Virus record (IMG/VR): IMGVR_UViG_3300008117_004020
Coordinates: 32,001-96,000 of that record
Length of the DNA: 64,000 nucleotides
Reading direction: 5' to 3' (one strand)
Source: a virus
Part shown: piece after piece, positions 1-64,000 of the stretch
Numbering within the stretch: position 1 is the first letter of the stretch
How the letters are laid out: each line of letters starts with the position of its first letter
The notes under the pieces: generated by a model
Told to the model about the DNA's origin: nothing
Database searches by the model: none
Seen by the model: the letters and a program-made list of their open reading frames with translations, nothing else
Program-made: the position numbers and the translations under genes

Positions 1-165
1 AGGGTTAAGACTCATTATAGTGGATGGGCAACAGTAGTTAGTGTGGGATGTTATAATGGAACTATGGTTAGACTTAAATGTGACAACCCCAAGTGGGCTT
101 GTCCATACTTCTATGAGAGTGAGATAGACCTTAAGCAAACCATTTCGTTGACATCACCAATATGA
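1..165 (+). CDS. Partial hypothetical protein (3' end)
   Basis: Frame 1 is open from the window edge (RVKTHYSGW...SPI) to TGA at 163-165. Confidence 0.6.
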   Translation, partial: RVKTHYSGWATVVSVGCYNGTMVRLKCDNPKWACPYFYESEIDLKQTISLTSPI

Positions 166-177
166 TAAATTTATAAT

Positions 178-405
178 ATGATAGAAGCATCAGATATGAT
201 TACAGCAGAGGATAAAGCCAAAGAGCTAGTAAAATACTTTACAGATAACATCATGTCATTCTTAAACGACAGGATGAAGGATATGAATGCTAAGATGTGT
301 GCTACTAAAGTGGTAGATGAACTACTACATTATTCTAAACAACATGGATTCATAGGGCTGACTGAGTTCTATGAGGAAGTTAAAACTGAAATAAAAAAAC
401 TTTAA
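178..405 (+). CDS. Hypothetical phage protein
   Basis: ORF in a tightly packed + strand array; A-rich start context. Confidence 0.7.
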   Translation: MIEASDMITAEDKAKELVKYFTDNIMSFLNDRMKDMNAKMCATKVVDELLHYSKQHGFIGLTEFYEEVKTEIKKL

Positions 406-417
406 ACAACCTAAACA

Positions 418-651
418 ATGACAGCAGTAGAATGGTTAATTGACGAGTTGAGTAAACCACAATACCCACATGATTTGCGTAAAATTTGCAACCAAGCCCT
501 TGAAATGGAGAAGCAGCAGATGGAAATATCAGATGAAGAAATAGAGAAAGCAGCAAAAGAATATATTATAAAATTCAATCTTGATGTTCAATTTTATACA
601 TTTATAGATGGAGCAAAATGGTATCGTGAACAATTAAAACAAAGGAAATGA
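418..651 (+). CDS. Hypothetical protein (TAVEWL-type small Bacteroidota phage protein)
   Basis: MTAVEWL N-terminus and FIDGAKWYREQL C-terminus, recurring in small Bacteroidota phage ORFs (from recollection). Confidence 0.7.
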   Translation: MTAVEWLIDELSKPQYPHDLRKICNQALEMEKQQMEISDEEIEKAAKEYIIKFNLDVQFYTFIDGAKWYREQLKQRK

Positions 652-773
652 CAGCATTTATAAAGTTTATGATTGGGTTTGCAGCTGTAATAGTTGTAAT
701 AGGATCTATAGACATGATAGTACAATTATTTATAAAAAATAAAAAGGATGAAAACAAAGAAACACAACTATGA
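648..773 (+). CDS. Small membrane protein, 41 aa (not in ORF track)
   Basis: ATGA overlap with the upstream stop; MTAFIKFMIGFAAVIVVIGSIDMIVQLFIK hydrophobic helix. Confidence 0.55.
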   Translation: MTAFIKFMIGFAAVIVVIGSIDMIVQLFIKNKKDENKETQL

Positions 774-1002
774 TCTAACTATCTACAATGGTAGAGTCAA
801 AGTTTACATTGATGGTTATGTAGCATTTACATTCAATCAAATAGATTTTAAGGGGTATTATGCCTATAAGGATGACACAGACTTATATGGGCTAGATATA
901 TACCTTATGAATGAGAAAGGGGGTGCTACAACCATGGAAGTATATTTTAAAACAAAAGAGAACTGGTTAAACGTTCTTAAAATATTAGATCAAAAACTAT
1001 GA
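748..1002 (+). CDS. Hypothetical protein
   Basis: ORF track; overlaps neighbours. Confidence 0.65.
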   Translation: MKTKKHNYDLTIYNGRVKVYIDGYVAFTFNQIDFKGYYAYKDDTDLYGLDIYLMNEKGGATTMEVYFKTKENWLNVLKILDQKL

Positions 1003-1187
1003 CAATAATTGACCCACCATCAGGATGGAAATATGGGTTTCCTAAACCCATTCCTGAAGACAGAAAGAAAGATAGTACTGTGTGGCTAGTAGAACAAGGC
1101 TATCCACAAAGTCTTATAGATGAACTGGGTGAATACTTTCACTGCAGATACTGGGAACAATCAGAAGATAACACTGAAAATCAATAA
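999..1187 (+). CDS. Hypothetical phage protein (DPPSGWKYGFPK motif)
   Basis: Motif recalled from many phages; ATGA overlap. Confidence 0.7.
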   Translation: MTIIDPPSGWKYGFPKPIPEDRKKDSTVWLVEQGYPQSLIDELGEYFHCRYWEQSEDNTENQ

Positions 1188-1190
1188 GTT

Positions 1191-1421
1191 ATGACAGAAC
1201 AAGATCTTATAAACATTGGGTTTGAACAAGAACCCACAGATGATGGTGATTACTATTATTCCTTTAGTATAGGAGATTTAAGATTGATCACTAATCAATG
1301 TAAATCAGAAACACCTAATGATGAATGGTCTGTAGATATATTTGATAATGATACATTCAAATTTACTAATATATTGGATGTAATGGAACTAATAAGTATA
1401 TTAGAAAGAAACAAAAAATAG
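1191..1421 (+). CDS. Hypothetical protein
   Basis: ORF track; 3-nt spacing to neighbours. Confidence 0.7.
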   Translation: MTEQDLINIGFEQEPTDDGDYYYSFSIGDLRLITNQCKSETPNDEWSVDIFDNDTFKFTNILDVMELISILERNKK

Positions 1422-1424
1422 ATT

Positions 1425-1841
1425 ATGAGCCATCCTTACCACCACAGTATTTCATCTGCTAGAAAATATGGAGGCAGATGGGAAGATTATATAAAAATTC
1501 ATGATTTTTTTGATGAAACAAAGGCACACTTTCCAGACATGCGACATAGAGCCCTCAGACACCATGCTGAGGGTATTTTTTGGTGTGAACAGCAGTTTGG
1601 AACAGTAATTACCAATTCAGATGGTAAAGAGGTACCTGTAAGATTTATAGGAGAACAGCATTTAATGGAGGATATAGGATTTATCCCCACTATTGCTGAT
1701 TATCTCAAAGAGATGAACCAGGCAGGCTGGATGTATAAACCTGGAGAAGGTAGAAAATTATTAAAAGAAATTAAAGAACAAAAATTAGACTATGTCAGAG
1801 AAAAATCAACAACAGACTGGGTCGAACCTCACATTGGTTGA
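1425..1841 (+). CDS. His-rich protein, DUF6915-like
   Basis: HPYHHSISSARKYGG..EDY..IHDFFD, RHRALRHH, EQHLMED motifs. Confidence 0.7.
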   Translation: MSHPYHHSISSARKYGGRWEDYIKIHDFFDETKAHFPDMRHRALRHHAEGIFWCEQQFGTVITNSDGKEVPVRFIGEQHLMEDIGFIPTIADYLKEMNQAGWMYKPGEGRKLLKEIKEQKLDYVREKSTTDWVEPHIG

Positions 1842-2490
1842 GTGGTGTGACCAACAAGTAAAAGATGGTAAAGAACTTATGATTAGATGGGATGGTGGAG
1901 GAGATTCAGGTTGGGTTTATTTTGAAATAGATGGAGACACTGTAGAAAATGAGTATACAGAAATGCTTATAGATCATATGTATTCCACTTTAGACTATGG
2001 ATCATGGGCAGGAGAGTTTCATGCTAGTGGTTCAGCTATATATAGTATGGAAGAAAAAGCTTTTGTAGGCACAGACTTTTACAATGAAGACAGCACTATA
2101 AGCTGGAAGGTAAATGCAGAAATCAGAATACCTAAACGCATATGGTTTGATGACTTCCGTTTCTTTATAGATGGCTATGAAGAACCTACAGCTGACTTTG
2201 ACTTCTTTATAAAAAATGGCTTTAGAACTCCAGAACATGATGAGATTCTTAAAGACTTAAATAGCAAAATGAATGTAGTTATAGATGATGCTATTGATGA
2301 CTTTAAAAAATATAATGAGTTTAGAAGCCTTTATGAAAGTGTAAGTATATCCAGATCAGAGTTTGTAGAAGATGGAGATGATATAGTGTATAAAGTGGAA
2401 CATCTTGAAATGGGTACTACACATGGGAATGATAATGACATCTATTTAAATGTAGAAGATATTGATAATCATAGAATAAAAGAATCATGA
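1792..2490 (+). CDS. Acidic protein, DUF6878-like N-terminus
   Basis: WDGGGDSG motif; adjacent to the DUF6915-like gene. Confidence 0.55.
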   Translation: MSEKNQQQTGSNLTLVEWCDQQVKDGKELMIRWDGGGDSGWVYFEIDGDTVENEYTEMLIDHMYSTLDYGSWAGEFHASGSAIYSMEEKAFVGTDFYNEDSTISWKVNAEIRIPKRIWFDDFRFFIDGYEEPTADFDFFIKNGFRTPEHDEILKDLNSKMNVVIDDAIDDFKKYNEFRSLYESVSISRSEFVEDGDDIVYKVEHLEMGTTHGNDNDIYLNVEDIDNHRIKES

Positions 2491-3052
2491 ATTACGCAGA
2501 TTATACATATTTAGTGAATGGTGTGTCAGGCTTTGACCTGACCACCGCTCTTAGACTATGGAAGACTAAGTATGCTGAAGACTATAGAGATTTTCAAAAG
2601 GATGTTATCACCAATGTTAGCTTGAATGACTTTGATCAGTTTGTACAAGAATGTTGGAATAAGATAAAACATGTCACTGTACAAGAAGCTCTTCAAGTGG
2701 AAAATACAGAAGAAAGAAGAGCATACTTTGATGCTATAGGTATAGAAAAATTGTTTAAGTCATTGGATCCCAAGCTGTTAGATAAACAAGTGATTAATAA
2801 AAAGCGCACTAAATGGGATGATGCTAATGATCCTATAGAATATGATGGTCTAGTGATGAAAAAGAAAGGACTAAACCAGATGCTATCAGAGCTATAGCTT
2901 GGACTATTAGACTAGATGTAGAAGACCCTGAAAGAATCTACAGACAAGGTGATATTATTGTAGCTAAAATTGGTAGAAAAACCACTGAATATAGCTTCTT
3001 TAGACATCTTGACAAGGATAAATATCTTAAATTAATGTATTCAGAAACCTAA
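2487..3052 (+). pseudogene. DUF6745-like gene disrupted by a frameshift/deletion near 2845
   Basis: Frame A (2487-~2845) has ENTEERRAYFDAIGIEK; a different frame from 2846 to TAA 3050-3052 reads WSSDEKERTKPDAIRAIAWTIRLDVEDPERIYRQGDIIVAK...YSET. Confidence 0.6.
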
Positions 3053-3055
3053 ATT

Positions 3056-3223
3056 ATGGAAAATTTAAGAGAACTACTTATTGATAAAATTATAGAATAC
3101 TCAGGTGAAGAATTTGAAGATAAAGCATCTCTAATTGATTTAGCTAAAGAATCAGATAATTCATTGATTACTAGAGTAATAACTCTTTTAGATTGGTATC
3201 ATGAACAATATAATCAAAGTTAA
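3056..3223 (+). CDS. Hypothetical protein, 55 aa (not in ORF track)
   Basis: MENLRELLIDKII...YNQS; fills the gap with 3-nt spacers on both sides. Confidence 0.7.
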   Translation: MENLRELLIDKIIEYSGEEFEDKASLIDLAKESDNSLITRVITLLDWYHEQYNQS

Positions 3224-3226
3224 AGT

Positions 3227-3691
3227 ATGAATACAGAAGTTATAGGTTACGTAGGAGTTGATTCAGGTCAACTCCTACTATGTGACCCATGTTATATAGA
3301 CAGTGAATGGGAGAAAGAAGAGTTCCGAGATATCAGAGTATATGAACACAAGACTACTAAGGATAAACTAACCTTTGGTAAAGACTTTGCTAACTATGAA
3401 CAAGTCATAGATAGGTATAACAAAACTATGAATGAATTAAACGCTACAGGAGATTGGGAAGAAGCACCTAGACCATATGCTGAACATGGGTTTAGTTATA
3501 ATGCTTGTGCTCAAGCTACTCTATCTGATAGAGGACATGGTGGACTAAGATTTAAGATGGGACATCTAGGTGTAGGTGTAGCATTTACAACAGCATTTGG
3601 AGATGGTATGTATCCAGTAGTAGCCCATTATTTAGATGATGGTACATTAAAAAGTGTTGAGGTAATATTTCAAGATGACGAAGAAATTTAA
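3227..3691 (+). CDS. DUF4241-like protein
   Basis: GVDSGQLLLCDP and TAFGDGMYPV motifs. Confidence 0.55.
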   Translation: MNTEVIGYVGVDSGQLLLCDPCYIDSEWEKEEFRDIRVYEHKTTKDKLTFGKDFANYEQVIDRYNKTMNELNATGDWEEAPRPYAEHGFSYNACAQATLSDRGHGGLRFKMGHLGVGVAFTTAFGDGMYPVVAHYLDDGTLKSVEVIFQDDEEI

Positions 3692-3710
3692 TAACTTTAA
3701 ACAAAAAAAA

Positions 3711-4025
3711 ATGGCAAAAAGAGGTAGACCTAAAAAGATACAGTCTGATAATCAAGCTAAGACTGAATTACAAATGCTTCATACTGTTAGAACTACAGAA
3801 CGACACATTCTTTATAAAGATTTAGCTAATTTAAGAACTGGTATACTTAGTGCTCTTCAGCATGTAAGTGACATGGATAATTCTAGAGAATTAGCTGATG
3901 CAGCATTTAAAGCTGGTAGAGCATATGAACATTTAAATAAAGCTTCTGATCAATTAGAAGAAATGTTAGAGAGCATGTATGAAGCTAATGACTTTGATCA
4001 CTATGATGATTTAGGAGATAATTAA
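3711..4025 (+). CDS. AT-hook-containing protein
   Basis: Probable start ATG 3711 after a poly-A run; MAKRGRPKK AT-hook. Confidence 0.6.
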   Translation: MAKRGRPKKIQSDNQAKTELQMLHTVRTTERHILYKDLANLRTGILSALQHVSDMDNSRELADAAFKAGRAYEHLNKASDQLEEMLESMYEANDFDHYDDLGDN

Positions 4026-4026
4026 T

Positions 4027-4248
4027 ATGAAAAAACTATTGTTAATCATCCTTATTTTTAGTATATTTGGATGCAGTAAAGAAGCTCCCAGATGTGGAGT
4101 GATAGTGGCAATTCCTCCTCCATATGTGTTTACAGATACTGCATGGTATTCTGTAGCAATAATAAATGATGAGGGTTATACAGATTGGTTAAGAGTTGAT
4201 AGTGCTTATTATTTAACTTTAACAGAAGGAATGTACATTTGTAAATAA
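4027..4248 (+). CDS. Putative lipoprotein
   Basis: MKKLLLIILIFSIFGC signal peptide with lipobox-like Cys. Confidence 0.65.
   Translation: MKKLLLIILIFSIFGCSKEAPRCGVIVAIPPPYVFTDTAWYSVAIINDEGYTDWLRVDSAYYLTLTEGMYICK
4234..4241 (+). promoter_or_regulatory. Bacteroidota sigma70-type -7 box (TAnnTTTG)
   Basis: TACATTTG 13 nt upstream of ATG 4255. Confidence 0.45.
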
Positions 4249-4254
4249 AATAAT

Positions 4255-4500
4255 ATGAAAAAAGCTAAACGCATTGTGCTTGGTGAAGGAGAAATCATTG
4301 GGCACAAACACATTCTAGAGTCTAATAAAGACATAGAATATTCTGAAGATCAGAATGGTATTACATTCATGCTGAAGTCCATGGGTATTCTTACACATGA
4401 TGAACATGCTAAGATGGTGTTTCCTAAAGGGAAATATAGATCTTACAATCAAGTGGAGTTTAATCCTTTTGATAATACAGTAAATAGAGTGTTTGACTAA
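4255..4500 (+). CDS. Small His-motif protein, typical partner of DUF6745
   Basis: LGEGEIIGHKH ... LTHDEH...GKY...QVEF...VFD. Confidence 0.6.
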   Translation: MKKAKRIVLGEGEIIGHKHILESNKDIEYSEDQNGITFMLKSMGILTHDEHAKMVFPKGKYRSYNQVEFNPFDNTVNRVFD

Positions 4501-5612
4501 TGAGTAAAAGAGATCAAGTCCAGAATGAAGCTTTAGAAAAAGCATTGAAACATAGCAGATGTGGACTAGGCATCAGTATGGGCGTTGGTAAAACTCTCAT
4601 AGGATTAAAGTATATTGATCATTTACAAGGACACAATATGGGTATGCTTAGGGTGCTAGTAGTAGCCCCTAAGCTGTCCATATTTGATTCTTGGAAAGAT
4701 GACGCTGCTAAGTTTGGTATAAATATAGACAGGATAACCTTCACTACATATCTATCCCTAAATAAACTCAGTCCTAAAGATTATGAGATAATAGTTCTTG
4801 ACGAGTGTCATAGCCTATTATACTCACATAAAGAGTTTTTGGATGAGTTTGAGGGAAGAATACTTGGTTTGACAGGTACACCACCCAGGTTCAATAACTC
4901 TGAGAAAGGGGAGATGGTGCAAAGATTTTGTCCCATCATATATAAGTATATCACTGATGAGGCTGTAGAGGCTAATATTCTTAATGACTACCATATAGTG
5001 GTTCATTTATTGAATCTGAGCCCACACAAGACTATACCAATGGAATTCAAAGGAAAGCGTTGGAAAACATCAGAAATAGAGTCTTATTATTATTGGACAA
5101 ATAGAGTGAATGAGTCTTCTACAGCTAAACAAAAGCAGATTAATAGCATTATGAGGATGAAAACTCTAATGAATTTTGTCACCAAAGAAACTTATACGCT
5201 AAAACTCCTTTCTAATATTGAGGAAAAATGTATAGTGTTTGCTAATACACAGGACCAAGCTGATAAGCTATGCAACTATTCATATCATTCAGGTAATCCT
5301 GACTCAGAAGAAAACTTAGAAATGTTTAAGAAAGGTAATATCACTCAGCTCAGCTGTGTACTACAGCTTAATGAGGGTGTAAACATACCCAATCTTAAAG
5401 AAGGGATTATCATGCATGCTTATGGTAATGAGCGTAAAAGTAGTCAGCGTATAGGTAGGCTATTAAGACTTAATCCTGATGATAAGGCTACTGTCCATGT
5501 ATTATGTTATGCTGGCACTATAGATGAATCTTGGACAAAGTCTGCCTTAAAAGATTTTGACCAGTCTAAGATTACATACATTAAAGAGAATGAACAAATC
5601 TTAAAATTATGA
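4500..5612 (+). CDS. Superfamily 2 (DExH) helicase
   Basis: MGVGKT, DECH, LTGT, QRIGRLLR motifs. Confidence 0.9.
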   Translation: MSKRDQVQNEALEKALKHSRCGLGISMGVGKTLIGLKYIDHLQGHNMGMLRVLVVAPKLSIFDSWKDDAAKFGINIDRITFTTYLSLNKLSPKDYEIIVLDECHSLLYSHKEFLDEFEGRILGLTGTPPRFNNSEKGEMVQRFCPIIYKYITDEAVEANILNDYHIVVHLLNLSPHKTIPMEFKGKRWKTSEIESYYYWTNRVNESSTAKQKQINSIMRMKTLMNFVTKETYTLKLLSNIEEKCIVFANTQDQADKLCNYSYHSGNPDSEENLEMFKKGNITQLSCVLQLNEGVNIPNLKEGIIMHAYGNERKSSQRIGRLLRLNPDDKATVHVLCYAGTIDESWTKSALKDFDQSKITYIKENEQILKL

Positions 5613-6001
5613 AAGCATACACAGGAATGCTCAGAAAATCAGGAGATCTGTTAGAATATGCGTCTAAAAAAGATGAAACAGGGTATAATATGTTTAGAGA
5701 CCATCTCTCTGAGGGAACCCTTGTGGAGATTTATATGGACATACAAACAGATGATGGGTCACTAGCACAATTAGCTAAAATTCATGCTATGATTAGACAG
5801 CTGTCCTCACATACAGGTGATAGCTTTGAAGATATGAAGCTGATTATTAAAAAGAGAGCTGGACTATGTATAGAGAAAGAACTAGATGGGAGCAGATTCC
5901 TTTATTGTAAAAGTCTAGGAAAGTGTAATAAAGAAGAACTGTCGCATGTTATTCAGGCGATTCAGGAGATATCTCTTGTTCTGGAATATCCTCTTCAATA
6001 G
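5609..6001 (+). CDS. NinB-like/hypothetical protein
   Basis: SLAQLAKIHAMIRQLS..TG...KS....KEEL pattern. Confidence 0.45.
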   Translation: MKAYTGMLRKSGDLLEYASKKDETGYNMFRDHLSEGTLVEIYMDIQTDDGSLAQLAKIHAMIRQLSSHTGDSFEDMKLIIKKRAGLCIEKELDGSRFLYCKSLGKCNKEELSHVIQAIQEISLVLEYPLQ

Positions 6002-6251
6002 TAAATCCTTGTTCTTTAGCGTTTTTCTCAATATTTGTAACTAGTACTAACATAGTGTACATAGCTCTTTCCCAGTCATTTAAATCATCCATATTAAACT
6101 CTGGGGACTCTATCTTCTTTAAGATGTCTGCTGTACTCTCAGGAGGCTGCATCATCCCTAAAAATACTGTTACATATTGTAGATCCATTAAGAATTGATT
6201 ACCAATCTTAATGTCTATAATAGCGCCTCCTTTAATAGTTTCAATTTTCAT
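5949..6251 (-). CDS. Hypothetical protein (isolated minus-strand gene)
   Basis: 100-aa ORF filling a gap with no comparable + strand ORF. Confidence 0.65.
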   Translation of the reverse strand: MKIETIKGGAIIDIKIGNQFLMDLQYVTVFLGMMQPPESTADILKKIESPEFNMDDLNDWERAMYTMLVLVTNIEKNAKEQGFTIEEDIPEQEISPESPE

Positions 6252-6263
6252 ATATAATAATTT

Positions 6264-6974
6264 ATGACAGATACAAATATAAGCATTATTACAGACACAA
6301 AAGAAAAAATCATTGCGAAGTTGACACCATCAGGATGGGCTGACAAGCTTAGAATGTTTCTTAAGGGAGAAGAAATGAATATACTATTAGAGAAGCTTTT
6401 AACAGAGTCTCAGGAAGGTAGACATTTTACTCCTACATTAAAAGATGTATTTGCAGCATTTGAAAAGTGTCCATTTGACAAAACTAAGGTGGTACTAATG
6501 GGACAAGATCCCTATCCTTATTTAGGAGTGGCTGATGGACTAGCATTCTCATGCAGTAAGACAGGCAAAATACAGCCTAGTTTGCGCTATATATTCAAAG
6601 CGCTTGAGAATCAGACTGGTGTAGAGCAAACCAACCCAGACTTGACTAGATGGGCAGAACAAGGCGTATTAATGCTTAATACAGCTCTTACATGTCAAAT
6701 AGATAAAGTGGGGTCTCATTATGATATATGGAAAGATTTTCTATTTATGGTGATTGATGCCTTAAATTATCATAGTGAGGGAACAATATATGTTCTAATG
6801 GGTAAGCAAGCTCATTCTTTTGGGTCTTATATTACACCAACAAGTCCTATTATAAAAATATCCCATCCAGCTTCAGCAGCATATGCTAAAGCTAATGAAT
6901 GGGATTGTGATGATTGTTTTAATAAGGTGAATCAAACATTGATGATTCAAAGAAGACAGCCTATAAACTGGTAG
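6264..6974 (+). CDS. ung: Family 1 uracil-DNA glycosylase
   Basis: GQDPYP, GLAFS, WAEQGVLMLN, HPAS motifs. Confidence 0.92.
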   Translation: MTDTNISIITDTKEKIIAKLTPSGWADKLRMFLKGEEMNILLEKLLTESQEGRHFTPTLKDVFAAFEKCPFDKTKVVLMGQDPYPYLGVADGLAFSCSKTGKIQPSLRYIFKALENQTGVEQTNPDLTRWAEQGVLMLNTALTCQIDKVGSHYDIWKDFLFMVIDALNYHSEGTIYVLMGKQAHSFGSYITPTSPIIKISHPASAAYAKANEWDCDDCFNKVNQTLMIQRRQPINW

Positions 6975-6975
6975 T

Positions 6976-7008
6976 AAAAAGGCCCCTTAAGTGGGGCCTA
7001 TATTTTTT
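6976..7008 (+). terminator. Rho-independent terminator, possibly bidirectional
   Basis: AAAAA-GGCCCC-TTAAGT-GGGGCC followed by a T-rich tail. Confidence 0.75.
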
Positions 7009-7131
7009 CTAGTTAAAGATATTTCAACTTCTGTACTACTTAACTGGCTTAACTGAGTTAACTAGGATTATTCTTAGTTAAGCTAGTTAACCTAGTTAAG
7101 CAGTTTAGGTATGGATTATACGTTAACTAGA
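7008..7131. repeat. Long imperfect palindrome with 9-bp periodic TTAACT repeats
   Basis: TTAACT at 7040/7049/7058, AGTTAA at 7076/7085/7094; outer TCTAGTTAA (7008) and TTAACTAGA (7123) share the same axis. Confidence 0.85.
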
Positions 7132-7132
7132 C

Positions 7133-7255
7133 TTATCTTCCTTGTCCTCTATATTTAGAGACTTTCTTACATTTTGGTCCACTAGATTTAGAAGCTTTAC
7201 CTCCTTTGCGCTTACCAAATGTAACCTTATTAGCTCCAGAAATTGATTTTGCCAT
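7133..7255 (-). CDS. Small basic protein ending YRGQGR, 40 aa (not in ORF track)
   Basis: MAKSISGANKVTFGKRKGGKASKSSGPKCKKVSKYRGQGR; this C-terminus is recalled from many phages. Confidence 0.8.
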   Translation of the reverse strand: MAKSISGANKVTFGKRKGGKASKSSGPKCKKVSKYRGQGR

Positions 7256-7267
7256 TGGTTATATAAT

Positions 7268-7873
7268 TTAATTTGTACAATCGTTACAATCTATCTTTTG
7301 AATAGCTGGGTATGTGGGATCTCCTTGAGGATAAGGAAAAAATGAAAATAACTGCCAACAACCATTAAATCCTGGTGTTGGGTAGTCAGGTATTAAAAAG
7401 ACATTATTTGATGATATACCTGTAAGAGATACAGTGGATGATATTGAAAATGTTGTACTTACAAAAGGGTCTATTGTTTGACCATTACAACCTAAAAATA
7501 TAGCATCAGCTCCATAATAATATATAGAAGGAGGTGCTTCTGTAGTGGTTGTAGTTGTTGTCTCACAATATTTTTGTTGACAGCAGATATCCACTGGTAT
7601 TTCTTTCCAACATCCTATTTCAGGAGGACAATAAGGGGTGATAAGCATACTTCCTGGAACTACATGACCATCATTAGCAAACCTAATATAAGCATGTTTG
7701 TCCCCATTAGCTACACAATCGCAGTCAGGTTCACAACATATGCTCTCTGTTACTTCCACCCATACACCACCATCTTTAGGGTGATTTCTAGCTATAATAA
7801 GACTACCAGAGACTAGTTTACCTTGCTTTGTGTATTTAACAAAGGCGTGTTGATATTTACGTTCTTTCTCCAT
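7268..7873 (-). CDS. Cys-rich protein with two anchor-repeat domains and a Thr linker
   Basis: Two copies of AFVKYTK.GK.V.GS...W.E....CC; TTTTTTT. Confidence 0.75.
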   Translation of the reverse strand: MEKERKYQHAFVKYTKQGKLVSGSLIIARNHPKDGGVWVEVTESICCEPDCDCVANGDKHAYIRFANDGHVVPGSMLITPYCPPEIGCWKEIPVDICCQQKYCETTTTTTTEAPPSIYYYGADAIFLGCNGQTIDPFVSTTFSISSTVSLTGISSNNVFLIPDYPTPGFNGCWQLFSFFPYPQGDPTYPAIQKIDCNDCTN

Positions 7874-7879
7874 TAACTA

Positions 7880-8509
7880 TTACGGGGTAGTAGTTGTAGT
7901 TGTTGTAGTTACATTAACATCATAACTCCAACCTTTTCCAAAAAGAACTGTAAGAGCAGTTAAACCAGCTGGACCAGGAACTGCATTAGTTCCTCCTGTA
8001 AGATCTACATATCCATTACTAATTGCATTATCAGCTAATGCTACAAGAATATTGTCCACTGCAGTTTGTGTCAAACCACAATCATATAAAATTATTGAAT
8101 CGCCATCACCTAAAGGTTGTGAACTTGATATAATCACTTCTGTTAATCCTGCATTACCATTAAGATCAAAACCTTTAAGCGCAGGTAGTCCTGATAAATC
8201 TACAGATCCTGATATATTAGATTGATCAACATCAAGCCAAATCAAATTATCAAGTCCTGAAAGATTAGGAAATCCTCCTGAAAAATCACTATCATCAAGA
8301 CGAAGTTGTTGAAGAGCTGTGCATCCTGATAAATTAACAGAAGTTAAGCTGTTAGTATTAGTGCCTGGAATATCACAGTCACTAATATCAACATTTATTA
8401 AATTAGGAAGATTTGATAAATTAACAGATTGAAAACCATTATAATCTATATTTATTGTTTGCAGATTTACAAGATTTTGCAAACCTGTTATTGATACTAT
8501 TTGTGCCAT
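7880..8509 (-). CDS. Leucine-rich-repeat protein
   Basis: Repeated LSNLPNLINVDIS / LSGCTALQQLRLD / LSGLPALKGFDL; ends in a Thr run. Confidence 0.8.
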   Translation of the reverse strand: MAQIVSITGLQNLVNLQTINIDYNGFQSVNLSNLPNLINVDISDCDIPGTNTNSLTSVNLSGCTALQQLRLDDSDFSGGFPNLSGLDNLIWLDVDQSNISGSVDLSGLPALKGFDLNGNAGLTEVIISSSQPLGDGDSIILYDCGLTQTAVDNILVALADNAISNGYVDLTGGTNAVPGPAGLTALTVLFGKGWSYDVNVTTTTTTTTP

Positions 8510-8521
8510 ATTTTTTTAAAT

Positions 8522-9049
8522 TTAGTCAGGTGAAGAAGTAAAATTAATTACACTTTCAATGTTATCAAAACATACTTGTACAGTGTATTGAGTGTTAGAT
8601 TCTGGATATGTGTGGGTCTCTTCATAGAATCCACCAAGTCCTGCATCAACATGTGTAGTACCATCACCCCAATTAACAGTAAAGTTGATAGGTGTTGTGG
8701 TAACAAAGCTGAATACAAAGAATGTACCTTCAGTTGTATCTACAACAAACTCAATACAATTACTTTGACAACATAAATCTACACTCACTTGACGCCATAT
8801 ACCACCATCTTTTGGATAGGAACTTCCTATAATAAGAGATCCTGGTACTATTTTACCAGCTTTAGTGTAGCGAATAAATCCTTTAAGTCTTAAATTACTA
8901 GGATAAGAGGTGTCTTCACAGCACAAGTCTGTGTTCACTTCTTTCCATACAGCAGGACCACTTGGATATGTTCCCTGTGTTACTATCATACTACCAGGAA
9001 CTATTTTTCCTGATTTAGTATATTTTACAAATGCTCTTTGTTTTGACAT
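8522..9049 (-). CDS. Two anchor-repeat domains plus a PKD-like domain
   Basis: RAFVKYTKSGKIVPGS twice; VNWGDGT...HTY PKD-like motif. Confidence 0.75.
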   Translation of the reverse strand: MSKQRAFVKYTKSGKIVPGSMIVTQGTYPSGPAVWKEVNTDLCCEDTSYPSNLRLKGFIRYTKAGKIVPGSLIIGSSYPKDGGIWRQVSVDLCCQSNCIEFVVDTTEGTFFVFSFVTTTPINFTVNWGDGTTHVDAGLGGFYEETHTYPESNTQYTVQVCFDNIESVINFTSSPD

Positions 9050-9067
9050 ATTATTAAGTTTTAAAGA

Positions 9068-9496
9068 TTAACCACCAAATCCAAATGGACCAATACTACC
9101 TCCTAATCCTGAACACTCAGGATTGTTTAATAGTGTATTGGCAATATCGTTAGACACAGCTAAAACAATATTACCATCACCATCTACACTAAATACACCC
9201 ATATAATCAAGCTGTTCATTTAAACCAGCAGCTAATTCTTCAGGTGTATTAAATTCTCCAAGTACAGCTCCAGCCACAAGTGTTGGTCCCATACCACAGA
9301 AAAACTGTACATATGGGGTGTTAATAGGATAGGTGATTTCTTCAAATGTAATTGTCACACCGCTATTACAACATAAGTCTGCTGGAACTTCCTTCCATGT
9401 AGATGGTCCTTGTGGGTATGAACCCCCAGTGAGGATCAAGCTACCAGGTACAATCTTGCCATTTTTACTGTACCTTACAAATGCTCTTTTTTTCAT
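9068..9496 (-). CDS. Single anchor-repeat domain plus unknown domain
   Basis: RAFVRYSKNGKIVPGS...WKEVPADLCC. Confidence 0.75.
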   Translation of the reverse strand: MKKRAFVRYSKNGKIVPGSLILTGGSYPQGPSTWKEVPADLCCNSGVTITFEEITYPINTPYVQFFCGMGPTLVAGAVLGEFNTPEELAAGLNEQLDYMGVFSVDGDGNIVLAVSNDIANTLLNNPECSGLGGSIGPFGFGG

Positions 9497-9501
9497 TATT
9501 G

Positions 9502-9576
9502 TTATCTTTTAGGTTTAGATGATGTAGACTTAGGTTTACCACAGCCACAACCATAAATGTTAGTGTTCTTTATCAT
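9502..9576 (-). CDS. 24-aa GCGCGK micro-peptide (not in ORF track)
   Basis: MIKNTNIYGCGCGKPKSTSSKPKR; fills the gap, starting 1 nt after the upstream stop. Confidence 0.5.
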   Translation of the reverse strand: MIKNTNIYGCGCGKPKSTSSKPKR

Positions 9577-9577
9577 A

Positions 9578-10102
9578 TTAAGCTTCATTTTGAGAAGGTG
9601 ATCCTTCTATGTTAAGAAATATTTTTCTAATGTTTAATGGAGGAGTATGATAGGCAGGTCTTCTTGCATCTAAAAGTCTAGACTTAGCTATCTTAGCTAC
9701 ATTTACAGCATTACCCTGATTACCACCAAGAACAAAATAATTTTTATTGTCTTCTCCTACATAGAATCCTACATGTCCACCACCACCTGGTCTCGTAAAC
9801 ACAAGAATATCCCCAAGCATAGGACTAGGAGACTTAACACCAAAATTTACCCAATTGCGAGCACCTAATAACCATTCAACAGGTTGTCTATCTGCTCTTT
9901 TAATACACACACCTACAAAAAGTCCACACCATGGAGTTTCATCGTTTCTGTATGTAATACCAAGTTCTCTAGCCCATCCCATAATAATAGGATTGTGCTT
10001 AGGACCCACTGTTTCTTCTACACCATAAAGCTCTAAAGCTTTAACAAGATGCCTGGGAGCCCCTTCAAGAGCTAGCCATGCATATTTTTTAGGAAGTTTC
10101 AT
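9578..10102 (-). CDS. Endolysin, TIGR02594/NlpC-P60 (CHAP-like) peptidase
   Basis: DETPWCG...GHVGFY...VLGGNQ. Confidence 0.85.
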   Translation of the reverse strand: MKLPKKYAWLALEGAPRHLVKALELYGVEETVGPKHNPIIMGWARELGITYRNDETPWCGLFVGVCIKRADRQPVEWLLGARNWVNFGVKSPSPMLGDILVFTRPGGGGHVGFYVGEDNKNYFVLGGNQGNAVNVAKIAKSRLLDARRPAYHTPPLNIRKIFLNIEGSPSQNEA

Positions 10103-10108
10103 TGGTTA

Positions 10109-10702
10109 TTATTTAAGTTTCCAATAGGTCTGTAATTGAGCGCCTAATTTATTCTCATTATCCACTGTTCCTGATAGAATGTAGATGCGTTGTTTCTTGT
10201 CTTTGTATAACAAGCCTGTGTTAAAGGTTCTGATTACACCACCTTGAAATCCTTGAATACCACCACCAAAATAGAATTCTCTTTGTGGAGCAGCATATTT
10301 AACCACGCTGTCATGGATGATGGGATATGTAAGATTGTAGTTATAAGTTCTACCTGTTAAGGCATTACTCATCACCTCATCTTTCACATAAACATATCCT
10401 ACACTATCTATTTTAAGACTGTCCTCATAAACATTCTTAGTCAAGTAGTTAGTTACTAAAGAGTTATACTGAGCTAGTAACTTATTATAATTTGTGTCAG
10501 GAAGATATTCCTTTAGAATCACACTGTCAACAGAACCTTCTCTTATAATCAACTTTGGATTAGAATAGATGGTGCTGTCTTTTTTCACCCATATAGTATC
10601 AGAATACACTATTGTGGTGGTAGTGTCTAGTGGTTTCTTACACATTTGTAAAAGTATGACCACCAGCAGTGCCACAATAATCATATCCAAATACTTTTTC
10701 AT
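10109..10702 (-). CDS. Membrane-anchored spanin-like protein
   Basis: N-terminal TM helix, DT/DS-rich body, located between endolysin and holin candidate. Confidence 0.5.
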   Translation of the reverse strand: MKKYLDMIIVALLVVILLQMCKKPLDTTTTIVYSDTIWVKKDSTIYSNPKLIIREGSVDSVILKEYLPDTNYNKLLAQYNSLVTNYLTKNVYEDSLKIDSVGYVYVKDEVMSNALTGRTYNYNLTYPIIHDSVVKYAAPQREFYFGGGIQGFQGGVIRTFNTGLLYKDKKQRIYILSGTVDNENKLGAQLQTYWKLK

Positions 10703-10781
10703 ATCTCAGGATTTAACAGGTAAAATAGAATGTTCCAGGTGAGTTTTTATAATTTTTCTCACCTGGACTTCTATTATTTCA

Positions 10782-11042
10782 TTAAGCTGTAACTGTTGTA
10801 TCAGCTTTAAAGCGACCAATGATAGATACAATTGTACCCAAAGCAGCCAACAATTGACCAACAATAACAGGCATAGAACCTTGAGAAGCTTTAATAGCTT
10901 CAGCATAAGCCTTCAATTGCTCAAAATCTGCATTAGCAGGAAGAGTGGGTTCTTCCACTCCAATCATTGACATTACAAATCCTAGAGCTGCAATTGCAAT
11001 ACCCCAGATTGTCTTAGATTGATACCACTTTTTTGTTTCCAT
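10782..11042 (-). CDS. Putative holin
   Basis: KKWYQSKTIW start, two TM helices, GR near the C-terminus. Confidence 0.65.
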   Translation of the reverse strand: METKKWYQSKTIWGIAIAALGFVMSMIGVEEPTLPANADFEQLKAYAEAIKASQGSMPVIVGQLLAALGTIVSIIGRFKADTTVTA

Positions 11043-11062
11043 TTTTATTTATATTTGGTGAA

Positions 11063-11593
11063 TTATATTATTTTATAGATATATGAAAAAGAGTAAAACC
11101 CACTTGTTGCAGTAGGATTATTATTTTCTACAGTTACTTTCCCAGATGAACCGCCTATTGCATAAATTTTACAAGAGGTATCATAAACAGCTACACCAGA
11201 TGCATCTGATTGTTCAACAAAATTACTAGCTATAGGTGTTTCCATATCAAATGCCCAAGCACCTGGGTCAATAATAACACTAACATCTAATACACCCCAT
11301 ACATACACCGTGTTTCCAATACGTATATAATTGACAAGTGATGGAAATAGTATTGAACAGTTGGATTGTGTCTGAAGAACTGGAGTAAAAGTACTTTGTA
11401 CAAAAGTTGGTGCTGGGTTAGCAACAGCTAGAGGACTACCCACTGTACCATTTCCTGTCAATGTAGCATCATGAGCCACTGCAGTGAGAGCAGTTCCACC
11501 AGATTCTAGAGCTGTCACTCTACCAGAGAGTCTTTTAATGAATTTAGTAAGCCAATCTAGCCTACCAAATATATCTGTAGATTTAGGATTCAT
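11063..11593 (-). CDS. Fiber-like structural protein
   Basis: VAHDATLTGNGTVGSPL motif and beta-rich C-terminal domain (YIRIGNTVYVWG). Confidence 0.5.
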   Translation of the reverse strand: MNPKSTDIFGRLDWLTKFIKRLSGRVTALESGGTALTAVAHDATLTGNGTVGSPLAVANPAPTFVQSTFTPVLQTQSNCSILFPSLVNYIRIGNTVYVWGVLDVSVIIDPGAWAFDMETPIASNFVEQSDASGVAVYDTSCKIYAIGGSSGKVTVENNNPTATSGFYSFSYIYKII

Positions 11594-11906
11594 AAGATTC
11601 TGATATTATGTTTTTATTCACATCATAGTATTCCTCAGGCTTAAAATAAAGCCTCATAAACCATGGGTAGTGAGTGTTAGCTATTGGTTTTTTACCAAAG
11701 ACTTCCTGCTCTAATGATCTTGTAGTTCTCTCAAGATTCTCAATTTTGGTCTTATCAATGTTGCTTTGAGCCAATAATTGCTTAACATCTGAGCGCATTT
11801 CTGTAATATCACGCCAAATCATTAAAGCTAAGAACGACACTAAAGATGGGAATACATACACCTTTAGTTTGTTGATGAAAGAATTTTCTTTAATTTCTGC
11901 AGCCAT
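11583..11906 (-). CDS. TM plus coiled-coil protein (lysis-associated?)
   Basis: One hydrophobic helix followed by a coiled coil. Confidence 0.55.
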   Translation of the reverse strand: MAAEIKENSFINKLKVYVFPSLVSFLALMIWRDITEMRSDVKQLLAQSNIDKTKIENLERTTRSLEQEVFGKKPIANTHYPWFMRLYFKPEEYYDVNKNIISESYES

Positions 11907-11953
11907 CTTTCAAAACAAATTTATATATTTACAAATAAAAATAATCACATTAT

Positions 11954-12077
11954 CAGACCATCCTACTGGGGTAAAACCCTGATTTACAATGAGTTATAGT
12001 TGTAGCACTGAGGATGTGCAAGTTAATCAGAACTGTTAACTTAGGGTTTTTTGTAGTCCCCAGCAGAAAATGGTCTG
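11954..12077 (-). ncRNA. Candidate structured RNA (long stem plus four-way junction)
   Basis: Nested complementary arms CAGACCAT/ATGGTCTG, CTACTGGGG/CCCCAGCAG, AAAACCCT/AGGGTTTT enclosing three hairpins. Confidence 0.7.
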
Positions 12078-12107
12078 TTAAGAACATTATTCTCTAATCA
12101 CTACTCC

Positions 12108-12123
12108 ATATAATATAATATAC
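12108..12123 (-). promoter_or_regulatory. Putative phage late promoter GTATATTATATTATAT
   Basis: Exact 16-mer also at 51495-51510; both lie upstream of minus-strand late genes. Confidence 0.65.
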
Positions 12124-12155
12124 TAAAATTTTACCTAATCTCCAATTTTAAAATT

Positions 12156-12623
12156 ATGATCAAAAAAGAAAACCTGCCTAGTGAAGACATTATAAAAATA
12201 CTTTCTAAGGAGTTTATTGAGCGAATTAAGAAGGAAACAGGCAAAGATTACAATATTCAAATCATCAATCACACTCTGATTGCCTCTAGAGTTGAGCAGA
12301 TTATTCCAAGAAAAATAGTGTCTCTTGATGATTTAGAGAAGATTATTCTACGCAATATGCCAGTTGAAATACCTAGTGGTAAGTTTAAGTCTAAGAGTAG
12401 AATTCGCGAGCTTGTGGATGCTAGGACCATATTCTGCTACATGGCCTGTAGGATATTTGGGTTCACTGTTACAAACGTAGGCAGATATCTAAAGAAGCAC
12501 CATACTAGCGTTATGTATCTAGTTAGAAAGTGCGAGATTCTTATGGAAGTTGATCCTGAATACTTGGGATTGTTTCAGTCAGTAAAAGACAAACTTAAAG
12601 AAGCATATGAAGAAGTTCTTTAA
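12156..12623 (+). CDS. DnaA C-terminal-like HTH protein
   Basis: KSRIRELVDARTIFCY...VGRYLKKHHTSVMY matches the DnaA domain IV pattern. Confidence 0.75.
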   Translation: MIKKENLPSEDIIKILSKEFIERIKKETGKDYNIQIINHTLIASRVEQIIPRKIVSLDDLEKIILRNMPVEIPSGKFKSKSRIRELVDARTIFCYMACRIFGFTVTNVGRYLKKHHTSVMYLVRKCEILMEVDPEYLGLFQSVKDKLKEAYEEVL

Positions 12624-13176
12624 TATGATTGTTAAGCTAGGTCTGTCTCCTAATGAAGCTTATGTGCTATTATGTTTGCACAATAAAGAGAAACCTCAGC
12701 AGGTTAATATAGACGAGTGTCTAAAATTCCTTTATAAAAAAGGGTTAATCACTACAGATTGTCATATAACTAGTAAGGGACTAAGTGTAGGTGACAAGCT
12801 AGAAAAGATAAAAAGATCATCTAAAAAACAATTAACAGACGAGGATAAAGTAAAAATCAAAGAGTATAGAGAACTGTTTCCAAAAGGTAAACTACCCTCT
12901 GGTTATCCCGCCAGAGTTACAGTGAAGGAACTAGAGAAGAAGTTTGAACATTTCTTCTCTAACTATGATTATGATTGGGACATAATCATAAAAGCCACCA
13001 AAAAGTATATACAAGAACATGAGCCTACATATGACTATATGAAGACCTCAAGTTATTTTATATTCAAGACTGGTGTAGACAAGACATCTGTTTCAGCACT
13101 GTCATCATATTGTGATATGATATTGGAATCAGATGAGGATGATAATCAAAATGTTACATTTTCAAGAGCAGTTTAA
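12607..13176 (+). CDS. Winged-helix replication-associated protein
   Basis: N-terminal wHTH-like segment (LSPNEAYVL...KKGLI...ITSKG); upstream of DnaB. Confidence 0.5.
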   Translation: MKKFFNMIVKLGLSPNEAYVLLCLHNKEKPQQVNIDECLKFLYKKGLITTDCHITSKGLSVGDKLEKIKRSSKKQLTDEDKVKIKEYRELFPKGKLPSGYPARVTVKELEKKFEHFFSNYDYDWDIIIKATKKYIQEHEPTYDYMKTSSYFIFKTGVDKTSVSALSSYCDMILESDEDDNQNVTFSRAV

Positions 13177-13177
13177 T

Positions 13178-13477
13178 ATGAGTGTATTAAAAGTTTATCC
13201 AGCTAAATACTGGCATGATAGTCCAGTGATTATAGGAAGCAAAGAAGCGTTGATAAGACTTAGAGATTTAATAGATCGTAGTCTTATTAATCCTGCAGAT
13301 TGCTGCCATGATCATTTTATAGAAGCAGATGGTAAAGAATTCATAGTTAAAGTGAGAGTTTACGATAGTGAAGAACTCCAGCTAGAAGACTTGCCAGCAC
13401 ATTATGAAGATGAAGAGCTTACAGAATCAGAGAAGAAATTCCTTTATAATTTTGTAAATGAAAGTCATGGATCATAG
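13178..13477 (+). CDS. Hypothetical protein
   Basis: Probable start MSVLKVY at 13178, directly after the upstream stop. Confidence 0.6.
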   Translation: MSVLKVYPAKYWHDSPVIIGSKEALIRLRDLIDRSLINPADCCHDHFIEADGKEFIVKVRVYDSEELQLEDLPAHYEDEELTESEKKFLYNFVNESHGS

Positions 13478-13679
13478 AGTGATAAACAGAGTGTTGCTCT
13501 CAGGAGCATTCTCTGTTATGTTGTGGATGATTGTGGATATATTTCTGATAAATATTCCTTTCTGGAAGTGTTTTATTTTTGAAATTATTACTATTATCTT
13601 AACAAAATTATATATCTTTGTATGCACTAAACTAGGTTTAGTAAACTACACATATGGCCAACCTAATACACATCAGTGA
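13458..13679 (+). CDS. Small two-TM membrane protein
   Basis: Two hydrophobic segments; TAATTTTG box at 13447. Confidence 0.5.
   Translation: MKVMDHRVINRVLLSGAFSVMLWMIVDIFLINIPFWKCFIFEIITIILTKLYIFVCTKLGLVNYTYGQPNTHQ
13613..13620 (+). promoter_or_regulatory. Bacteroidota -7 box TATCTTTG
   Basis: TAnnTTTG 33 nt upstream of the helicase start. Confidence 0.5.
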
Positions 13680-14589
13680 TGTCTACCAAGCAGGTCTCAC
13701 TTATATAGATCAACGCAAGAAAGGTGTTATCAAAAGCATCAAAACTCCATGGTCAAAGCTTAATGACATGACTATGAATGGTTTTGAGTGGAATAATATT
13801 ATTGTTATTGGAGGAAGACCTGGTTCAGGTAAAACCATGTTTACTAATATTATTACGCGTGATGCATTTAAAAACAATCCAGACCAAGAGTTTGGTGTAT
13901 TAGATTTTCAGTTTGAAATGATCTCTCGCAGTATTGCATTAAGAGAAATAGCAGCTCAGTTAGGTAAGGACATGAGAGTTTTATCTAGCTGCTACAATCC
14001 CATATCAGATGAAGATTTTACTGCTGCATACAAATATGCTCAGGAAAATAGACATAGGAACATATGGACTGTAGATAAGCCTTTGACAGTCAAAGAGATT
14101 CAACTTAAGATTGAAGAAGCGCTTAAGCTATATAACATGCCTTTTATTGTCACTTTAGACCACTCTGTGCTTGTAGCAAAAGGATCCACTGAAAAAGATC
14201 AGTTTGATACTCTGCACAATCTGTCTAAGATGATGACTCAGATGAAAAAACTTCCTGTAATGTTTATCGTTCTAACCCAACTAAATAGGGAAGTTGAGTC
14301 TGTAGAAAGACAAAGACCTGGTGTTTATGGTAATTACCTATTTGATTCAGACATATATGGAGGAGACGCTCTGCTGCAACACGCAGATCTTGTGTTAGGA
14401 CTTAACAAACCTTCCAAGTATAATCTTAACGTATATGGTCCAGAAAGACATCAGGTGAAACCTAATCATATAGTGCTACACTATCTTAAGAATAGAAATG
14501 GAGAGGCTGGTAAGTTTAGTTTCTTTGAGGAAGACTTTGCTCATGGTAGACTATACCAGGTAGAAGCTCCTGCCACAGTAAGATCATAA
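13654..14589 (+). CDS. dnaB: DnaB-like replicative helicase (catalytic domain only)
   Basis: GGRPGSGKT, FEM, LDH, QLNR, ADLV, KNRNG motifs. Confidence 0.9.
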   Translation: MANLIHISDVYQAGLTYIDQRKKGVIKSIKTPWSKLNDMTMNGFEWNNIIVIGGRPGSGKTMFTNIITRDAFKNNPDQEFGVLDFQFEMISRSIALREIAAQLGKDMRVLSSCYNPISDEDFTAAYKYAQENRHRNIWTVDKPLTVKEIQLKIEEALKLYNMPFIVTLDHSVLVAKGSTEKDQFDTLHNLSKMMTQMKKLPVMFIVLTQLNREVESVERQRPGVYGNYLFDSDIYGGDALLQHADLVLGLNKPSKYNLNVYGPERHQVKPNHIVLHYLKNRNGEAGKFSFFEEDFAHGRLYQVEAPATVRS

Positions 14590-14599
14590 ATTATATAAT

Positions 14600-15172
14600 A
14601 TGAAAGAAAAAGTAAAATTAGACAGAGACGTAGTATTAACAGCGTTAAAACAAAGAAATGAAGAAAACTTTAAAAACTTAGGGTTGCTAGACCCCTATTT
14701 TGTAGCAAAACTAGCATACAAACCTACAGGTAAAAATGAAATGCTGGTGAGCATGTTCATCTCTGAACTAGAAAGAAAAGATGGTGTGTACATTGAGTTC
14801 ATAGACTTTGACAATCATCCAGTTCATGACAAGCCTGTATTATATAAGTATAGACACAATCCTTATTACAAGACTGAGTATGTGTATGACCCTCCAAGAG
14901 AGAAGAAGAACTTTGAGACATACCTTGTGCCAGTATCAGAGCTTGAGATTGTAGGAGGTAAGCTTCCTATGGACATATCAGAGCCTAAAGTGGAGGTAAA
15001 ACCCAAGATATCTATTCCAGCTGAAATGAGGCAAGAGAATGAATCTCCTTTATCAGAGAAGGAAGATGTGCATTACTCTGAACTTACAGTGAGAGATATT
15101 GCAGCAATGATATTAAAAAAGCCTGTTAGTAATAAAAAATGGTTAAATCAATTAATAGCACAATCAATTTAA
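14600..15172 (+). CDS. Hypothetical replication-module protein
   Basis: ORF track; operon context. Confidence 0.7.
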   Translation: MKEKVKLDRDVVLTALKQRNEENFKNLGLLDPYFVAKLAYKPTGKNEMLVSMFISELERKDGVYIEFIDFDNHPVHDKPVLYKYRHNPYYKTEYVYDPPREKKNFETYLVPVSELEIVGGKLPMDISEPKVEVKPKISIPAEMRQENESPLSEKEDVHYSELTVRDIAAMILKKPVSNKKWLNQLIAQSI

Positions 15173-15176
15173 AATT

Positions 15177-15860
15177 ATGGCACAATCAGTATTAGTTATC
15201 GCAGAGTCTGGATGTGGGAAGTCTACATCCATAGAATCCCTAGATCCCAAAGAAACATTCATTATTAACGTAGCAAATAAACCTCTACCATTTAAAGGTT
15301 GGAAGACTAAATATCCTATATTTGACTTAATTTCTAAGAAAGGAAATTGTGCAAATGTTAGTGCTCCTAAGGATATAGAAGCAGTCTTGAAGATCATTAA
15401 CAATGAGCGCAAGGAGATTAAAAATGTGGTTATTGATGATTTCCAGTATATGAGTTCATTTGAGTTCTTTAACAGGGCAGCAGAGAAAGGCTATGAGAAG
15501 TTTACACAAATGGGTGCTGCATTGGCACACATCGCTAAACTTCCTATATTAATGAGGGATGATTTGATGGTGTTCTACCTAACTCATGCAGAAGATGCCA
15601 CTGATTTAGATGGAAAAAGAAAAGTTAAAGCAAAAACTATTGGGAAATTAGTAGATGATAAGCTAACTTTGGAAGGTCTTTACTCTATTGTCCTTTTTGG
15701 TAAGGTTAAAAAAGATAAAGATGGTAACTTGAGATATGTATTTGAGACCCAAAACAATGGTGAGAATACATGTAAGAGTCCTAGAGGAATGTTTAGTACA
15801 TTTGAGATCCCAAATGATTTAAACTTTGTTAAAAACGCAATTATAGAATACGAAAAATAA
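15177..15860 (+). CDS. AAA ATPase (AAA_24/Sak4-like)
   Basis: AESGCGKST Walker A, VVIDD Walker B, KSPRGMF. Confidence 0.85.
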   Translation: MAQSVLVIAESGCGKSTSIESLDPKETFIINVANKPLPFKGWKTKYPIFDLISKKGNCANVSAPKDIEAVLKIINNERKEIKNVVIDDFQYMSSFEFFNRAAEKGYEKFTQMGAALAHIAKLPILMRDDLMVFYLTHAEDATDLDGKRKVKAKTIGKLVDDKLTLEGLYSIVLFGKVKKDKDGNLRYVFETQNNGENTCKSPRGMFSTFEIPNDLNFVKNAIIEYEK

Positions 15861-15871
15861 AATTTAAAACT

Positions 15872-16561
15872 ATGTTAAGTACAAAAGACATCCCAGTAAG
15901 TTCTGGCAAAACTCCTAAAACATTAAGACCTGGTAATGTAAATGCTAAAATCATTGACATCTCCTTGCAGCCATTGAAAAGTGATCCCCAAGCGTATTAT
16001 TTGATGCTTCATCTTGAGGGTGAAGACCAAGGTCCTGATTTTGAAGGATTCTTATATGACAAAGACAATCCTAATAAGGGTAGAGCAAAAGGTCAAGTGG
16101 GTAAGGTGAGATATTCCATCTATCCATATAGAGATGGTTTCACTAAAGCAGGTAAACCTAAGAACAGAGATATGGACATTCTGCGTTCTCTTGTAGAAAT
16201 CGCCACTCTCACTAATACAAGAGATCAAGTGAATAGTATTGAGGCTCAAACTATTGAGGAATTTGTCAAAATTGCAGCTAAAGCTGTATGCAGTGATAAG
16301 TTTTATTATTTCTGTATTGGTGGCAGTGCATATGTAAAAGATGATGGAAACAAAGACTTTACATTGAATCTTCCTAAGTATGATAAGAATTACAAGTATT
16401 TTGAGCCTATGGGTAACACCCCATCTCAAGTTGCTGTATTTGATTATGCCACACATGTGGAAGATAAAACAGAGTCCACTCCTAAGTCTGAACCTACATC
16501 AGGATGGGGAGCTGGAGAAACTAAATCAGATGGCTGGAAACCTACAGGCTTTAATATTTAA
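15872..16561 (+). CDS. Putative ssDNA-binding protein
   Basis: Follows the Sak4-like ATPase; beta-rich N-terminus and flexible tail ending in aromatic residues. Confidence 0.45.
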   Translation: MLSTKDIPVSSGKTPKTLRPGNVNAKIIDISLQPLKSDPQAYYLMLHLEGEDQGPDFEGFLYDKDNPNKGRAKGQVGKVRYSIYPYRDGFTKAGKPKNRDMDILRSLVEIATLTNTRDQVNSIEAQTIEEFVKIAAKAVCSDKFYYFCIGGSAYVKDDGNKDFTLNLPKYDKNYKYFEPMGNTPSQVAVFDYATHVEDKTESTPKSEPTSGWGAGETKSDGWKPTGFNI

Positions 16562-16568
16562 TAAATTA

Positions 16569-16608
16569 AAGGGTGGGGGAACAGTCTCTCACCCTTATTT
16601 TTTATTTT
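16569..16608 (+). terminator. Hairpin/terminator immediately before the primase start
   Basis: AAGGGTGGGGGA-ACAG-TCTCTCACCCTT followed by a T-rich tract. Confidence 0.65.
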
Positions 16609-17589
16609 ATGTTGTCTACAAAACATCTTGTACAAAATTATAGAGATGTTCCTACAAATTGGATTTTTGAGTATTATTGTAAACTACCTGAGAAACTGGT
16701 TGGTCAAGATGTAAAAATACATTCTTTATTCAATCCTAAAGATAAGACGCCAAGTATGTGCGTCTTTTTTCATCAGCAAGATTCTAAGTATTATTTTAAA
16801 GATTTCTCAACTGGTAAGGGTGGTACAGCTTTAAAGCTGGTACAAGAACTATTCAAAGAGAACATTAAAGAAGCATCTGGCAGAGTTATAAGTGATTATA
16901 ACCAGTATGTGTTATTACATAATGGCACTGAGCATTCTATTGCAGAATTTAAAGCTCACAGTCGTTACAAAGTGGTCGTTGCTACACCTAGAATGTGGAT
17001 GACTCATGACAAGAACTATTGGACTGAGTATGGTATATCCTCTAAATTATTAGAGAAATACAACATCCGCCCATTACAGTCCTATAAAATGGAAAAGACT
17101 GAAGATGGTGAACTTAAAAGTCTTGAGATAACAGGATCTTATATTTATGGATTTTACAAAAACAATGGGGAGATATACAAAATATATCAACCTAAAGTGA
17201 AAGAGTATAAGTTCATAAAGATTGCTCCTTACATTCAGGGCTATGAACAATTAGAAAAACACCAATTTTTATTAATTTGTTCAAGTTTAAAAGATGCTTT
17301 AACTATTAAATCAGCTGGTCTTGCTATTGATGTTATTGCTCCTGATTCAGAAAATACTCTCATCAAAGAAGAAATCCTACAAGAATTATCAGATAGATAT
17401 AAAAAAATCATAACTTTATTTGATAATGATGATGCGGGTGTTGCTGCTATGAAGAAGTATAAAGAGTTATATAATTTTGACTATGTATATTTTGACATGG
17501 AAAAGGATGTTGCTGACGCTGTAAAAAAGTATGGAGTATCAGCTGCGTTTGTCAAGTTGATACCTGCTATTAACAAAAAGCTTAATTGA
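16609..17589 (+). CDS. DNA primase (TOPRIM)
   Basis: FNPKDKTPS...FKDFSTGKGG degenerate Zn-domain; FDNDDAG, KDVAD; ATG 16609 preferred over the track's start. Confidence 0.85.
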   Translation: MLSTKHLVQNYRDVPTNWIFEYYCKLPEKLVGQDVKIHSLFNPKDKTPSMCVFFHQQDSKYYFKDFSTGKGGTALKLVQELFKENIKEASGRVISDYNQYVLLHNGTEHSIAEFKAHSRYKVVVATPRMWMTHDKNYWTEYGISSKLLEKYNIRPLQSYKMEKTEDGELKSLEITGSYIYGFYKNNGEIYKIYQPKVKEYKFIKIAPYIQGYEQLEKHQFLLICSSLKDALTIKSAGLAIDVIAPDSENTLIKEEILQELSDRYKKIITLFDNDDAGVAAMKKYKELYNFDYVYFDMEKDVADAVKKYGVSAAFVKLIPAINKKLN

Positions 17590-17975
17590 TGGCAAAGAAA
17601 AAATCCAGAGTGGTAAAGACTAGAAATGCTGGCACTATGAGTGAATCAGCATTCTGGTCCTTTATTAGATCAGCCCTAAGGCAAAAGAGTAGATGGTGGA
17701 AGCCTATAGCATTGCGTAAACAAATGTCTAAAAGGAAATATGTTGGACCCAAACAGGGTAAAAATAGACAGCAATGGGAATATCAATGTGCTAGTTGTTT
17801 AGACTGGTTCCCTGATAAAAACATTAATGTTGACCATATTGTTCCAGCTGGTACACTCAGATGTGCTAATGATCTACCTGGATTTGTAGAAAGACTTTTT
17901 TGCGAAATTGATAATCTTCAAGTGCTTTGTTCAACTTGCCATGATAAAAAAACTAAGTCAGAAAAAAAGCGATAA
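17586..17975 (+). CDS. HNH endonuclease
   Basis: CASC...VDHIVP...NLQVLCSTCHDKKT. Confidence 0.85.
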   Translation: MMAKKKSRVVKTRNAGTMSESAFWSFIRSALRQKSRWWKPIALRKQMSKRKYVGPKQGKNRQQWEYQCASCLDWFPDKNINVDHIVPAGTLRCANDLPGFVERLFCEIDNLQVLCSTCHDKKTKSEKKR

Positions 17976-18501
17976 CGAGTTGATTCAAGCATATCTCAAT
18001 GGAGATGCTAAAGCTTTTGATACACTTTATAAGAGATATCTAGGATTTCTCATCACTATAGCTAAAGCATACGCATGGGACAAATGTCTCGTAAAAGACT
18101 ATGTACAAGATACATGGTTAAAAGCTGTTAGTAGCTTTGATAAATTTGATGGTAAAAACTTCAAATCTTGGATAAGCAGAATAGCAATTAACATATGTAT
18201 TGATAGATATAGACAAAAAATGCGTAGACCTACAGATTATGAGAACACCTTTCCTACTATCTCATATACAAATAACATGTCATATATCAAGGATAAGGAA
18301 GAAAAGCTTGCTCTTGTATTAGAGAAGATTAAACTTCTAAATCCTACACAAAGAGATGTTATATTGTTAAGAATGAAAGATGTTGATTATAAAGTGATTA
18401 TGCAGAAATTAGATAAGCCCTTAGGTACATGCTTGTCAGCCTTTAGGGTGGGGGTTAACAGAATTAAAAAACTAATAGAACAAGATGAAAACGAAGAATG
18501 A
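17941..18501 (+). CDS. ECF-type RNA polymerase sigma factor
   Basis: SDNELI...GDAKAFDTLY, DYVQDTW, FKSWISRIAINICIDRYR, region-4-like LNPTQRDVILL. Confidence 0.85.
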   Translation: MIKKLSQKKSDNELIQAYLNGDAKAFDTLYKRYLGFLITIAKAYAWDKCLVKDYVQDTWLKAVSSFDKFDGKNFKSWISRIAINICIDRYRQKMRRPTDYENTFPTISYTNNMSYIKDKEEKLALVLEKIKLLNPTQRDVILLRMKDVDYKVIMQKLDKPLGTCLSAFRVGVNRIKKLIEQDENEE

Positions 18502-18694
18502 TCTTATAGAAATGGTTGTAGAGCAAATACAGCTCGATGTCCATTGTGGAGATGTTACAGCTATAGAAGAGCTGGTTAAAACATGTCCTATAGAAAATTT
18601 AGTTGCTTATCTACCAGATGATGAATGGAAAAAGTATTCACATCTAATAACAGAAGAATATTTAAAAAGAGAAGAAGATGACAGAACTTCATAA
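18485..18694 (+). CDS. Hypothetical protein
   Basis: ORF track; overlapping array. Confidence 0.65.
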   Translation: MKTKNDLIEMVVEQIQLDVHCGDVTAIEELVKTCPIENLVAYLPDDEWKKYSHLITEEYLKREEDDRTS

Positions 18695-18866
18695 CACAAT
18701 AATGGGTAGGAAGCTTATAGAACATGATATACCAGAAATAGCTAAACAACTTAAGAGAATAGCTGATATATTAGAAAAGCAAAAGATAAAAGAGTTGATG
18801 GAGCTATATCCTAATGATCAGGATTTAGGTAAAAAGATCAGAGAACATTACACTATTATGAAATGA
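18678..18866 (+). CDS. Hypothetical protein
   Basis: ORF track; YPNDQDLGKKIR motif recalled from phages. Confidence 0.65.
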   Translation: MTELHNTIMGRKLIEHDIPEIAKQLKRIADILEKQKIKELMELYPNDQDLGKKIREHYTIMK

Positions 18867-19714
18867 AGATAATCAATCAAAAGACCAAAACTCTTACAAC
18901 TAGAGATAATGGGAGAAGCTCAGATGCAGTTTCTCCCAATTTTATCTATGGTTGTTTAGGGGGTTGTATGAAGTCCTATTGCTATGTAGGAAGATATAAC
19001 CATGACAAAGTGTATATAAACCAGAATATAGAAAACATTCTAAATTCTATTTCAAAGTGGGCAGCTGATAGACCATGGCCTAAAGTTGCTAATCAAACAG
19101 ATGACACTTATTATACAATAGATATAGGATGTAGCACAGATGTACCCTTATTAGGTAAGCACTATGACTGGCAAAAAGTGTTTGATTTCTTTAATGATTC
19201 TCCAAAACTAAAGAGCACTTTTGCCACTAAGTATCCTACCAGATTTAAAGCAGATGAGTATAAGTTGTCACCAGGTAAGCATAGGATTAGAGTGAGTCTG
19301 ATGCCTCAGAAGTATTCTGATATACTAGAACCTGGTACAGATCTTATATCTGATCGCATACAATCTATACCAAATCTTCAAAAGTATATGGAAGTACATA
19401 TAAACTTCAGTCCTATTATATACACAGAGGGTTGGTTAGAAGAGTATGAAAGTTTATTTCAGGAACTAAAAACTGCTGGTGTTGATGTAAAATGTGAGTG
19501 TATTTTCTTAACTTACAATGTTATTCAGCATGAGCGTAATGAGTCTGAAATAGACAATATGCTATGGCAGCCAGATATACAAGAGGCTAAAGATTCTCAA
19601 TATGCTCCAGATAACATAAGGTATAAATATCAACTAAAAGCGAAGATGGTTAAAGATTTTACAGAGCTTTATAGTCATTACTTTAATCCTTTAAATATTA
19701 GGTATATATTTTAA
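18863..19714 (+). CDS. Spore photoproduct lyase-like radical SAM protein
   Basis: GCLGGCMKSYCY, FATKY, RIRVSLMP, EPGT, HINFSPII..GW..EY. Confidence 0.75.
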   Translation: MKIINQKTKTLTTRDNGRSSDAVSPNFIYGCLGGCMKSYCYVGRYNHDKVYINQNIENILNSISKWAADRPWPKVANQTDDTYYTIDIGCSTDVPLLGKHYDWQKVFDFFNDSPKLKSTFATKYPTRFKADEYKLSPGKHRIRVSLMPQKYSDILEPGTDLISDRIQSIPNLQKYMEVHINFSPIIYTEGWLEEYESLFQELKTAGVDVKCECIFLTYNVIQHERNESEIDNMLWQPDIQEAKDSQYAPDNIRYKYQLKAKMVKDFTELYSHYFNPLNIRYIF

Positions 19715-19725
19715 ACTAAAAGCAT

Positions 19726-19929
19726 ATGGCAATTTACAAAGATGAGAGAGACCCTAATGATGAGATGTGGGAGCGTCAAGCCACTACAAATGATCAGAGA
19801 GTCATAATTGATCCTATCAATGTTCAAGCTCTAATCAACTTTCTTGAATATGAGGAAGCATTGACACAGGATCCACAAACAGCTAATAGAATCAGATTAT
19901 TATTACAAAAAATAAAAATATGGGACTAG
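19726..19929 (+). CDS. Hypothetical protein
   Basis: ORF track. Confidence 0.65.
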   Translation: MAIYKDERDPNDEMWERQATTNDQRVIIDPINVQALINFLEYEEALTQDPQTANRIRLLLQKIKIWD

Positions 19930-20240
19930 AAGAAGAAGAAGTGAGAAGCTCTGACTCAGAGTTTATAAAAAACGTATATAAAAATGTTATACAAAAAGAT
20001 TATGATAAAGATATCAGGAAACTGAGCAAGTCTTTATTAAAGAAAATGGCAGAAGATGTTAAAAAATGGCGCACAGAAGGAAAAGGATATAGCTGGAGAT
20101 ACATTGCTATGCTGTTTGCAGACAAGTATCCAGAGTTTTCAGAGAAACACAATATAGTGGCTGAAAATCAACTATGTGGCATCTACTTATGTGAGGCAGC
20201 CATAATTAAATTAAATGAAACTGAACAAAATTGGAATTAA
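19920..20240 (+). CDS. Hypothetical protein
   Basis: ORF track. Confidence 0.65.
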   Translation: MGLEEEEVRSSDSEFIKNVYKNVIQKDYDKDIRKLSKSLLKKMAEDVKKWRTEGKGYSWRYIAMLFADKYPEFSEKHNIVAENQLCGIYLCEAAIIKLNETEQNWN

Positions 20241-21289
20241 TGAAAGTAACAACTATCACCCCTCAGCAGTTTGTTGAGGGTTTTAAGTCAGAAGAAGTGT
20301 TCTTTTATGACAAGAAGTTTTATTTTTCCTACAGTAGTATAAACAAGCTGTTGTATTGTCCAGAAATATTTTACAAAGAATATATACTGGGTGAAAAGGA
20401 TGTCAAAGATGAAACCTATCTCACTGAAGGAAGACTTATTCATTGTTTATTGCTTGAACCAGATAAGTTTGAGCAACAATTTATTGTAATGACAGGCAAG
20501 CTACCATCTGAGAATACAAAGATTGTAGTGGACAGGGTGTATTCCCATCATATAGAATTAAAGGCATCTGGGGTACACAAAGGTGACACTCTTGTTGATT
20601 ATCAAAACGCAGTGATTGATGTGCTTTTAGACATGAATCTCCATCAGAGTCTAAAGACTGATGACCAGAGATTTGCTAAGATATACACTTCAGATTCAGC
20701 CATCTATTGGGAGTTCTTAACTAAAAGCGAAGGTAAAACTATAGTGGATGCTCAGATGTATGAGAAAGTGAAAGCTATAGTGGAAAAGATTAGACAAGAC
20801 TCAAAGGTGAGTAAGCTTCTAAAACTTGATCATTCTTCTGAGTGGTGGTCTACAGTGGAGGTGTTCAACGAGCAGCCCTTAGAAATGGAACTTAAAAAGT
20901 ATCCTTTTGGACTAAAGGGTATTATAGACAATTTTGTAGTGGATCCTATAGAGTCAAAGATTTATGTCAATGACTTTAAAACCACTAGCAAAACCCTGGA
21001 GGATTTCCCTGAAACAATAAAGTTCTATAGATATGATATCCAAGCTGCAATATATAACTTATTGGTTGTCAATAAGTACGCAGATTTAATTAAACAAGGA
21101 TATAAAGTAGAATTTAGATTTGTTGTTATAGATAAGAACCAACAGATCTATCCATTCTCAGTTTCAGAGGCTACAATGAAGGAGTGGACAAAAGGGTTGC
21201 AAGAGATATTAAAAGTCTGCGACTATCATTATTCAAATAAAGATTACACACTTCCTTTTAAATTCAAGATGGAAGATGTAATTTTATAA
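20231..21289 (+). CDS. PD-(D/E)XK exonuclease (RecB/RecE-like)
   Basis: SYSS, GRLIH, KGIID...DFKT, YDIQAAIY. Confidence 0.85.
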   Translation: MELMKVTTITPQQFVEGFKSEEVFFYDKKFYFSYSSINKLLYCPEIFYKEYILGEKDVKDETYLTEGRLIHCLLLEPDKFEQQFIVMTGKLPSENTKIVVDRVYSHHIELKASGVHKGDTLVDYQNAVIDVLLDMNLHQSLKTDDQRFAKIYTSDSAIYWEFLTKSEGKTIVDAQMYEKVKAIVEKIRQDSKVSKLLKLDHSSEWWSTVEVFNEQPLEMELKKYPFGLKGIIDNFVVDPIESKIYVNDFKTTSKTLEDFPETIKFYRYDIQAAIYNLLVVNKYADLIKQGYKVEFRFVVIDKNQQIYPFSVSEATMKEWTKGLQEILKVCDYHYSNKDYTLPFKFKMEDVIL

Positions 21290-21294
21290 CAAAT

Positions 21295-21864
21295 TTGACT
21301 ATGACTGACAAAGAATTCAAGATTAGATTTCTAAACAAGAAATACTTTCAGAAGTCTACATTCTTTTTGTATCCGCTATTAAATATTCCAAAGACTATTC
21401 TTCCCAAGAATACATACATCACTTGGGAAGATACTTATGGAATAGATGATCTTGTTTTTATTTGTAAATTTGATAAGTTTAATTCTGAGACTCAGATTAA
21501 AACTGAAAAAGTACATTTGAAAGGACACCCTCTTCTTAAGGAAACAATGACATTAGAAGATGGTGGAACTATTTATTTTTTCAAGTTTGAGAAATATTCC
21601 AAATTATGGCATAATTTTGTCAATGGTAAATATTCTAAGATCTCAAAGAATCACAAGCTTGAAATAATCAAGTTTTACAAAAAGGGATCATTTACTGGGA
21701 CCTTAATAAAAAGCTATCTGTTTCCTGAAGATTATTATGCAGACTATGCTGAGTTGTTAAATGTTCCTTTAGAAGTTTTGATGGAATCAGGTGAACTAGC
21801 GGATGCACCTGATTTAAAACAAGAGAATCTAAATTTAAAATCTTTAATTAAAAAACAAAAGTAA
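21295..21864 (+). CDS. Hypothetical protein
   Basis: ORF track; operon context. Confidence 0.7.
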   Translation: MTMTDKEFKIRFLNKKYFQKSTFFLYPLLNIPKTILPKNTYITWEDTYGIDDLVFICKFDKFNSETQIKTEKVHLKGHPLLKETMTLEDGGTIYFFKFEKYSKLWHNFVNGKYSKISKNHKLEIIKFYKKGSFTGTLIKSYLFPEDYYADYAELLNVPLEVLMESGELADAPDLKQENLNLKSLIKKQK

Positions 21865-21867
21865 CAA

Positions 21868-22266
21868 ATGGAAAAATCAATGATGCTGTACACAACAGCA
21901 ACTAATGGTGCTAAGACATTTGGACTAATCCCTTTAAACGGGGATTGTCCTTTCAATGAAGCAATTTACATGCCTAATTTAGAAGCACTGGCTGTTTTGG
22001 GTAATAAAAACAGAGACACATTCACTATGTTAGAAAGACTGGATGAGAATGGTAATCCTTCAGGACAATCAGGTAAAGGTGGAGATCCTGCTAAACCTAA
22101 GATGCACAGAGTACAGATCTCATCACCATGGGAGTATTTTATTCATGAGCGTGAAGAAATCAAAGACTTTGTAAAAAGAATGGCAGTAAACGCAGATAGC
22201 TTTGATTATCAGCAGTTTATAAAGACAGAATCTGGTATTGAAATTGTAAGAGATATTGTACAATAA
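21868..22266 (+). CDS. Hypothetical protein
   Basis: ORF track; stop overlaps the polymerase start. Confidence 0.7.
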   Translation: MEKSMMLYTTATNGAKTFGLIPLNGDCPFNEAIYMPNLEALAVLGNKNRDTFTMLERLDENGNPSGQSGKGGDPAKPKMHRVQISSPWEYFIHEREEIKDFVKRMAVNADSFDYQQFIKTESGIEIVRDIVQ

Positions 22267-24197
22267 TGAATCATTGGGTAATGGACTATGAGACAATGTC
22301 AAGTTGTTTCATAGCAGTATTTGAACATTATAAAGATAAGACTAGGAAGGTCTTTGCTGTAAATCATCTTACAGCACGCTCTCAATTTGATGACTATGTA
22401 GTATTTCTACAAAGTAACATTGAGAAAGACGAGTGGCACATCTCCTTTAATGGTCTTGCATTTGATGCTCAAATAACCCAGTATATCTTAAAGAATTATG
22501 AGTCTTGGAAATATTCCACTAATGATGAAATAGCCAGACTCATATATGCTTATGCTCAATACATCATCTCAGGTCAAGAAGAAAGAAGACTGGACTATAA
22601 TGAACGAGATCTTTACATTAGACAGATTGATTTATTCAAACTAAATCACTGGGACAATGCTGCTAAAAGATCTGGTTTGAAATGGATACAGTATTCCATG
22701 GACTGGGATAATGTTGAGGATATGCCTATACATCACTCATATGAGATTAAGACAGTGGCTGAGCTAGAAACTGTAATTAAATATTGTATTAATGATGTGC
22801 AGTCTACCAAAAAGATATATGAAGCTAGCACTGAACAAATAGCTCTTAGGAAATCTCTATCTGAAGAATATGACATCAACTTATATTCAGCATCAGAGAC
22901 TAAGATTGCTAGAGAACTATTTGCACATTTTCTAGCCAAGGATTTGAAAATACCTAAATATGAACTTAAAAAGCTTAGAACAGAACGTGCATACATCAAT
23001 CTTAAGGATTGTATCCTGGACTATATAAGTTTTGAAAGTAAGGAGTTTAAAGATTTGCTGGAGTTCTTTAAAGGCAAGGTGGTCAAAGAAACCAAGGGAG
23101 CGCTAAACCACAAAATCACATATAAAGGATTAGACCTTTATTATGGCTTGGGTGGTATACATGGTGCTGTAGATTCTGGTATCTATAAGGCAGAAGAAGG
23201 ATATACTATCATGACATCAGATGTCGCTAGCTACTATCCTAATTTAGCTATTAGAAACAAGTTTTCCCCAGGTCACTTAAACAAAGAAGCATTTTGCAAT
23301 TTGTATGAGTGGTTCTTCAATGAAAGAAAGAAGATTCCAAAGACTGATCCTAAAAACTATGTTTATAAGATCATTTTGAATTCCACTTATGGTCTTTCTA
23401 ATGATGAGAACAGCTTCCTTTATGATCCTCAGCTTACTATGAGCATCACCATCAATGGTCAGCTATTGTTATCAAAGCTGCTAGAAATGGTGACACTAGG
23501 TATACCTGGAGCTCTTCCCATCATGATCAATACAGATGGTTTAGAGGTGATGATTCCTAATTGTTACAAGAATGAATATCTTAAGATATGTGAACAATGG
23601 GAAAAGATGACCAAGCTGTCTCTAGAGCATGATGAATATAGCAACGTGATTGTTGGCGATGTAAACAATTATATTGCCATATATCAAAATCCAGCTAAAA
23701 CTCCTAAATGTAAAGGTAGATTTGAATGGGAAGACTTACAAAAGAAGAAGGTTAGTATTCTTCACAAGAATAAAAGCTTCCTCATCATCCCTAAAGCCAT
23801 CTATCATTATTTTATTAATGGGACAAAACCAGAAAACTTCCTCAAGACAAACAGAGACATCTTTGACTATTGTGGAGGCATTAAGGTGAAGTCTGATTGG
23901 CAACTGTTAAACATCTACATTAAAGAGGGTGAAATTATAGAAGAACCCATGCAAAAGATATGTAGATATTATATCAGCAAATCAGGCACAAAACTTGTCA
24001 AGCGTAATAAAAAGGATGGTAGGGAGATTCAAATAGAATCTGGCAAGTGGTTACAGAGCATATATAATAAAAATTCAAATATGTCCTTTGAAGATATGGA
24101 TATAGATGAAGAATATTATATTGAAAGAATTTATAAGGAGATTCATAACATTGATAAGATAATTAAACGTAAATTTGAGCAACTAACATTATTTTAA
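22266..24197 (+). CDS. Family B DNA polymerase
   Basis: Exo motifs DYE, FNGLAFD, YCINDV; pol motifs DVASYYPN, KIILNSTYG, NTDG. Confidence 0.93.
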   Translation: MNHWVMDYETMSSCFIAVFEHYKDKTRKVFAVNHLTARSQFDDYVVFLQSNIEKDEWHISFNGLAFDAQITQYILKNYESWKYSTNDEIARLIYAYAQYIISGQEERRLDYNERDLYIRQIDLFKLNHWDNAAKRSGLKWIQYSMDWDNVEDMPIHHSYEIKTVAELETVIKYCINDVQSTKKIYEASTEQIALRKSLSEEYDINLYSASETKIARELFAHFLAKDLKIPKYELKKLRTERAYINLKDCILDYISFESKEFKDLLEFFKGKVVKETKGALNHKITYKGLDLYYGLGGIHGAVDSGIYKAEEGYTIMTSDVASYYPNLAIRNKFSPGHLNKEAFCNLYEWFFNERKKIPKTDPKNYVYKIILNSTYGLSNDENSFLYDPQLTMSITINGQLLLSKLLEMVTLGIPGALPIMINTDGLEVMIPNCYKNEYLKICEQWEKMTKLSLEHDEYSNVIVGDVNNYIAIYQNPAKTPKCKGRFEWEDLQKKKVSILHKNKSFLIIPKAIYHYFINGTKPENFLKTNRDIFDYCGGIKVKSDWQLLNIYIKEGEIIEEPMQKICRYYISKSGTKLVKRNKKDGREIQIESGKWLQSIYNKNSNMSFEDMDIDEEYYIERIYKEIHNIDKIIKRKFEQLTLF

Positions 24198-24198
24198 A

Positions 24199-25074
24199 AT
24201 GACAGGTTTAAACGCAATGGAGAGGATGTTTTCAGCACCTCTCCCAGAAAAAACAGACAGCTATACACCAATAGCTCATGAAACTATAGACAAGATAACA
24301 AGAACAGCCCTCCAAGAGCAGGGCTTTGTGTTATCTAAAACATTTTATAGAAGTTCTACAGATGGTAGATTAGGACAAGCTGAGTATCACATTAACTATG
24401 GAGATGATCCAGAAATGGGACTGATGATTGCTTGGCAGAATAGTTACAACAAGCTTATATCATTTAAATACGCTATTGGAGCACACGTAATGGTGTGTTC
24501 TAATGGTGCTGTTTCAGGTGATATTGGAGCATATAAAAGAAAGCATACAGGTACAGCTGATGAAGAGGCTGCATCACAAATCAAGTATTATTTACAGAAT
24601 GCTAAGCAAATCTTTTTGAATTTAGTTAGAGACAGGGAGCATCTAAAGAAGATTGACTTATCTCCTGAAAGAATGGCTGAGATTATAGGTAGAATGTTTA
24701 TTCATAAAGAGATTATTACATCTACGCAAATCAATATCATGAAGCGTGAAATGGAAACTCCATCATTTGATTATGGTGTACCAGTACATAACGCATGGTC
24801 ATTGTATAATTTTGCAACACATGCTTTTAAAGAAGATAGTCCTAGAAACTGGATTTCTAGACATATAGATTTACATAGCTTCTTTGGAGAAGAGTTTGGA
24901 TTGGAAAGGTCTGAGGAATCACCTGAGCCTGTACAACCCACTTTGTTTCCTGAAGAAGCAACCCCTGAAGAAACCTCTCAACCACTTGAAGAAGTAATGG
25001 AAGAAGTCCCAGCTTTTTCATCCAATGAGGAGAGAGACTCTGACGAATTAATTGATTTGTTAGAAGATTTTTAA
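24199..25074 (+). CDS. DUF932-family protein
   Basis: YTPIAH, NSYN...GAHVMVCSNG, KHTG, WSLYNFAT. Confidence 0.75.
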   Translation: MTGLNAMERMFSAPLPEKTDSYTPIAHETIDKITRTALQEQGFVLSKTFYRSSTDGRLGQAEYHINYGDDPEMGLMIAWQNSYNKLISFKYAIGAHVMVCSNGAVSGDIGAYKRKHTGTADEEAASQIKYYLQNAKQIFLNLVRDREHLKKIDLSPERMAEIIGRMFIHKEIITSTQINIMKREMETPSFDYGVPVHNAWSLYNFATHAFKEDSPRNWISRHIDLHSFFGEEFGLERSEESPEPVQPTLFPEEATPEETSQPLEEVMEEVPAFSSNEERDSDELIDLLEDF

Positions 25075-25081
25075 AACCAAC

Positions 25082-25125
25082 AGAAGAGGGGGGGAGACTA
25101 CTAACCCCTCCCCCCTTCCTTCTCT
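25082..25125 (+). terminator. GC-rich hairpin
   Basis: AGAAGAGGGGGGGAG ... CTCCCCCCTTCCTTCT inverted repeat; weak T-tail. Confidence 0.55.
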
Positions 25126-25146
25126 ATTAAAACCCCACACCACAAT

Positions 25147-25770
25147 ATGATATTAGGAATTAATGGTTACTCTGGATCAGGAAAAGACACTATAGGAAAA
25201 CTATTGCAGGATTTATATCCTGAAGAGAATTGGAAGATTAAAAAGTTTGCTGGTAAACTTAAAACTGTAGCAAGTTTGCTATCAGGAATACCACAGTCTA
25301 ATTTTGAAGATCAAGACTTTAAAAAAACACTACTAGGAACAGAATGGTGGACTGCTTGTGATGAGGGATTACAACCTATGACTGTAAGAGATTTCTTGCA
25401 GAAACTAGGTACTGAAGGACTGAGAGTGGGACTGCATGAAAACACCTGGGTGAATGCTCTAATGGCTGATTATAAGCCAGAAACAATGTATGTAGTCAAT
25501 CCTATAACAGGATCACTGGATGCAAAAGTGGACACTAAAATGCCTAATTGGGTGATTACAGATGTAAGATTCCCTAATGAAGCACAGGCTATCAAAGAGA
25601 AAGGTGGATATGTGATTAGAATAGACAGACCAGGCGTCAAGCCCATCAATGATCATCCATCTGAAACCAGTCTTGACACATGGAAATTTGACTATAAAAT
25701 TGCTAATGTATCAGATATAGTTTCATTAGCATTCACTTTAACGAATATTATATCTAAAATTAAAGAATAA
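25147..25770 (+). CDS. Deoxynucleoside monophosphate kinase
   Basis: GYSGSGKDT, RDFLQKLGTE, ITDVRFPNEA, HPSE. Confidence 0.9.
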   Translation: MILGINGYSGSGKDTIGKLLQDLYPEENWKIKKFAGKLKTVASLLSGIPQSNFEDQDFKKTLLGTEWWTACDEGLQPMTVRDFLQKLGTEGLRVGLHENTWVNALMADYKPETMYVVNPITGSLDAKVDTKMPNWVITDVRFPNEAQAIKEKGGYVIRIDRPGVKPINDHPSETSLDTWKFDYKIANVSDIVSLAFTLTNIISKIKE

Positions 25771-26039
25771 TGGAAGGACAATTAGTAAGAGTAACAGAGT
25801 TGTCACCTATTATTGTAAAAGTGTATAATCCTTTAAAACAAGAGCTGATAGGTGTTTTTGAGAACTATTCTAAGGCTGCTAGAGCACTAGGGCTTACGCC
25901 TAAGATTGTATATAACAAAGCCACCTCAAAGAAAAGAGTGATGTCACCCTATCTAGAAATTGAAGTGGCTATACGTATTACTAGAAAAAAACCAGAAGAT
26001 AAGTTCTTTATGAGCGAGATCTTCAAAAGAATATTATAA
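25770..26039 (+). CDS. NUMOD1-like HTH protein
   Basis: VKVYN...LIGVFENYSKAARALG. Confidence 0.65.
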   Translation: MEGQLVRVTELSPIIVKVYNPLKQELIGVFENYSKAARALGLTPKIVYNKATSKKRVMSPYLEIEVAIRITRKKPEDKFFMSEIFKRIL

Positions 26040-26067
26040 TTACGCTGTGTTTTGTTAGTTAAGGTCA

Positions 26068-26105
26068 AAGGGGAGGATGTTTCTACATCTTCCCCTTATT
26101 TTTTT
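26068..26105. terminator. Terminator between convergent modules
   Basis: AAGGGGAGGATGT-TTCT-ACATCTTCCCCTT followed by ATTTTTTT. Confidence 0.8.
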
Positions 26106-29100
26106 ACTTAGCACGCTGCTGGTATTCAAATGACTGTATAGCATCAACAGGATGGAATGTCTTTCCTGTATATCCTATAAATGTCTGAACAAGCATAGCT
26201 AATAGTTTTGAATCACCTCTTTCTTTAAACTCTGACTCACCTGAATCGCGTTTGTAATATAAGCTTTCAGTGTCTCCTCCAAATAGCCCTAATAGATGAT
26301 CTATCATCAGTCCAGCCATTGACAAGAAGTTTGTATTGATGTTCAAAAGAATAGATGGGTTGGAGTAAATACGCTGAATCTCACCAAGACCTGCTTGTGG
26401 TAAAGGTATAAACTGTTCAGTCTCAGACCTCACCTTAAGCATAGTGTACACCATATATTGAGTGAACCAGCTCTTGCGTCTCAATTCTTTAAGTCTACCC
26501 TTCTCATCATCATCATATCCAAACATAACACCATAAATAATATAAGTTAGCAACATAGCACCAAGGTCAGCAAATGTGCGCTTTATAGCTGCTCTCTCCA
26601 TATCTGAATAATTCTCCCAATTCTTAACTACATTCAGACGCATCTTTATAAGATCTTTTCCTGCTGTTTGTAAGAATGTAAGATAGAACCCTTGTTCTAC
26701 ACTCATGCCTTCATAATCAGCTCTTCTTATACCCCATCTGTTCATACCAAGCTGCATAAAGTATTTTCTAAAGAAGAACATAGCTCTTCCAATAGATGAC
26801 TTAGCCTGATATGCAGCATCAAACTTAGCATAAGAACCATTTATACGCTTTTGCATAGCATGCAGCTTGCTGACAACATCAGAAAACTGTTTACTATTTA
26901 AGTCAAAAGCATTCTTATATTGGTCTTTAACTTGTACCTTCTTGTCTTTCATCTCAAATATATCAATGAGATTGACATCCAACTTATCAAATTCTCTCAA
27001 AGCCTCTAGCTTCTTTTCTCTGATTTGTTTAAGAGTCATACCACTAAAATCAGTACCCACTTTCATAGTGACAAATGTCTCTCTATCATACATCTTGCCA
27101 TTATAGAGTCTCACTGATTTCAAATATGCCAAGAAACTACTCATTTGAATCTCCCACTCACCCCACACTTTACCAGAATAAATACCCAGCTTTAAGATGT
27201 TCTTATAAGAGTTCCATGCTGTTTTATTACCAAACTCATTTTCAAATTCACCCTGTATAGGATCAAATATTTCCATCATTTGTCCCCAGAAAGACAGCTC
27301 ACCCACTTTATTAAAGTCAGCCATCATATCTTTCATAATGTGACCATTCTTTGAGTCTAGATATAAGTCTTTCTTTGCTTGCATGAAATCCTTATAATTG
27401 ATCACTCTACCTCCTGCAGCCTCCACCATATTCTGTACATTACCAGATATCCAGTTCACTGACCAGTTTAAAGGTGACAAACCTAACAAAGTAAAACTTG
27501 TCAATCCCATCATCTGATTAAGCATTTTTTGAGTGTTAAATCCTAATACATCATATCCCTCAAAGTGCTCTTCATTATATAATACAGAGTTGATAAAACT
27601 CTTAAACACCTCTAAACGAATATTACTACCAAGATTTATCCTTTGCTCTACCTCTGGAAGATATTTCTTCATGACATTATTGAGCATCAGGTTTTTACTC
27701 TCACTCTTAGGTTGATTCTCTTGGTCTGACAAAATTTGTTCTAACCCATTAATCAATGAAAGTTCTTTATCAAGTTCCTTCTTTCTAATAGTAGACCCTA
27801 CATAGTTAAGAACAGATCCCCATACATCATATGATGCATCTGAAGCTTGTCCTTTTGAGGTGTATTTCACAGGAACATATTTCACCTCATCATTATCAAT
27901 AGTGGCTAATTTAGCCATATCTCTAGAAACACCAGGATCACTTGCAAACCCTGTATCAACATCAGACTCAGTTCTACTAAGACTTCTCTTAATACCCTGC
28001 CAAACACTCTTAACACTTTCTTTAGTTTCAGATACCTTAACACCTAAAGCTCTTTCTGTCTTGCTCTTCTCCATAAATGGAACAGCTAAACCAAGTCTAT
28101 ATCTAGGTTCAATATCTTGCTGAGCATCTAACATTTCTTTATGTATGAATAGCAGATTCTCATAATCCACCTTCTCATACTCATTAGCTGTATTATTGTT
28201 ATACTTGTCCCTAAGTGATACAAAGTCTTTATTTAAATAAGGATGGTCAGTGCCATATTCTTTCCTATATTCTTCATTACTCTTAGGTTTATACCTATTT
28301 TGAATATCTCTATTATCTTTGTTAATAAGTTTAACCTCCTCACCCTTCTCATTAATATATGACTCTTTGAGTTTGCGAGAATAAAAATGCCTAGCTGGTT
28401 TCTCCTCAATATACTCCTCTAATGGGGCATTCCTAGTCCATATTGCTATAGGTGTAAAAGAAGCAGATGTAAGAGACTCTCCGTGTTCAGTGTCAAACAA
28501 AGACCTCACCTCTTTATTATGATTCTCTAAAAACCATGCTGATTCTCTAAATTGATCATATAAAGTGTCATCACGCCTTAGTTCTTCATGTGATACATCT
28601 AGCTCTTTAGCAAATGCTATTTCCTGCCTATCAAGCTCTTCATAGTAATACTTAGTGTATTCCATGTTACCCATAGCTTTAAGCTGTGCTTTGATTTCAC
28701 CCGCTCTTTCCACTTTAGCTCTTAAATCTGGGTCACTGCTCAATCTTTCATCTCTAGCTGCATAAATACTATTCACTGTATATTTATCATAGTTCTCAGG
28801 CTCATTAGTCCTAAAGTAAAACTGTTGCTTGAGAGTTTGTTTTTCAGCATAAGTAAATCCATCAGGTGTATATTCTTCCACTTCATCCCTTAAAGATTCA
28901 ATCTCTTGTTGTAAGTCTTTGATTCTCTGGATCTTATCTGAAGGCACCTTACTACCAACTACAGCACCATCATTATCTCTGTATGGTTTAGTCAATGCAT
29001 TTAGCTCCTTATAAAGTTCTGTTATCCTATCAGCATTAGGATTTTTTGATATCTCAGATAGTTCAGTGAACAAAGCAGCTCTTTCATCATAGTACCTTTG

Positions 29101-32100
29101 AGAAATCACCTGGCGGGTATTATTAGCCAGCCATCTTTTGTACATCTCACTGTCCTCACCATATGTTAGTTTCATCTTTGTCTTAGCTCTCTCAAACGCT
29201 GCTCTAAGTTCTACATCTTCATAGATGAGATTCTTGTTTTTCTGATACTCTCTCAAAGCCTGAGCTATCTTTAAGTCATCTCCTGTCTTATCTGTACCAT
29301 CTAGATTTTTTATTTCCATAAGAGAATAGTATTTCTCCCATAGCTCTTGTCTGGTTTTAAGATGATCTTCGCTAAGTTTACCCTCAGCAATAGCCTCATT
29401 ATCATACATCATCTCTATACCTCTGATTTCCTCAAATATCTTGCTGGTAATTTCTCTTATACTAGTCTTTTTATTACCATACATCACTTCTGTATCCAAC
29501 ATTTTAGTAAGATCAAAGTAAGCTTTTGTATAGTCTGACTCAAAATATTTACGCTCAAAGTCTTTAATTTCTTTTTTTACTCTTTTAACTTCATCTTCAG
29601 ACACCTCATCAGCCTCAAATTTCTTGTTTGTTAAATATAATTTACGCTTGAGTTTATCATACTCATAGTATAAACTTTCATCAAACTCAGATTTAAACAC
29701 CAGACCAAAACTCTCATCACCTGATGCTATATCCAGTCTTTTAGCCTCATAGACCAATGACTGATTGATTTCCTTAATATTAAGACCTCTACCATAAACT
29801 TTAGCACGTTTATTAAATTCAGGTGACAGTTTATCTCTAAAGTCTTTCATCTTTAATCTCACACCATCTAATACACGTTTTAATCTCTTAGCAACAGATG
29901 CTATAACAACATCTGGATTAGATATTGTAGGCAACCATTTGCTCAGAAACGCACCTGCATCACCCATGCCACCTGTCATAGTAGCTTTAATAACATCATA
30001 ACTTGCTAGCTGATCTCTCTCCTTTGTAAGTTCTGCCACTCTTTTTTTATCTTTTCTTTGCTCAGCAGCCTTAATAAGCTCATTGTATTCTCTCTTCATA
30101 TTATCTAATAAGTCTTTTGTAAACTCTTCAGATAATGTAGAAGCAACGTGTGGGGTGATAGCTTTAATATAACTAGTTCTTATGTTCTCAATAGCACCCA
30201 TCATTTGTGTAAGCCTGTCAACAAGAATATTATCTTCAGCTACAGTGGTACCTAAAGCATCCAACATTTCTTTAAATACATTCTCATAGCCTATTACAAA
30301 GTCCTTGATCTTTTCTAGCTCCTTAATCTTTTGAATAGCAGCCTGTTGTGTTGCAGGGGTTAACGCTTTGAGTCTATCAAACTCTTTAGATATAATATTA
30401 ATAATAGGCCCAGCAGAATCAACCAGCTCAATAAAAGCTTTTTGTATAGCCACCATATTACGCAAATCCCCATCTTCACCATAGTTTTCTAAGAATGTCT
30501 TAACAAGGCGTTCCATTTGTTCCACCTTGTTGACTTTATCCTCATCAGTTAATAAATCATATACATTCCTAACATCCTTGTTTTTCTTAAAATAAGCATA
30601 GATTTGATCCAACCTACCCTTCATTTTAGCAAACGCCTCTTTCATCCTAGGTTTACTAATATTCTCTAAAAGTTTAACCCTAGCATCTTCTTCTTTGGAT
30701 GTCTCCTCTTTTCTGTTAGCATCCATACTCATATCAAGATCTGGGAAATATCCATTTGCCAGCCTATCATTAAATGGTGTTGGAGCTGTCTGAAAAACAC
30801 CAATCTTATTAATCTTATTGGTTGCAGGGTCAATCTTATATCCTACACCAATAATAGTAGTGTCGCCCACCTTTACACCTTGAGACATCAATATCTTCTT
30901 ATAAATTGACATCTGCTGACTATATTTTTCCCTAAGTCTTCTTCTATTACCCACTAACTCAGGAAGAACACCTTCAGATTTTCTTACACCACCTGTTGAT
31001 AACAAATCAATTACATAGTTAAATTCATCCTCTAGATTAGTAAACTTTTTAAACTCAGGTCTATCTTTTAAAAATTTAGTTTTAAAGTCTAATATGTGTG
31101 CTACACCATTCTTGTCAATAGCAATAACGTCAGCCACACCACCCACTTCTAAATTACCTATCTCAGTCTCAGTCATTAAAATATGACCCTCATCAATAAG
31201 TTTCCTAATAATCCCTCTAATTCCAGGTTCTCTTAATGTACCATTGATAACTTTGTCTAGCGTAGACTTATCCATGAAAGTATAAATAATAGGGTCAAGA
31301 TTGTCTAAATCAATCTCTCTATCCATTATAATATTCTCCACTATACTATGTATAGCTGTACCAAAAAGAGTCTTCTTTTGATTTTCAGATGCAGAATATA
31401 ACAACTCTGTTATCCTATCTCCTAATACTGTCTGAATATCTTCTTTCTCATATTCACCCTTAATGATTTTATCAATCAAATGCGCTGCAATCTTTTTAGC
31501 AATCACTTCATCTGAGTCTCCAATATCATACACATCAGAAAACTCAATATCATAATTGCTCACCAATTGCAGTACAACATCTGGACTTTCAAGTTCACTA
31601 TAAAAGTCAGAGCCAAGCAGTCTACTAGGAGATTTAAGTCTTATTGGTTCACCTGTGATAGGATCTAATACAGTGAGACTATTGTTATCTTCACGCTTGA
31701 TTAAAGCTGATATAGCAATAATCTTATTTAACGTATCTTTTTGTGAATCATTCATAGACTGAGCCTCATAGAATGACTTAGCCTCATCTGTAAGTTGGTT
31801 ATAAACCTCACTAGATGTAAGGTTCATGTTAAGATTACTGATGTCCTCTGCCATAAACATCTCTTCTAAAATATCAATAGGGTCTCTTTTTAACTTAAGA
31901 GCTTTCACCCATGTCATGATTCTTTGTAAAAGAGCTCCCAGCCAAGATTCTTTTGCTTTGATGTTACTAGCCAGCTTTTTAGCCAATGCTTCACGCTGTA
32001 TCTTATCAAATCTAATCTTACCATCTGGGGTTCTATAGTTGGGATTGTCTTTATACTCTGCTAGTGTATCTTTATACACCTGAGTGTTCCTGATTTTATC

Positions 32101-32748
32101 CAGGGCCTCTCTTAATTCAGGCATATCTTGAGGCAACATATCTATGAAAAAGTGTAATGCTTCTTCAGGTAGAGCTTGCATCTCTTTACCTTCTTGTATT
32201 CTCACCATCCACTCTGCCATATCAGCTACACCATTAGAACCATACCTCTTCATTATATCATTAGACACCTCAATAGGTACACCTATTCTTCTTAAAAATG
32301 ACCTAGCCACCTGTTCACCTGTCCTCTTATCTTTATTCATCTGAGAAGCTATATTATTCCAGCTATCTACACCTGCAGGATTAATAGCAACATAGTCTCC
32401 ACTATATTGTAAAACAGCACCATATTGTGTTGAAATATCTCCTAGTCTTTTACCAAGGTCATCGATAGTCATATTAAGAGCATAATATGTCAACCCATCC
32501 CTCTGTTGTGATGAGTCATATATTAGCCCTCTTTCCATCAACATACCTTTAATCTTCTCCTCAGACAATGTAGGGAGTGATTCAAAAGACTTTAATAATC
32601 CTACATTAGTGATTAATTCTCTAGCTTCAGCCACAGACACAGGCATCTCATTACCCTTTCTTATAAAAGCTAACATAGCACGATCTTCTCCAAGTTTCTC
32701 AGATAGATTTTGCCATTCTCTAGATAGTTTATTAGGACACGCTAACAT
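26104..32748 (-). CDS. Giant virion cargo protein with degenerate zincin and PD-(D/E)XK nuclease domains
   Basis: LPEEALH; GTAIH...ETEI...GVADVIAID...ILDFKT...YSQQMSIY; next to the vRNAP gene. Confidence 0.75.
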   Translation of the reverse strand: MLACPNKLSREWQNLSEKLGEDRAMLAFIRKGNEMPVSVAEARELITNVGLLKSFESLPTLSEEKIKGMLMERGLIYDSSQQRDGLTYYALNMTIDDLGKRLGDISTQYGAVLQYSGDYVAINPAGVDSWNNIASQMNKDKRTGEQVARSFLRRIGVPIEVSNDIMKRYGSNGVADMAEWMVRIQEGKEMQALPEEALHFFIDMLPQDMPELREALDKIRNTQVYKDTLAEYKDNPNYRTPDGKIRFDKIQREALAKKLASNIKAKESWLGALLQRIMTWVKALKLKRDPIDILEEMFMAEDISNLNMNLTSSEVYNQLTDEAKSFYEAQSMNDSQKDTLNKIIAISALIKREDNNSLTVLDPITGEPIRLKSPSRLLGSDFYSELESPDVVLQLVSNYDIEFSDVYDIGDSDEVIAKKIAAHLIDKIIKGEYEKEDIQTVLGDRITELLYSASENQKKTLFGTAIHSIVENIIMDREIDLDNLDPIIYTFMDKSTLDKVINGTLREPGIRGIIRKLIDEGHILMTETEIGNLEVGGVADVIAIDKNGVAHILDFKTKFLKDRPEFKKFTNLEDEFNYVIDLLSTGGVRKSEGVLPELVGNRRRLREKYSQQMSIYKKILMSQGVKVGDTTIIGVGYKIDPATNKINKIGVFQTAPTPFNDRLANGYFPDLDMSMDANRKEETSKEEDARVKLLENISKPRMKEAFAKMKGRLDQIYAYFKKNKDVRNVYDLLTDEDKVNKVEQMERLVKTFLENYGEDGDLRNMVAIQKAFIELVDSAGPIINIISKEFDRLKALTPATQQAAIQKIKELEKIKDFVIGYENVFKEMLDALGTTVAEDNILVDRLTQMMGAIENIRTSYIKAITPHVASTLSEEFTKDLLDNMKREYNELIKAAEQRKDKKRVAELTKERDQLASYDVIKATMTGGMGDAGAFLSKWLPTISNPDVVIASVAKRLKRVLDGVRLKMKDFRDKLSPEFNKRAKVYGRGLNIKEINQSLVYEAKRLDIASGDESFGLVFKSEFDESLYYEYDKLKRKLYLTNKKFEADEVSEDEVKRVKKEIKDFERKYFESDYTKAYFDLTKMLDTEVMYGNKKTSIREITSKIFEEIRGIEMMYDNEAIAEGKLSEDHLKTRQELWEKYYSLMEIKNLDGTDKTGDDLKIAQALREYQKNKNLIYEDVELRAAFERAKTKMKLTYGEDSEMYKRWLANNTRQVISQRYYDERAALFTELSEISKNPNADRITELYKELNALTKPYRDNDGAVVGSKVPSDKIQRIKDLQQEIESLRDEVEEYTPDGFTYAEKQTLKQQFYFRTNEPENYDKYTVNSIYAARDERLSSDPDLRAKVERAGEIKAQLKAMGNMEYTKYYYEELDRQEIAFAKELDVSHEELRRDDTLYDQFRESAWFLENHNKEVRSLFDTEHGESLTSASFTPIAIWTRNAPLEEYIEEKPARHFYSRKLKESYINEKGEEVKLINKDNRDIQNRYKPKSNEEYRKEYGTDHPYLNKDFVSLRDKYNNNTANEYEKVDYENLLFIHKEMLDAQQDIEPRYRLGLAVPFMEKSKTERALGVKVSETKESVKSVWQGIKRSLSRTESDVDTGFASDPGVSRDMAKLATIDNDEVKYVPVKYTSKGQASDASYDVWGSVLNYVGSTIRKKELDKELSLINGLEQILSDQENQPKSESKNLMLNNVMKKYLPEVEQRINLGSNIRLEVFKSFINSVLYNEEHFEGYDVLGFNTQKMLNQMMGLTSFTLLGLSPLNWSVNWISGNVQNMVEAAGGRVINYKDFMQAKKDLYLDSKNGHIMKDMMADFNKVGELSFWGQMMEIFDPIQGEFENEFGNKTAWNSYKNILKLGIYSGKVWGEWEIQMSSFLAYLKSVRLYNGKMYDRETFVTMKVGTDFSGMTLKQIREKKLEALREFDKLDVNLIDIFEMKDKKVQVKDQYKNAFDLNSKQFSDVVSKLHAMQKRINGSYAKFDAAYQAKSSIGRAMFFFRKYFMQLGMNRWGIRRADYEGMSVEQGFYLTFLQTAGKDLIKMRLNVVKNWENYSDMERAAIKRTFADLGAMLLTYIIYGVMFGYDDDEKGRLKELRRKSWFTQYMVYTMLKVRSETEQFIPLPQAGLGEIQRIYSNPSILLNINTNFLSMAGLMIDHLLGLFGGDTESLYYKRDSGESEFKERGDSKLLAMLVQTFIGYTGKTFHPVDAIQSFEYQQRAK

Positions 32749-32761
32749 ATTAATATTCAGT

Positions 32762-35700
32762 TTATTTTAGTTTACCAAGACAAGACATTCTTTGTAAGAA
32801 TTCTTCTATTGTTTCTCCAGATAGTTTTTCTTTATTATACATTCCTTCCATTTCTTCATTAGTCATCTCAAGAACCCATGGAAGCATTTCTCTAAATGCA
32901 TTAATCTTACTATTAGTATCTACTGTACTAGTAGATGATTCTGCTTGAGGTTTGCCCATTAGTTCTGTAAAAGATCTTGTATCAATCTTATCATAAGTTG
33001 TAAAGTTCTTTTCTTCTGGTTTTTTTGAAGCAATAGCTATTTCACTATCCTCATTTGGATAAAAGAACAGCTCATCAAATCCAGACTTGTTTATTACTTT
33101 CCAATAAGTATTATCTATATACCAGTGTTGACCATCCACTTGTAACATTCCTTTGCTAGTCTTTTTGCCACCAGCTTTAATAAACATATCTTCAACAACT
33201 TTTTTACTATCTACTGTTTCTGTAGTAGGTTTAGTTGATAAGTTTTTAATCTTATACACATACACTTTCTGATTACCCTCCAAAAACTCAGGACGCAGGG
33301 TTCTTGTTTGTCCAGTGCTAATCTTCTCCATTAAGTCCATCCAAGATGCGAACCCTTCATTCTTAGCATAGTATTCTTTCTTCTCAGGTGTATTTAAGTC
33401 ATTGACTGTTATAGCTTTATAAAGAGATAGCTCAATTGGAATGACATTACCTTCAGCATTTTCTGTTTGATAGACGCCATTCTTAATTATATAAGTTCTA
33501 CTTGTGAGAGTCTTTTCTCCAGACTTAATCTTCTCTACATTATAAGACTGCATCTTAATCTTATTAGTAGTAGTTGTTTTCTCACCAGCTTTAGGCATAA
33601 CCTCTTCTTTTATTCTTTTTAAATCTATACCCATATCTTCAGCATACCATTTACCTCTCTTAGGACTTTCCCCAGTAGGTGTGGAAGAAGTATCTCTATT
33701 GTTAAAGAATGCTGGGTTATTTGCCTTAAACTTAAATGAGAAGTTTTGATATTCAAGTTCTTTCTCATCATTCTCCAGTTTCATAAACTCATCTTGTGAG
33801 TATTCATACAACTTGTTTACAATATTCACAGGTGTGGTTCCTGTAAAACTATTTTGAGCTGTATTATATCCAGATTGGAAAATAGAATACAAAGCTAAAT
33901 TTCTAAAAAAGTCTTTAACTATCTTTAAATCAGGATCTTCTAAGTTTACCAAATCCTCAAACTGAGCAATTACACCATCTTTTTCTACAGAGTTATTAAT
34001 ATTCTGCAGAAGCTTAAAGTTAATAAAGTTTTTGGTATTTTCCCCTGGTTCAACGATTATATTTTCTATCAGAGGATACTGCTCAACCAGGTCAGCATAA
34101 AAAGGCAACTGTTTAATCATTGTAAACTGTTCCCTCATTAAAGGTGTTTCTATAAGCTCCTTTAAATACTCATTAATATCTTTGTCTGTACCAAATGTTT
34201 CTTTAAAAAACTCCATACCTGCTGTAGACTTGCCCAAATAATTCTGAAGAATATAGTTCATCAGGTCATTTTTATATGTCCTAGCATACTTATTCATATC
34301 ATCATCACTTACAATAGCTGAGTTCTTCTTATTGCTACGTTCTGATAACACATCTTCTAGCAAAATCATATTTAACTCTCTAGAATCACGTAAAGGGAAA
34401 AGTTGCTCTAAAACATCAATTATAACACTTCCAGTATCTAGAGGAGAAATAATACTCTCTTTCTTTATTCTTCTTAGTGTATCAGGAGACAACACATTAC
34501 TTTTTCTATTCACTGCATTCACATAAGATACATTTCTAGCATATGCATCAAATGAACTTACATATGGTTTAGTATCAAAGTTTAAGAATCTTTGAGCTGC
34601 AGTTAAACTATCTGATTGCTTTTTTTGATTCAGAAACTCATGTAATACAGCAAGTTGTAAAAACTTTTTATCTGCAGGAAGCTTTGATATATCTGTTTTG
34701 TCATCAGCCAGAATATTATTATAAAGATTCTGTGATGTAAATTGATTATTAAAAGATATTTTTGATTCTTTAAGTTTCTTACCTATTTCACTTCTAGGAT
34801 CTGCTGTCATATTAATATCAGTAAATCCTAGTTGCTTAACTGTCTCAGACATAGCTTTAGCTCTAGCACTTGACCTAAGTTTACCAAGCTTTATTCTAAG
34901 CTCCTGATATTCCTTGTTATCTACAATCTCATCTGGACCATAGCTCATCATTTGTCTTTCTACATCAGTGGCAGTTTTTTCTAAGTAGTTCTTAACAAAC
35001 ATACTCTCATACTTACTAAGATTCTTTACATAAGTACGCATTGCAGGCTGATTAATAAACGCAAAAATCTTTCTAGATGATAGTCCCGCATACTTCATAT
35101 AGAATGCCACAGGTGTAAGTTCAGTGACAAAGTTGATAGCAAAGATGTAGTCATCATTCGCAGCATCTACAAATGAGCTAATAAACTCAGCAAAAAACTC
35201 AGACTTATGTACACCATCCTCGTCATAAATATCACCATAAAATGTATTAGTGATTAAATTATCCTCATTCTTTGCTACATCACTAGAATTAAAGAATGTG
35301 GTAATATTCTGTTTTTCAAAGAATAATCTATTACCTGTAGCATTAGACAGCTGAAACAATACATTAAATGTATTAGCCACAGCTGCAATACCTAAGTCAG
35401 ACTTACTCTTAAGAAGACTCATGAACTTTTCAACATTCCTCACCCTGTTAAGAATATCAGTGTGAGCATAATCATTAGCTACACGTTTGCCATCCTTAAC
35501 ATTTTTGGGATACACCTTCTTATATATCTTATCTACAAGTGGTAGAATATGATAGTTTGTAGATGGTGTAACCAACTCCATATAGTTGCTAGGATGAAGT
35601 ATGATTTCACTTAATACATCATACATTTCATTCTGTAGAGTGGCCCTAAATGACCCAGCATCTATTCTTTTTAAATCTTCAGGTGTATATGGAATCTTTG

Positions 35701-38700
35701 TATACTTACCATCCTTATCAAGATTAGGATAGAATGTAAACATCTTATCATAGTCAAAGTCAGAACCAGACTTAATGATAGCCTCTGTAGGCATGATGAT
35801 AGCATCTCCAAATGCAGCAGGTAAAAATTCAACCACTTCCATAACATCCAAGAAGTTTCTACCCTGTGTAGGAATACGATAGGATATCATCCTAATAGAC
35901 TTCTTATTCTCCTTACGCCAATTCTCATCTTTTAGTGCGCTATTAAGTCTATTTAAAGAATCAATAGGCATTCCATCTGGGTGTGTAAGCTTTAATAAAG
36001 ACTCCCATTGCTTTGTAAATCCTATCTTAACCTGCATCTCTGTAATCGATAGAGCACCATTTGTTCCAGTAAATACATCATAAGATTTCAACTCACTATT
36101 ACCAAAGGTCTTTGTAGCTTTTTCAGAAGCTTCTCTGCTAAATTTCTTAGCTGATCCAGTGATAGCCACTTGGGTGAGCATACTACCATTAATCTTATAT
36201 CTTGGTATTCTATTATTAATAGATGATATAAGTATACCTTCTATAATTTGTGCTTGTACAGCAGCATCCAGTCCTATCAAAAACTTACCTGAATCTTTAG
36301 AAAGCATCAAAGCTTTACGAACATTTTGATCTTGATTCTTCTTAGAAATCTCTTCCTCAAAATACTTCACTAGCTTTTTCATATCTGTCACTGCAAGCAC
36401 ACCAGCTTTATCAGTGATACCCAATTTATTATATATCTCAGTTTTTTCTATCTGAATAAGTCCATCAACTAACGACTTATATCTACGATATAGATTTTCA
36501 AACTCTTCTTTTTTGTAAGATGACTTAAGAGACAATATATTCATCAACACAAGCTTTCTCATCTGTGAACCAAATGGAGCTTCTGTATGTGCTTCTGAAT
36601 CAGCCTTCACCTGCTCTTTAAGATGATTAAAGAATATGGTGTGCTCAGAATCAAACTTAGTTTTACCAGACTCCACTCTTAAATCAAATGGAATGATGTA
36701 TCTTTCTTTAGGATTGTTAGCATCGTAGTTCTCATACAAATCATCCTGTTTCAGAGGTGTTTCAGTCTTACTACCTGTTTTAAATTTAACATATCCCACA
36801 CCCTCAAACTCCATCCTATCAGCCAAGTCTTCATCCTCAGTGTTTTCTATCACTGTAGGAATCAATGGTTGCAGTGAAAACTTATCAAACATTGGTACAT
36901 GTGAATCAAATAATCCTACAGATGTATAAACCTGATGTTTCATTGGTCCAGAATACTGGAACTTCTTAGGAGGAAAATACACTTGCTCAGCGGGATCATA
37001 TCCTATAGCATCTCTTTTAGAGATATACTCAGTTCTCTTTTGTTCATCAGTGGTACTCTTAGCCAGCTTATTATAATGTGCATATTCTACAATCTTTTTA
37101 TAAGATGCCTCTTGGTCTGCTGTCCAGTTATTAGTGAGAATACTTATAATCCTATAAAAGTCAAATGTGCATTTACCCTGACCATCAGCCTCCTTACCAG
37201 AATAATTATCCTGAATGGCTTGCTTAAGACTATCTTTATATAAATTATAGTTCTCCTCAGAAATATATCCAGCAGCATATAGTCTTTCAATATTAGCAGG
37301 GATCTTTGTTGCCTGCTCAGAGTTAAACACCACATCTTTTAATATACCAGACTTATACTCTTTAGAAACAGTCTGTCTGGATATAATCATATTCTTTGTA
37401 TCCTCATCAATCTGACCAAGCTCAAACAACCTTTCAGCTAACAACCTACCAGACAGATTAGTATTAGCACCTATGTCTTGTTGGTTCTCATAGTTGTTAA
37501 AACGAGCAATCAAATCATTCTCCATAAAGGTGAATATACCTGTAGCTGAGTCTTTACCAGCTCTTTTATGAAATGCTTTAAAGTGGATGGACCCACCAAA
37601 GAACAGTTTCATATTATCAAGATCAATCAAGAATGTATTAGCTATGTAGTAGTTAATAGACGACCTTAAGTCAGGCATTGTTTTAAAATTACCCTTTCCT
37701 AATAGATAACTACTCTCAACAATACTTTTTGCAGATGCAAGTTTATTTGCAAACTCCTCTGAATACTCGTTAAAATACGCTGTTATAGCATTATTAATCT
37801 CTGCTTTATATCCATCAATAAGATTACTAGCTTCAGCAGGAGAGTTAACTTCTTTAAGTTGAGCATTTAACGCATCCCTCACTTCAGGAATCCTATTCAT
37901 AATAGACTCAAACTCTCCCCATGTGTTTAGAATGTTCTTACTAGCAAAATCCAGGTCACTGTAAAACCCTTTCTCTCCTAAAAACTTAAGAGCAGAATGG
38001 TTTTTAATACCATTAGTCACTTGTGTTAAAAACAATTCTGACTTGAATATACCATTGTCCCCTTTATACTCAGCGACACCCAAAGGTCTTGGCATAGGAT
38101 CACCTGTAAGAGGATTATAATAATAGTTGGAATGAATGGATAGGTCAGTGGATTTATCGCTCAATCTTGTAACACTAGAAAAACCCTGTAGATTAAATGT
38201 ATTAATATCCTGTAAAAGTTTATCTATATCACTTAGGTTGATGGTGGAAGCAGCATCAGACCTAAAACCATTTTCTTTAAGTTGTATACCACCAGTATTA
38301 TTTATGTTTAATACTACAGGTGTACCACTACCATCAGTCACGTATTTATATCCACTACTTGTGAGTTTTACTCTTCTTCTCTCCCCAAAGTTATCAGCTG
38401 CAGGGTCAAAATAAAATAAACTATTAAGATATAAACTGTCTTTAATTCCAGGATTAGTAACAGGGTTAAGCCAAGACAAAGATGGCTCAGCATCTAAAAT
38501 ATCCTGTAATTTAGGATAGGTTTTAAAATCTGATAGTGCTTTATTAATAACAGTGAAGTTATTATGATATTGAGAGGAGTGCTGTCTATTACCCTCAGGA
38601 TTGATTACACTACGCTCTATACTGTAAACAGGATTGTATTTAACCTCAACATCAATTATATTATTGATGACATTGTTCTGTCCTGTCCTGTCTTTATTCC

Positions 38701-39937
38701 AGTCTTTTTTTAGTGATGCAATTGGATTAGTGATGACATCTGTTTTTCCTACAACACCATATCTTCTATTATTGCTAGGAACAGACAACCTATTAATCAA
38801 ATGCCCTGATATATAATCTATGAATTTTTGATTAGCAGGCAGCTTCATAATCTCCTCAGTCTTAGGAGATAGCTGAAAACCCACTGCTTTTAAAAATGCC
38901 ACCTTTCTTGCAGCAACACCTTCACTTGCTGGAATCTTTTTAGGGTCTAGAAAATCCTTAATCTTAGATAGGTCATCATTAGACAGTGTCCACACACCAT
39001 CTTCTTGATGTGCTAGATTTATAATTTCTCCATTAACTACAACAGGCATCCCATTTAAATAAAAGTTAGACTCTACAATCTGCTCATATTTACTTCTGGA
39101 TGCTACAGTGGTTTGAAACACTTTAATAAGGTTTCCTTCCACTGATGTCATATAGATGGGAATAGTAGCCTTTGCAAATGAATTTCTAAATGCAATCTTG
39201 AATTTAGTTTCAGCCATGTTATCTCCTGCTTTAAACTCAAGCTTATCTATAACAGACTGATACTCAGGAACTTTATCTAAATTATTCTTTAGTCTTTCAA
39301 TTATCTCAGCAACACTTGTAGTATTTTCTAAATCTACAATAAGACCTCTGGTAAAAGAACCATAGTCTACAGGCACTGTAAAACCATAGTCATCAAATAC
39401 ATCTGCACTACGAGGGATACTAAGTATGAACAGCTCTACAGCTTTGTCAATAGTATCAAATGGATCCATCTCATTAGCTGCCTGATCAAATACTAACTTT
39501 TTAAGAACAGCATCATCGTCATCAGACACCATGGATAAATCCACCATACCCTCCTCATCCAGCTTAAACTTAGTTTTTAATTTAAACGCTCTACCATATG
39601 CTGCCATATTTGCAACAATATCATTCCAATTAGCATTTAAAGTTCTAAGATTGGATGCAAATGTCATATAGACATCTGCTACATCTTCATTACCATTTTG
39701 TTTTTCAGCTCTAGCACGAGCCTCATACTCAGCAGCTTTATTTGTAATTAATTGATTAGCAGTCTTATACAACTGTTCTAAATCAGACCTATACTTAGCT
39801 GGATCACTTGTAATCTGTGCTAATTTAAAAAAGTCCATGTTCATCTGCTCCACAGCACGAAACATGAAATATTCAGCCTTATTAATTACTTTAGGAAGAG
39901 ATTCAATCTTTAAATCAATAGAACAATTCTTAGCCAT
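32762..39937 (-). CDS. Virion RNA polymerase (crAss-type two-barrel RNAP) with C-terminal ASCH-like domain
   Basis: YRIPTQG...SGSDFDYDK catalytic motif (~35740-35880); KR..., ADGQG motifs. Confidence 0.9.
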   Translation of the reverse strand: MAKNCSIDLKIESLPKVINKAEYFMFRAVEQMNMDFFKLAQITSDPAKYRSDLEQLYKTANQLITNKAAEYEARARAEKQNGNEDVADVYMTFASNLRTLNANWNDIVANMAAYGRAFKLKTKFKLDEEGMVDLSMVSDDDDAVLKKLVFDQAANEMDPFDTIDKAVELFILSIPRSADVFDDYGFTVPVDYGSFTRGLIVDLENTTSVAEIIERLKNNLDKVPEYQSVIDKLEFKAGDNMAETKFKIAFRNSFAKATIPIYMTSVEGNLIKVFQTTVASRSKYEQIVESNFYLNGMPVVVNGEIINLAHQEDGVWTLSNDDLSKIKDFLDPKKIPASEGVAARKVAFLKAVGFQLSPKTEEIMKLPANQKFIDYISGHLINRLSVPSNNRRYGVVGKTDVITNPIASLKKDWNKDRTGQNNVINNIIDVEVKYNPVYSIERSVINPEGNRQHSSQYHNNFTVINKALSDFKTYPKLQDILDAEPSLSWLNPVTNPGIKDSLYLNSLFYFDPAADNFGERRRVKLTSSGYKYVTDGSGTPVVLNINNTGGIQLKENGFRSDAASTINLSDIDKLLQDINTFNLQGFSSVTRLSDKSTDLSIHSNYYYNPLTGDPMPRPLGVAEYKGDNGIFKSELFLTQVTNGIKNHSALKFLGEKGFYSDLDFASKNILNTWGEFESIMNRIPEVRDALNAQLKEVNSPAEASNLIDGYKAEINNAITAYFNEYSEEFANKLASAKSIVESSYLLGKGNFKTMPDLRSSINYYIANTFLIDLDNMKLFFGGSIHFKAFHKRAGKDSATGIFTFMENDLIARFNNYENQQDIGANTNLSGRLLAERLFELGQIDEDTKNMIISRQTVSKEYKSGILKDVVFNSEQATKIPANIERLYAAGYISEENYNLYKDSLKQAIQDNYSGKEADGQGKCTFDFYRIISILTNNWTADQEASYKKIVEYAHYNKLAKSTTDEQKRTEYISKRDAIGYDPAEQVYFPPKKFQYSGPMKHQVYTSVGLFDSHVPMFDKFSLQPLIPTVIENTEDEDLADRMEFEGVGYVKFKTGSKTETPLKQDDLYENYDANNPKERYIIPFDLRVESGKTKFDSEHTIFFNHLKEQVKADSEAHTEAPFGSQMRKLVLMNILSLKSSYKKEEFENLYRRYKSLVDGLIQIEKTEIYNKLGITDKAGVLAVTDMKKLVKYFEEEISKKNQDQNVRKALMLSKDSGKFLIGLDAAVQAQIIEGILISSINNRIPRYKINGSMLTQVAITGSAKKFSREASEKATKTFGNSELKSYDVFTGTNGALSITEMQVKIGFTKQWESLLKLTHPDGMPIDSLNRLNSALKDENWRKENKKSIRMISYRIPTQGRNFLDVMEVVEFLPAAFGDAIIMPTEAIIKSGSDFDYDKMFTFYPNLDKDGKYTKIPYTPEDLKRIDAGSFRATLQNEMYDVLSEIILHPSNYMELVTPSTNYHILPLVDKIYKKVYPKNVKDGKRVANDYAHTDILNRVRNVEKFMSLLKSKSDLGIAAVANTFNVLFQLSNATGNRLFFEKQNITTFFNSSDVAKNEDNLITNTFYGDIYDEDGVHKSEFFAEFISSFVDAANDDYIFAINFVTELTPVAFYMKYAGLSSRKIFAFINQPAMRTYVKNLSKYESMFVKNYLEKTATDVERQMMSYGPDEIVDNKEYQELRIKLGKLRSSARAKAMSETVKQLGFTDINMTADPRSEIGKKLKESKISFNNQFTSQNLYNNILADDKTDISKLPADKKFLQLAVLHEFLNQKKQSDSLTAAQRFLNFDTKPYVSSFDAYARNVSYVNAVNRKSNVLSPDTLRRIKKESIISPLDTGSVIIDVLEQLFPLRDSRELNMILLEDVLSERSNKKNSAIVSDDDMNKYARTYKNDLMNYILQNYLGKSTAGMEFFKETFGTDKDINEYLKELIETPLMREQFTMIKQLPFYADLVEQYPLIENIIVEPGENTKNFINFKLLQNINNSVEKDGVIAQFEDLVNLEDPDLKIVKDFFRNLALYSIFQSGYNTAQNSFTGTTPVNIVNKLYEYSQDEFMKLENDEKELEYQNFSFKFKANNPAFFNNRDTSSTPTGESPKRGKWYAEDMGIDLKRIKEEVMPKAGEKTTTTNKIKMQSYNVEKIKSGEKTLTSRTYIIKNGVYQTENAEGNVIPIELSLYKAITVNDLNTPEKKEYYAKNEGFASWMDLMEKISTGQTRTLRPEFLEGNQKVYVYKIKNLSTKPTTETVDSKKVVEDMFIKAGGKKTSKGMLQVDGQHWYIDNTYWKVINKSGFDELFFYPNEDSEIAIASKKPEEKNFTTYDKIDTRSFTELMGKPQAESSTSTVDTNSKINAFREMLPWVLEMTNEEMEGMYNKEKLSGETIEEFLQRMSCLGKLK

Positions 39938-42900
39938 TACTTACAATTTTTTTCAAATATTTCATCATATGTTGGAGCTCTAAACTTCTTTTTCTTCTTG
40001 ATAGCATTTGTCTCTTGCTCATTCTGAGATATTTTACCATCAGTGTTTACATTGTTTTTAACATCATTCTTAACTGCGTTAGGGTCATTTAATAAGTCAT
40101 CAGCTGTTTTACCCGCAGGTGTTGCAACTTGAATATCTCTAGGGTTAGTGAAAGCAACTATTGAGTTATATCTTATTAATTGATCTTGTGCTGGTATTTC
40201 TACAGTGTCTGAGCTAAGACCCACCTTAGTCATTATAAAGTTCTTGTAGTCAATGTCTCTAAACTCTACACTCTTAACACCTTCTTTATCTACTATGACT
40301 GGGAATAAGAACTGCTCAAATCCTGTCTCCTTGTTCCACCACTTCTTAGATATATTAATAGGACGATTACCCACTTTATTTACCACCTGAGCTAGTACAG
40401 CCTCATCAATCAACGCTTCTCCATTAACCACTTTAATCACATCATACACTGTTGGCGTATCATCATTATATTGTTTAATTGTAAATCTTGACAATGTATT
40501 AGGAATCTTAAAGTTTTCTCCAGTGAGCCAGATGTTATATACAAATTTAATAAGATTTTCCTTAACTACATCAGCATTTTTATCTCCTCTTAATAACATC
40601 TCATGGTATGTTTTCATAACATCCACAATATGATTTATAAATGGAGTTTCTACACCATTCTTATTAAAATTAACATATCTAGTGTTAGGAGGATATAGAG
40701 GCTCTTCATTCACTGCACCATTTTTATCCTTAATCATCATCATTAATACACCCTTGTTATTAAACTTAAAGCTAATATTAGGCTGCATTAATTGAGCTAA
40801 GAAGCCAGGGTCTTTAGCTGTATTCTTACGATCAGCTTGATTACTCCTAGCAAGTTTTCTTTTATTCATCTGTCCAGCTGAAATCACAGTGAGGTCAGCA
40901 ATCTGAGGATTACCTGCCATAGCTTTTCTTCTAGCTTCATTTAACTTATCATAAGACTCTTTAGTGAGAAGCTTAGCCATAGGTGACTTGCTATCCTCAG
41001 CAAACAATTTAAAGTAGACTATTTGATTCTCCCCATTGTCTAAACCTTTCTTATCAGATAGATTAGCTCTGTCTAATGTACCCAATCTAGTACCATCTTT
41101 AGCAAATACAATAGGATTTCCATTTATATCAGACAAGAAACCAACCACTCCTTTTTTAGCAGCTTTCCAATCTTCATCAACTGAACCATCCCACCTAAGT
41201 CCTTCATTATCAGCATGTATTGTAACAAATACATCTCCCAGCTTTGCCTTGTCCATTATATGAAGAGCATTGATGATAGCTCTCACTTTATGATAATACT
41301 GTGTAAAATAAGGAGTTTCCTGTTGATTGCTAGGAAATACATCATTATTAAGAGACCTTAGAGCATTTGTATCCATTGCACTAATACCTTGTGATGGGTC
41401 AACTACACTAGCATCAAATATAGCAGGGTCAGAACCTTGTTTATGTACTGGAGGTGTGTATGTTACATCGCCTTCATCTGAACCTGTAGTTTCTGTTTCT
41501 TCTTCATCTGCAGGTGCTGGTTCTTCTCTTTTATTTTGAAGCTCTAATTCAATTTTAGTCTGAAGAGCATCAGAGATATTAACACCTAATGTTTGTTTAA
41601 GAACAGAATTTATATACCTACGAGTCTCCTCATATTCTGAAGAATCTATATTACCACCCTCAATTAAAAACTGCATGTAATCAACCAATTGACTTTCACT
41701 AAAATTTGTATCATCTTCAGTGAGAATTTCTTCTAAGGAAAGACCTTTTCTGTCAATGCTGATTAATCCTTTTTTAATTAACTTCTCTATATTAGATCTT
41801 GAATCTATATATCCTGTCAACTCATCATAGTTACCTACAGCTGTAGCTCCATACCTATCTTTTAAATATGCATATTTCTTTGTAAGCGCTCCCTCTTTTA
41901 CAAACTTCCAATACTCATTTTTAAAGTCTGCATAATCTTTTTGACTCTTAAATGGTAGGGATATAACCAGTCCTACAAATGGTGCATATTGAGATTCTGA
42001 CAATGGAACATCTAGCATTTGACCAGATGCATATGATCCCATTCTATCTGGATCACCCATTATATCTATAACATTACGTCTTAATGAATCAGATAATAAT
42101 TCATTTATAGACTTTGATTTAAGAAGTTGCATAAACACTTGCTCATAAACAATCGCAGCCTTAACAGGAGTGACACCCTTTCTTGTTTTATTAAACACCT
42201 CAAGGATGCCATTCTTTGTAGTGTAATAGTATGTTTGTTTTCCAATCTTAACCTTGGACATACCCTGCACTTGTTTAGAAGCCTCTTTATCTCTAATGGA
42301 CTGTATTTTAGAACTGATTAACTTCTGAGCACTACTATATAAAGATGGCACCATAGAGTCTTCGTAGTTAGTCAAATCCTCAGAAAGACTATTAAGCTCT
42401 TCAATAGTGCTAGCCTCAGCCACCTTACCTAATAATTCATTAGTGTAGTTAGACTTAATCAACTCTGCAGTCTGATTAATCACCTCATTTAGTACAGTGC
42501 CCTCAACATCAATGCCTATACTCTTTAATAAGTTAGACAGAATTTCAAGGAATTTCTCCCACACTGACTTGCCAGATTTAGCATATGGTATAGTGGATAG
42601 AAGATGCTGAAATGATGGGTTGGTGAAAGCCTCAATAACAAACTCTCTTATCTGCTCATCATCTGTAAGATTCTCTTGGAATGCATAGAAAGTCTTTGCA
42701 GCTGGATTATTTCTTACAGCAGCCATAGCAGACTTAATAGCTTTGGTAAACTCACCAGAAGGATTTTGAAGTTCCAACTCTATCTCTCTGTGCAAAAGCT
42801 CATGTAGAATAACTGTTTCAATAGGAAGATAGGGTTTTTCTTCTGTGTAACCCACCTGCTTCATATTGATAGCTACATTATTAGTATCTGGATCAAAGTC

Positions 42901-45900
42901 TCCTGATGATGGTAATGAATTATTAACTTCTATTGTATCATCAGCAGCTGTCCTACCTAATAACTTTCTAGCCAGCTCCCTCTCACCCAGTGTTGCAAAC
43001 TCACTATTAATAATATTCTGTAAAGCTAATCTTGTATTTATCCTACCATCTTTAACTTGATATTCTTGCATCAAGTCTTCTTCAGTTCTAATATCAGCGT
43101 CATCTTTAGCACGCAAAGCCAACATTCCAGGTTTTGATCCAGGCTGTATAGTGGTCAGTTCTTCTAGTGTTAACTCAGGCATAATCTCTTCATAACCAGG
43201 AGCTCTTGACAACTTACCCCTACTAGCTTCTATTAAATCCTCTTTATATTGTCTAACTTGCTCCATCTGAGAAGCAGTCAAAGTTCTTTGCTCACCATTA
43301 AGAATCCTTACAATCTCTTCATCTGTAAGAGGAGTTGGTGCAGCTTGATTGTTAAACATTATAGCCTCCACTTCTAACACTGTAGCAATCATTGCTTTAG
43401 ATACATTACGTAAATCTCCAGCAAAAATAGTAGGAGCATGTTTATTAACTAGTGCTTTTATTAAATTATCAGCTTCTTTCTTAGTAGAAGCCACCCTGAT
43501 ATTTTCTATTACATCTAACAAATCATTATAATAAGTAACAACATCAGGTTTATTATTAGCAGCCTTTTTTAAAAACCTCTTAGCTATTTCTTCAACTTCA
43601 AATGCTGACAATACTTCTTCTATAGATTTATAGACAGTACCTTGCTGTAAAAATTTATTCTTTTTATCTGATAAAGACTCTAGATTTGCCAATAAATTAG
43701 CTTCACTCTGTACTCTATTAATAGACCTGTTATACTCCTTTAAAAGCTTATACTGCTCATCTGTAATTTCTGATGTAATGGGAATATTAAGTTCTTCTAA
43801 TATATCAGCTACTTTAATTGATTCTTTATCCTGAGCATATCTAGTTTTAAAATCATCTATAATATCTTTAGCTTTATATTTAATCTCACCCTCTGATATT
43901 TTACCTTTATTAGATAATAAATAGTTAGTAATTTGTTCTTCTAGTTCATCAATTTTTCCTGTACTTATAAATATATAAGCTGCTTTATTAATATTAATTG
44001 TATAAATCCTAGCTACACCAAGATTAATATGCTCACTAGCATCTGCTTTTGTACCTAAAGCTTCTAAATTAATACCATCAACATCTGCTGATAATGTACC
44101 AGCATTTATAAGATTACTAATTGCAGCTTTTTGACCTGCAGTTGCAGGATTACCACTGGTTTTACCATTTACAATTGATACATGAGTATCATTTTCATAA
44201 TCATTATCTACATCAACTGTTAGATTAACCCCCTGCATTTTAGTTGCTACTGTTTGACTCTGCTGTTTAAATATTTCAAGAGCACCTTGAATCTTTGATT
44301 TATATGCAGCTAAATCATTAATGTATTGTAATACAATACTATCATTTTCAGCAGACCCTTCCTGTTCAATCTTATTAATAGCCTCTTGATATCTCTTATC
44401 TATAAGAGACACATAGTATTTGATTAACTCTTCTTTTATTTCAGGGGATGCCTGCTCACCTATTATAGTCAAAGCAGCCTCATCCATATCAGACAACAAC
44501 TGAAGATTTTTAATAGCATCAGCTATCCTAGACTTGAGAGCAGCCATGTTTTTAGAATCAGCATTCTTCTTAAGAGTTCTCACTATACTATCCCTCTCAT
44601 TATTAACCTTATCCATCCACTTTGCTCTCTCAATATTATCAGCCAGACTATCTAGCACTGGTGTAAAATCCTCAAATGCTTTTATCACCACTGAAATAGC
44701 AACATTAGAATTCTTAAGCAGGTCCCTAATCTTTTGTCTTACAGTATTATAAGCTGCTTTGAATTGAGGATCATCTTGAGAATAGACTTTTTTAGGAAGA
44801 CCTATAAGCTGAGTAGCTCTTTGTGATATAGCCATCTCCACCTTGTCTCTTTGCTCAGGAGATAGTGAATCATATTTAGCATTACCTGGAGTGATGTAAT
44901 CAACAAAATCTTCTAATAATTCATCTTGTGTAGCATTACTAATCCTCTCAATAAGATTATCAACATCTACTGTTGGGGTTGATGGTGTAGGTGTAACAGG
45001 AGCTGCTTGTTTACCACCTTCTAAAGCAGCCAGTTCTGCATCATACTTAGCTTTAATTGCTTTGTATATTGCAGGAATAACTCCTGTCATATTAGGATCT
45101 AAACCATATTGTTTAGCATAAACTTCTTTACCTCTTCTCTCAAAATCAATTTCTTCTTTTCTTAATCTTTCTTCTATATGTGCTTCAATAAGCTCTCTAT
45201 TTGATTTGTTAAAGCGATTATCAAGTTTTTCACCTTCAAAATAAACTCCATCAGCCTTCACTTCATAGTTAGTACCATCCACTTTACCTAATGGTATATC
45301 AGGTCTTGTAGGAGGCTGTGTAACTGGAGGAGTTGCAACTGGTTGAGGAGTAGGCTGTTGCGACATTGCTTCATCTAAATTCTTAGCAATCTCGTTAGCT
45401 TCATCTTCTGTAGCAATGCCCTTCTGTACTAAATTACCCTGTGGACTTATTACAGAGAATGTGCCATCAGCATCTTGTTTAACTGTATGTACATTTCCTA
45501 TTTGTTCAGGAGCTGTTTCTACCTCTTTAGCAGTTTGATAATAATTATTATATTCATCAAGAATCTCATCCATCAACTCATCCACTGTATCAAACTCTCT
45601 ATTTGCTGCAGCTTCTCTAAGCCTAGCATACAACACCTTCACCTTAGGTTGATTAGCAAAATCAGTATTAGAGTCTAGTTCCTTGAGCAACTCTGTTCTT
45701 AGTTGTACAACAGCTTGCCTTCTAAACATCTCAGCTGTATAAAATTTTGTAGCTGATTCAAAATGTCTGTCAAACTGTTCAGCAAAACCTTCAGGTGATG
45801 AAAGTAAAGATATATTAGTGACAGCCCTGCCCTTATCATTATTAAGACGAGCATAATCAATCATCCCCTTATATCCAGCTTCAATCTGTTCAGACGTAAG

Positions 45901-48378
45901 CATATCACCACCCATAGTATCCTGATAAGCATCCATCAACTCTTTGAATGCAGCTTTAGACTCATCTGTAAATTCAGCCATAGACAAACTGAATCCTTCT
46001 GCTCTTGTAAAAGATTCTGTAATAAGTTTATTGGAGTCTCTCCATTTGCTAAGAGCTCTTAATTGTCTTTCTTTGTCAGCAATCAGCTTCTTAGTCTTTT
46101 CATCTTGTGTCTCTGCAGACTTAAGATTCTTTATCTCATCTTGTAATAGAAGAGTCTCTGTAGTGATATTCTCATCAGATGTAGCTGTGTAGAAAGGATT
46201 ATAGAGAGCATCTCCTAATGAATCTTTGACATCACCCAGAATATTAGACATCCTACCTATAACATTTCTATAGGTATCTTTTTCAAATATTAAGTCTTGT
46301 ACAGCATTCTCCCAAGCTATATATCTAAGCTGTCCTCTCTTTTTCTCCTCAGTACCATCTTTTAATTTAGAAAAATCAGACCATGCATTAGGGAACTCTT
46401 GTTTTATTTTGTCATAGTCTTTTGCTATATCAGCAGCCTTTTGTTCAAAAGTATTAAGATAATCCATAGCAGACTTCTTATTACTTGAATCTGCAGTCAC
46501 TTTAAATATTGCTTCAAAGTCATCTGCACTAAGATTATTCAACTGATCACGCATGGTGTCCATCATATACTCTAGCTTACCAGTACGCAATCCTAGTACA
46601 ATCATATCCCTCATCTGCTGGTTATGCAGATTCTTATACGCATAAATGTCCCCGCTTTTAATAGCCTCAGACATTTGTTTAGAAAACTCCATCTGATTAT
46701 TAGCATTAGCAATACGTGGGTCAAATACTCTCAGAGGATTCTCTTCCCATTTATTTAATTTTGCAGCATAATCATCAATAATGTTTTTTCTTTCTTGCAT
46801 TTGTTTTTTGTACACTGTACTGTTCAGAGCCTTTCCTATACTCATATTAACAGCAGTGCCAGGAACACCTATAATAAATCCACTAATGAACTCATCAAAA
46901 GCATTTTTACCATCTAAGTGATCAGATACAGCTTTACCTGCCAAGTACATTTGCTCAAACCCACTTTTTCTATCATACTGATCTTTATAATACTTGTTCC
47001 AGAACTCAGAAGATGATCCTTGTACAACTTCTTGAACACCTTCCCATGCACTATCAATACCCCATTTAAAAAGACCTTTACCAGCACCAGCAGCTCCTTC
47101 TTTAGTAAACATAGAAAGAGTACCTTTCCTCACCCATCCTTTTGCTGTTCTCACCAAATCATCCCCTATATTTCCTGAAAGCTCAGATAAAAATCTTTTT
47201 TGAGCACCAAATGGACCTCTAAATAAGTTGCCCATATTAATCCTGTTCATCACATACAGCAGTCCTGTATTAGTGATACCATTGCCCATAGCAATATCAG
47301 ACGCTTCTTTCTCTAGATTTGCACGCTCACCTAGAGTTAGCATCCTGCCCTCTTCCTTAGCTTTTCTTGTAGCCTCATCCATATAATCAACATATGATGA
47401 TGCTGCTTCAAATTTTGCTTCTGCAGCAGCAGCATTCCATTGTTTAGTGAATGAATAAAAGCTACCAAGACCAGCCTTTATATTACTAGATTTTGTAAAG
47501 TATTGATATGCTTGTTTGATTTTATTAGCAGACTCTATAGAGTTTTCAATCTTACTAAGATTTTTATAAAACTTACCTAGAGTTAGTATTCTCTTAACTT
47601 TATTAACTAAAGATGCGCCAGCAGCAGCAATACTTGCTCCTTCAGTTTCAGGAGCTAGTATGGCTGCAGCAGCAAACTCTAATACTAATTGTGTACTGAA
47701 TGCTCCTATTGTTCCTAGGGTGAATCCAAATTGACCAACAGTAGTTGCAAACTTTCCAAATCCAAACTCATCTCCTCTTTGTTCAGCTTCAGTGAGAGGA
47801 ATATAGTTTTCTGTAGAAATCTGCTGCATGGTTCTACCCATATCAGCCAACTCCTTTGTATCACTAAATGGAAGAAATGCCTCTTTTAAATCACCACTGA
47901 CAAGATTTTTCCAAAACTTACCTTCTGTAACCCATTGTTCTTTAAATGTTTCTGCAGCAAGACCAGTCATTTGATCCCACGCAAGACCCATCTTTTGCCA
48001 TCTTGTTAAACTTCTAGCAAACCTATCCTCATTATTTTCAAATGGGTAAAACCCTATCTCTGTAAATAGATTATCTCTATCTGGATTATCAAATGTCTTT
48101 TGAAGCTTTGTAAAACTCTCATCTGTATATCTTATAGGCTGAGTGATGTTTGCAGGATCAAATGTTTTTCCTGCATACCTTGATAAACTATTAGACCTAA
48201 TTGCATTATATGGATCTACATCATACCTACCAGATGAAAGTTCTGGTACAATAGTTAATCCTGGACTTGGCAATCCTTCTAATGGTTCAAGCCCACTAGG
48301 ATTTAATACCCCTAAAGGGTCAAGAGTTTGATTATCAGGTTGTTGTGGAGGAACAGGAGGAGTGTTATCTAACGCCAT
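39937..48378 (-). CDS. Giant virion cargo protein with zincin metallopeptidase domain
   Basis: N-terminal hydrophobic/EGVQE region; ILHELLH...EFVIEAFTNPSF. Confidence 0.75.
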   Translation of the reverse strand: MALDNTPPVPPQQPDNQTLDPLGVLNPSGLEPLEGLPSPGLTIVPELSSGRYDVDPYNAIRSNSLSRYAGKTFDPANITQPIRYTDESFTKLQKTFDNPDRDNLFTEIGFYPFENNEDRFARSLTRWQKMGLAWDQMTGLAAETFKEQWVTEGKFWKNLVSGDLKEAFLPFSDTKELADMGRTMQQISTENYIPLTEAEQRGDEFGFGKFATTVGQFGFTLGTIGAFSTQLVLEFAAAAILAPETEGASIAAAGASLVNKVKRILTLGKFYKNLSKIENSIESANKIKQAYQYFTKSSNIKAGLGSFYSFTKQWNAAAAEAKFEAASSYVDYMDEATRKAKEEGRMLTLGERANLEKEASDIAMGNGITNTGLLYVMNRINMGNLFRGPFGAQKRFLSELSGNIGDDLVRTAKGWVRKGTLSMFTKEGAAGAGKGLFKWGIDSAWEGVQEVVQGSSSEFWNKYYKDQYDRKSGFEQMYLAGKAVSDHLDGKNAFDEFISGFIIGVPGTAVNMSIGKALNSTVYKKQMQERKNIIDDYAAKLNKWEENPLRVFDPRIANANNQMEFSKQMSEAIKSGDIYAYKNLHNQQMRDMIVLGLRTGKLEYMMDTMRDQLNNLSADDFEAIFKVTADSSNKKSAMDYLNTFEQKAADIAKDYDKIKQEFPNAWSDFSKLKDGTEEKKRGQLRYIAWENAVQDLIFEKDTYRNVIGRMSNILGDVKDSLGDALYNPFYTATSDENITTETLLLQDEIKNLKSAETQDEKTKKLIADKERQLRALSKWRDSNKLITESFTRAEGFSLSMAEFTDESKAAFKELMDAYQDTMGGDMLTSEQIEAGYKGMIDYARLNNDKGRAVTNISLLSSPEGFAEQFDRHFESATKFYTAEMFRRQAVVQLRTELLKELDSNTDFANQPKVKVLYARLREAAANREFDTVDELMDEILDEYNNYYQTAKEVETAPEQIGNVHTVKQDADGTFSVISPQGNLVQKGIATEDEANEIAKNLDEAMSQQPTPQPVATPPVTQPPTRPDIPLGKVDGTNYEVKADGVYFEGEKLDNRFNKSNRELIEAHIEERLRKEEIDFERRGKEVYAKQYGLDPNMTGVIPAIYKAIKAKYDAELAALEGGKQAAPVTPTPSTPTVDVDNLIERISNATQDELLEDFVDYITPGNAKYDSLSPEQRDKVEMAISQRATQLIGLPKKVYSQDDPQFKAAYNTVRQKIRDLLKNSNVAISVVIKAFEDFTPVLDSLADNIERAKWMDKVNNERDSIVRTLKKNADSKNMAALKSRIADAIKNLQLLSDMDEAALTIIGEQASPEIKEELIKYYVSLIDKRYQEAINKIEQEGSAENDSIVLQYINDLAAYKSKIQGALEIFKQQSQTVATKMQGVNLTVDVDNDYENDTHVSIVNGKTSGNPATAGQKAAISNLINAGTLSADVDGINLEALGTKADASEHINLGVARIYTININKAAYIFISTGKIDELEEQITNYLLSNKGKISEGEIKYKAKDIIDDFKTRYAQDKESIKVADILEELNIPITSEITDEQYKLLKEYNRSINRVQSEANLLANLESLSDKKNKFLQQGTVYKSIEEVLSAFEVEEIAKRFLKKAANNKPDVVTYYNDLLDVIENIRVASTKKEADNLIKALVNKHAPTIFAGDLRNVSKAMIATVLEVEAIMFNNQAAPTPLTDEEIVRILNGEQRTLTASQMEQVRQYKEDLIEASRGKLSRAPGYEEIMPELTLEELTTIQPGSKPGMLALRAKDDADIRTEEDLMQEYQVKDGRINTRLALQNIINSEFATLGERELARKLLGRTAADDTIEVNNSLPSSGDFDPDTNNVAINMKQVGYTEEKPYLPIETVILHELLHREIELELQNPSGEFTKAIKSAMAAVRNNPAAKTFYAFQENLTDDEQIREFVIEAFTNPSFQHLLSTIPYAKSGKSVWEKFLEILSNLLKSIGIDVEGTVLNEVINQTAELIKSNYTNELLGKVAEASTIEELNSLSEDLTNYEDSMVPSLYSSAQKLISSKIQSIRDKEASKQVQGMSKVKIGKQTYYYTTKNGILEVFNKTRKGVTPVKAAIVYEQVFMQLLKSKSINELLSDSLRRNVIDIMGDPDRMGSYASGQMLDVPLSESQYAPFVGLVISLPFKSQKDYADFKNEYWKFVKEGALTKKYAYLKDRYGATAVGNYDELTGYIDSRSNIEKLIKKGLISIDRKGLSLEEILTEDDTNFSESQLVDYMQFLIEGGNIDSSEYEETRRYINSVLKQTLGVNISDALQTKIELELQNKREEPAPADEEETETTGSDEGDVTYTPPVHKQGSDPAIFDASVVDPSQGISAMDTNALRSLNNDVFPSNQQETPYFTQYYHKVRAIINALHIMDKAKLGDVFVTIHADNEGLRWDGSVDEDWKAAKKGVVGFLSDINGNPIVFAKDGTRLGTLDRANLSDKKGLDNGENQIVYFKLFAEDSKSPMAKLLTKESYDKLNEARRKAMAGNPQIADLTVISAGQMNKRKLARSNQADRKNTAKDPGFLAQLMQPNISFKFNNKGVLMMMIKDKNGAVNEEPLYPPNTRYVNFNKNGVETPFINHIVDVMKTYHEMLLRGDKNADVVKENLIKFVYNIWLTGENFKIPNTLSRFTIKQYNDDTPTVYDVIKVVNGEALIDEAVLAQVVNKVGNRPINISKKWWNKETGFEQFLFPVIVDKEGVKSVEFRDIDYKNFIMTKVGLSSDTVEIPAQDQLIRYNSIVAFTNPRDIQVATPAGKTADDLLNDPNAVKNDVKNNVNTDGKISQNEQETNAIKKKKKFRAPTYDEIFEKNCK

Positions 48379-48381
48379 TCT

Positions 48382-51300
48382 TTATCGATTTAAAGATCCA
48401 TCTAAGTCTTGCACAGTAATAAATGTCTGTGGAGAGTTAGCTTTCAATGACTTAAGTTTAGTTTTATTTTGTCTTTCAGCTAGTGCTATTTGATTACCTA
48501 TGTAAGCGACAACACTTTCATTAACAGATCTAAAGCTATTAGTTGGAGGAAATAATATCACTTGATCAGCATCATCGCCAGCCAAAGATACAGGTTCATA
48601 TTCAATCTCGCCATTATCATTAATTACAGGCATTTTATATGTACCACTCACCTCATACCCTTCTCCTGTAGACAGCTTTCTTATTTTATATTCATAGCGA
48701 TCTTTAGCAAACTCAGGACTTGAGTAGTTCATATTCTCTTGAAAATATCTTTCTGTAATATTATACTCACCTGGAAGTGTGCCTGGGATCATTTTATTTG
48801 GGAGTCTTATTTCTTGCTGAGAAACTCTAAATACTAAACCATTTGCTTTAATCTTTTTTACAATTTCTTTCTCAGCTAGTATAGCATCATTATCATTTGT
48901 AGCAGTTGACTGAGTGGTTAACTCTGCAATTCTACCTTCTAAATATTTATCATTAAATCTAATAGTGTATCTATATCTATCATCTCCTTGTATACCAGTA
49001 AAAGGTTCATATAACACTTGATGTTGAGCACCAGATGTAGCGTGAGAATTTAAAAGATTACCAATTGCAGATCTAATTGCATTTTTTTGTTCATCATCTA
49101 TTTCATTATTACCGACTAATTTAGAATAATCTAATATTTGAGTTAAATTATCTTCAGGAAGCTTTGGCTGAGAAACTTCTTCACTACCTAATTTTAACAA
49201 TAATCCAATAGCTTTTTCAGCATTTTCACCTTGGAGATCAGGCATATCAGCTAATGTATATCCATAAAACTGAGCTAAATTATCTTTCTCACCAATCAAC
49301 TTTAAAGAATCTTGAGCAGGAAGTGAATTATTAAACTCTTCTATTATACTATCATAATTATTATCAATATACCTAAGTTTTTTAGCTTTAGCTGGATCTT
49401 TACGAGTAACAACATGTGTACTATAAGATATACCAAAGTCTCCTGGTGTTCTAATCTCCTCATCTTTTATCACTGAAGTAGCATCATTAATTTCTGCTTT
49501 TATTTCATCTCTAGTTTTAAATCTATAATTCCCATGGGAATCTTTAACTACTAAAAGCGGATCTACTATATTTTTACCTGGAGCAAGCAATTCATTAGAA
49601 ATCTTGTTAATATCATTATTTATTTTATCTAATTGATTTTTAGCATTGTCAATATTCTCTAAATCAAATGCCAGTTTTGACCACTCACTAAATGGCATAT
49701 TAGCTTTAGTGAGATTCATATTATCTGAAGCCTTACCAAATAAAAAACTATACATATTGGCATATGTAGGTGTCTTATCACCATCTTTACCTGCTAACCA
49801 CTTTTCAAACTCAGCGCCATATTTTTGTACAAATTTCTTTACAGGCAGTTCTGTATTGTCATCTTTGTAACCAATATCAGTTTTTGGATCAGTAATTAAC
49901 CCCTTGAACTTAAGATACTCAGGAGACTCTTTATTTAAATCACCAGAATTGCGTTTTAGTACATGCTGAATAACTGTATTAACTTCAGGAAATTCAGTTC
50001 TCAAAGCCCTCTCTATAAAAGACATAGAAGCAGCATCCACTGTACCCTCTAAAGATTTCCTATAAGTAGCCATTGTTCCAAGCAAACCTGATATAGATGT
50101 GTTTTTTGGAACGTTTCCTAATAAAGATTGCTGAGGAGTGTTAGCTTTTTGTAAATCTGTAGGTTCCCCAGGAGTTGTACCTTTTTTAGTAGTTTTAGTA
50201 CCAGTGGCAGGAATCATTGTTAATTGTCCTGTTTCTGGATCAAAACCAAATGTCATTCCTCCAGGTGTTCCAGCTGCATCAATTCGCATCTGAGCCATTC
50301 TCTCCCTACTCTCTCTATCTAACTTTTTCTCTTGAAGATCCAACCATGCAAAAAATGTCTCATCTTTTTTAACAGTGGACTGCTCTGTTCCATAAGAATA
50401 ACCCTTTACAATCTTATCTAAAGATTGACTATAAAGAGTTTCACTCCAATAGTTTTTACCAAGCCTAGTGTATTCACTTGCTGTCTTATCCAGGTCAAAC
50501 ATATTGAGTCTTTTCTCATAGTCCTCATATTGTTTCTTATAGAATAAAACATTTGCCCTATAACCTTTTGCATCTTCTGTATTAGGGATTTTACCATCTT
50601 TTGAGTTGGCTTTAAAATAAGTATCCCAAGCAGTGTTAGCCCTTTCATATGCTGATTTGTAATTCTGTAGCTCCTGAGTGTATAAATCTCTAGTCTTATT
50701 TGCTAAATCATATCCCAGTTCCTTCCTAGCATCAGTCTCAGATAACCCCTGTGCCATCTTTTCTTCAAGAGCGCGATCATATACTACTTCTCCCCATGCA
50801 TCAAAGTATTTCCTCTCATCACCTGTAATAAGACCATCTAAAAGATATTTAAGAGGTTGTTCAATTAATTTGCCGTTCACTCTCTCAAATATAGCACCTT
50901 TACCATCCCTAGTTTGTGAAATCACTTTTAACTTGTCAGAAGTAAGATATTTTTCTAACTTATCAACCAAATTAACACCAGGAACATAATACCTAGGCTT
51001 AACATTCATAATGCTACCATCCCCTCTTTTAGCTCTTCTGAGTTCTTTTAAAGGAAGAGTAACATACTCATCAGATATTGGAGAGTGCATAGCTCTTTTC
51101 TTAGCATCATCAGATGTTAAGAAAGACTGCCCCATTTGAAGCTGCTGTCCTGATATTTTTGTAATACCTATATCGTTTTGAAGTTCCTTATCATTAAAGA
51201 ATGGTTCAAACACATTCTCAGCCATACTAACATTCTGTGGGAGAGACAAATCTACATTAGGAAGATCTTTAAGATTGTTTTCTATATCTTTAAGATACTC

Positions 51301-51489
51301 TGCTTGTTTCTCAATATCCTGAGGATTTGTAGCCTTAGAGTTAAGTACGCTATTATATAATGACTTTAATCTTGTAAAACCTTGGTCATACCTTGACTGT
51401 TTTACCTGTAAAGCCTTGGAAATCAAATCAAAATCTGGTACAAACAGCTTTTGTTCGGGAAAGTAATCTGCGTTTAAATATGTTGCCAT
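48382..51489 (-). CDS. Virion internal/cargo protein
   Basis: 1035-aa helical ORF heading the vRNAP operon. Confidence 0.6.
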   Translation of the reverse strand: MATYLNADYFPEQKLFVPDFDLISKALQVKQSRYDQGFTRLKSLYNSVLNSKATNPQDIEKQAEYLKDIENNLKDLPNVDLSLPQNVSMAENVFEPFFNDKELQNDIGITKISGQQLQMGQSFLTSDDAKKRAMHSPISDEYVTLPLKELRRAKRGDGSIMNVKPRYYVPGVNLVDKLEKYLTSDKLKVISQTRDGKGAIFERVNGKLIEQPLKYLLDGLITGDERKYFDAWGEVVYDRALEEKMAQGLSETDARKELGYDLANKTRDLYTQELQNYKSAYERANTAWDTYFKANSKDGKIPNTEDAKGYRANVLFYKKQYEDYEKRLNMFDLDKTASEYTRLGKNYWSETLYSQSLDKIVKGYSYGTEQSTVKKDETFFAWLDLQEKKLDRESRERMAQMRIDAAGTPGGMTFGFDPETGQLTMIPATGTKTTKKGTTPGEPTDLQKANTPQQSLLGNVPKNTSISGLLGTMATYRKSLEGTVDAASMSFIERALRTEFPEVNTVIQHVLKRNSGDLNKESPEYLKFKGLITDPKTDIGYKDDNTELPVKKFVQKYGAEFEKWLAGKDGDKTPTYANMYSFLFGKASDNMNLTKANMPFSEWSKLAFDLENIDNAKNQLDKINNDINKISNELLAPGKNIVDPLLVVKDSHGNYRFKTRDEIKAEINDATSVIKDEEIRTPGDFGISYSTHVVTRKDPAKAKKLRYIDNNYDSIIEEFNNSLPAQDSLKLIGEKDNLAQFYGYTLADMPDLQGENAEKAIGLLLKLGSEEVSQPKLPEDNLTQILDYSKLVGNNEIDDEQKNAIRSAIGNLLNSHATSGAQHQVLYEPFTGIQGDDRYRYTIRFNDKYLEGRIAELTTQSTATNDNDAILAEKEIVKKIKANGLVFRVSQQEIRLPNKMIPGTLPGEYNITERYFQENMNYSSPEFAKDRYEYKIRKLSTGEGYEVSGTYKMPVINDNGEIEYEPVSLAGDDADQVILFPPTNSFRSVNESVVAYIGNQIALAERQNKTKLKSLKANSPQTFITVQDLDGSLNR

Positions 51490-51494
51490 AGTCT

Positions 51495-51510
51495 ATATAA
51501 TATAATATAC
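51495..51510 (-). promoter_or_regulatory. Putative late promoter GTATATTATATTATAT
   Basis: Identical to 12108-12123; ends 5 nt before ATG 51489. Confidence 0.65.
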
Positions 51511-51548
51511 AAAAAAATCTGGTAAGTTTAGAATTAAACTTATAATGT

Positions 51549-54500
51549 TTACCAACCTCCCACTCTATATTCTGGGATGTAACCACCTTGTTTTGATTGT
51601 CTTGGGTTGTTTGCATCAGCCATATTCATCATCATCATAGCTGCCATAGGATTCTTATTAAACATTATTTGCTGTAAATATAGCTTATCAAATGGATTAT
51701 TAGGATCCAATTTATTCTGAGTGATAAAGTTTCTATATTGAGCATATCCATCACCACCAAGTCCAGTACCAAAACCAAATGGGTTAGTATCAGCTACTGA
51801 ATACCCACTTCCTGGTTTAAAGTACATATTATAACTTAATGGGTCAAAAGCTGCCTGAGGATACATTTGATTCATTAAATACTGCTTGTTAGCATTAGCC
51901 ACCGTATTTATAAAAGCTGCTTTTTTTTGTGCAAACTTGTCCATATTAGATCTATCAACATTACTTATAAAAACAGCATTTTTATCAGCTAGCTGAGTAT
52001 TAGCAAGGGCTTCTTCTCTAGCAGCTTGATTGTAGATTTGATTATTCATTTGCTCATTAGCTGTAGCAAACTGAATGTTTTGTAATCCTGTATCTAATGT
52101 ATTCTTTTGAATCTCAGGAAGTAAACTAGCGTTCACTTGCATTTGTCTAGCAGCTCTAGTTTGAGGAGCTCCACCATACAAATCATTACCTGCCATTGCC
52201 ATAGCACCTTGAGACTGTAAAAGTCTATTATATGCATCTGTACTAATCTGCTTTGCATCAGTATACCTAGGTTGCCATTTAGCTTGATATGGAGGAACAT
52301 TTCTATAAGGATCATATTGAGCAGCAGCAAATCCTAATATATCTTCTTCAAATGGACGCTTTTGCAAAACCTGTGAATATGTACTATATACTCTTTTTTT
52401 GTCCTCCTCTTTCTTTTTTAAATCATAAGAAGAAGTTTTATCACCCTTATCTTTTTCTCCACTAGTACTTTCTGAAGTGCTCTCATCAGGAGTATCAAAT
52501 GTAGCATATAAATCAGGTGTTCCTTCTTTTCCTTTTGTACCTTCTAATGGTTGATAATACGTTTCCCAAAATCTTTTTACATCTTCTCTAGGAAGTACTA
52601 TTCTTCCTACACCAGGTTTATATGCTGTAATTTCTTCCCATGTTGCGCCTTTTTCTGCAAGAGCCTTAACCATTGGTCTCCAATCTCCTTTTCTGGAACT
52701 TCTTCTAGGAGTTACACCTAATGAACCTGGTTGTCCAGATATACCTTCTTGACCTTGTTGCCAATATAAATTAGGATAGTTATTAGGATCATAAGGAATA
52801 TATCCCTGTGGAATTTGAGTTTTATCTTTTACTTTGGTAGCTCTAATCTTCCTTCCATTGATATCAACATCCACTTCACCATCAGTTTGGAACTTATGTA
52901 GTCCACCATGCATCATCATTTCAGGAGATTCTTCTTCTTGTTCTTGTGGTTGCTGTGGAGCTGTCATTCCCAAAGCCTCACTCAATTCTTCCATATTTTT
53001 AGGAGGATTGGTTTGTATCACCTGAGCCAACAAGTCTCCCATACCCTGCATGCGCATAAGCTTCATCATAGCAGGCATAGCTAATGATGGAATATCATAC
53101 TCCTTACCCATCATACCCTTGGTCAATTCACCCCCTAATACAGCCTTAGACATATAATCCTGATAGACGCCAAACTTGTTCATAGCTGTAGATAGTTCAA
53201 ACTGGTCTGTAATACCACCACCTTGAGCAGTTTTAATAATTTCCGCCAGTCTATTGTAGTCTTTAGCATTCACCTTAGATCCTAACAGCTTAGCCCATGT
53301 ATTGTCTTTCTTTTTGTTAGACTCTACATCAAAACCCATCACTTCTTTTAAAAATGATGGAGCTGTGATATAATCACTCACTACATAAGACCCTGGTTCT
53401 ACATTAACAGGAACACCCCCTTGACTATGTTTTTTACCATTAACATCATAGACGCTCATGCCATCCTTAGCTATAATCATCTCACCTCCCTCCACTTCAA
53501 TGTTAGGATTGTCTTTTTCACTAGCTTTAGGATAGACAGATCTAATCTCTGAGTCAACAGGCGCTTCTTCAAAAGATTTAAAATCTCTTACACCTTGTCC
53601 TCTATAAAGACCATAGCCCATTTGATCACCCACTGTTCTACCTCCTTCAGCATATTGACGCTTATCAGAAGTACCTGTAATTCTTATTTTCATACTATTA
53701 GGATTATCTTGTAACATATTATCTTCTGGTATTTCTCCACCTTCTTCAAAATACCCTTGTTGTTTTAATTGATTATAGATCTTTCTATCCTCCCACTTAA
53801 CAAACTCTTCAAATACCTTTTTCTTTTGTTTTTCATTTAGTTGATTTAGCTTAATATCTGTACCTACCTCTTTCACTATATATGGGGTGGAACTAGTTTG
53901 TTGTTTGGGATTACCAGTGACCCATTTGTTTCTAGCTTCTGAAATAGAAAGATTATTATAAGCACTTCCAAATATCAAATCACGCATAGCCTTTAAGCCT
54001 GTTTCCATATCAGGGAATATTGCCACATGACCATTACCATCCTTTCTACCCTTTATTCCACCATACACCTTTGCAAAATCACCCTCTATATGTATATTAC
54101 CAGGATTATTATGATCCCAGTTAGATATATTAGTTTTATTACTCTTTTCTCCACTTACACCTTTAACATTAAACAAATGAGAAGGATCTACAAATTTACC
54201 TGTTGCATCTCTAAAAGTAAAATGTAAATGTGGACCAGTTGATATGCCACTATTGCCAGATAACGCCACCTGTTGACCTCTAGTCACCTTATCTCCAATA
54301 GTCACTGTATAATCATTTAGATGCGCAAACCCAGACTTTGAACCATCGTTATGCCTGATAATCAATTGTTTACCACCTTTATCATTACTATAAATATTCT
54401 CAACCACCCCATCCATAGGAGAATAAACAATACTATTTACTGGAGCAGCTAAATCAATTCCATTGTGACTAGATGAAGCTCCTTTTTTTGGTGACTTACG

Positions 54501-55478
54501 TGGACCAAATCCACTTGTAATTTTAAAGTCTTTTAGAGGCATTGCTATTTCTGAACTTGCACTAGCTGTAGATGAGGCCTCAGAGTCTATAGATGTAACA
54601 TCAGATTTATCAACTGGTTTAGTAGCAGCATCTTTAGATGAAGCATCTTGTGCTGGTGTTGGTGCTGTTGCACCACCCACTGGACCAGCATTTCCACCTG
54701 GATAATATCCTTGACTCATGTAACGCTCATAGTTCATATTACCTCCACTACCAGGCATATAGTCAGGATAGGGTGCTCCTTTCACTGTAGGAGGTATGTC
54801 AAATGGCACTAATGCTCCACGCTGTGCCATAAATCTATTACGAGAGTTATACAAAGACTCTGAGTAGTATGCAGGATATCCCATGTATTCTCTTACAGGT
54901 CTACCAGCAAATGGTGTAGGAGTGGTAATCATACCAGGTGTACCTACATTCATAAGCAAGTTGCCTCTCTCACCACCAGGAGCTGTTACAAAGTTTGCAG
55001 ACTGCCCTAGTTCCTTAGCATACTGGGTGTTGGTATTATAGTTATCTATACCCTGCATTAAATCTGAAAACATAGACATACCAGCATTAATCATTGATGG
55101 TAGAATATAATTAGACTGTCTAAATGTCTTTTTATTTTGTGCAGCAGTTTGATTTATAGCTCCAGGACCCCCTACTTTTTGACCCATAGGATTAGTTGTT
55201 CCAGTAATAGGTTGTCCTTTAGATCCTACACCTTGACCCATCCAAATTCTATTAGCTTCTAATTGTTCAGGATATATCCAATTCCCAGTCTCATCTTGAA
55301 CCATTCCAGCTGTTGGTGATGCAGAAGGCATCATATTACTAGGACGAGAAGGTATATTATCAATGTCTGGTATACAGTTACCAAATCCATCATCCATATA
55401 TCCTTGAGGGCAATCATTAAATAACCCTCTCATTTGAAACTTTGGTAGTCTTTTTTGACCTGTAATTTTAATACGCAT
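51549..55478 (-). CDS. Multidomain virion protein with M23 peptidase and lysozyme-like domain
   Basis: HNGIDLA...HLHF (M23); NNPGNI...FPDMETG; EVEGGE...GKKHSQGGV. Confidence 0.8.
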   Translation of the reverse strand: MRIKITGQKRLPKFQMRGLFNDCPQGYMDDGFGNCIPDIDNIPSRPSNMMPSASPTAGMVQDETGNWIYPEQLEANRIWMGQGVGSKGQPITGTTNPMGQKVGGPGAINQTAAQNKKTFRQSNYILPSMINAGMSMFSDLMQGIDNYNTNTQYAKELGQSANFVTAPGGERGNLLMNVGTPGMITTPTPFAGRPVREYMGYPAYYSESLYNSRNRFMAQRGALVPFDIPPTVKGAPYPDYMPGSGGNMNYERYMSQGYYPGGNAGPVGGATAPTPAQDASSKDAATKPVDKSDVTSIDSEASSTASASSEIAMPLKDFKITSGFGPRKSPKKGASSSHNGIDLAAPVNSIVYSPMDGVVENIYSNDKGGKQLIIRHNDGSKSGFAHLNDYTVTIGDKVTRGQQVALSGNSGISTGPHLHFTFRDATGKFVDPSHLFNVKGVSGEKSNKTNISNWDHNNPGNIHIEGDFAKVYGGIKGRKDGNGHVAIFPDMETGLKAMRDLIFGSAYNNLSISEARNKWVTGNPKQQTSSTPYIVKEVGTDIKLNQLNEKQKKKVFEEFVKWEDRKIYNQLKQQGYFEEGGEIPEDNMLQDNPNSMKIRITGTSDKRQYAEGGRTVGDQMGYGLYRGQGVRDFKSFEEAPVDSEIRSVYPKASEKDNPNIEVEGGEMIIAKDGMSVYDVNGKKHSQGGVPVNVEPGSYVVSDYITAPSFLKEVMGFDVESNKKKDNTWAKLLGSKVNAKDYNRLAEIIKTAQGGGITDQFELSTAMNKFGVYQDYMSKAVLGGELTKGMMGKEYDIPSLAMPAMMKLMRMQGMGDLLAQVIQTNPPKNMEELSEALGMTAPQQPQEQEEESPEMMMHGGLHKFQTDGEVDVDINGRKIRATKVKDKTQIPQGYIPYDPNNYPNLYWQQGQEGISGQPGSLGVTPRRSSRKGDWRPMVKALAEKGATWEEITAYKPGVGRIVLPREDVKRFWETYYQPLEGTKGKEGTPDLYATFDTPDESTSESTSGEKDKGDKTSSYDLKKKEEDKKRVYSTYSQVLQKRPFEEDILGFAAAQYDPYRNVPPYQAKWQPRYTDAKQISTDAYNRLLQSQGAMAMAGNDLYGGAPQTRAARQMQVNASLLPEIQKNTLDTGLQNIQFATANEQMNNQIYNQAAREEALANTQLADKNAVFISNVDRSNMDKFAQKKAAFINTVANANKQYLMNQMYPQAAFDPLSYNMYFKPGSGYSVADTNPFGFGTGLGGDGYAQYRNFITQNKLDPNNPFDKLYLQQIMFNKNPMAAMMMMNMADANNPRQSKQGGYIPEYRVGGW

Positions 55479-55489
55479 ACTATTTAAAA

Positions 55490-56065
55490 TTAATCAATTA
55501 TCTCAAATTTATAGCCTTCTGCTGTAAGTTTTTTTAGCATTTCTTCATTTACATCATTTAATACAGTACCTACAGTGAGACCACCCTCTTGCATATATTG
55601 CTTCATAGGGTTATTATCTGCATACAAAGATGGTGCTATTGTATACATATATGGTGAATTTGCATACGCTGGGATATTAACCTCTCCTTCATATTGATAA
55701 GAAGACATACCACCATCTCCAAACATAATATTCTGTGGAAAGTATCCTCCAAAGTTATACATAGCATTCCCTTCTTTCATATAGTTAGGAATATCACCAC
55801 CATGCCTATACCACATATTACCTGAGTTAGTTGATCCACCACCTCTGTATTGAGCACCTGTTTGTTGTTCTTGAATCATTGCTTGAACAGCCTGCCTAAT
55901 TTGCATTATAGCTTTTTGCTGATCTTTAGGATTCATCTCCTGAATTTGCTTAATAAGCTTTTCAGGTGTTGTATTAGAAGCTTTTGCATATAATGCGATC
56001 TCTTGCATTAATGTATCATCTGTCATGTCCCCATCTTGATTTTGAGGATAGTAGGATTTGTTCAT
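55490..56065 (-). CDS. Small protein composed largely of xxxGG motif repeats
   Basis: YRGGG, YRHGG, YNFGG, FGDGG, YQYEG, MQEGG. Confidence 0.7.
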   Translation of the reverse strand: MNKSYYPQNQDGDMTDDTLMQEIALYAKASNTTPEKLIKQIQEMNPKDQQKAIMQIRQAVQAMIQEQQTGAQYRGGGSTNSGNMWYRHGGDIPNYMKEGNAMYNFGGYFPQNIMFGDGGMSSYQYEGEVNIPAYANSPYMYTIAPSLYADNNPMKQYMQEGGLTVGTVLNDVNEEMLKKLTAEGYKFEIID

Positions 56066-56070
56066 TTGAT

Positions 56071-59000
56071 TTATTTTTTAATTTTCATGTTATAATAGTC
56101 CTTCAACAATCCACCCTCTTTCATAGATTTTTTAGATGGTTTGGAAACATAACCTCCATAATTATACTGTAGATTAGTATAATTAAGCATTTCACCAAGT
56201 GTTGGTTGGTATTCTTGAGGATTTTTTTGTTTAAACTCAACTCTTTTATCTTGATGAACATATGGGTTAAACTTATCTTTCTTTGCATAGTCAATACCAT
56301 ATTTAATGTCTTTAGTCACTCTTGGTCCTGTAGTTCTACTTAATTTATTATCAAGAGATATATATTTAGGATCTTTAATTATTTTACTTTCTGCAATTCT
56401 TTTTAAAGAATCTAATTTCTCAAATATATTCCATCTTTGTTGTGCAGCTTGTTCTGTATAATAACCTCCTTCACCTCTTGCTTTATCAAATAATTCACTA
56501 AGCTCTTTATTAAGTTTTTTTACTTCTGGTTTACTATTATAATAAATATCCATTTTATTATCATAATAGTTCTCACGCTCTCTATAATATTTTTCAGTGT
56601 CAGGGTGATAGTAAGTTCTACTAAACATAGCATCTAATACCCCTACCCTGCTGTCTCCATATGCAGGAGCATTAGGATTAATACCTAACCATGGACGATC
56701 AGGTCTATAATAGAAATTGCTCACTCTTGAAAAACTTGGGGGATTAGGATAGAAATTCTTAGGATCATTTACACCAACAAGATCATTAGTGGAACAACTT
56801 CCTAAATAACAATTAAAATCACCAGCTCTTCTTTGAGCTTGTTCTAATGCATCTCCCCATAAGTCATTAGGAATACCTGCATATCTTGAACCATGATGAC
56901 CTAATATATAAACTCTGTCATCTTTTGTAATCTTACCTAATGTAGGAACCACTTGTTTGTCAAAGTATTCTTTACCATATCCTGGCATAATAACTACTTC
57001 TTCATTGGGATAGTTTTTACCAATATATGTTTGTAAGTTTTTTGCTTCTTGTATAAAAGCAGAGGTTGTACGAGGACCAGGAAGACCTGCATTAGGGTCT
57101 TCAGGAAACACATAATGTTTTACTGTGCCTTTCTTTTGATACTTAGGTATTTTAGGAGCGAGTACAGGTATAGATATGTCTCCGCCACCTTGCATTATAT
57201 TACCACCATACTTTCTATCATAATATCCTGTAGTTCCAGTTCCTATACCTATAGGTCTACTCTGAAGCTCTTGCATAAACTGTGAACCTTCTTTCTCAGA
57301 TGGAAAATATTGAGATGCTCTTTTACCAGACTCATCCGTATAGTCTACTCTATAAGGAGTGCTCATATTAACTTTTCCTGATATATCTCCAGCTACCTGT
57401 CTAGTTAATGGAAGTATATTATACTCAGGAGCTTGAGATTCTCTTTCATTTTTAACAGCTCCACGTTTAGGATGTAAAGTAGCTTCTCTATAAATAACAG
57501 GTTGTTTTGGTTTATCGTAAACATATGTTCTTTTATGTCCACCAGTTCCACCACCTAGATCTACCCATTCATTTGAATATTTAACACCTGCAGGATATTG
57601 TTTTTGTTTTATAGCGTATTCCGCATTTTTGAAAAGTTCTTTAAATTTTGGATTTTTTTTAACACTTTCACGATATTTTTTTAAATTTTCTTTTCTTTCT
57701 TGTGCTGATTCTACATGATCATAATGTTCAACAAAACCAACAGCTGGATACCTTTGAAAGTTTACAGCACTATCACCATGAGCTTTCAATCTAGGATCAT
57801 TAGGATCATTTGTATATATAGGAGGAAGAGTCCCACCTTTTTGCATCATAGGATATTCATCTACATAATCTGCACCTGGAAAGTAATAGTCTTGACCAGG
57901 CTGCATAATAATTTTTTGACCTGTATTAGCATGCGCTTCTACAGGATAAGGTACTCCATCCATTGTAATACTAGGCGAAAATACTCTTGTATTTTTACCA
58001 GGATGAGCCCATTGACCTCTATCATCATTTATCACCTTCCCTTGTTTAGCCGTAGTTCCTAAAGATAGTTGATTTGCAGAACCTCCCCATTTTTTAGTTG
58101 GAAAAACTTCTTCAATAGGTTCTTTAACTTTTTCACTAGGTTTACTATCAAATAAATCATCTGCGTTAAAAACACCATTATAGCCTATACTATATTCAGG
58201 ATTTGGATCTGCATTCCATTTGTCTATATACTCTTGACGTTCTTTATTGGTTTTAAGGTTTATATTTTTTTTGCCAGTATCAGTATACATTGTCAATTCA
58301 TAAGGACTTTCTATTTTATCAGTTTTTAAATATTCTAATGGAGTAGTATTAATTTGTCCAAGCGATAAACTAGCAGCTGATTTACTTCCATCTTCTTCAG
58401 AGCTTTGGAAAGCTCTTGATCCACTAAATCTATCCTTAAGTTTTTTCCATGAATCATAATCCTTTACATATACTGTTTGCTGTTTACCTTGGTAATCTAC
58501 ATAATTAATAGCAAAAGAAGGATTGAATTCTACCTTTTGTTTAGCTTCTTGAAACTCAGGAGCATATTGAGTAGAAGCGGTGTCAACAAGATTACCTTTC
58601 TCATCATAATGTTTAGAGTCCACATGATAATCTGTAATAGCTACAGGATTAATTATTTGATTTCCACTTATTACAGAGGCTGACTGATCAACAAATTCAT
58701 CAACTGCTTTTGGATCATTTCCTTCTTTGATTAATTTGTCCTTATATTGTTGAGTAGTATGTCTAACTAAAGGTTGATTTTTATATTTAGTAACGCTTTT
58801 AGCAACTGATTTCTTATCTTTATAAGATTTATCAGATGTTGATAATGTAGGACGAGCATTATTTGCTGTAATTGTTTTTTCATTAAAACTATTAAGATCA
58901 TTTTCTTTTATACTAACTGCAGAGTTAATTGCTGCATTTGTACTATCACTAGCTAATTGATTCCTTCTATTAAAATCATTTATATCTGATGTAATATATG

Positions 59001-62000
59001 GAGCAGGTCTTGGAACACATGTTCTTTTTACTGTATCCCAATACATATTAGCAGGACATGATCCTGGACCACCTATATCAAATCTTGGAATTTCATATTT
59101 AATATCACCACCATTAGCATATCTACCTACATTTTGATAATAATTTTTTTGTAATGAAGGATTAGTAAAAATTCCTCTCTCCATTGATTTAGTAAGAGGA
59201 TTATAACTAAATGATTTTAATCCTTCTATACCAGGTAAATCCATTTCAGTAGTTGGAGTGATAGTTATATTTTTTCTAGGTAATACCCCTTTTTGTAAAA
59301 CATCACCTAATAATTCCCGATGTGTATCTAAAGGTCTACCTAATGAGGATTCAAGAGCTGATTGTTTTGCAAATAAATGTCTCCCAAATGGTTTATCAAA
59401 TATAGATCGTTTAAACATCCCACTATATGGTTGGCTTTTCAACCACCACGTTTTGTCACCTGTTAACTTACCAAGATCATTATGAATAATCCAATCATCA
59501 ATTGGAGTAACTTCTTCATCATATTTAAAATAATCTTTATATGGATCATCAAATTCAATTGGTGCTGCATCTGAAACATTATATTTCTTTTGTAACTTTT
59601 TAATATGTTTACTAGGATATGGATGATCTGGTCTTGGCATAAACATGTATGTTTCATCAGAAAGCCCTATTCCATTCTCAAACTCTGACATATAATACAT
59701 CCTACCATTTCTTTGCAAAAAAGGACCATCAGAATACCACACTGTTTTTCCTTCAGGGAAATTAGGAGTGCCTTTATAAGATACATTAGGCCCAATAAGC
59801 TCTTCTTCAAGAATACGATTAGCATAATATCTATCAGCAAGTTTTGTATTTAACTTACTGTTATTTAGCATTTTAGATACAATGACGCTTCTAGGACTGG
59901 GTATATTAGAAAGAAGACCTGATTCTGTACCTAAAGCTTTACGTGTTGCGTTTGCAATTTTTACTGGAGCATTTGTAACAGATTTAGAGCCAGGTAACAT
60001 TTTAAAACTACCTACACCTGCTACATCACCTAATACTCCTAAAGCTGGAAGTATATTACTAGTAATACCATCACTGTTAAACCCATATGGATTTTGTCCA
60101 ACAGCTAATTGCGTAAGTCTACCTGAAGAAGTTATGGGAGCTGTAATAGGATTCATATTTACAAATACCTCAGATCCAGCAGTAGCAGCATCATAATCTC
60201 TACCAGATGGTGTAGCCATAGCAGCTGTTTGTACTAATGCTGGTGTTTGTACTTTTCCCCATGCACCTCCCTTAGCTGTTGGGTCATTAGCTGGAGCTAT
60301 ATCACCTGTCTCATAATTAAACTTAGCTCCTGTTTCAAATGCACGTTGTTTATTTAATTCATACCTTCTTTTTTTAGATTGAGGTGATTCAGGTGTAGCT
60401 GGACCTACAAATGTTCTTCTAGCATTTTCTCTAGCACCAGCATCCATTTTTCTTTTTGTCTCAGCAGCTATAGCAGCACGTTGCATTACAGCTAAAGCGT
60501 CAGCATCTGTAGAATAGTTAGTAGTCTGTCCTAAATCCATCATCCAAGGATAAACTGTTCCTTTGGTTTGATATTTTTGTAATCCCCCTTCTTTATTAGG
60601 TGTAAGATTTTGCCATGCATCTATACCTCTATAGGTTTCTCCTAAATCTAAATTTTTGGGAACCTTGCCATATAACTTGTTTAAACGCGCTTGAATTTTT
60701 GAAGATGTTTCTGCATCATCCGCCATTTTTAAAAGATCCTCATAATGTTTAATTTGATTAGATACTACTGAATTTAAATCAACATAGTTAGCCAGCTCAT
60801 CTCCAAATACATAAATGTTTTTATTTCCTATGTCAAAGTTGGGATCCATCATGTTAGATGGATTAGCACGCATTACTCCTTTAGCTTGTGACCCAAGAGG
60901 TTTTCTACTCCATAAATACTCAGGTCTAAAATCTTTATGATATGGATTATAAGTATTTGCACCTCTTGTTAATTTTTGAAAAGTCCTTTCTAATGATAAA
61001 TTATGGTCAAAATCAGGATGATTTTTTAAATTATCTAAAGTTCTATTAACAGCATGATTAATAGCATCTTTCCAATCATACCCCATATTAGTAAAATCAC
61101 GAATATGTTTCTTATATTCATCCATGAATATTTGTTCATTAAACAACTGCTCATTAGTTACAAAATCTAATTTTGTTGGAACTTTTTGTTCTCCATATTG
61201 AGCTAAATTAACTAATCTATCACCTGCTGTTGGATTTTGAGAACTATAGTAAGTTCTTCCTTTTTGATTTTTTGCTGCTTCTTCAGCACCTTTTTCCTGT
61301 TGTTTTAAAAACTGCATATACTCTTCTGCTGTAGAAGGTATACCTGCTTTTTTATTAAACCAGCTATCTGTAACTCTTTGATTACGAGCTGCTAATCTAG
61401 AACTAGGAGGAAGCTCTTCTACAAAAACTGTTTCTGGATTATAGGTACTACCTGATGGTGTCCTTGTAGTCATTTTAAGCATACCAAGATCACCAGATAA
61501 TGCTAAAGCCCCTAGTATGTTTTGTCCTATACTATTATCTGCACTAAAATATGGATTGAATGTCTTAGGATCAAACATACTTCTACCAGCCCCATAAAGT
61601 CTGCTTGTTGACATAATAGGTCCAGTGATAAGAGGATTCATATTCACTGTAGTCTCAGCTCCTATTACACCAGCATCTACATTATCTCCTGTAGGCGTAA
61701 ACAATCCCATAGTTTGAGCTAAAGCGCTGTTTCTCTGAGCTTGACTTCTAGCATATTCTTGTGCAGATTGTTTTCTTTGTACATCGTACACTTTATTATA
61801 CTGCCCAATCTGAGGACCTGTTTGTACAGCCCTTTGTTCATTTCTTCTAGCTATAGCTAAAGCATCAGATGGAGAAACTCTATATCCTGTAGGATTAGTA
61901 ATAGGATGATAGGGTTGATCTGGTCCTACAGTGCCATCAGTTTGATATTGATGCAGTCCCCCATATCCTTTCTTATTAAGAAATTTTTTAACATAATTAA

Positions 62001-62580
62001 GCTGGTTCTTTATCTTTTCTTCATATACAGGATCTGATGCATACCTATTACCCGCTGCATTAATAAATCCTTTAGGCTTAAGTAAGTCTTCAAATGACTT
62101 TTCTCCTTTCTGTAAATAATCATTATACATTAAGTTAAGATAGTCACCAACAGATTGTTTTGCAGAAGGGTAGTCTTTAGTTAATCCTTCATCTGTATTA
62201 CCAATATTAAAATAATTATATTTGCTTTTAAGTTTTGTACCTAACCCACTTTCCATTTGACCTTGAGTTAATATCATTTCTAGTGGAGCTTGATAACCAG
62301 TCTTATTATAAAAGTCCATAGCTGCATCTGCTATATCTTTAGCCTTAAGAGATGTGCCTTTAAACACTGGGCGGTTTAAATACTTTTGAGCGCTATTCAG
62401 ATATGTATTATAATCAAAAGCGGGTTTTGTTGAACTTTCATTTCCTCCCATCATTCCCCTCATAAATGACCCAAGTCCAGATGCTATTTTAGACACTAAA
62501 GGATCAAAGATGTAATTTCCAACCTGTGCTTTTGGAAGTTTACCACTATAATAGTTGCTAAGTTTAGATTTTTTTGCCAT
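56071..62580 (-). CDS. Modular virion protein: GH73-like muramidase, repeated modules, C-terminal clan-CD-like protease
   Basis: QGQMESG...NYFNI...YASDPVY; internal duplications; YILGHHG...YLGSC. Confidence 0.7.
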   Translation of the reverse strand: MAKKSKLSNYYSGKLPKAQVGNYIFDPLVSKIASGLGSFMRGMMGGNESSTKPAFDYNTYLNSAQKYLNRPVFKGTSLKAKDIADAAMDFYNKTGYQAPLEMILTQGQMESGLGTKLKSKYNYFNIGNTDEGLTKDYPSAKQSVGDYLNLMYNDYLQKGEKSFEDLLKPKGFINAAGNRYASDPVYEEKIKNQLNYVKKFLNKKGYGGLHQYQTDGTVGPDQPYHPITNPTGYRVSPSDALAIARRNEQRAVQTGPQIGQYNKVYDVQRKQSAQEYARSQAQRNSALAQTMGLFTPTGDNVDAGVIGAETTVNMNPLITGPIMSTSRLYGAGRSMFDPKTFNPYFSADNSIGQNILGALALSGDLGMLKMTTRTPSGSTYNPETVFVEELPPSSRLAARNQRVTDSWFNKKAGIPSTAEEYMQFLKQQEKGAEEAAKNQKGRTYYSSQNPTAGDRLVNLAQYGEQKVPTKLDFVTNEQLFNEQIFMDEYKKHIRDFTNMGYDWKDAINHAVNRTLDNLKNHPDFDHNLSLERTFQKLTRGANTYNPYHKDFRPEYLWSRKPLGSQAKGVMRANPSNMMDPNFDIGNKNIYVFGDELANYVDLNSVVSNQIKHYEDLLKMADDAETSSKIQARLNKLYGKVPKNLDLGETYRGIDAWQNLTPNKEGGLQKYQTKGTVYPWMMDLGQTTNYSTDADALAVMQRAAIAAETKRKMDAGARENARRTFVGPATPESPQSKKRRYELNKQRAFETGAKFNYETGDIAPANDPTAKGGAWGKVQTPALVQTAAMATPSGRDYDAATAGSEVFVNMNPITAPITSSGRLTQLAVGQNPYGFNSDGITSNILPALGVLGDVAGVGSFKMLPGSKSVTNAPVKIANATRKALGTESGLLSNIPSPRSVIVSKMLNNSKLNTKLADRYYANRILEEELIGPNVSYKGTPNFPEGKTVWYSDGPFLQRNGRMYYMSEFENGIGLSDETYMFMPRPDHPYPSKHIKKLQKKYNVSDAAPIEFDDPYKDYFKYDEEVTPIDDWIIHNDLGKLTGDKTWWLKSQPYSGMFKRSIFDKPFGRHLFAKQSALESSLGRPLDTHRELLGDVLQKGVLPRKNITITPTTEMDLPGIEGLKSFSYNPLTKSMERGIFTNPSLQKNYYQNVGRYANGGDIKYEIPRFDIGGPGSCPANMYWDTVKRTCVPRPAPYITSDINDFNRRNQLASDSTNAAINSAVSIKENDLNSFNEKTITANNARPTLSTSDKSYKDKKSVAKSVTKYKNQPLVRHTTQQYKDKLIKEGNDPKAVDEFVDQSASVISGNQIINPVAITDYHVDSKHYDEKGNLVDTASTQYAPEFQEAKQKVEFNPSFAINYVDYQGKQQTVYVKDYDSWKKLKDRFSGSRAFQSSEEDGSKSAASLSLGQINTTPLEYLKTDKIESPYELTMYTDTGKKNINLKTNKERQEYIDKWNADPNPEYSIGYNGVFNADDLFDSKPSEKVKEPIEEVFPTKKWGGSANQLSLGTTAKQGKVINDDRGQWAHPGKNTRVFSPSITMDGVPYPVEAHANTGQKIIMQPGQDYYFPGADYVDEYPMMQKGGTLPPIYTNDPNDPRLKAHGDSAVNFQRYPAVGFVEHYDHVESAQERKENLKKYRESVKKNPKFKELFKNAEYAIKQKQYPAGVKYSNEWVDLGGGTGGHKRTYVYDKPKQPVIYREATLHPKRGAVKNERESQAPEYNILPLTRQVAGDISGKVNMSTPYRVDYTDESGKRASQYFPSEKEGSQFMQELQSRPIGIGTGTTGYYDRKYGGNIMQGGGDISIPVLAPKIPKYQKKGTVKHYVFPEDPNAGLPGPRTTSAFIQEAKNLQTYIGKNYPNEEVVIMPGYGKEYFDKQVVPTLGKITKDDRVYILGHHGSRYAGIPNDLWGDALEQAQRRAGDFNCYLGSCSTNDLVGVNDPKNFYPNPPSFSRVSNFYYRPDRPWLGINPNAPAYGDSRVGVLDAMFSRTYYHPDTEKYYRERENYYDNKMDIYYNSKPEVKKLNKELSELFDKARGEGGYYTEQAAQQRWNIFEKLDSLKRIAESKIIKDPKYISLDNKLSRTTGPRVTKDIKYGIDYAKKDKFNPYVHQDKRVEFKQKNPQEYQPTLGEMLNYTNLQYNYGGYVSKPSKKSMKEGGLLKDYYNMKIKK

Positions 62581-62581
62581 T

Positions 62582-64000
62582 TTATCTAAATGATTTAGTC
62601 ATTTTTTGATTAGACAATCTAAATAACATTTTAACATCATCAGATACCATCCTCTTTAATAATATCTTATTAAGATAGTGTCTGATTTTTTTATGTTGTA
62701 AAGATGTCTTTTGATAATTTACATAGCGATCATTTAATTCTCTCTCATATCCATTAGCTGCTGTTTCCCATATAGGTTGATAGTTAGTTATAAACTCCCC
62801 GCGATTACGCGTGACATCCCAAAACTGATTAAACCTATACTTATTCTCTTCCTTAGAATACAATATATCAATATTACTAGACTTGACAATAGGATATTCT
62901 ATTAGAGCTATAGGATCATTCTTAGGTTTAAGAACTAGTCTTAGATTACCTGATGTTTGTTCTGTATTATGAATAACAGCCCTGTCAAAGTTCCAATCCA
63001 GAATATGATTCTTGTCTTGACATGTACCATCATATTTATAGCATTCCAACTGATACTCTACACTCTTTAATGTTGCCACCTCTTGTCCTGTAGATGATAC
63101 AAACTCCACCTCAAATGGGTAATTTACACCATAGAAATTACAGAATAGGTCACAACGATCATTATGTCTGTAGATGTCTGTTCCTTTAGTTGTCAAGAAA
63201 TGACTTTTAGAAGGAAGGACTAAATCAGGATGCCAGTCATGGAAACTAATCCAAGACTGTGATTTAACATCATAACTCACTGTAAATGAAGCATCTTCAA
63301 AATATAAAGGATCACCTAAATATATAGTTCTTGTTGCTCCTATTTTAAAGATGTTTGCCTTATGGTACACTAATGTGGAAGCATACTCATCTCTCACCTT
63401 ATAGTCCTTCTTACATAAATAAAGAATATTGTTAATATTATCATATGTAAGTTGGACACCCACTCCCAAAATCGGATTATCTGACAACTCAAAATCAGGA
63501 TATGACTTAAGCAAATATGAAGGGAGGTATTTAGCAAACCACCATTTGAGTCCTGCATTAGATATTTCTTGCAATCCTTGTGCAAAATAAAACACCCTTC
63601 CTTGGTTCTGACTCACCCAGAATAAACCCATAGGTGTATTTAATACAGCACCAGAGTTTTGACATGATCCATATTCATAGACATATTCAGCATTACTTGC
63701 TGCTTGCATTGGAGTACCAAAAAGCCCACCATCACCAATAGTCACTTTTACTCCATTAGTAGTCTGAAGTTGATCCACCCCAGCAAAGAAATCAGGACTT
63801 GCATTTTTAAATAATATAATAGATCCAGACTGATTGATTGACTTCATAGAAACAACAGTACTAGAAAAATCATAATAGTTATTAGCTAAAAATACTCTCC
63901 AATTATCTTTTTTAAGTTCTTTTTGTGTAGGCAGTGAATATATAGCTCTTGATGAATAGTAGGAATAACAAGAAGAAGCCACCTCAGGATCATAGTCTTT
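62582..64000 (-). CDS. Tail stabilization-type structural protein (5' end outside window)
   Basis: Frame open to the window edge; beta-propeller-like YGSCQN, FTVSYD..SWISFHDW; genomic position. Confidence 0.65.
   Translation of the reverse strand, partial: KDYDPEVASSCYSYYSSRAIYSLPTQKELKKDNWRVFLANNYYDFSSTVVSMKSINQSGSIILFKNASPDFFAGVDQLQTTNGVKVTIGDGGLFGTPMQAASNAEYVYEYGSCQNSGAVLNTPMGLFWVSQNQGRVFYFAQGLQEISNAGLKWWFAKYLPSYLLKSYPDFELSDNPILGVGVQLTYDNINNILYLCKKDYKVRDEYASTLVYHKANIFKIGATRTIYLGDPLYFEDASFTVSYDVKSQSWISFHDWHPDLVLPSKSHFLTTKGTDIYRHNDRCDLFCNFYGVNYPFEVEFVSSTGQEVATLKSVEYQLECYKYDGTCQDKNHILDWNFDRAVIHNTEQTSGNLRLVLKPKNDPIALIEYPIVKSSNIDILYSKEENKYRFNQFWDVTRNRGEFITNYQPIWETAANGYERELNDRYVNYQKTSLQHKKIRHYLNKILLKRMVSDDVKMLFRLSNQKMTKSFR

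What the first reader, a model, noticed from the sequence alone, without database searches (positions are those of the whole stretch)
11954..12077. Cloverleaf-on-a-stalk RNA in the leader of the lysis operon
On the minus strand the sequence folds as CAGACCAU / CUGCUGGGG / AAAACCCU stacked stems closing a four-way junction with three hairpins: AAGUUAA-CAGUUCUGA-UUAACUU, GCAC-AUCCUCA-GUGC and UACAA-CUAUAACUCA-UUGUA. An A/C mismatch on the + strand becomes a G-U pair on the minus strand, supporting that orientation. It starts 30 nt downstream of the putative late promoter and ends 47 nt before the first gene. It lacks tRNA T-loop and D-loop consensus. Candidate novel riboregulator of lysis timing, tRNA mimic or decoy, or processed sRNA.
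Basis: partly seen in the sequence, partly recalled or inferred. Interest (0 to 1): 0.75.

Follow-up and report, generated by a model that had tools for sequence, protein, structure and literature searches.

The report
Conserved branched leader RNA, crAss-like phage
A roughly 125-base RNA shaped like a three-hairpin head on a long stalk sits just behind a conserved phage promoter and ahead of the cell-lysis genes of an uncultured freshwater crAss-like phage; it is kept in shape in at least five different phages, matches no described RNA family, and its job is still unknown.

Summary
Window 11954-12077 (minus strand) folds exactly as described (-44.2 kcal/mol, z -6.3).

The same architecture lies at the same place in four other distinct viral contigs, plus one near-copy. 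Pairing is kept by compensatory changes: 17 of 36 pairs change on both sides, 94% of cells pair, and 0 of 500 shuffles reach this. The sense strand folds better than the antisense in 5 of 5. G-U pairs outnumber A-C mismatches 15 to 4.

The element lies 12-30 nt behind a strongly conserved -35/-10-like phage promoter. It ends 35-49 nt before a 107-aa gene that opens a cassette containing holin-like and endolysin genes.

There is no Rfam match, no tRNA call, no terminator and no conserved ORF. It is single-copy in a 118-kb crAss-like genome.

Related phages carry other structures at this position: a short hairpin, or different branched heads on a partly homologous stalk.

Best reading: a new cis-encoded structured leader RNA of the lysis cassette, with its long double-stranded stalk acting as a processing or stability determinant. 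That mechanism is inferred only. The tRNA-mimic idea is not supported. No expression data could be obtained.

The parts
12108..12145 (-). Conserved phage middle/late-type promoter. The -35-like TTGGAG lies 17 nt (TGGAGA by the scanner, 16 nt) before the -10-like TATATT, inside the invariant block GTATATTATATT.
   Evidence: Flagged by the sigma-70-type scan. The same block lies upstream of three other minus-strand ORFs in this genome. It lies upstream of the homologous gene in 50 of 56 related loci. The consensus TTTTAGGTT..AAAA.TT.GTATATTATATTGTA comes from 42 distinct sequences.
12078..12107 (-). 30-nt 5' segment of the leader between the promoter motif and the stalk. It is 12-17 nt in the four other homologs.
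11954..12077 (-). The structured RNA element as a whole (124 nt).
   Evidence: Fold; CM hit of 149.4 bits; covariation; single copy in the genome.
12058..12077 (-). Stalk, 5' strand (two stems separated by a small bulge). It pairs with 11954-11971.
   Evidence: The sequence differs in every homolog but pairing is kept: 8 of 12 aligned stalk pairs change on both sides.
12051..12057 (-). One-sided 5' internal loop (ACUACAA). It is 7-16 nt and G-poor in all homologs.
12043..12050 (-). Inner stem, 5' strand (AAAACCCU). It pairs with 11973-11980.
   Evidence: 3 of 8 pairs change on both sides.
12020..12042 (-). Hairpin 1: stem GUUAA/UUAAC with loop containing AGUUCU. This is the most conserved part of the element.
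   Evidence: 5 of 6 aligned pairs are invariant and the loop is nearly invariant across homologs.
12005..12019 (-). Hairpin 2: variable in sequence and length, with a pyrimidine-rich loop.
   Evidence: 4 of 5 aligned pairs change on both sides; sequences.
11985..12004 (-). Hairpin 3 (UACAA/UUGUA), with a loop containing UAAC in 4 of 5 homologs.
11981..11984 (-). Junction strand AAUC between hairpin 3 and the inner stem. It is part of the conserved block UUGUAAAUCAGG.
11954..11980 (-). 3' strands of the inner stem and the stalk.
11907..11953 (-). 47-nt A/U-rich spacer to the start codon (35-49 nt in homologs). It contains TGTAAA, shared with relatives, and a TAAATTTG box that is not conserved.
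11583..11906 (-). First gene of the operon: 107 aa, with an N-terminal hydrophobic segment and the conserved motif DKTKIENLE. Function unknown.
   Evidence: No Pfam or PHROG hit. 56 related viral loci were found.
10782..11042 (-). 86-aa membrane protein, a holin-like candidate.
   Evidence: hydrophobic sequence. Only a weak PHROG hit, so this is an inference.
9578..10102 (-). 174-aa CHAP-domain lysozyme or endolysin candidate.
   Evidence: PHROG 1259, 3.2e-29, plus endolysin PHROGs. Pfam CHAP scores 25.4 bits, just under its cut-off of 26. Peptidase_M15_4 endolysins occupy the equivalent place in L003 and L053.
12156..12623 (+). Divergent gene: 155-aa DnaA-C-terminal-like HTH protein, the first gene of the replication block.
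   Evidence: Pfam Bac_DnaA_C, 39.5 bits. The same family lies on the divergent side in all four other homolog loci.

Best explanation
The element is a real, evolutionarily conserved RNA structure. It is transcribed in the sense of the minus-strand genes as the 5' leader of the lysis-gene cassette of a freshwater crAss-like phage.

Transcription starts at a conserved -35/-10-like phage promoter a few bases after the block GTATATTATATT. Some 12-30 nt later the RNA folds on its own into about 25 stacked base pairs (the stalk) interrupted by a one-sided loop. The stalk is topped by a four-way junction with one invariant hairpin (GUUAA..AGUUCU..UUAAC), one free-varying hairpin and one semi-conserved hairpin. 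An A/U-rich spacer of 35-49 nt then leads to the start codon.

Proposed mechanism, inferred and not shown: the domain acts in cis on this one operon. Its long double-stranded stalk serves as a processing or stability determinant, a substrate of RNase III type. That would decouple the lysis-cassette mRNA level from the other operons driven by the same promoter type. The conserved head would be the specificity part, a tertiary fold or a binding site for a factor.

Steps shown by calls: the fold, its conservation and covariation, the strand, the position behind a conserved promoter, single copy, non-coding, and no known family. Steps inferred: transcription itself, processing, and any effect on lysis timing.

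My confidence that it is a conserved sense-strand RNA structure is about 0.85. The confidence figure given with this explanation is for the cis processing/stability mechanism.
For: Fold: z -6.3 in the window and -7.5 in L003. All five distinct homologs give the same architecture, with z from -4.5 to -7.7.

Covariation on the 6-row alignment A7 (5 distinct sequences plus one near-copy): 94.3% of 211 cells pair and 17 of 36 pairs change on both sides. 0 of 500 shuffles reach this, and slid controls give 2-5 such pairs.

Strand: sense is more stable than antisense in 5 of 5, by 1.4 to 11.5 kcal/mol. G-U pairs number 15 against 4 A-C mismatches in the five distinct rows, one-sided binomial p about 0.01.

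Promoter: the motif lies before three other minus-strand ORFs of this genome, which have no such leader. It lies before the homologous gene in 50 of 56 loci, with -35/-10 geometry. [quoted passage not shown]

Autonomy: in folds of the whole leader plus 36 nt of coding sequence, the element forms unchanged in 5 of 5.

Synteny is the same in all five: DnaA_C-like gene, then promoter and element, then the 107-aa family gene, with an endolysin found downstream in three of them (window, L003/L040, L053).

Other leaders: all relatives inspected have some hairpin or branched structure in this leader. In the one comparison I read (L007, class B, against L053, class A; sequences) the stalk base (AGAACC.. 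/ ..GGUUCU) is shared. The stalk adds up to about 25 bp, the size of double-stranded RNA that RNase III recognises (the size is recalled).
Against: No expression data were obtained. Nothing shows that the RNA is made, cut or stable.

RNase III cleavage cannot be predicted from sequence. The host is unknown and the phage is uncultured.

A plain processing site would not need a head in which one hairpin is invariant across phages whose neighbouring protein is only 45-50% identical. That points to a specific partner which this model does not name.

The 5' single-stranded tail of 12-30 nt argues against a simple 5'-end-protecting hairpin.

Only five independent sequences exist. The alignment used for counting was fitted to a model of the structure, which inflates pairing.

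The element is patchy on the tree of the adjacent gene: 4 changes are needed and the label is not clustered, 275 of 500 shuffles being as low.
Confidence: 0.4

Rival explanations
1. It is a stable, trans-acting phage non-coding RNA. The rod with paired ends is cut out of the leader and accumulates. The conserved head binds a host or phage factor, for example as a decoy or sponge for a host defence or RNA-binding protein. Related phages swap heads on a common stalk.
For: It is a closed rod with 5' and 3' ends paired and it folds autonomously. One hairpin is invariant in sequence while the stems covary. Different heads stand on a stalk base that is shared in the one class A / class B comparison I read (L053 against L007). 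Distribution on the neighbouring-gene tree is patchy. phi14:2 makes abundant intergenic non-coding RNAs of unknown function (passages read).
Against: No terminator follows the element, so release would need processing. It is always at one fixed place in one operon's leader and is single-copy. No convincing complementary target for the loops was found in the phage genome. No RNA data exist.
Confidence: 0.2
2. It is a cis-acting recruiting RNA. The nascent structure binds RNA polymerase or a phage or host protein directly behind the promoter. This would make transcription of the cassette termination-resistant (like HK022 put), or would act as an operator for translational repression of the first gene.
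For: It lies 12-30 nt behind the promoter and at a constant 35-49 nt from the start codon. The conserved head suggests a specific partner. A weak terminator-like hairpin lies inside the operon at 11116-11099, before the holin-like gene.
Against: The start-codon region is neither consistently sequestered nor linked to the element in the folds. Only one weak internal terminator candidate exists. There is no similarity to any Rfam family. Most relatives manage with a short hairpin in this place.
Confidence: 0.15
3. It is a DNA-level element. The inverted repeats act in DNA as an operator for the divergent replication-gene promoter, as a cruciform, or as a single-strand initiation or origin structure next to the DnaA_C-like and helicase genes.
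For: It lies in the divergent region next to a DnaA_C-like HTH gene and a DnaB-like helicase. The + strand also folds well (z -3.9). Hairpin 1 is an invariant inverted repeat, GGTTAA-N10-TTAACC in four of the five (GTTAA..TTAAC in the window), like a dimer-binding site. In 25 of 40 distinct relatives the loop of the short hairpin reads TAnnTTTG on the opposite strand, the Bacteroidota -7 promoter box (consensus recalled), so this DNA is used in both directions.
Against: Sense is more stable than antisense in 5 of 5, and G-U outnumber A-C 15 to 4. Stalk and hairpin 2 covary freely in sequence, which a protein-read operator would not allow. No DnaA box lies in the intergenic region. The antisense -7 box is absent from 4 of the 5 elements of this class. 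GC skew follows gene direction and singles out no origin here.
Confidence: 0.08
4. It is a tRNA mimic or degenerate tRNA, used as an RNase P/Z processing signal or as a decoy for tRNA-targeting defences.
For: The shape is four-way, with three hairpins on a closing stem. An unchecked first-reader note reports a tRNA-like shell elsewhere in this genome (not tested).
Against: ARAGORN finds nothing. There is no tRNA-clan hit in Rfam at E up to 10. There is no T-loop or D-loop consensus. The closing stem is about 25 bp, not 7. The linker pattern is 0 / 0-2 / 0-1 / 3-4 nt, the reverse of tRNA. The hairpin in the 'anticodon' position is the variable one.
Confidence: 0.03

Closest known systems
RNase III processing hairpins in phage leaders (T7 R1.1 and related sites; the lambda N-leader site) - recalled, not tested
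   Same: An irregular double-stranded rod of about two helical turns with an internal loop. It lies in a phage transcript just behind a promoter and ahead of the genes it affects.
   Different: Those sites are simple hairpins without a conserved branched head. No cleavage is shown here, and there is no sequence relation.
Lambda late leader (pR' to tR', '6S RNA', about 190 nt) upstream of the lysis genes S-R-Rz - recalled
   Same: A leader of about 200 nt between a late promoter and the lysis cassette, where a post-initiation step controls late expression.
   Different: The lambda leader works through an intrinsic terminator and protein Q acting at the promoter. No terminator is found here and no Q-like gene was identified.
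HK022 put RNA (cis-acting antitermination RNA) - recalled
   Same: A structured RNA made immediately downstream of a phage promoter and acting in cis.
   Different: put has two stem-loops with no long stalk. No similarity was found in the Rfam scan at E up to 10.
Intergenic non-coding RNAs of the crAss-like phage phi14:2 (bioRxiv 10.1101/2020.03.07.982082, passages read)
   Same: Non-coding transcripts of a crAss-like phage with unknown function. In that phage the host polymerase uses a -35/-10-like phage promoter motif.
   Different: Those lie at the g004-g006 junctions and are made from early in infection.
tRNA and tRNA-like structures
   Same: A four-way junction with three hairpins.
   Different: It fails every tRNA-specific feature tested (see the membership test).

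Membership tests
tRNA / tRNA-like | Cloverleaf recognised by a tRNA finder | tested here: not met
   ARAGORN finds 0 genes in the whole window.
tRNA / tRNA-like | 7-bp acceptor stem, T-loop and D-loop consensus, and tRNA linker pattern (2 nt / 1 nt / variable loop / 0 nt) | tested here: not met
   The closing stem is about 25 bp. The loops are CAGUUCUGA, AUCCUCA and CUAUAACUCA. The linkers are 0 / 0-2 / 0-1 / 3-4 nt. The tRNA consensus itself is recalled.
Any Rfam 15 family (including riboswitches, ribozymes, Y/YrlA, 6S, put-like) | Covariance-model score at or above the family's gathering score | tested here: not met
   On 11500-12600, both strands, E up to 10, the best hit over the element is MIR6217 at 18.7 bits against a gathering score of 110.
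Intrinsic terminator / attenuator | G+C-rich hairpin followed directly by a U run | tested here: not met
   0 terminator-like sites in 11500-12700. The bases of the stalks are A/U-rich and the tails are not consistent among homologs.
Riboswitch | Aptamer coupled to an expression platform through alternative pairing with a terminator or the start region | tested here: inconclusive
   The element folds as a closed domain in 5 of 5 full-leader folds and the start region is not consistently sequestered. A closing stalk of about 25 bp is atypical for a switch. Ligand binding is not testable here.
RNase III substrate | About 20 bp or more of coaxial double-stranded RNA | tested here: met
   Stems of 8-9, 9 and 8 bp stack in the predicted fold. 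The equivalent stalks are kept in all homologs. This rests on predicted structure only.
RNase III substrate | Specific cleavage by RNase III | not testable with these tools
   Needs an enzyme assay or 5'/3'-end mapping.
Conserved structured RNA (generic criterion) | Base pairs kept by compensatory changes beyond controls | tested here: met
   17 of 36 pairs change on both sides, 0 of 500 shuffles reach this, and slid controls give 2-5. Caveats: 5 independent sequences and a model-fitted alignment.
Sigma-70-type (host polymerase) phage promoter | -35 and -10 hexamers spaced 16-18 nt apart, recurring upstream of genes | tested here: met
   TGGAGA-16-TATATT. The consensus is conserved in 42 distinct sequences. 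Four copies lie before minus-strand ORFs in the genome. Activity was not tested.
Protein-coding small ORF | Open frame conserved in homologs | tested here: not met
   The 44-aa ORF at 11953-12087 is broken by stops in all frames in the four other homologs.

The most novel reading that the evidence does not exclude
The rod-and-head RNA is excised from the lysis-cassette leader and acts in trans as a stable phage RNA. Its invariant hairpin and junction would capture a host factor, such as a defence nuclease or an RNA-binding regulator. The different heads seen on a partly homologous stalk in sister phages would be alternative modules exchanged in an arms race. This would be a modular RNA display cassette in Crassvirales.
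Probability: 0.15. Interest if true: 0.8.

Novelty: new variant of a known kind. Interest (0 to 1): 0.5.

Why it matters
Very little is known about how crAss-like phages, among the most abundant phages in guts and waters, time gene expression and lysis after transcription starts. This is a concrete, covariation-supported RNA domain sitting between a conserved phage promoter and the lysis genes.

The same slot holds a short hairpin or other branched RNAs in sister phages. That gives a defined, testable handle through reporter fusions, RNase III assays and structure probing on post-transcriptional control in this group. It also adds a candidate new RNA family that Rfam lacks.

Its narrow distribution (five distinct sequences, all from uncultured freshwater viruses) and unknown function limit its present weight.

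Tried and rejected
Similarity searches that gave nothing:
- Rfam scan at permissive E: only far-sub-threshold microRNA noise.
- blastn of 11000-13200 against cultured-phage records: no match.
- Single-protein locus searches with the DnaA_C-like protein and the helicase in viral contigs: no relatives.
- The DnaA_C-like protein has no relative other than itself in the 5.8-billion-protein search.

Pattern scans for more copies of the element:
- The exact 20-mer and the two-block pattern in viral contigs returned only contigs already known.
- The same pattern in metagenome contigs returned three loci: one identical to the window, one identical to L029, and one near-copy, L068.
- The same pattern in genome contigs returned 0.
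- The hairpin-1-only pattern returned 12 stretches: 4 known and 8 others. Seven of the eight are near-identical copies of one unrelated sequence and one is another unrelated sequence. The model matches only the 20-nt hairpin there (E 0.07-0.09). I rejected these as chance.

Model searches:
- The second model, R2, found no further members among 54 sources. All hits with E above 0.5 were treated as noise. So were the three weak hits (E 0.8-5.8).

Expression:
- No RNA holder was listed for window 11500-12700. The three tiny lake metatranscriptome runs listed hold next to none of its words.

Other ideas tested and dropped:
- Trans-target search with the loop complements in the phage genome: only imperfect intragenic matches.
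- DnaA box search: none in the intergenic region. The single 2-mismatch hit lies inside the 107-aa gene.
- GC skew follows gene direction and marks no origin here.
- Loop-loop or loop-to-5'-end pseudoknots (AGUU with AACU; GUUCUA with UAGAAC) and an alternative pairing of the 5' internal loop with the 3' strand of hairpin 3 were read by eye. They hold in only some homologs and were not pursued.

Literature:
- Searches for crAss-like phages with non-coding or structured RNA, or with lysis leaders, found nothing describing this element. That covers these three searches only, not the whole literature.
- The supplements of the phi14:2 preprint, with its promoter list and logo, could not be seen, so identity of that motif with the one here is not established.

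Rows dropped before counts:
- L054, L055 and L059 were left out of the promoter consensus and the leader table because their motif matches are weak or distant. L058, L060 and L061 had no motif.
- Identical sequences were collapsed: 51 to 42, and 57 to 48 proteins, where proteins under 60 aa were also dropped.
- L068 was left out of the G-U/A-C count.

Full report
**What is there**

The window is bases 32001-96000 of a 118,147-base IMG/VR virus record that is 98% complete by CheckV. Its DnaB-like helicase is closest, at 32-35% identity, to crAss-like phages.

Stacked stems of 8-9, 9 and 8 bp form the stalk. A 7-nt loop on the 5' side only interrupts it. A four-way junction carries three hairpins. 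The minimum free energy is -44.2 kcal/mol, z is -6.32, and 0 of 200 shuffles fold as well. The + strand is weaker (z -3.92).

ARAGORN finds no tRNA in the window. Rfam 15 at E up to 10 gives only microRNA noise far below the gathering scores. The element is single-copy in the genome by BLAST and by covariance model. The 44-aa ORF that overlaps it is not conserved: every frame is broken by stops in the other homologs.

**Context**

The element lies in the 249-bp divergent region 11907-12155.

On the minus-strand side there is a 107-aa gene of unknown function. It is followed by a 176-aa gene, an 86-aa membrane protein, a 197-aa membrane protein and a 174-aa CHAP-type lysozyme. On the plus-strand side there is a DnaA-C-terminal-like HTH protein, then a conserved 189-aa protein and a DnaB-like helicase. 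The minus-strand island (genome 39.2-43.9 kb) lies between two plus-strand blocks.

**Promoter**

Thirty nt upstream of the stalk lies GTATATTATATTATAT. A -35-like hexamer sits 16-17 nt before its TATATT.

The same block, preceded by an A/T-rich run, occurs on the minus strand at three more places in the genome. Each is 10-45 nt before an ORF start and none has a structured leader.

Upstream of homologs of the 107-aa gene the motif is present in 50 of 56 viral loci. In L054, L055 and L059 the match is weak or distant. L058, L060 and L061 have none. The consensus from 42 distinct sequences is TTTTAGGTT..AAAA.TT.GTATATTATATTGTA.

Passages of the phi14:2 preprint read state that middle and late genes of that crAss-like phage are transcribed by host RNA polymerase. 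The promoter there is an extended tripartite motif with -35- and -10-like blocks. They also state that two intergenic non-coding RNAs of unknown function are abundant. I could not see the logo or the supplements, so identity of the two motifs is not established.

**Homologs and covariation**

A search with the 107-aa protein found four loci. One of them, L003, on an 88-kb contig, has the same architecture at the same place (z -7.49), with different stalk and inner-stem sequences.

A family alignment of the protein then found 56 loci. A covariance model built from two sequences hit the same position in L040 (the L003 contig), L053, L030 and L029, at 60-147 bits.

Pattern scans of viral, metagenome and genome contigs added only an identical copy of the window, an identical copy of L029 and one near-copy, L068. 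A second model found no more. The family therefore has five distinct members.

On the model-based alignment, the RNAalifold structure has 36 pairs. Of 211 cells, 94.3% pair. Seventeen pairs change on both sides. None of 500 shuffles reaches the observed values, and sliding the partners by 1-3 columns gives 2-5 such pairs.

Stalk and hairpin 2 covary most. Hairpin 1 (GUUAA..AGUUCU..UUAAC) and the block UUGUAAAUCAGG are nearly invariant, although the adjacent protein is only 45-50% identical.

Caveats: there are five independent sequences, and the alignment was fitted to the model.

**Strand and level**

The sense strand folds better than the antisense in 5 of 5 homologs, by 1.4, 5.2, 1.5, 11.5 and 9.0 kcal/mol. 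In the aligned pairs of the five distinct rows, G-U pairs number 15 and A-C mismatches 4. Both results favour an RNA read in the direction of the lysis genes over a DNA palindrome.

No DnaA box lies in the intergenic region. GC skew follows gene orientation and does not single out this site.

**Architecture relative to the gene**

The stalk begins 12-30 nt after the promoter block and ends 35-49 nt before the start codon. In folds of the whole leader plus 36 nt of coding sequence the element forms unchanged in 5 of 5, and the start region is not consistently sequestered. No intrinsic terminator follows it.

Synteny is the same in all five loci: DnaA_C-like gene, promoter and element, then the 107-aa family gene. 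Peptidase_M15_4 endolysins lie downstream in L003 and L053, where the window has its CHAP enzyme.

**What the relatives have instead**

Most relatives have leaders of 51-120 nt, with a short hairpin starting right after the promoter. In 25 of 40 distinct leaders the loop of that hairpin reads CAAAnnTA at +14 to +24. On the other strand this is TAnnTTTG, the Bacteroidota -7 promoter box (consensus recalled), pointing at the replication genes. Four of the five elements of the present class lack this box.

L007 and L016 carry a different branched structure (z -3.2 for the 183-nt L007 domain and -4.1 for L016; sense is the more stable strand). Its stalk base (AGAACC.. / ..GGUUCU) is shared with that of L053, by my reading of the sequences. 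L039, L052 and L057 carry still other structures. L041, L042, L043 and L049 have an extra small membrane ORF.

On a tree of the adjacent protein, the five carriers are not one group. Four changes are needed, starred branches force at least 3, and the label is not clustered against shuffles. The protein is short and several rows sit on long branches.

**Interpretation**

The element is best read as a new, conserved, autonomously folding leader RNA of the lysis cassette. Three facts point to operon-specific control after initiation. The same promoter type drives other operons without such a leader. This slot always holds some stable structure. The closing helix is about 25 bp long.

The most economical mechanism is a processing or stability determinant of the RNase III-substrate type, with the conserved head as a fold or binding module. 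That mechanism is inferred.

The invariant hairpin and the exchangeable heads keep two rivals alive: a stable trans-acting RNA and a protein-recruiting RNA. A DNA-level role is less likely given the strand asymmetry. The tRNA-mimic idea fails every feature tested.

**Limits**

No RNA evidence was found: no RNA holder was listed. The host is unknown. Literature searches found no description of this element, which speaks only for those searches.

Noticed in passing
window 51495-51510 (-); genome 108772-108787 (-) and 102167-102182 (-), the last two outside the window: Further copies of the promoter block GTATATTATATTATA(T/A), preceded by an A/T-rich run, lie 10-45 nt before minus-strand ORF starts (1035-aa, 372-aa and 193-aa ORFs). 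They look like the phage's middle/late promoters. None is followed by a structured leader.
   Followed up: partly
L008-L049 leaders, +14 to +24 after the promoter block (for example L019 2416-2423): In 25 of 40 distinct related leaders, the loop of the short 5' hairpin reads CAAAnnTA. This is TAnnTTTG on the opposite strand, and only the two 'n' positions vary. It fits a Bacteroidota -7 promoter box (consensus recalled) pointing at the divergent replication genes, flanked by an inverted repeat that could be an operator.
   Followed up: partly
L007 2324-2448 and L016 2327-2447 (+): A second, different branched RNA structure (long stalk, 24-nt one-sided loop, two-hairpin head) occupies the same leader position. 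Between the two sequences there is a compensatory change (CCAGG/CCTGG to CCGGG/CCCGG, by my reading). Its stalk base is shared with that of L053. z is -3.2 for the 183-nt L007 domain and -4.1 for L016.
   Followed up: partly
L039 2335-2450; L052 and L057 leaders: Further unrelated structured leaders of 159-200 nt lie behind the same promoter. The slot seems to hold exchangeable RNA structures.
   Followed up: no
L041, L042, L043 and L049 leaders (about +77 to +245 after the promoter): A small ORF for a hydrophobic peptide (starting MKNWKTTLGG...) is inserted between the short hairpin and the 107-aa gene homolog.
   Followed up: no
window 6980-6999: A strong bidirectional terminator-like hairpin (7 bp, 6 of them G-C, with T runs on both sides) stands at the convergent end of the minus-strand island. 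An earlier unchecked note reports an iteron-like array next to it (7009-7130).
   Followed up: no
window 11099-11116 (-): A weak terminator-like hairpin with a U-rich tail lies inside the end of the 176-aa gene, just before the 86-aa holin-like gene. It could be an internal attenuator of the lysis genes.
   Followed up: no
window 12156-12623 (+): The DnaA_C-like HTH protein has no relative other than itself in the 5.8-billion-protein word-based search. Yet Pfam recognises the same domain in the syntenic proteins of L003, L029, L030 and L053, so this is a very fast-evolving family.
   Followed up: partly
genome about 30.9-31.2 kb (about 0.8-1.05 kb before the window start): Earlier unchecked first-reader notes report a tRNA-like shell and an ORF-free cluster of structured RNAs there. 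They may be the counterpart of the abundant intergenic RNAs of phi14:2. I did not examine them.
   Followed up: no

Follow-up and report, generated by a model that had tools for sequence, protein, structure and literature searches.

What is a short, glycine-flanked peptide doing at the joints and ends of three neighbouring proteins of an uncultured crAss-like phage? The window analysed here, 64,000 nucleotides of the virus record IMGVR_UViG_3300008117_004020, holds three adjacent genes for proteins of 2169, 191 and 1309 residues (p2169, p191 and p1309; Table 1), in which an earlier note had seen a tag for loading or releasing phage cargo. The C-terminal 466 residues of the protein encoded just upstream match Pfam crAss_MUZ (28.1 bits at a cut-off of 27, E 7.5e-7) and, in PHROG, a virion structural protein (E 8.6e-28). 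A search with the complete 1622-aa ORF found nothing in Pfam at E<=0.001. The motif peptides are confined to proteins encoded directly behind this muzzle gene. Together the three genes encode a glucosaminidase, an M23 wall peptidase and a clan-CD-like Cys/His module, and their products are chains of small exchangeable modules: wall hydrolases, the Cys/His peptidase-like unit and many that are uncharacterised. They are probably packaged in the particle and delivered into the host as modular cargo or ejection proteins; synteny (gene order) with crAss001 suggests their location in the virion.

Table 1. Features of the three cargo-type genes and their neighbour, in window coordinates
Feature	Position	Strand	Residues (aa)	Remarks
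Muzzle-like protein, C-terminal 466 aa	62582..63982	-		genomic context; without the motif
p2169	56071..62580	-		ORF of 2169 aa, modular cargo-type, directly downstream of muzzle gene
p2169 N-terminal leader KLPKAQVG	62518..62541	-	14-21	translation
p2169 Glucosaminidase (cell-wall hydrolase) module	61996..62322	-	87-195	Pfam PF01832
p2169 junction L1, YGGLHQYQTDGTV	61927..61965	-	206-218	long copy GGLHQYQTDGTV, aa 207-218, 61927-61962; BLAST endpoints at aa 199-220
p2169 R module, copy 1	61405..61926	-	219-392	internal duplication
p2169 junction L2, EGGLQKYQTKGTV	60553..60591	-	664-676	long copy GGLQKYQTKGTV, aa 665-676, 60553-60588; BLAST endpoints at aa 667-701
p2169 R module, copy 2	59911..60489	-	~698-890	internal duplication
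p2169 double short junction YANGGDIKYEIPRFDIGG	59068..59121	-	1154-1171	translation; BLAST endpoints at aa 1138, 1146, 1162
p2169 two-Cys mini-motif CPANMYWDTVKRTCVPR	59008..59058	-	1175-1191	follows the YANGGDIKYEIPRFDIGG junction
p2169 short junction KKWGG	58081..58095	-	1496-1500	BLAST endpoints at aa 1495-1512
p2169 most widely shared small module	57832..58047	-	1512-1583	ends in junction MMQKGG
p2169 compound junction RKYGGNIMQGGGDISIPVLAPKIPKYQKKGTV	57121..57216	-	1789-1820	long copy IPKYQKKGTV, aa 1811-1820, 57121-57150; BLAST endpoints at aa 1777-1801
p2169 M9 module	56605..57120	-	1821-1992	predicted caspase/legumain/CHAT-like fold; His1895, Cys1929 invariant
p2169 C-terminal tail	56092..56166	-		YNYGG aa 2139-2143; MKEGGLLKDYY aa 2153-2163
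p191	55490..56065	-		helical head aa 1-70, motif-rich middle aa 71-165, conserved ...GYKFEIID tail
p191 long motif GGMSSYQYEGEV	55679-55714	-	118-129	translation
p1309	51549..55478	-		1309 aa; fusion of two units, separate genes in relatives
p1309 fusion seam	53640..53750	-		FEEGG aa 577-581 ... MKIRITGTSDKRQYAEGG aa 596-613
p1309 junction MHGGLHKFQTDGEV	52872..52913	-	856-869	long copy GGLHKFQTDGEV, aa 858-869, 52872-52907
p1309 C-terminal tail QSKQGGYIPEYRVGGW	51552..51599	-		translation

Occurrence of the junction peptide

The junction-peptide pattern is real. In the window proteins its core reads L-x-K-[YF]-Q-x-x-G-x-V or LPK[AF]Q..G, usually after Met/aromatic-x-x-Gly-Gly. Scored as [YF]Q..G.[VI] over p2169, p1309 and p191 (3,669 aa), the long motif occurs five times, where 2,000 residue shuffles gave 0.149 copies on average and never more than 3; the remaining 39 ORFs of the window (16,094 aa) hold no copy. 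All five copies lie where the earlier note had put them, and the 12 short forms named there were likewise all found. In the whole 118-kb genome, the motif classes are confined to these three of 125 ORFs. The best pair of 12-mers scores 53, while five shuffles gave 35-41, and the long motif is conserved in homologues. For the long motif, these results refute a compositional artefact of Gly-rich, low-complexity proteins, and we give that explanation next to no credence, although the three proteins are indeed Gly-rich (7.8-10.2%) and bare GG lies barely above background in p2169 (15 vs 13.3) and p1309 (18 vs 13.5).

Measured against a Gly-rich background, the long motif thus stands far above shuffles, while the excess of bare GG in the three proteins together is modest (38 vs 26.1, P 0.007). 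This excess resides in the context, a Met or aromatic residue three residues ahead of GG: [MYFW]..GG was observed 16 times vs 3.9, with none of 1,000 shuffles reaching 16. GG.[ILV]P was observed four times vs 0.3 expected. The 12 GG sites named previously, out of 38, are those that fit; other GG sites lie inside modules. The DNA of the motif copies is 68-81% identical over 31 nt and differs at synonymous positions; since different codons encode the same peptide, conservation acts on the peptide and not on the DNA. In p191, which had been thought to consist mostly of motifs, the motif-rich part (aa 71-165) makes up only about half of the chain and contains five GG sites and one long motif; the ...GYKFEIID tail is common to L002_463 and L004_373.

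Seams, protein ends and gene fusion

All 21 homologues of p2169 are mosaics. Comparison of p2169 with 33 related proteins gave 123 internal BLAST endpoints, and for each we took the distance to the closest GG site, counting all 15. The median is 13 aa, compared to 56.9 aa in 5,000 circular shifts (P ~0.0014-0.002), with the qualification that endpoints are not mutually independent and many come from one popular module. For p1309, where there are 12 endpoints only, the same test is not significant (P 0.34). The proposal that the motifs fall at module boundaries and termini thus stands for p2169, whose breakpoints cluster at GG, and for the chain ends, which are tagged. Overall, our data support the view that the GG peptides mark the seams of exchangeable modules and the ends of proteins.

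Individual seams illustrate this. The Pfam Glucosaminidase match (E 1.5e-8, 35.7 bits vs a cut-off of 30.2) stops at aa 195, just ahead of L1, and the module occupies the N-terminal position in P0005 and the C-terminal one in P0017. The R module, a duplicated unit of ~170-210 aa whose two copies share 37% identity, was found by jackhmmer in 19 copies in 17 proteins. The small module at aa 1512-1583 is matched by 19 of the 33 related proteins (BLAST), and in its IMG/VR relatives the homologous ...EYP.M.. end passes directly into GGWLDKY. The sub-elements GGDISIP and KYQ.KG.V of the compound junction recur in relatives, and a CP.GY...C.P element also follows junctions in P0006, P0007, P0011, P0012 and P0023 and is seen at aa 23-37 of p1309. 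The C-terminal tail of p2169 is also present in P0005 and matches p191 at aa 100-111 and 152-163. A caveat is that two of the five long-motif copies stand at the N-terminal edge of the duplicated R module.

p1309, with its N-terminal leader RLPKFQMRG (aa 10-18), shows what happens when such units are joined. Its residues 596-1309 align end to end with separate 643-677-aa proteins of the relatives L001, L002 and L004, and in the DNA repeat D6 the internal Met retains the start context of the real start (Met plus six upstream bases). The fusion seam reads as a vestigial stop/start region in which tail and leader have both been kept. At the position homologous to MHGGLHKFQTDGEV, L001, L002 and L004 carry GG-rich junction variants.

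In relatives the core is W-L-D-K-Y or LPKAQ.G, and glycines flank the unit (GG-WLDKY, LPKAQ.G) to either side, or else it stands at the very start or end of the protein. Thirteen of the 21 p2169 homologues contain the long motif (21 copies), and WL[DNSTE][KQ][YH] occurs 20 times, vs 0.06 expected, in the 65 relatives of the M9 module in our library. IMG/VR loci contain GGWLDKY in 136 in-frame copies. In 62 of them the chain stops 0-2 residues beyond the Tyr; the remaining 74 continue, 37 with xxGG and 12 with P-x-[AY]-Q. Three of 36 cargo-type proteins begin with the unit, a leader of the type LP-x-[AYF]-[QKR] lies in the first 45 aa of 17, and 21 have GG in the last 25 aa; P0022 and P0025 have the unit at both ends. 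The form varies by lineage, with L.KYQ..G.V here, the AYGG type in L002/L004 and WLDKY elsewhere. The motif thus behaves as a self-contained short linear tag, a view that these observations support.

Seams that coincide with breakpoints and gene boundaries, the vestigial start in p1309, the wide variation in form among lineages and the modest excess of bare GG would all suit a passive hinge and recombination seam. Gly-Gly would then be a flexible linker that no partner reads, and the conserved flanks would be inherited tails and leaders of once-separate genes, retained through common ancestry and because the linker has to be soluble and extended. We consider this conceivable but rather unlikely, as a core of five to seven residues (WLDKY, LPKAQ.G, L.KYQ..G.V) is kept beside unrelated modules in many phages, is retained with changed codons, and in 62 of 136 copies lies no more than two residues short of the chain end, a kind of conservation that plain linkers do not show.

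Our leading reading, held tentatively at a probability of about 40%, is that the motif is an autonomous docking or address peptide placed in flexible seams. The peptide would be a docking handle read by one common partner in the particle, for which the portal, the tail lumen, a scaffold or another cargo protein are candidates. Any module bearing the handle would be co-packaged and kept in order for ejection, with the flanking glycines acting as hinges so that the chain might be threaded module by module. As the motif forms differ strongly among lineages, such a partner, if single and conserved, would need to vary along with them. Neither p1035 nor the large presumed RNA-polymerase cargo proteins p2813, p2391 and p2214 contain the motif, and hence it cannot be a universal packaging tag.

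The absence from these presumably cytoplasm-acting polymerase proteins, the periplasm-acting wall hydrolases in the motif-bearing ones, and the multiple, glycine-flanked copies could also point to the host: the peptide might bind an envelope component in the periplasm or membrane, where ejected modules would be held, translocated or inserted. Such a putative role could be likened to that of the short binding epitopes within the disordered translocation domains of colicins. We find it improbable, given that among 120 loci examined in bacterial genomes all occurrences of GGWLDKY but that on one phage-type contig are out of frame or belong to an unrelated family of folded enzymes, and that the motif is retained across phages with probably different hosts.

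The Cys/His module and possible cleavage

Alternatively, the peptides might form a polyprotein cleavage code, with modules freed by cuts at the junctions, made either within the particle or once the proteins have been injected. A putative enzyme is M9, the clan-CD-like Cys/His module in p2169, which would act as in autoprocessing multi-effector toxins, or else another phage protease; copies at the chain ends would be lost as short propeptides, as in the T4 capsid targeting sequence. M9 has 66 homologues at E<=1e-3; H, G and C are invariant across 34 aligned sequences, and His1895 and Cys1929 follow consecutive strands. The AF2 model (pLDDT 82.4), whose confident part begins directly after junction L3, resembles caspase, legumain and CHAT folds. 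Its top VIA-align matches are clan CD peptidases at Z 9.3-8.2, among them 8tl0_A (Z 9.3, 148 aligned, rmsd 4.0), 5obt_B (Z 9.3, 142, 3.7) and 6w8r_A (Z 8.9), but unrelated alpha/beta folds are interleaved with them at Z 8.6-8.1, and Foldseek gave no match at E<=0.001. We regard M9 as a new clan-CD-like Cys/His module; it matches no family in Pfam, PHROG or NCBIfam.

In P0001, P0007 and P0012 a long motif immediately precedes M9, and five M9-bearing homologues contain 13 long motifs vs 11 in the other 17. Nevertheless, a core motif lies in the 45 aa ahead of only 11 of 70 M9 domains, and many of the proteins with M9 are small and stand alone, so that M9 looks like one more shuffled effector module. 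(An HMM scan located the His/Cys module in all of the 65 library relatives, which were found with the M9 region, except P0027 and P0028, where the match to that region starts upstream of the module.) The M9 profile has no match in L001-L006, though L001 holds four long motifs. Complete copies at the extreme N- and C-termini cannot share one fixed scissile bond, which favours recognition of the peptide itself. The M23 domain of p1309 (aa 337-432) is nearest to the NCBIfam models ShyA and MepM, both peptidoglycan DD-endopeptidases, and is thus a wall enzyme. Self-processing has been proposed for other peptidases in polyvalent proteins (PMC5512222), but the crAss001 study treats the cargo protein gp45 as one tail-to-capsid chain, and neither "cleav" nor "proteoly" appears in its available text (PMC10172136). 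We therefore hold cleavage to be unlikely; it keeps some weight because p2169 carries a caspase/legumain-like module with invariant His and Cys.

Comparison with known systems

Internal proteins of T4 carry a capsid targeting sequence, and inner-body proteins of giant phages carry prohead-protease cleavage motifs; for these peptides both the enzyme, a prohead protease, and the bond that it cuts are established. Common to them and the window peptides is a short peptide, N-terminal or between parts of packaged or ejected proteins that are otherwise unrelated. For the window peptides, in contrast, both protease and cut are hypothetical, and the unit is also complete at extreme C-termini. MARTX and large clostridial toxins are autoprocessing, multi-effector proteins with an internal clan CD cysteine protease (MEROPS C80), and p2169 similarly has several linker-separated effector modules and a Cys/His protease-like module in one chain; autoprocessing is known there, whereas here it is putative, read from sequence and model. 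C80 has no Pfam match in p2169, and no C80 structure is among the best 50 VIA-align rows for M9; the sole connection is a weak lead from the ESM Atlas, at rank 17 with a score of 0.86, the family being present on 13% of cluster members. The beta-clamp-binding pentapeptide and the SSB C-terminal tail are short linear motifs that dock onto a hub. Like ours they are peptides of 5-7 residues, sometimes in several copies, that many unrelated proteins carry at their ends or in flexible stretches; the resemblance is one of logic only, the hub here being hypothetical.

Polyvalent proteins of phages and conjugative elements (Iyer, Burroughs, Anand, de Souza, Aravind 2017, PMC5512222) are likewise giant, multidomain and delivered with DNA, with domains shuffled among relatives, and combine peptidoglycan-attacking with peptidase domains for which processing by embedded peptidases is proposed. 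The available text names zincin-like, assemblin-like, DD and LonC peptidases, contains neither "caspase" nor "linker", and does not describe a conserved junction peptide; domains here are mostly envelope-directed or uncharacterised, in contrast to the nucleic-acid enzymes there.

The cargo proteins gp45 (C1) and gp46 (C2) of the Bacteroides phage crAss001 (Bayfield et al. 2023, PMC10172136) are also encoded directly downstream of the muzzle gene, have a similarly basic N-terminus and, like the window proteins, are presumed to be ejected and channel-forming. In the solved virion gp45 is ordered at 214-245 and 425-552, with the aromatic-x-aromatic-GG peptides SAYGG, NAFGG and FAYGG beside these two segments. 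The distances from the segment ends to aromatic-GG sites are 5, 18, 2 and 10 aa (P 0.04 by circular shifts), which counts in favour of the docking reading. The window proteins, however, have no detectable sequence or profile similarity to gp45 or gp46 (probability 0.24% for the p1309 C-half against gp45 in hhalign), and p2169 and p1309 lack a crAss_CARG1 domain. They are also much larger than gp45 (2169 and 1309 vs 842 aa) and include wall hydrolases and the Cys/His module; gp45 contains neither an L.KYQ..G.V nor a WLDKY core. The available text of the crAss001 study describes no junction motif in the cargo proteins, and the pattern is apparently undescribed so far. If the peptide is indeed a docking handle, each module would bring its own end tags, and genes might thus be joined or separated at these seams and still function.

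Distribution of the motif within the cargo-type proteins

An earlier note had proposed that a recurring glycine-containing linker delimits domains in three adjacent, modular and putative cargo proteins, p2169, p191 and p1309, and the five long copies and twelve short forms it listed are all present where it had placed them. The motif also exceeds what composition would give: the long form, [YF]Q..G.[VI], occurs five times in the 3,669 residues of the three proteins compared with 0.149 times in shuffled sequences, and none of 2,000 shuffles reached five. It is absent from the other 39 ORFs of the window (16,094 aa), and a survey of the genome as 125 non-overlapping ORFs places the motif classes in these three proteins alone; for the best pair of 12-mers the score is 53, whereas five shuffles give 35-41. 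For GG by itself the enrichment is modest (38 vs 26.1, P 0.007); the excess sits in its context, where position -3 holds an aromatic residue or Met (16 vs 3.9) and GG.[ILV]P is found 4 times vs 0.3. At the DNA level the motif itself is the strongest repeat family of the region, but its copies are only 68-81% identical over 31 nt and use different codons, which argues that selection acts on the peptide; their differences at synonymous positions rule out linkers for DNA-level recombination.

The proposed placement at module boundaries held for part of the material. In p2169, 123 internal BLAST endpoints from 33 related proteins, which are not mutually independent, have a median distance of 13 aa to the closest GG site (all 15 being counted), compared with 56.9 aa in a null of 5,000 circular shifts (P 0.0014), and 53% of them fall within 15 aa of GG vs 18% in the null (P 0.0022). 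The same test on the 12 endpoints of p1309 was not significant. The note had singled out 12 of the 38 GG sites, and some of the rest lie inside modules. An AF2 model of p2169 aa 1-900 (19-row mosaic alignment) had a mean pLDDT of 43.6 with 613 of the 900 residues below 50; the two long copies in this part fall in low-confidence stretches, as does most of the chain, and the model is thus unusable for domain borders.

One module is duplicated within p2169 (aa 204-419 and 662-898, 37% identity; the R module), and its N-terminal edges are two of the long motifs. It contains a hydrophobic stretch rich in Gly and Leu as well as a conserved VNMNP..T.PI, and is present in 19 copies in 17 related proteins. 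The junctions upstream of these copies vary a single theme (GG...GDP, GGDISIP.L, YGPGG followed by CP.GY...C.P, and KYQ.KG.V), and two of the 19 begin immediately behind the leader MRKDS.L..YYYKKLPKA.VG at the N-terminus. A mini-motif with two cysteines, CP.GY...C[IV]P, comes immediately after junctions in p2169, p1309 and five homologues (after YGPGG.TTDG), and may be a small knot or metal site.

Coordinates of the features discussed (window positions unless stated; L007 is a locus of the same genome reaching beyond the window, L002 and L004 are loci of IMG/VR relatives)
Feature	Position	Strand	Remark
Muzzle-like C-terminus, last 466 aa	62582-63982	-	Pfam crAss_MUZ, E 7.5e-7, 28.1 bits vs cut-off 27
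p2169	56071-62580	-	directly downstream of muzzle ORF
Glucosaminidase domain	p2169 aa 87-195		Pfam
R module copies, ~170-210 aa	61405-61926, 59911-60489	-	p2169 duplication
M9 module	56605-57120 (p2169 aa 1821-1992)	-	unannotated family, invariant His and Cys
Two-cysteine mini-motif	59008-59058 (p2169), 55368-55412 (p1309)	-
p191	55490-56065	-	after p2169
...FEIID tail	55493-55570 (p191)	-	also in proteins L002:12029-13417 and L004:9093-10211
p1309	51549-55478	-	after p191
M23 domain	p1309 aa 337-432		nearest models ShyA, MepM
Start-context pair MKIRITG/MRIKITG	53673-53699 (Met596) vs 55458-55484 (real start)
Big_7 + Peptidase_C1 proteins	L007:12110-13168, 13626-14744 (genome 106110-107168, 107626-108744)	-	outside window

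Fusion and exchange of modules are evident from comparison with the relatives. Searching 5.8 billion proteins with p2169 recovered 21 homologues, every one a mosaic: Glucosaminidase lies at the N-terminus of one and at the C-terminus of another, others carry M23, LysM+YkuD or DUF5872, and the positions of Glucosaminidase, M23 and LysM+YkuD vary. Residues 596-1309 of p1309 align end to end with separate proteins of 643-677 aa from three IMG/VR relatives, and the seam FEEGG...MKIRITGTSDKRQYAEGG retains a Met and six upstream bases identical to those of the true p1309 start. Two genes that relatives have separately are joined in the p1309 gene by a recent fusion, and internal initiation at Met596 may occur.

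For p191 a single near homologue was found, and a search of IMG/VR with peptide patterns for relatives of p191 and p1309 gave none that could be confirmed. The C-terminal tail of p191, ...EE.L..L...G[GY].FEIID, is common to proteins of 463 and 373 aa in relatives, where the gene that follows ends in another type of tail, GG.VEFL. In one of these relatives the first ~45 aa of a cargo protein (L002:12029-12170, plus strand) are the N-half of DUF5872; they match hypothetical proteins from Synechococcus cyanophages at 75-89% identity and occur in a Roseobacter phage as well. At this locus two separate proteins hold the two halves of DUF5872.

The glycine-bracketed unit in relatives

Long copies number 21 in all, over 13 of the 21 p2169 homologues. 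Among 36 cargo-type proteins compared, 17 have an LPK-type leader within the first 45 aa and 26 some N-terminal tag; at the other end, GG falls within the final 25 aa of 21 proteins, and nine end in GGWL[DN]KY plus 0-2 residues. In two of the proteins (P0022 and P0025) the unit is present at both ends. Scanning IMG/VR with the GGWLDKY pattern returned at least 147 copies in at least 143 loci. Among the matches listed, 136 copies are in open frames; in 62 of these the protein ends 0-2 residues past the Tyr, and 74 continue, 37 of these running into xxGG and 12 into P-x-[AY]-Q. The unit can therefore be described as a core of five to seven residues bracketed by glycines or by the chain end.

In bacterial genomes the matches listed cover 120 loci, of which one (L163) is of the phage type; the other in-frame matches listed are mostly in an unrelated Chitinophagaceae enzyme family and in scattered proteins, and the remaining ones are out of frame. 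The enzyme-like protein, ...FEYAGAAGGWLDKYGYPFAKGR..., occurs among the matches listed in Chitinophagaceae and related Bacteroidota (L156, L164-L168 and ~40 further genome_contigs loci), and the peptide there lies inside an apparent folded domain; its presence is probably a coincidence.

These distributions bear on how the motif may work. We favor the reading that it is a short docking peptide recognized by a common partner, with the glycines as hinges, and give this a probability of roughly 0.4. The core is conserved beside unrelated modules and is placed exactly at chain ends. A passive hinge or seam between modules would leave both of them unexplained, and we regard it as unlikely. A site for cleavage is somewhat less probable still: complete copies at both extreme ends cannot share one scissile bond, and the crAss001 virion paper (PMC10172136) treats gp45 as one chain, with the strings 'cleav' and 'proteoly' absent from its text. 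Counting against docking itself, the presumed polymerase cargo is without the motif, and the form of the motif differs between lineages. That the motif is instead directed at the host appears improbable.

In crAss001, gp45 carries only the short form of the motif. Distances from the ends of its two ordered segments (214-245 and 425-552) to aromatic-GG sites are 5, 18, 2 and 10 aa (P 0.04 by circular shifts). No junction motif is mentioned in the available part of the crAss001 virion paper (PMC10172136), and in the literature seen, including the accessible portions of this paper and of PMC5512222, we found no prior description of a glycine-flanked junction peptide.

Genome setting and the M9 module

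The window lies on one contig of 118,147 bp from an uncultured crAss-like phage, and a Crass_capsid match (Pfam, E 1e-29) is present elsewhere in the genome. For the muzzle-like C-terminal 466 aa, PHROG also gives a virion structural protein as a match (E 8.6e-28), and the full 1622-aa muzzle-like ORF (L007:582-5450, minus strand) has no Pfam match at E<=0.001. The p2169 gene adjoins the muzzle gene within the late structural block, as in C1/gp45-type cargo, and beyond p1309 the minus strand continues with p1035, p2813, p2391 and p2214. This order matches gp44-gp50 of crAss001, where the muzzle gp44 is followed by the cargo proteins gp45 and gp46 and then by three polymerase-associated giants, according to the available text of PMC10172136. 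From this synteny we infer that p2169, p191 and p1309 are virion cargo. The portal-binding crAss_CARG1 (PF25725) has no match in the cargo-type proteins P0001, P0002 and P0003 at E<=0.01, nor in the C-terminal half of p1309 at E<=1, while gp45 itself scores E 2.3e-66; homology of p1309 to gp45 was rejected (best BLASTP E 1.3, hhalign probability 0.24%).

Capsid-targeting peptides of the T4 CTS type are processed by a prohead or maturation protease that the phage encodes; here Pfam detected no prohead protease among 16 of the larger ORFs outside the three cargo genes. The M23 domain of p1309 was dropped as the leading idea for an enzyme cutting proteins at Gly-Gly, as its nearest models are peptidoglycan DD-endopeptidases. 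Two neighboring tail-region proteins each combine an N-terminal Big_7 (bacterial Ig) with a papain-family Peptidase_C1 domain (Pfam) and may be tail-borne proteases acting on the host surface.

The M9 module, next to the third long copy in p2169, has no Pfam, PHROG or NCBIfam match and so no curated membership of C13, C14, C80 or CHAT; searches of the PDB by sequence with M9, with p191 and with a GGWLDKY region gave nothing better than E 1.4. In the ESM Atlas a C80 family appears no higher than rank 17 (score 0.86). Among 1.84 billion representatives, 66 are relatives of M9 at E<=1e-3, and in a 34-row alignment H81 (His1895), G113 and C115 (Cys1929) of the query are invariant. In its AF2 model (pLDDT 82.4) the His and Cys follow the consecutive strands 75-79 and 109-113. 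In clan CD, the catalytic His and Cys lie at the ends of consecutive strands in an alpha/beta sandwich, each preceded by a hydrophobic block, and M9 fits this placement in both alignment and predicted strands. The top structural matches by VIA-align are SAVED-CHAT (Z 9.3), legumain (9.3) and metacaspase (8.9), followed by OaAEP1 (8.4) and MALT1 (8.2), with unrelated alpha/beta folds also scoring 8.6-8.1; Foldseek gave caspase-3 at E 2.8e-3 and no match at E<=1e-3. M9 is taken here as a probable clan-CD-like cysteine peptidase.

A role for M9 as a universal processing enzyme is weakened by its distribution: the profile matches five of the proteins P0001-P0025 and none of the ORFs at the relatives' loci L001-L006. 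The core motif lies within 45 aa upstream in only 11 of 70 M9 domains, and M9 is found both in many small stand-alone phage proteins and as part of giant cargo proteins. By this distribution M9 appears to be a further shuffled module of the cargo and no constant partner of the motif. A predicted complex of M9 (aa 1815-2014) with the peptide of the first long copy (aa 190-235) scored 0.07 and 0.01, which is evidence neither way. Among 36 M9 proteins scanned, three have crAss_CARG1, one of them below the cut-off; in P0026, M9 is joined to an Rpb2_6-like piece of RNA polymerase.

A possible address on phage cargo

The proteins resemble polyvalent proteins in having two or more unrelated enzyme domains that are shuffled in relatives (Glucosaminidase and M9 in p2169, M23 in p1309). 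Polyvalent proteins have a mosaic architecture and are proposed to be self-processed by other peptidases, with an embedded zincin-like metallopeptidase as a frequent, not obligatory, processing enzyme (Iyer et al. 2017, PMC5512222, as far as its text was available). No zincin-like Pfam family is found in P0001-P0003 or the 21 homologues, and the polyvalent-protein concept, as set out in the accessible part of that paper, is without a junction motif, unlike the proteins here.

In the docking reading, a putative common partner would recognize the core peptide while the flanking glycines serve as hinges. A broader scheme, which we find doubtful, would make the glycine-bracketed peptide an address code used generally by crAss-like phages for their cargo. 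Any module bearing it, at an end or a seam, would dock to one hub in the procapsid or tail lumen; this would let the phages package and exchange enzymes of any kind and link separate proteins head to tail so that they are ejected in order, and in M9 lineages the identical seams would be cut after delivery. If this is true, the proteins would be a phage counterpart of autoprocessing multi-effector toxins.

A peptide tag would account for the free fusion, splitting and module swapping of cargo genes, and the motif lets annotators cut giant 'hypothetical' proteins into modules. M9, for its part, is a large family without annotation, made up of probable Cys/His peptidases in phage cargo proteins. 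The crAss-like phages are among the most abundant viruses of the gut and of water, and inject several megadaltons of protein. A transferable peptide that marks each envelope-breaching cargo module would give a direct experimental handle on this process.
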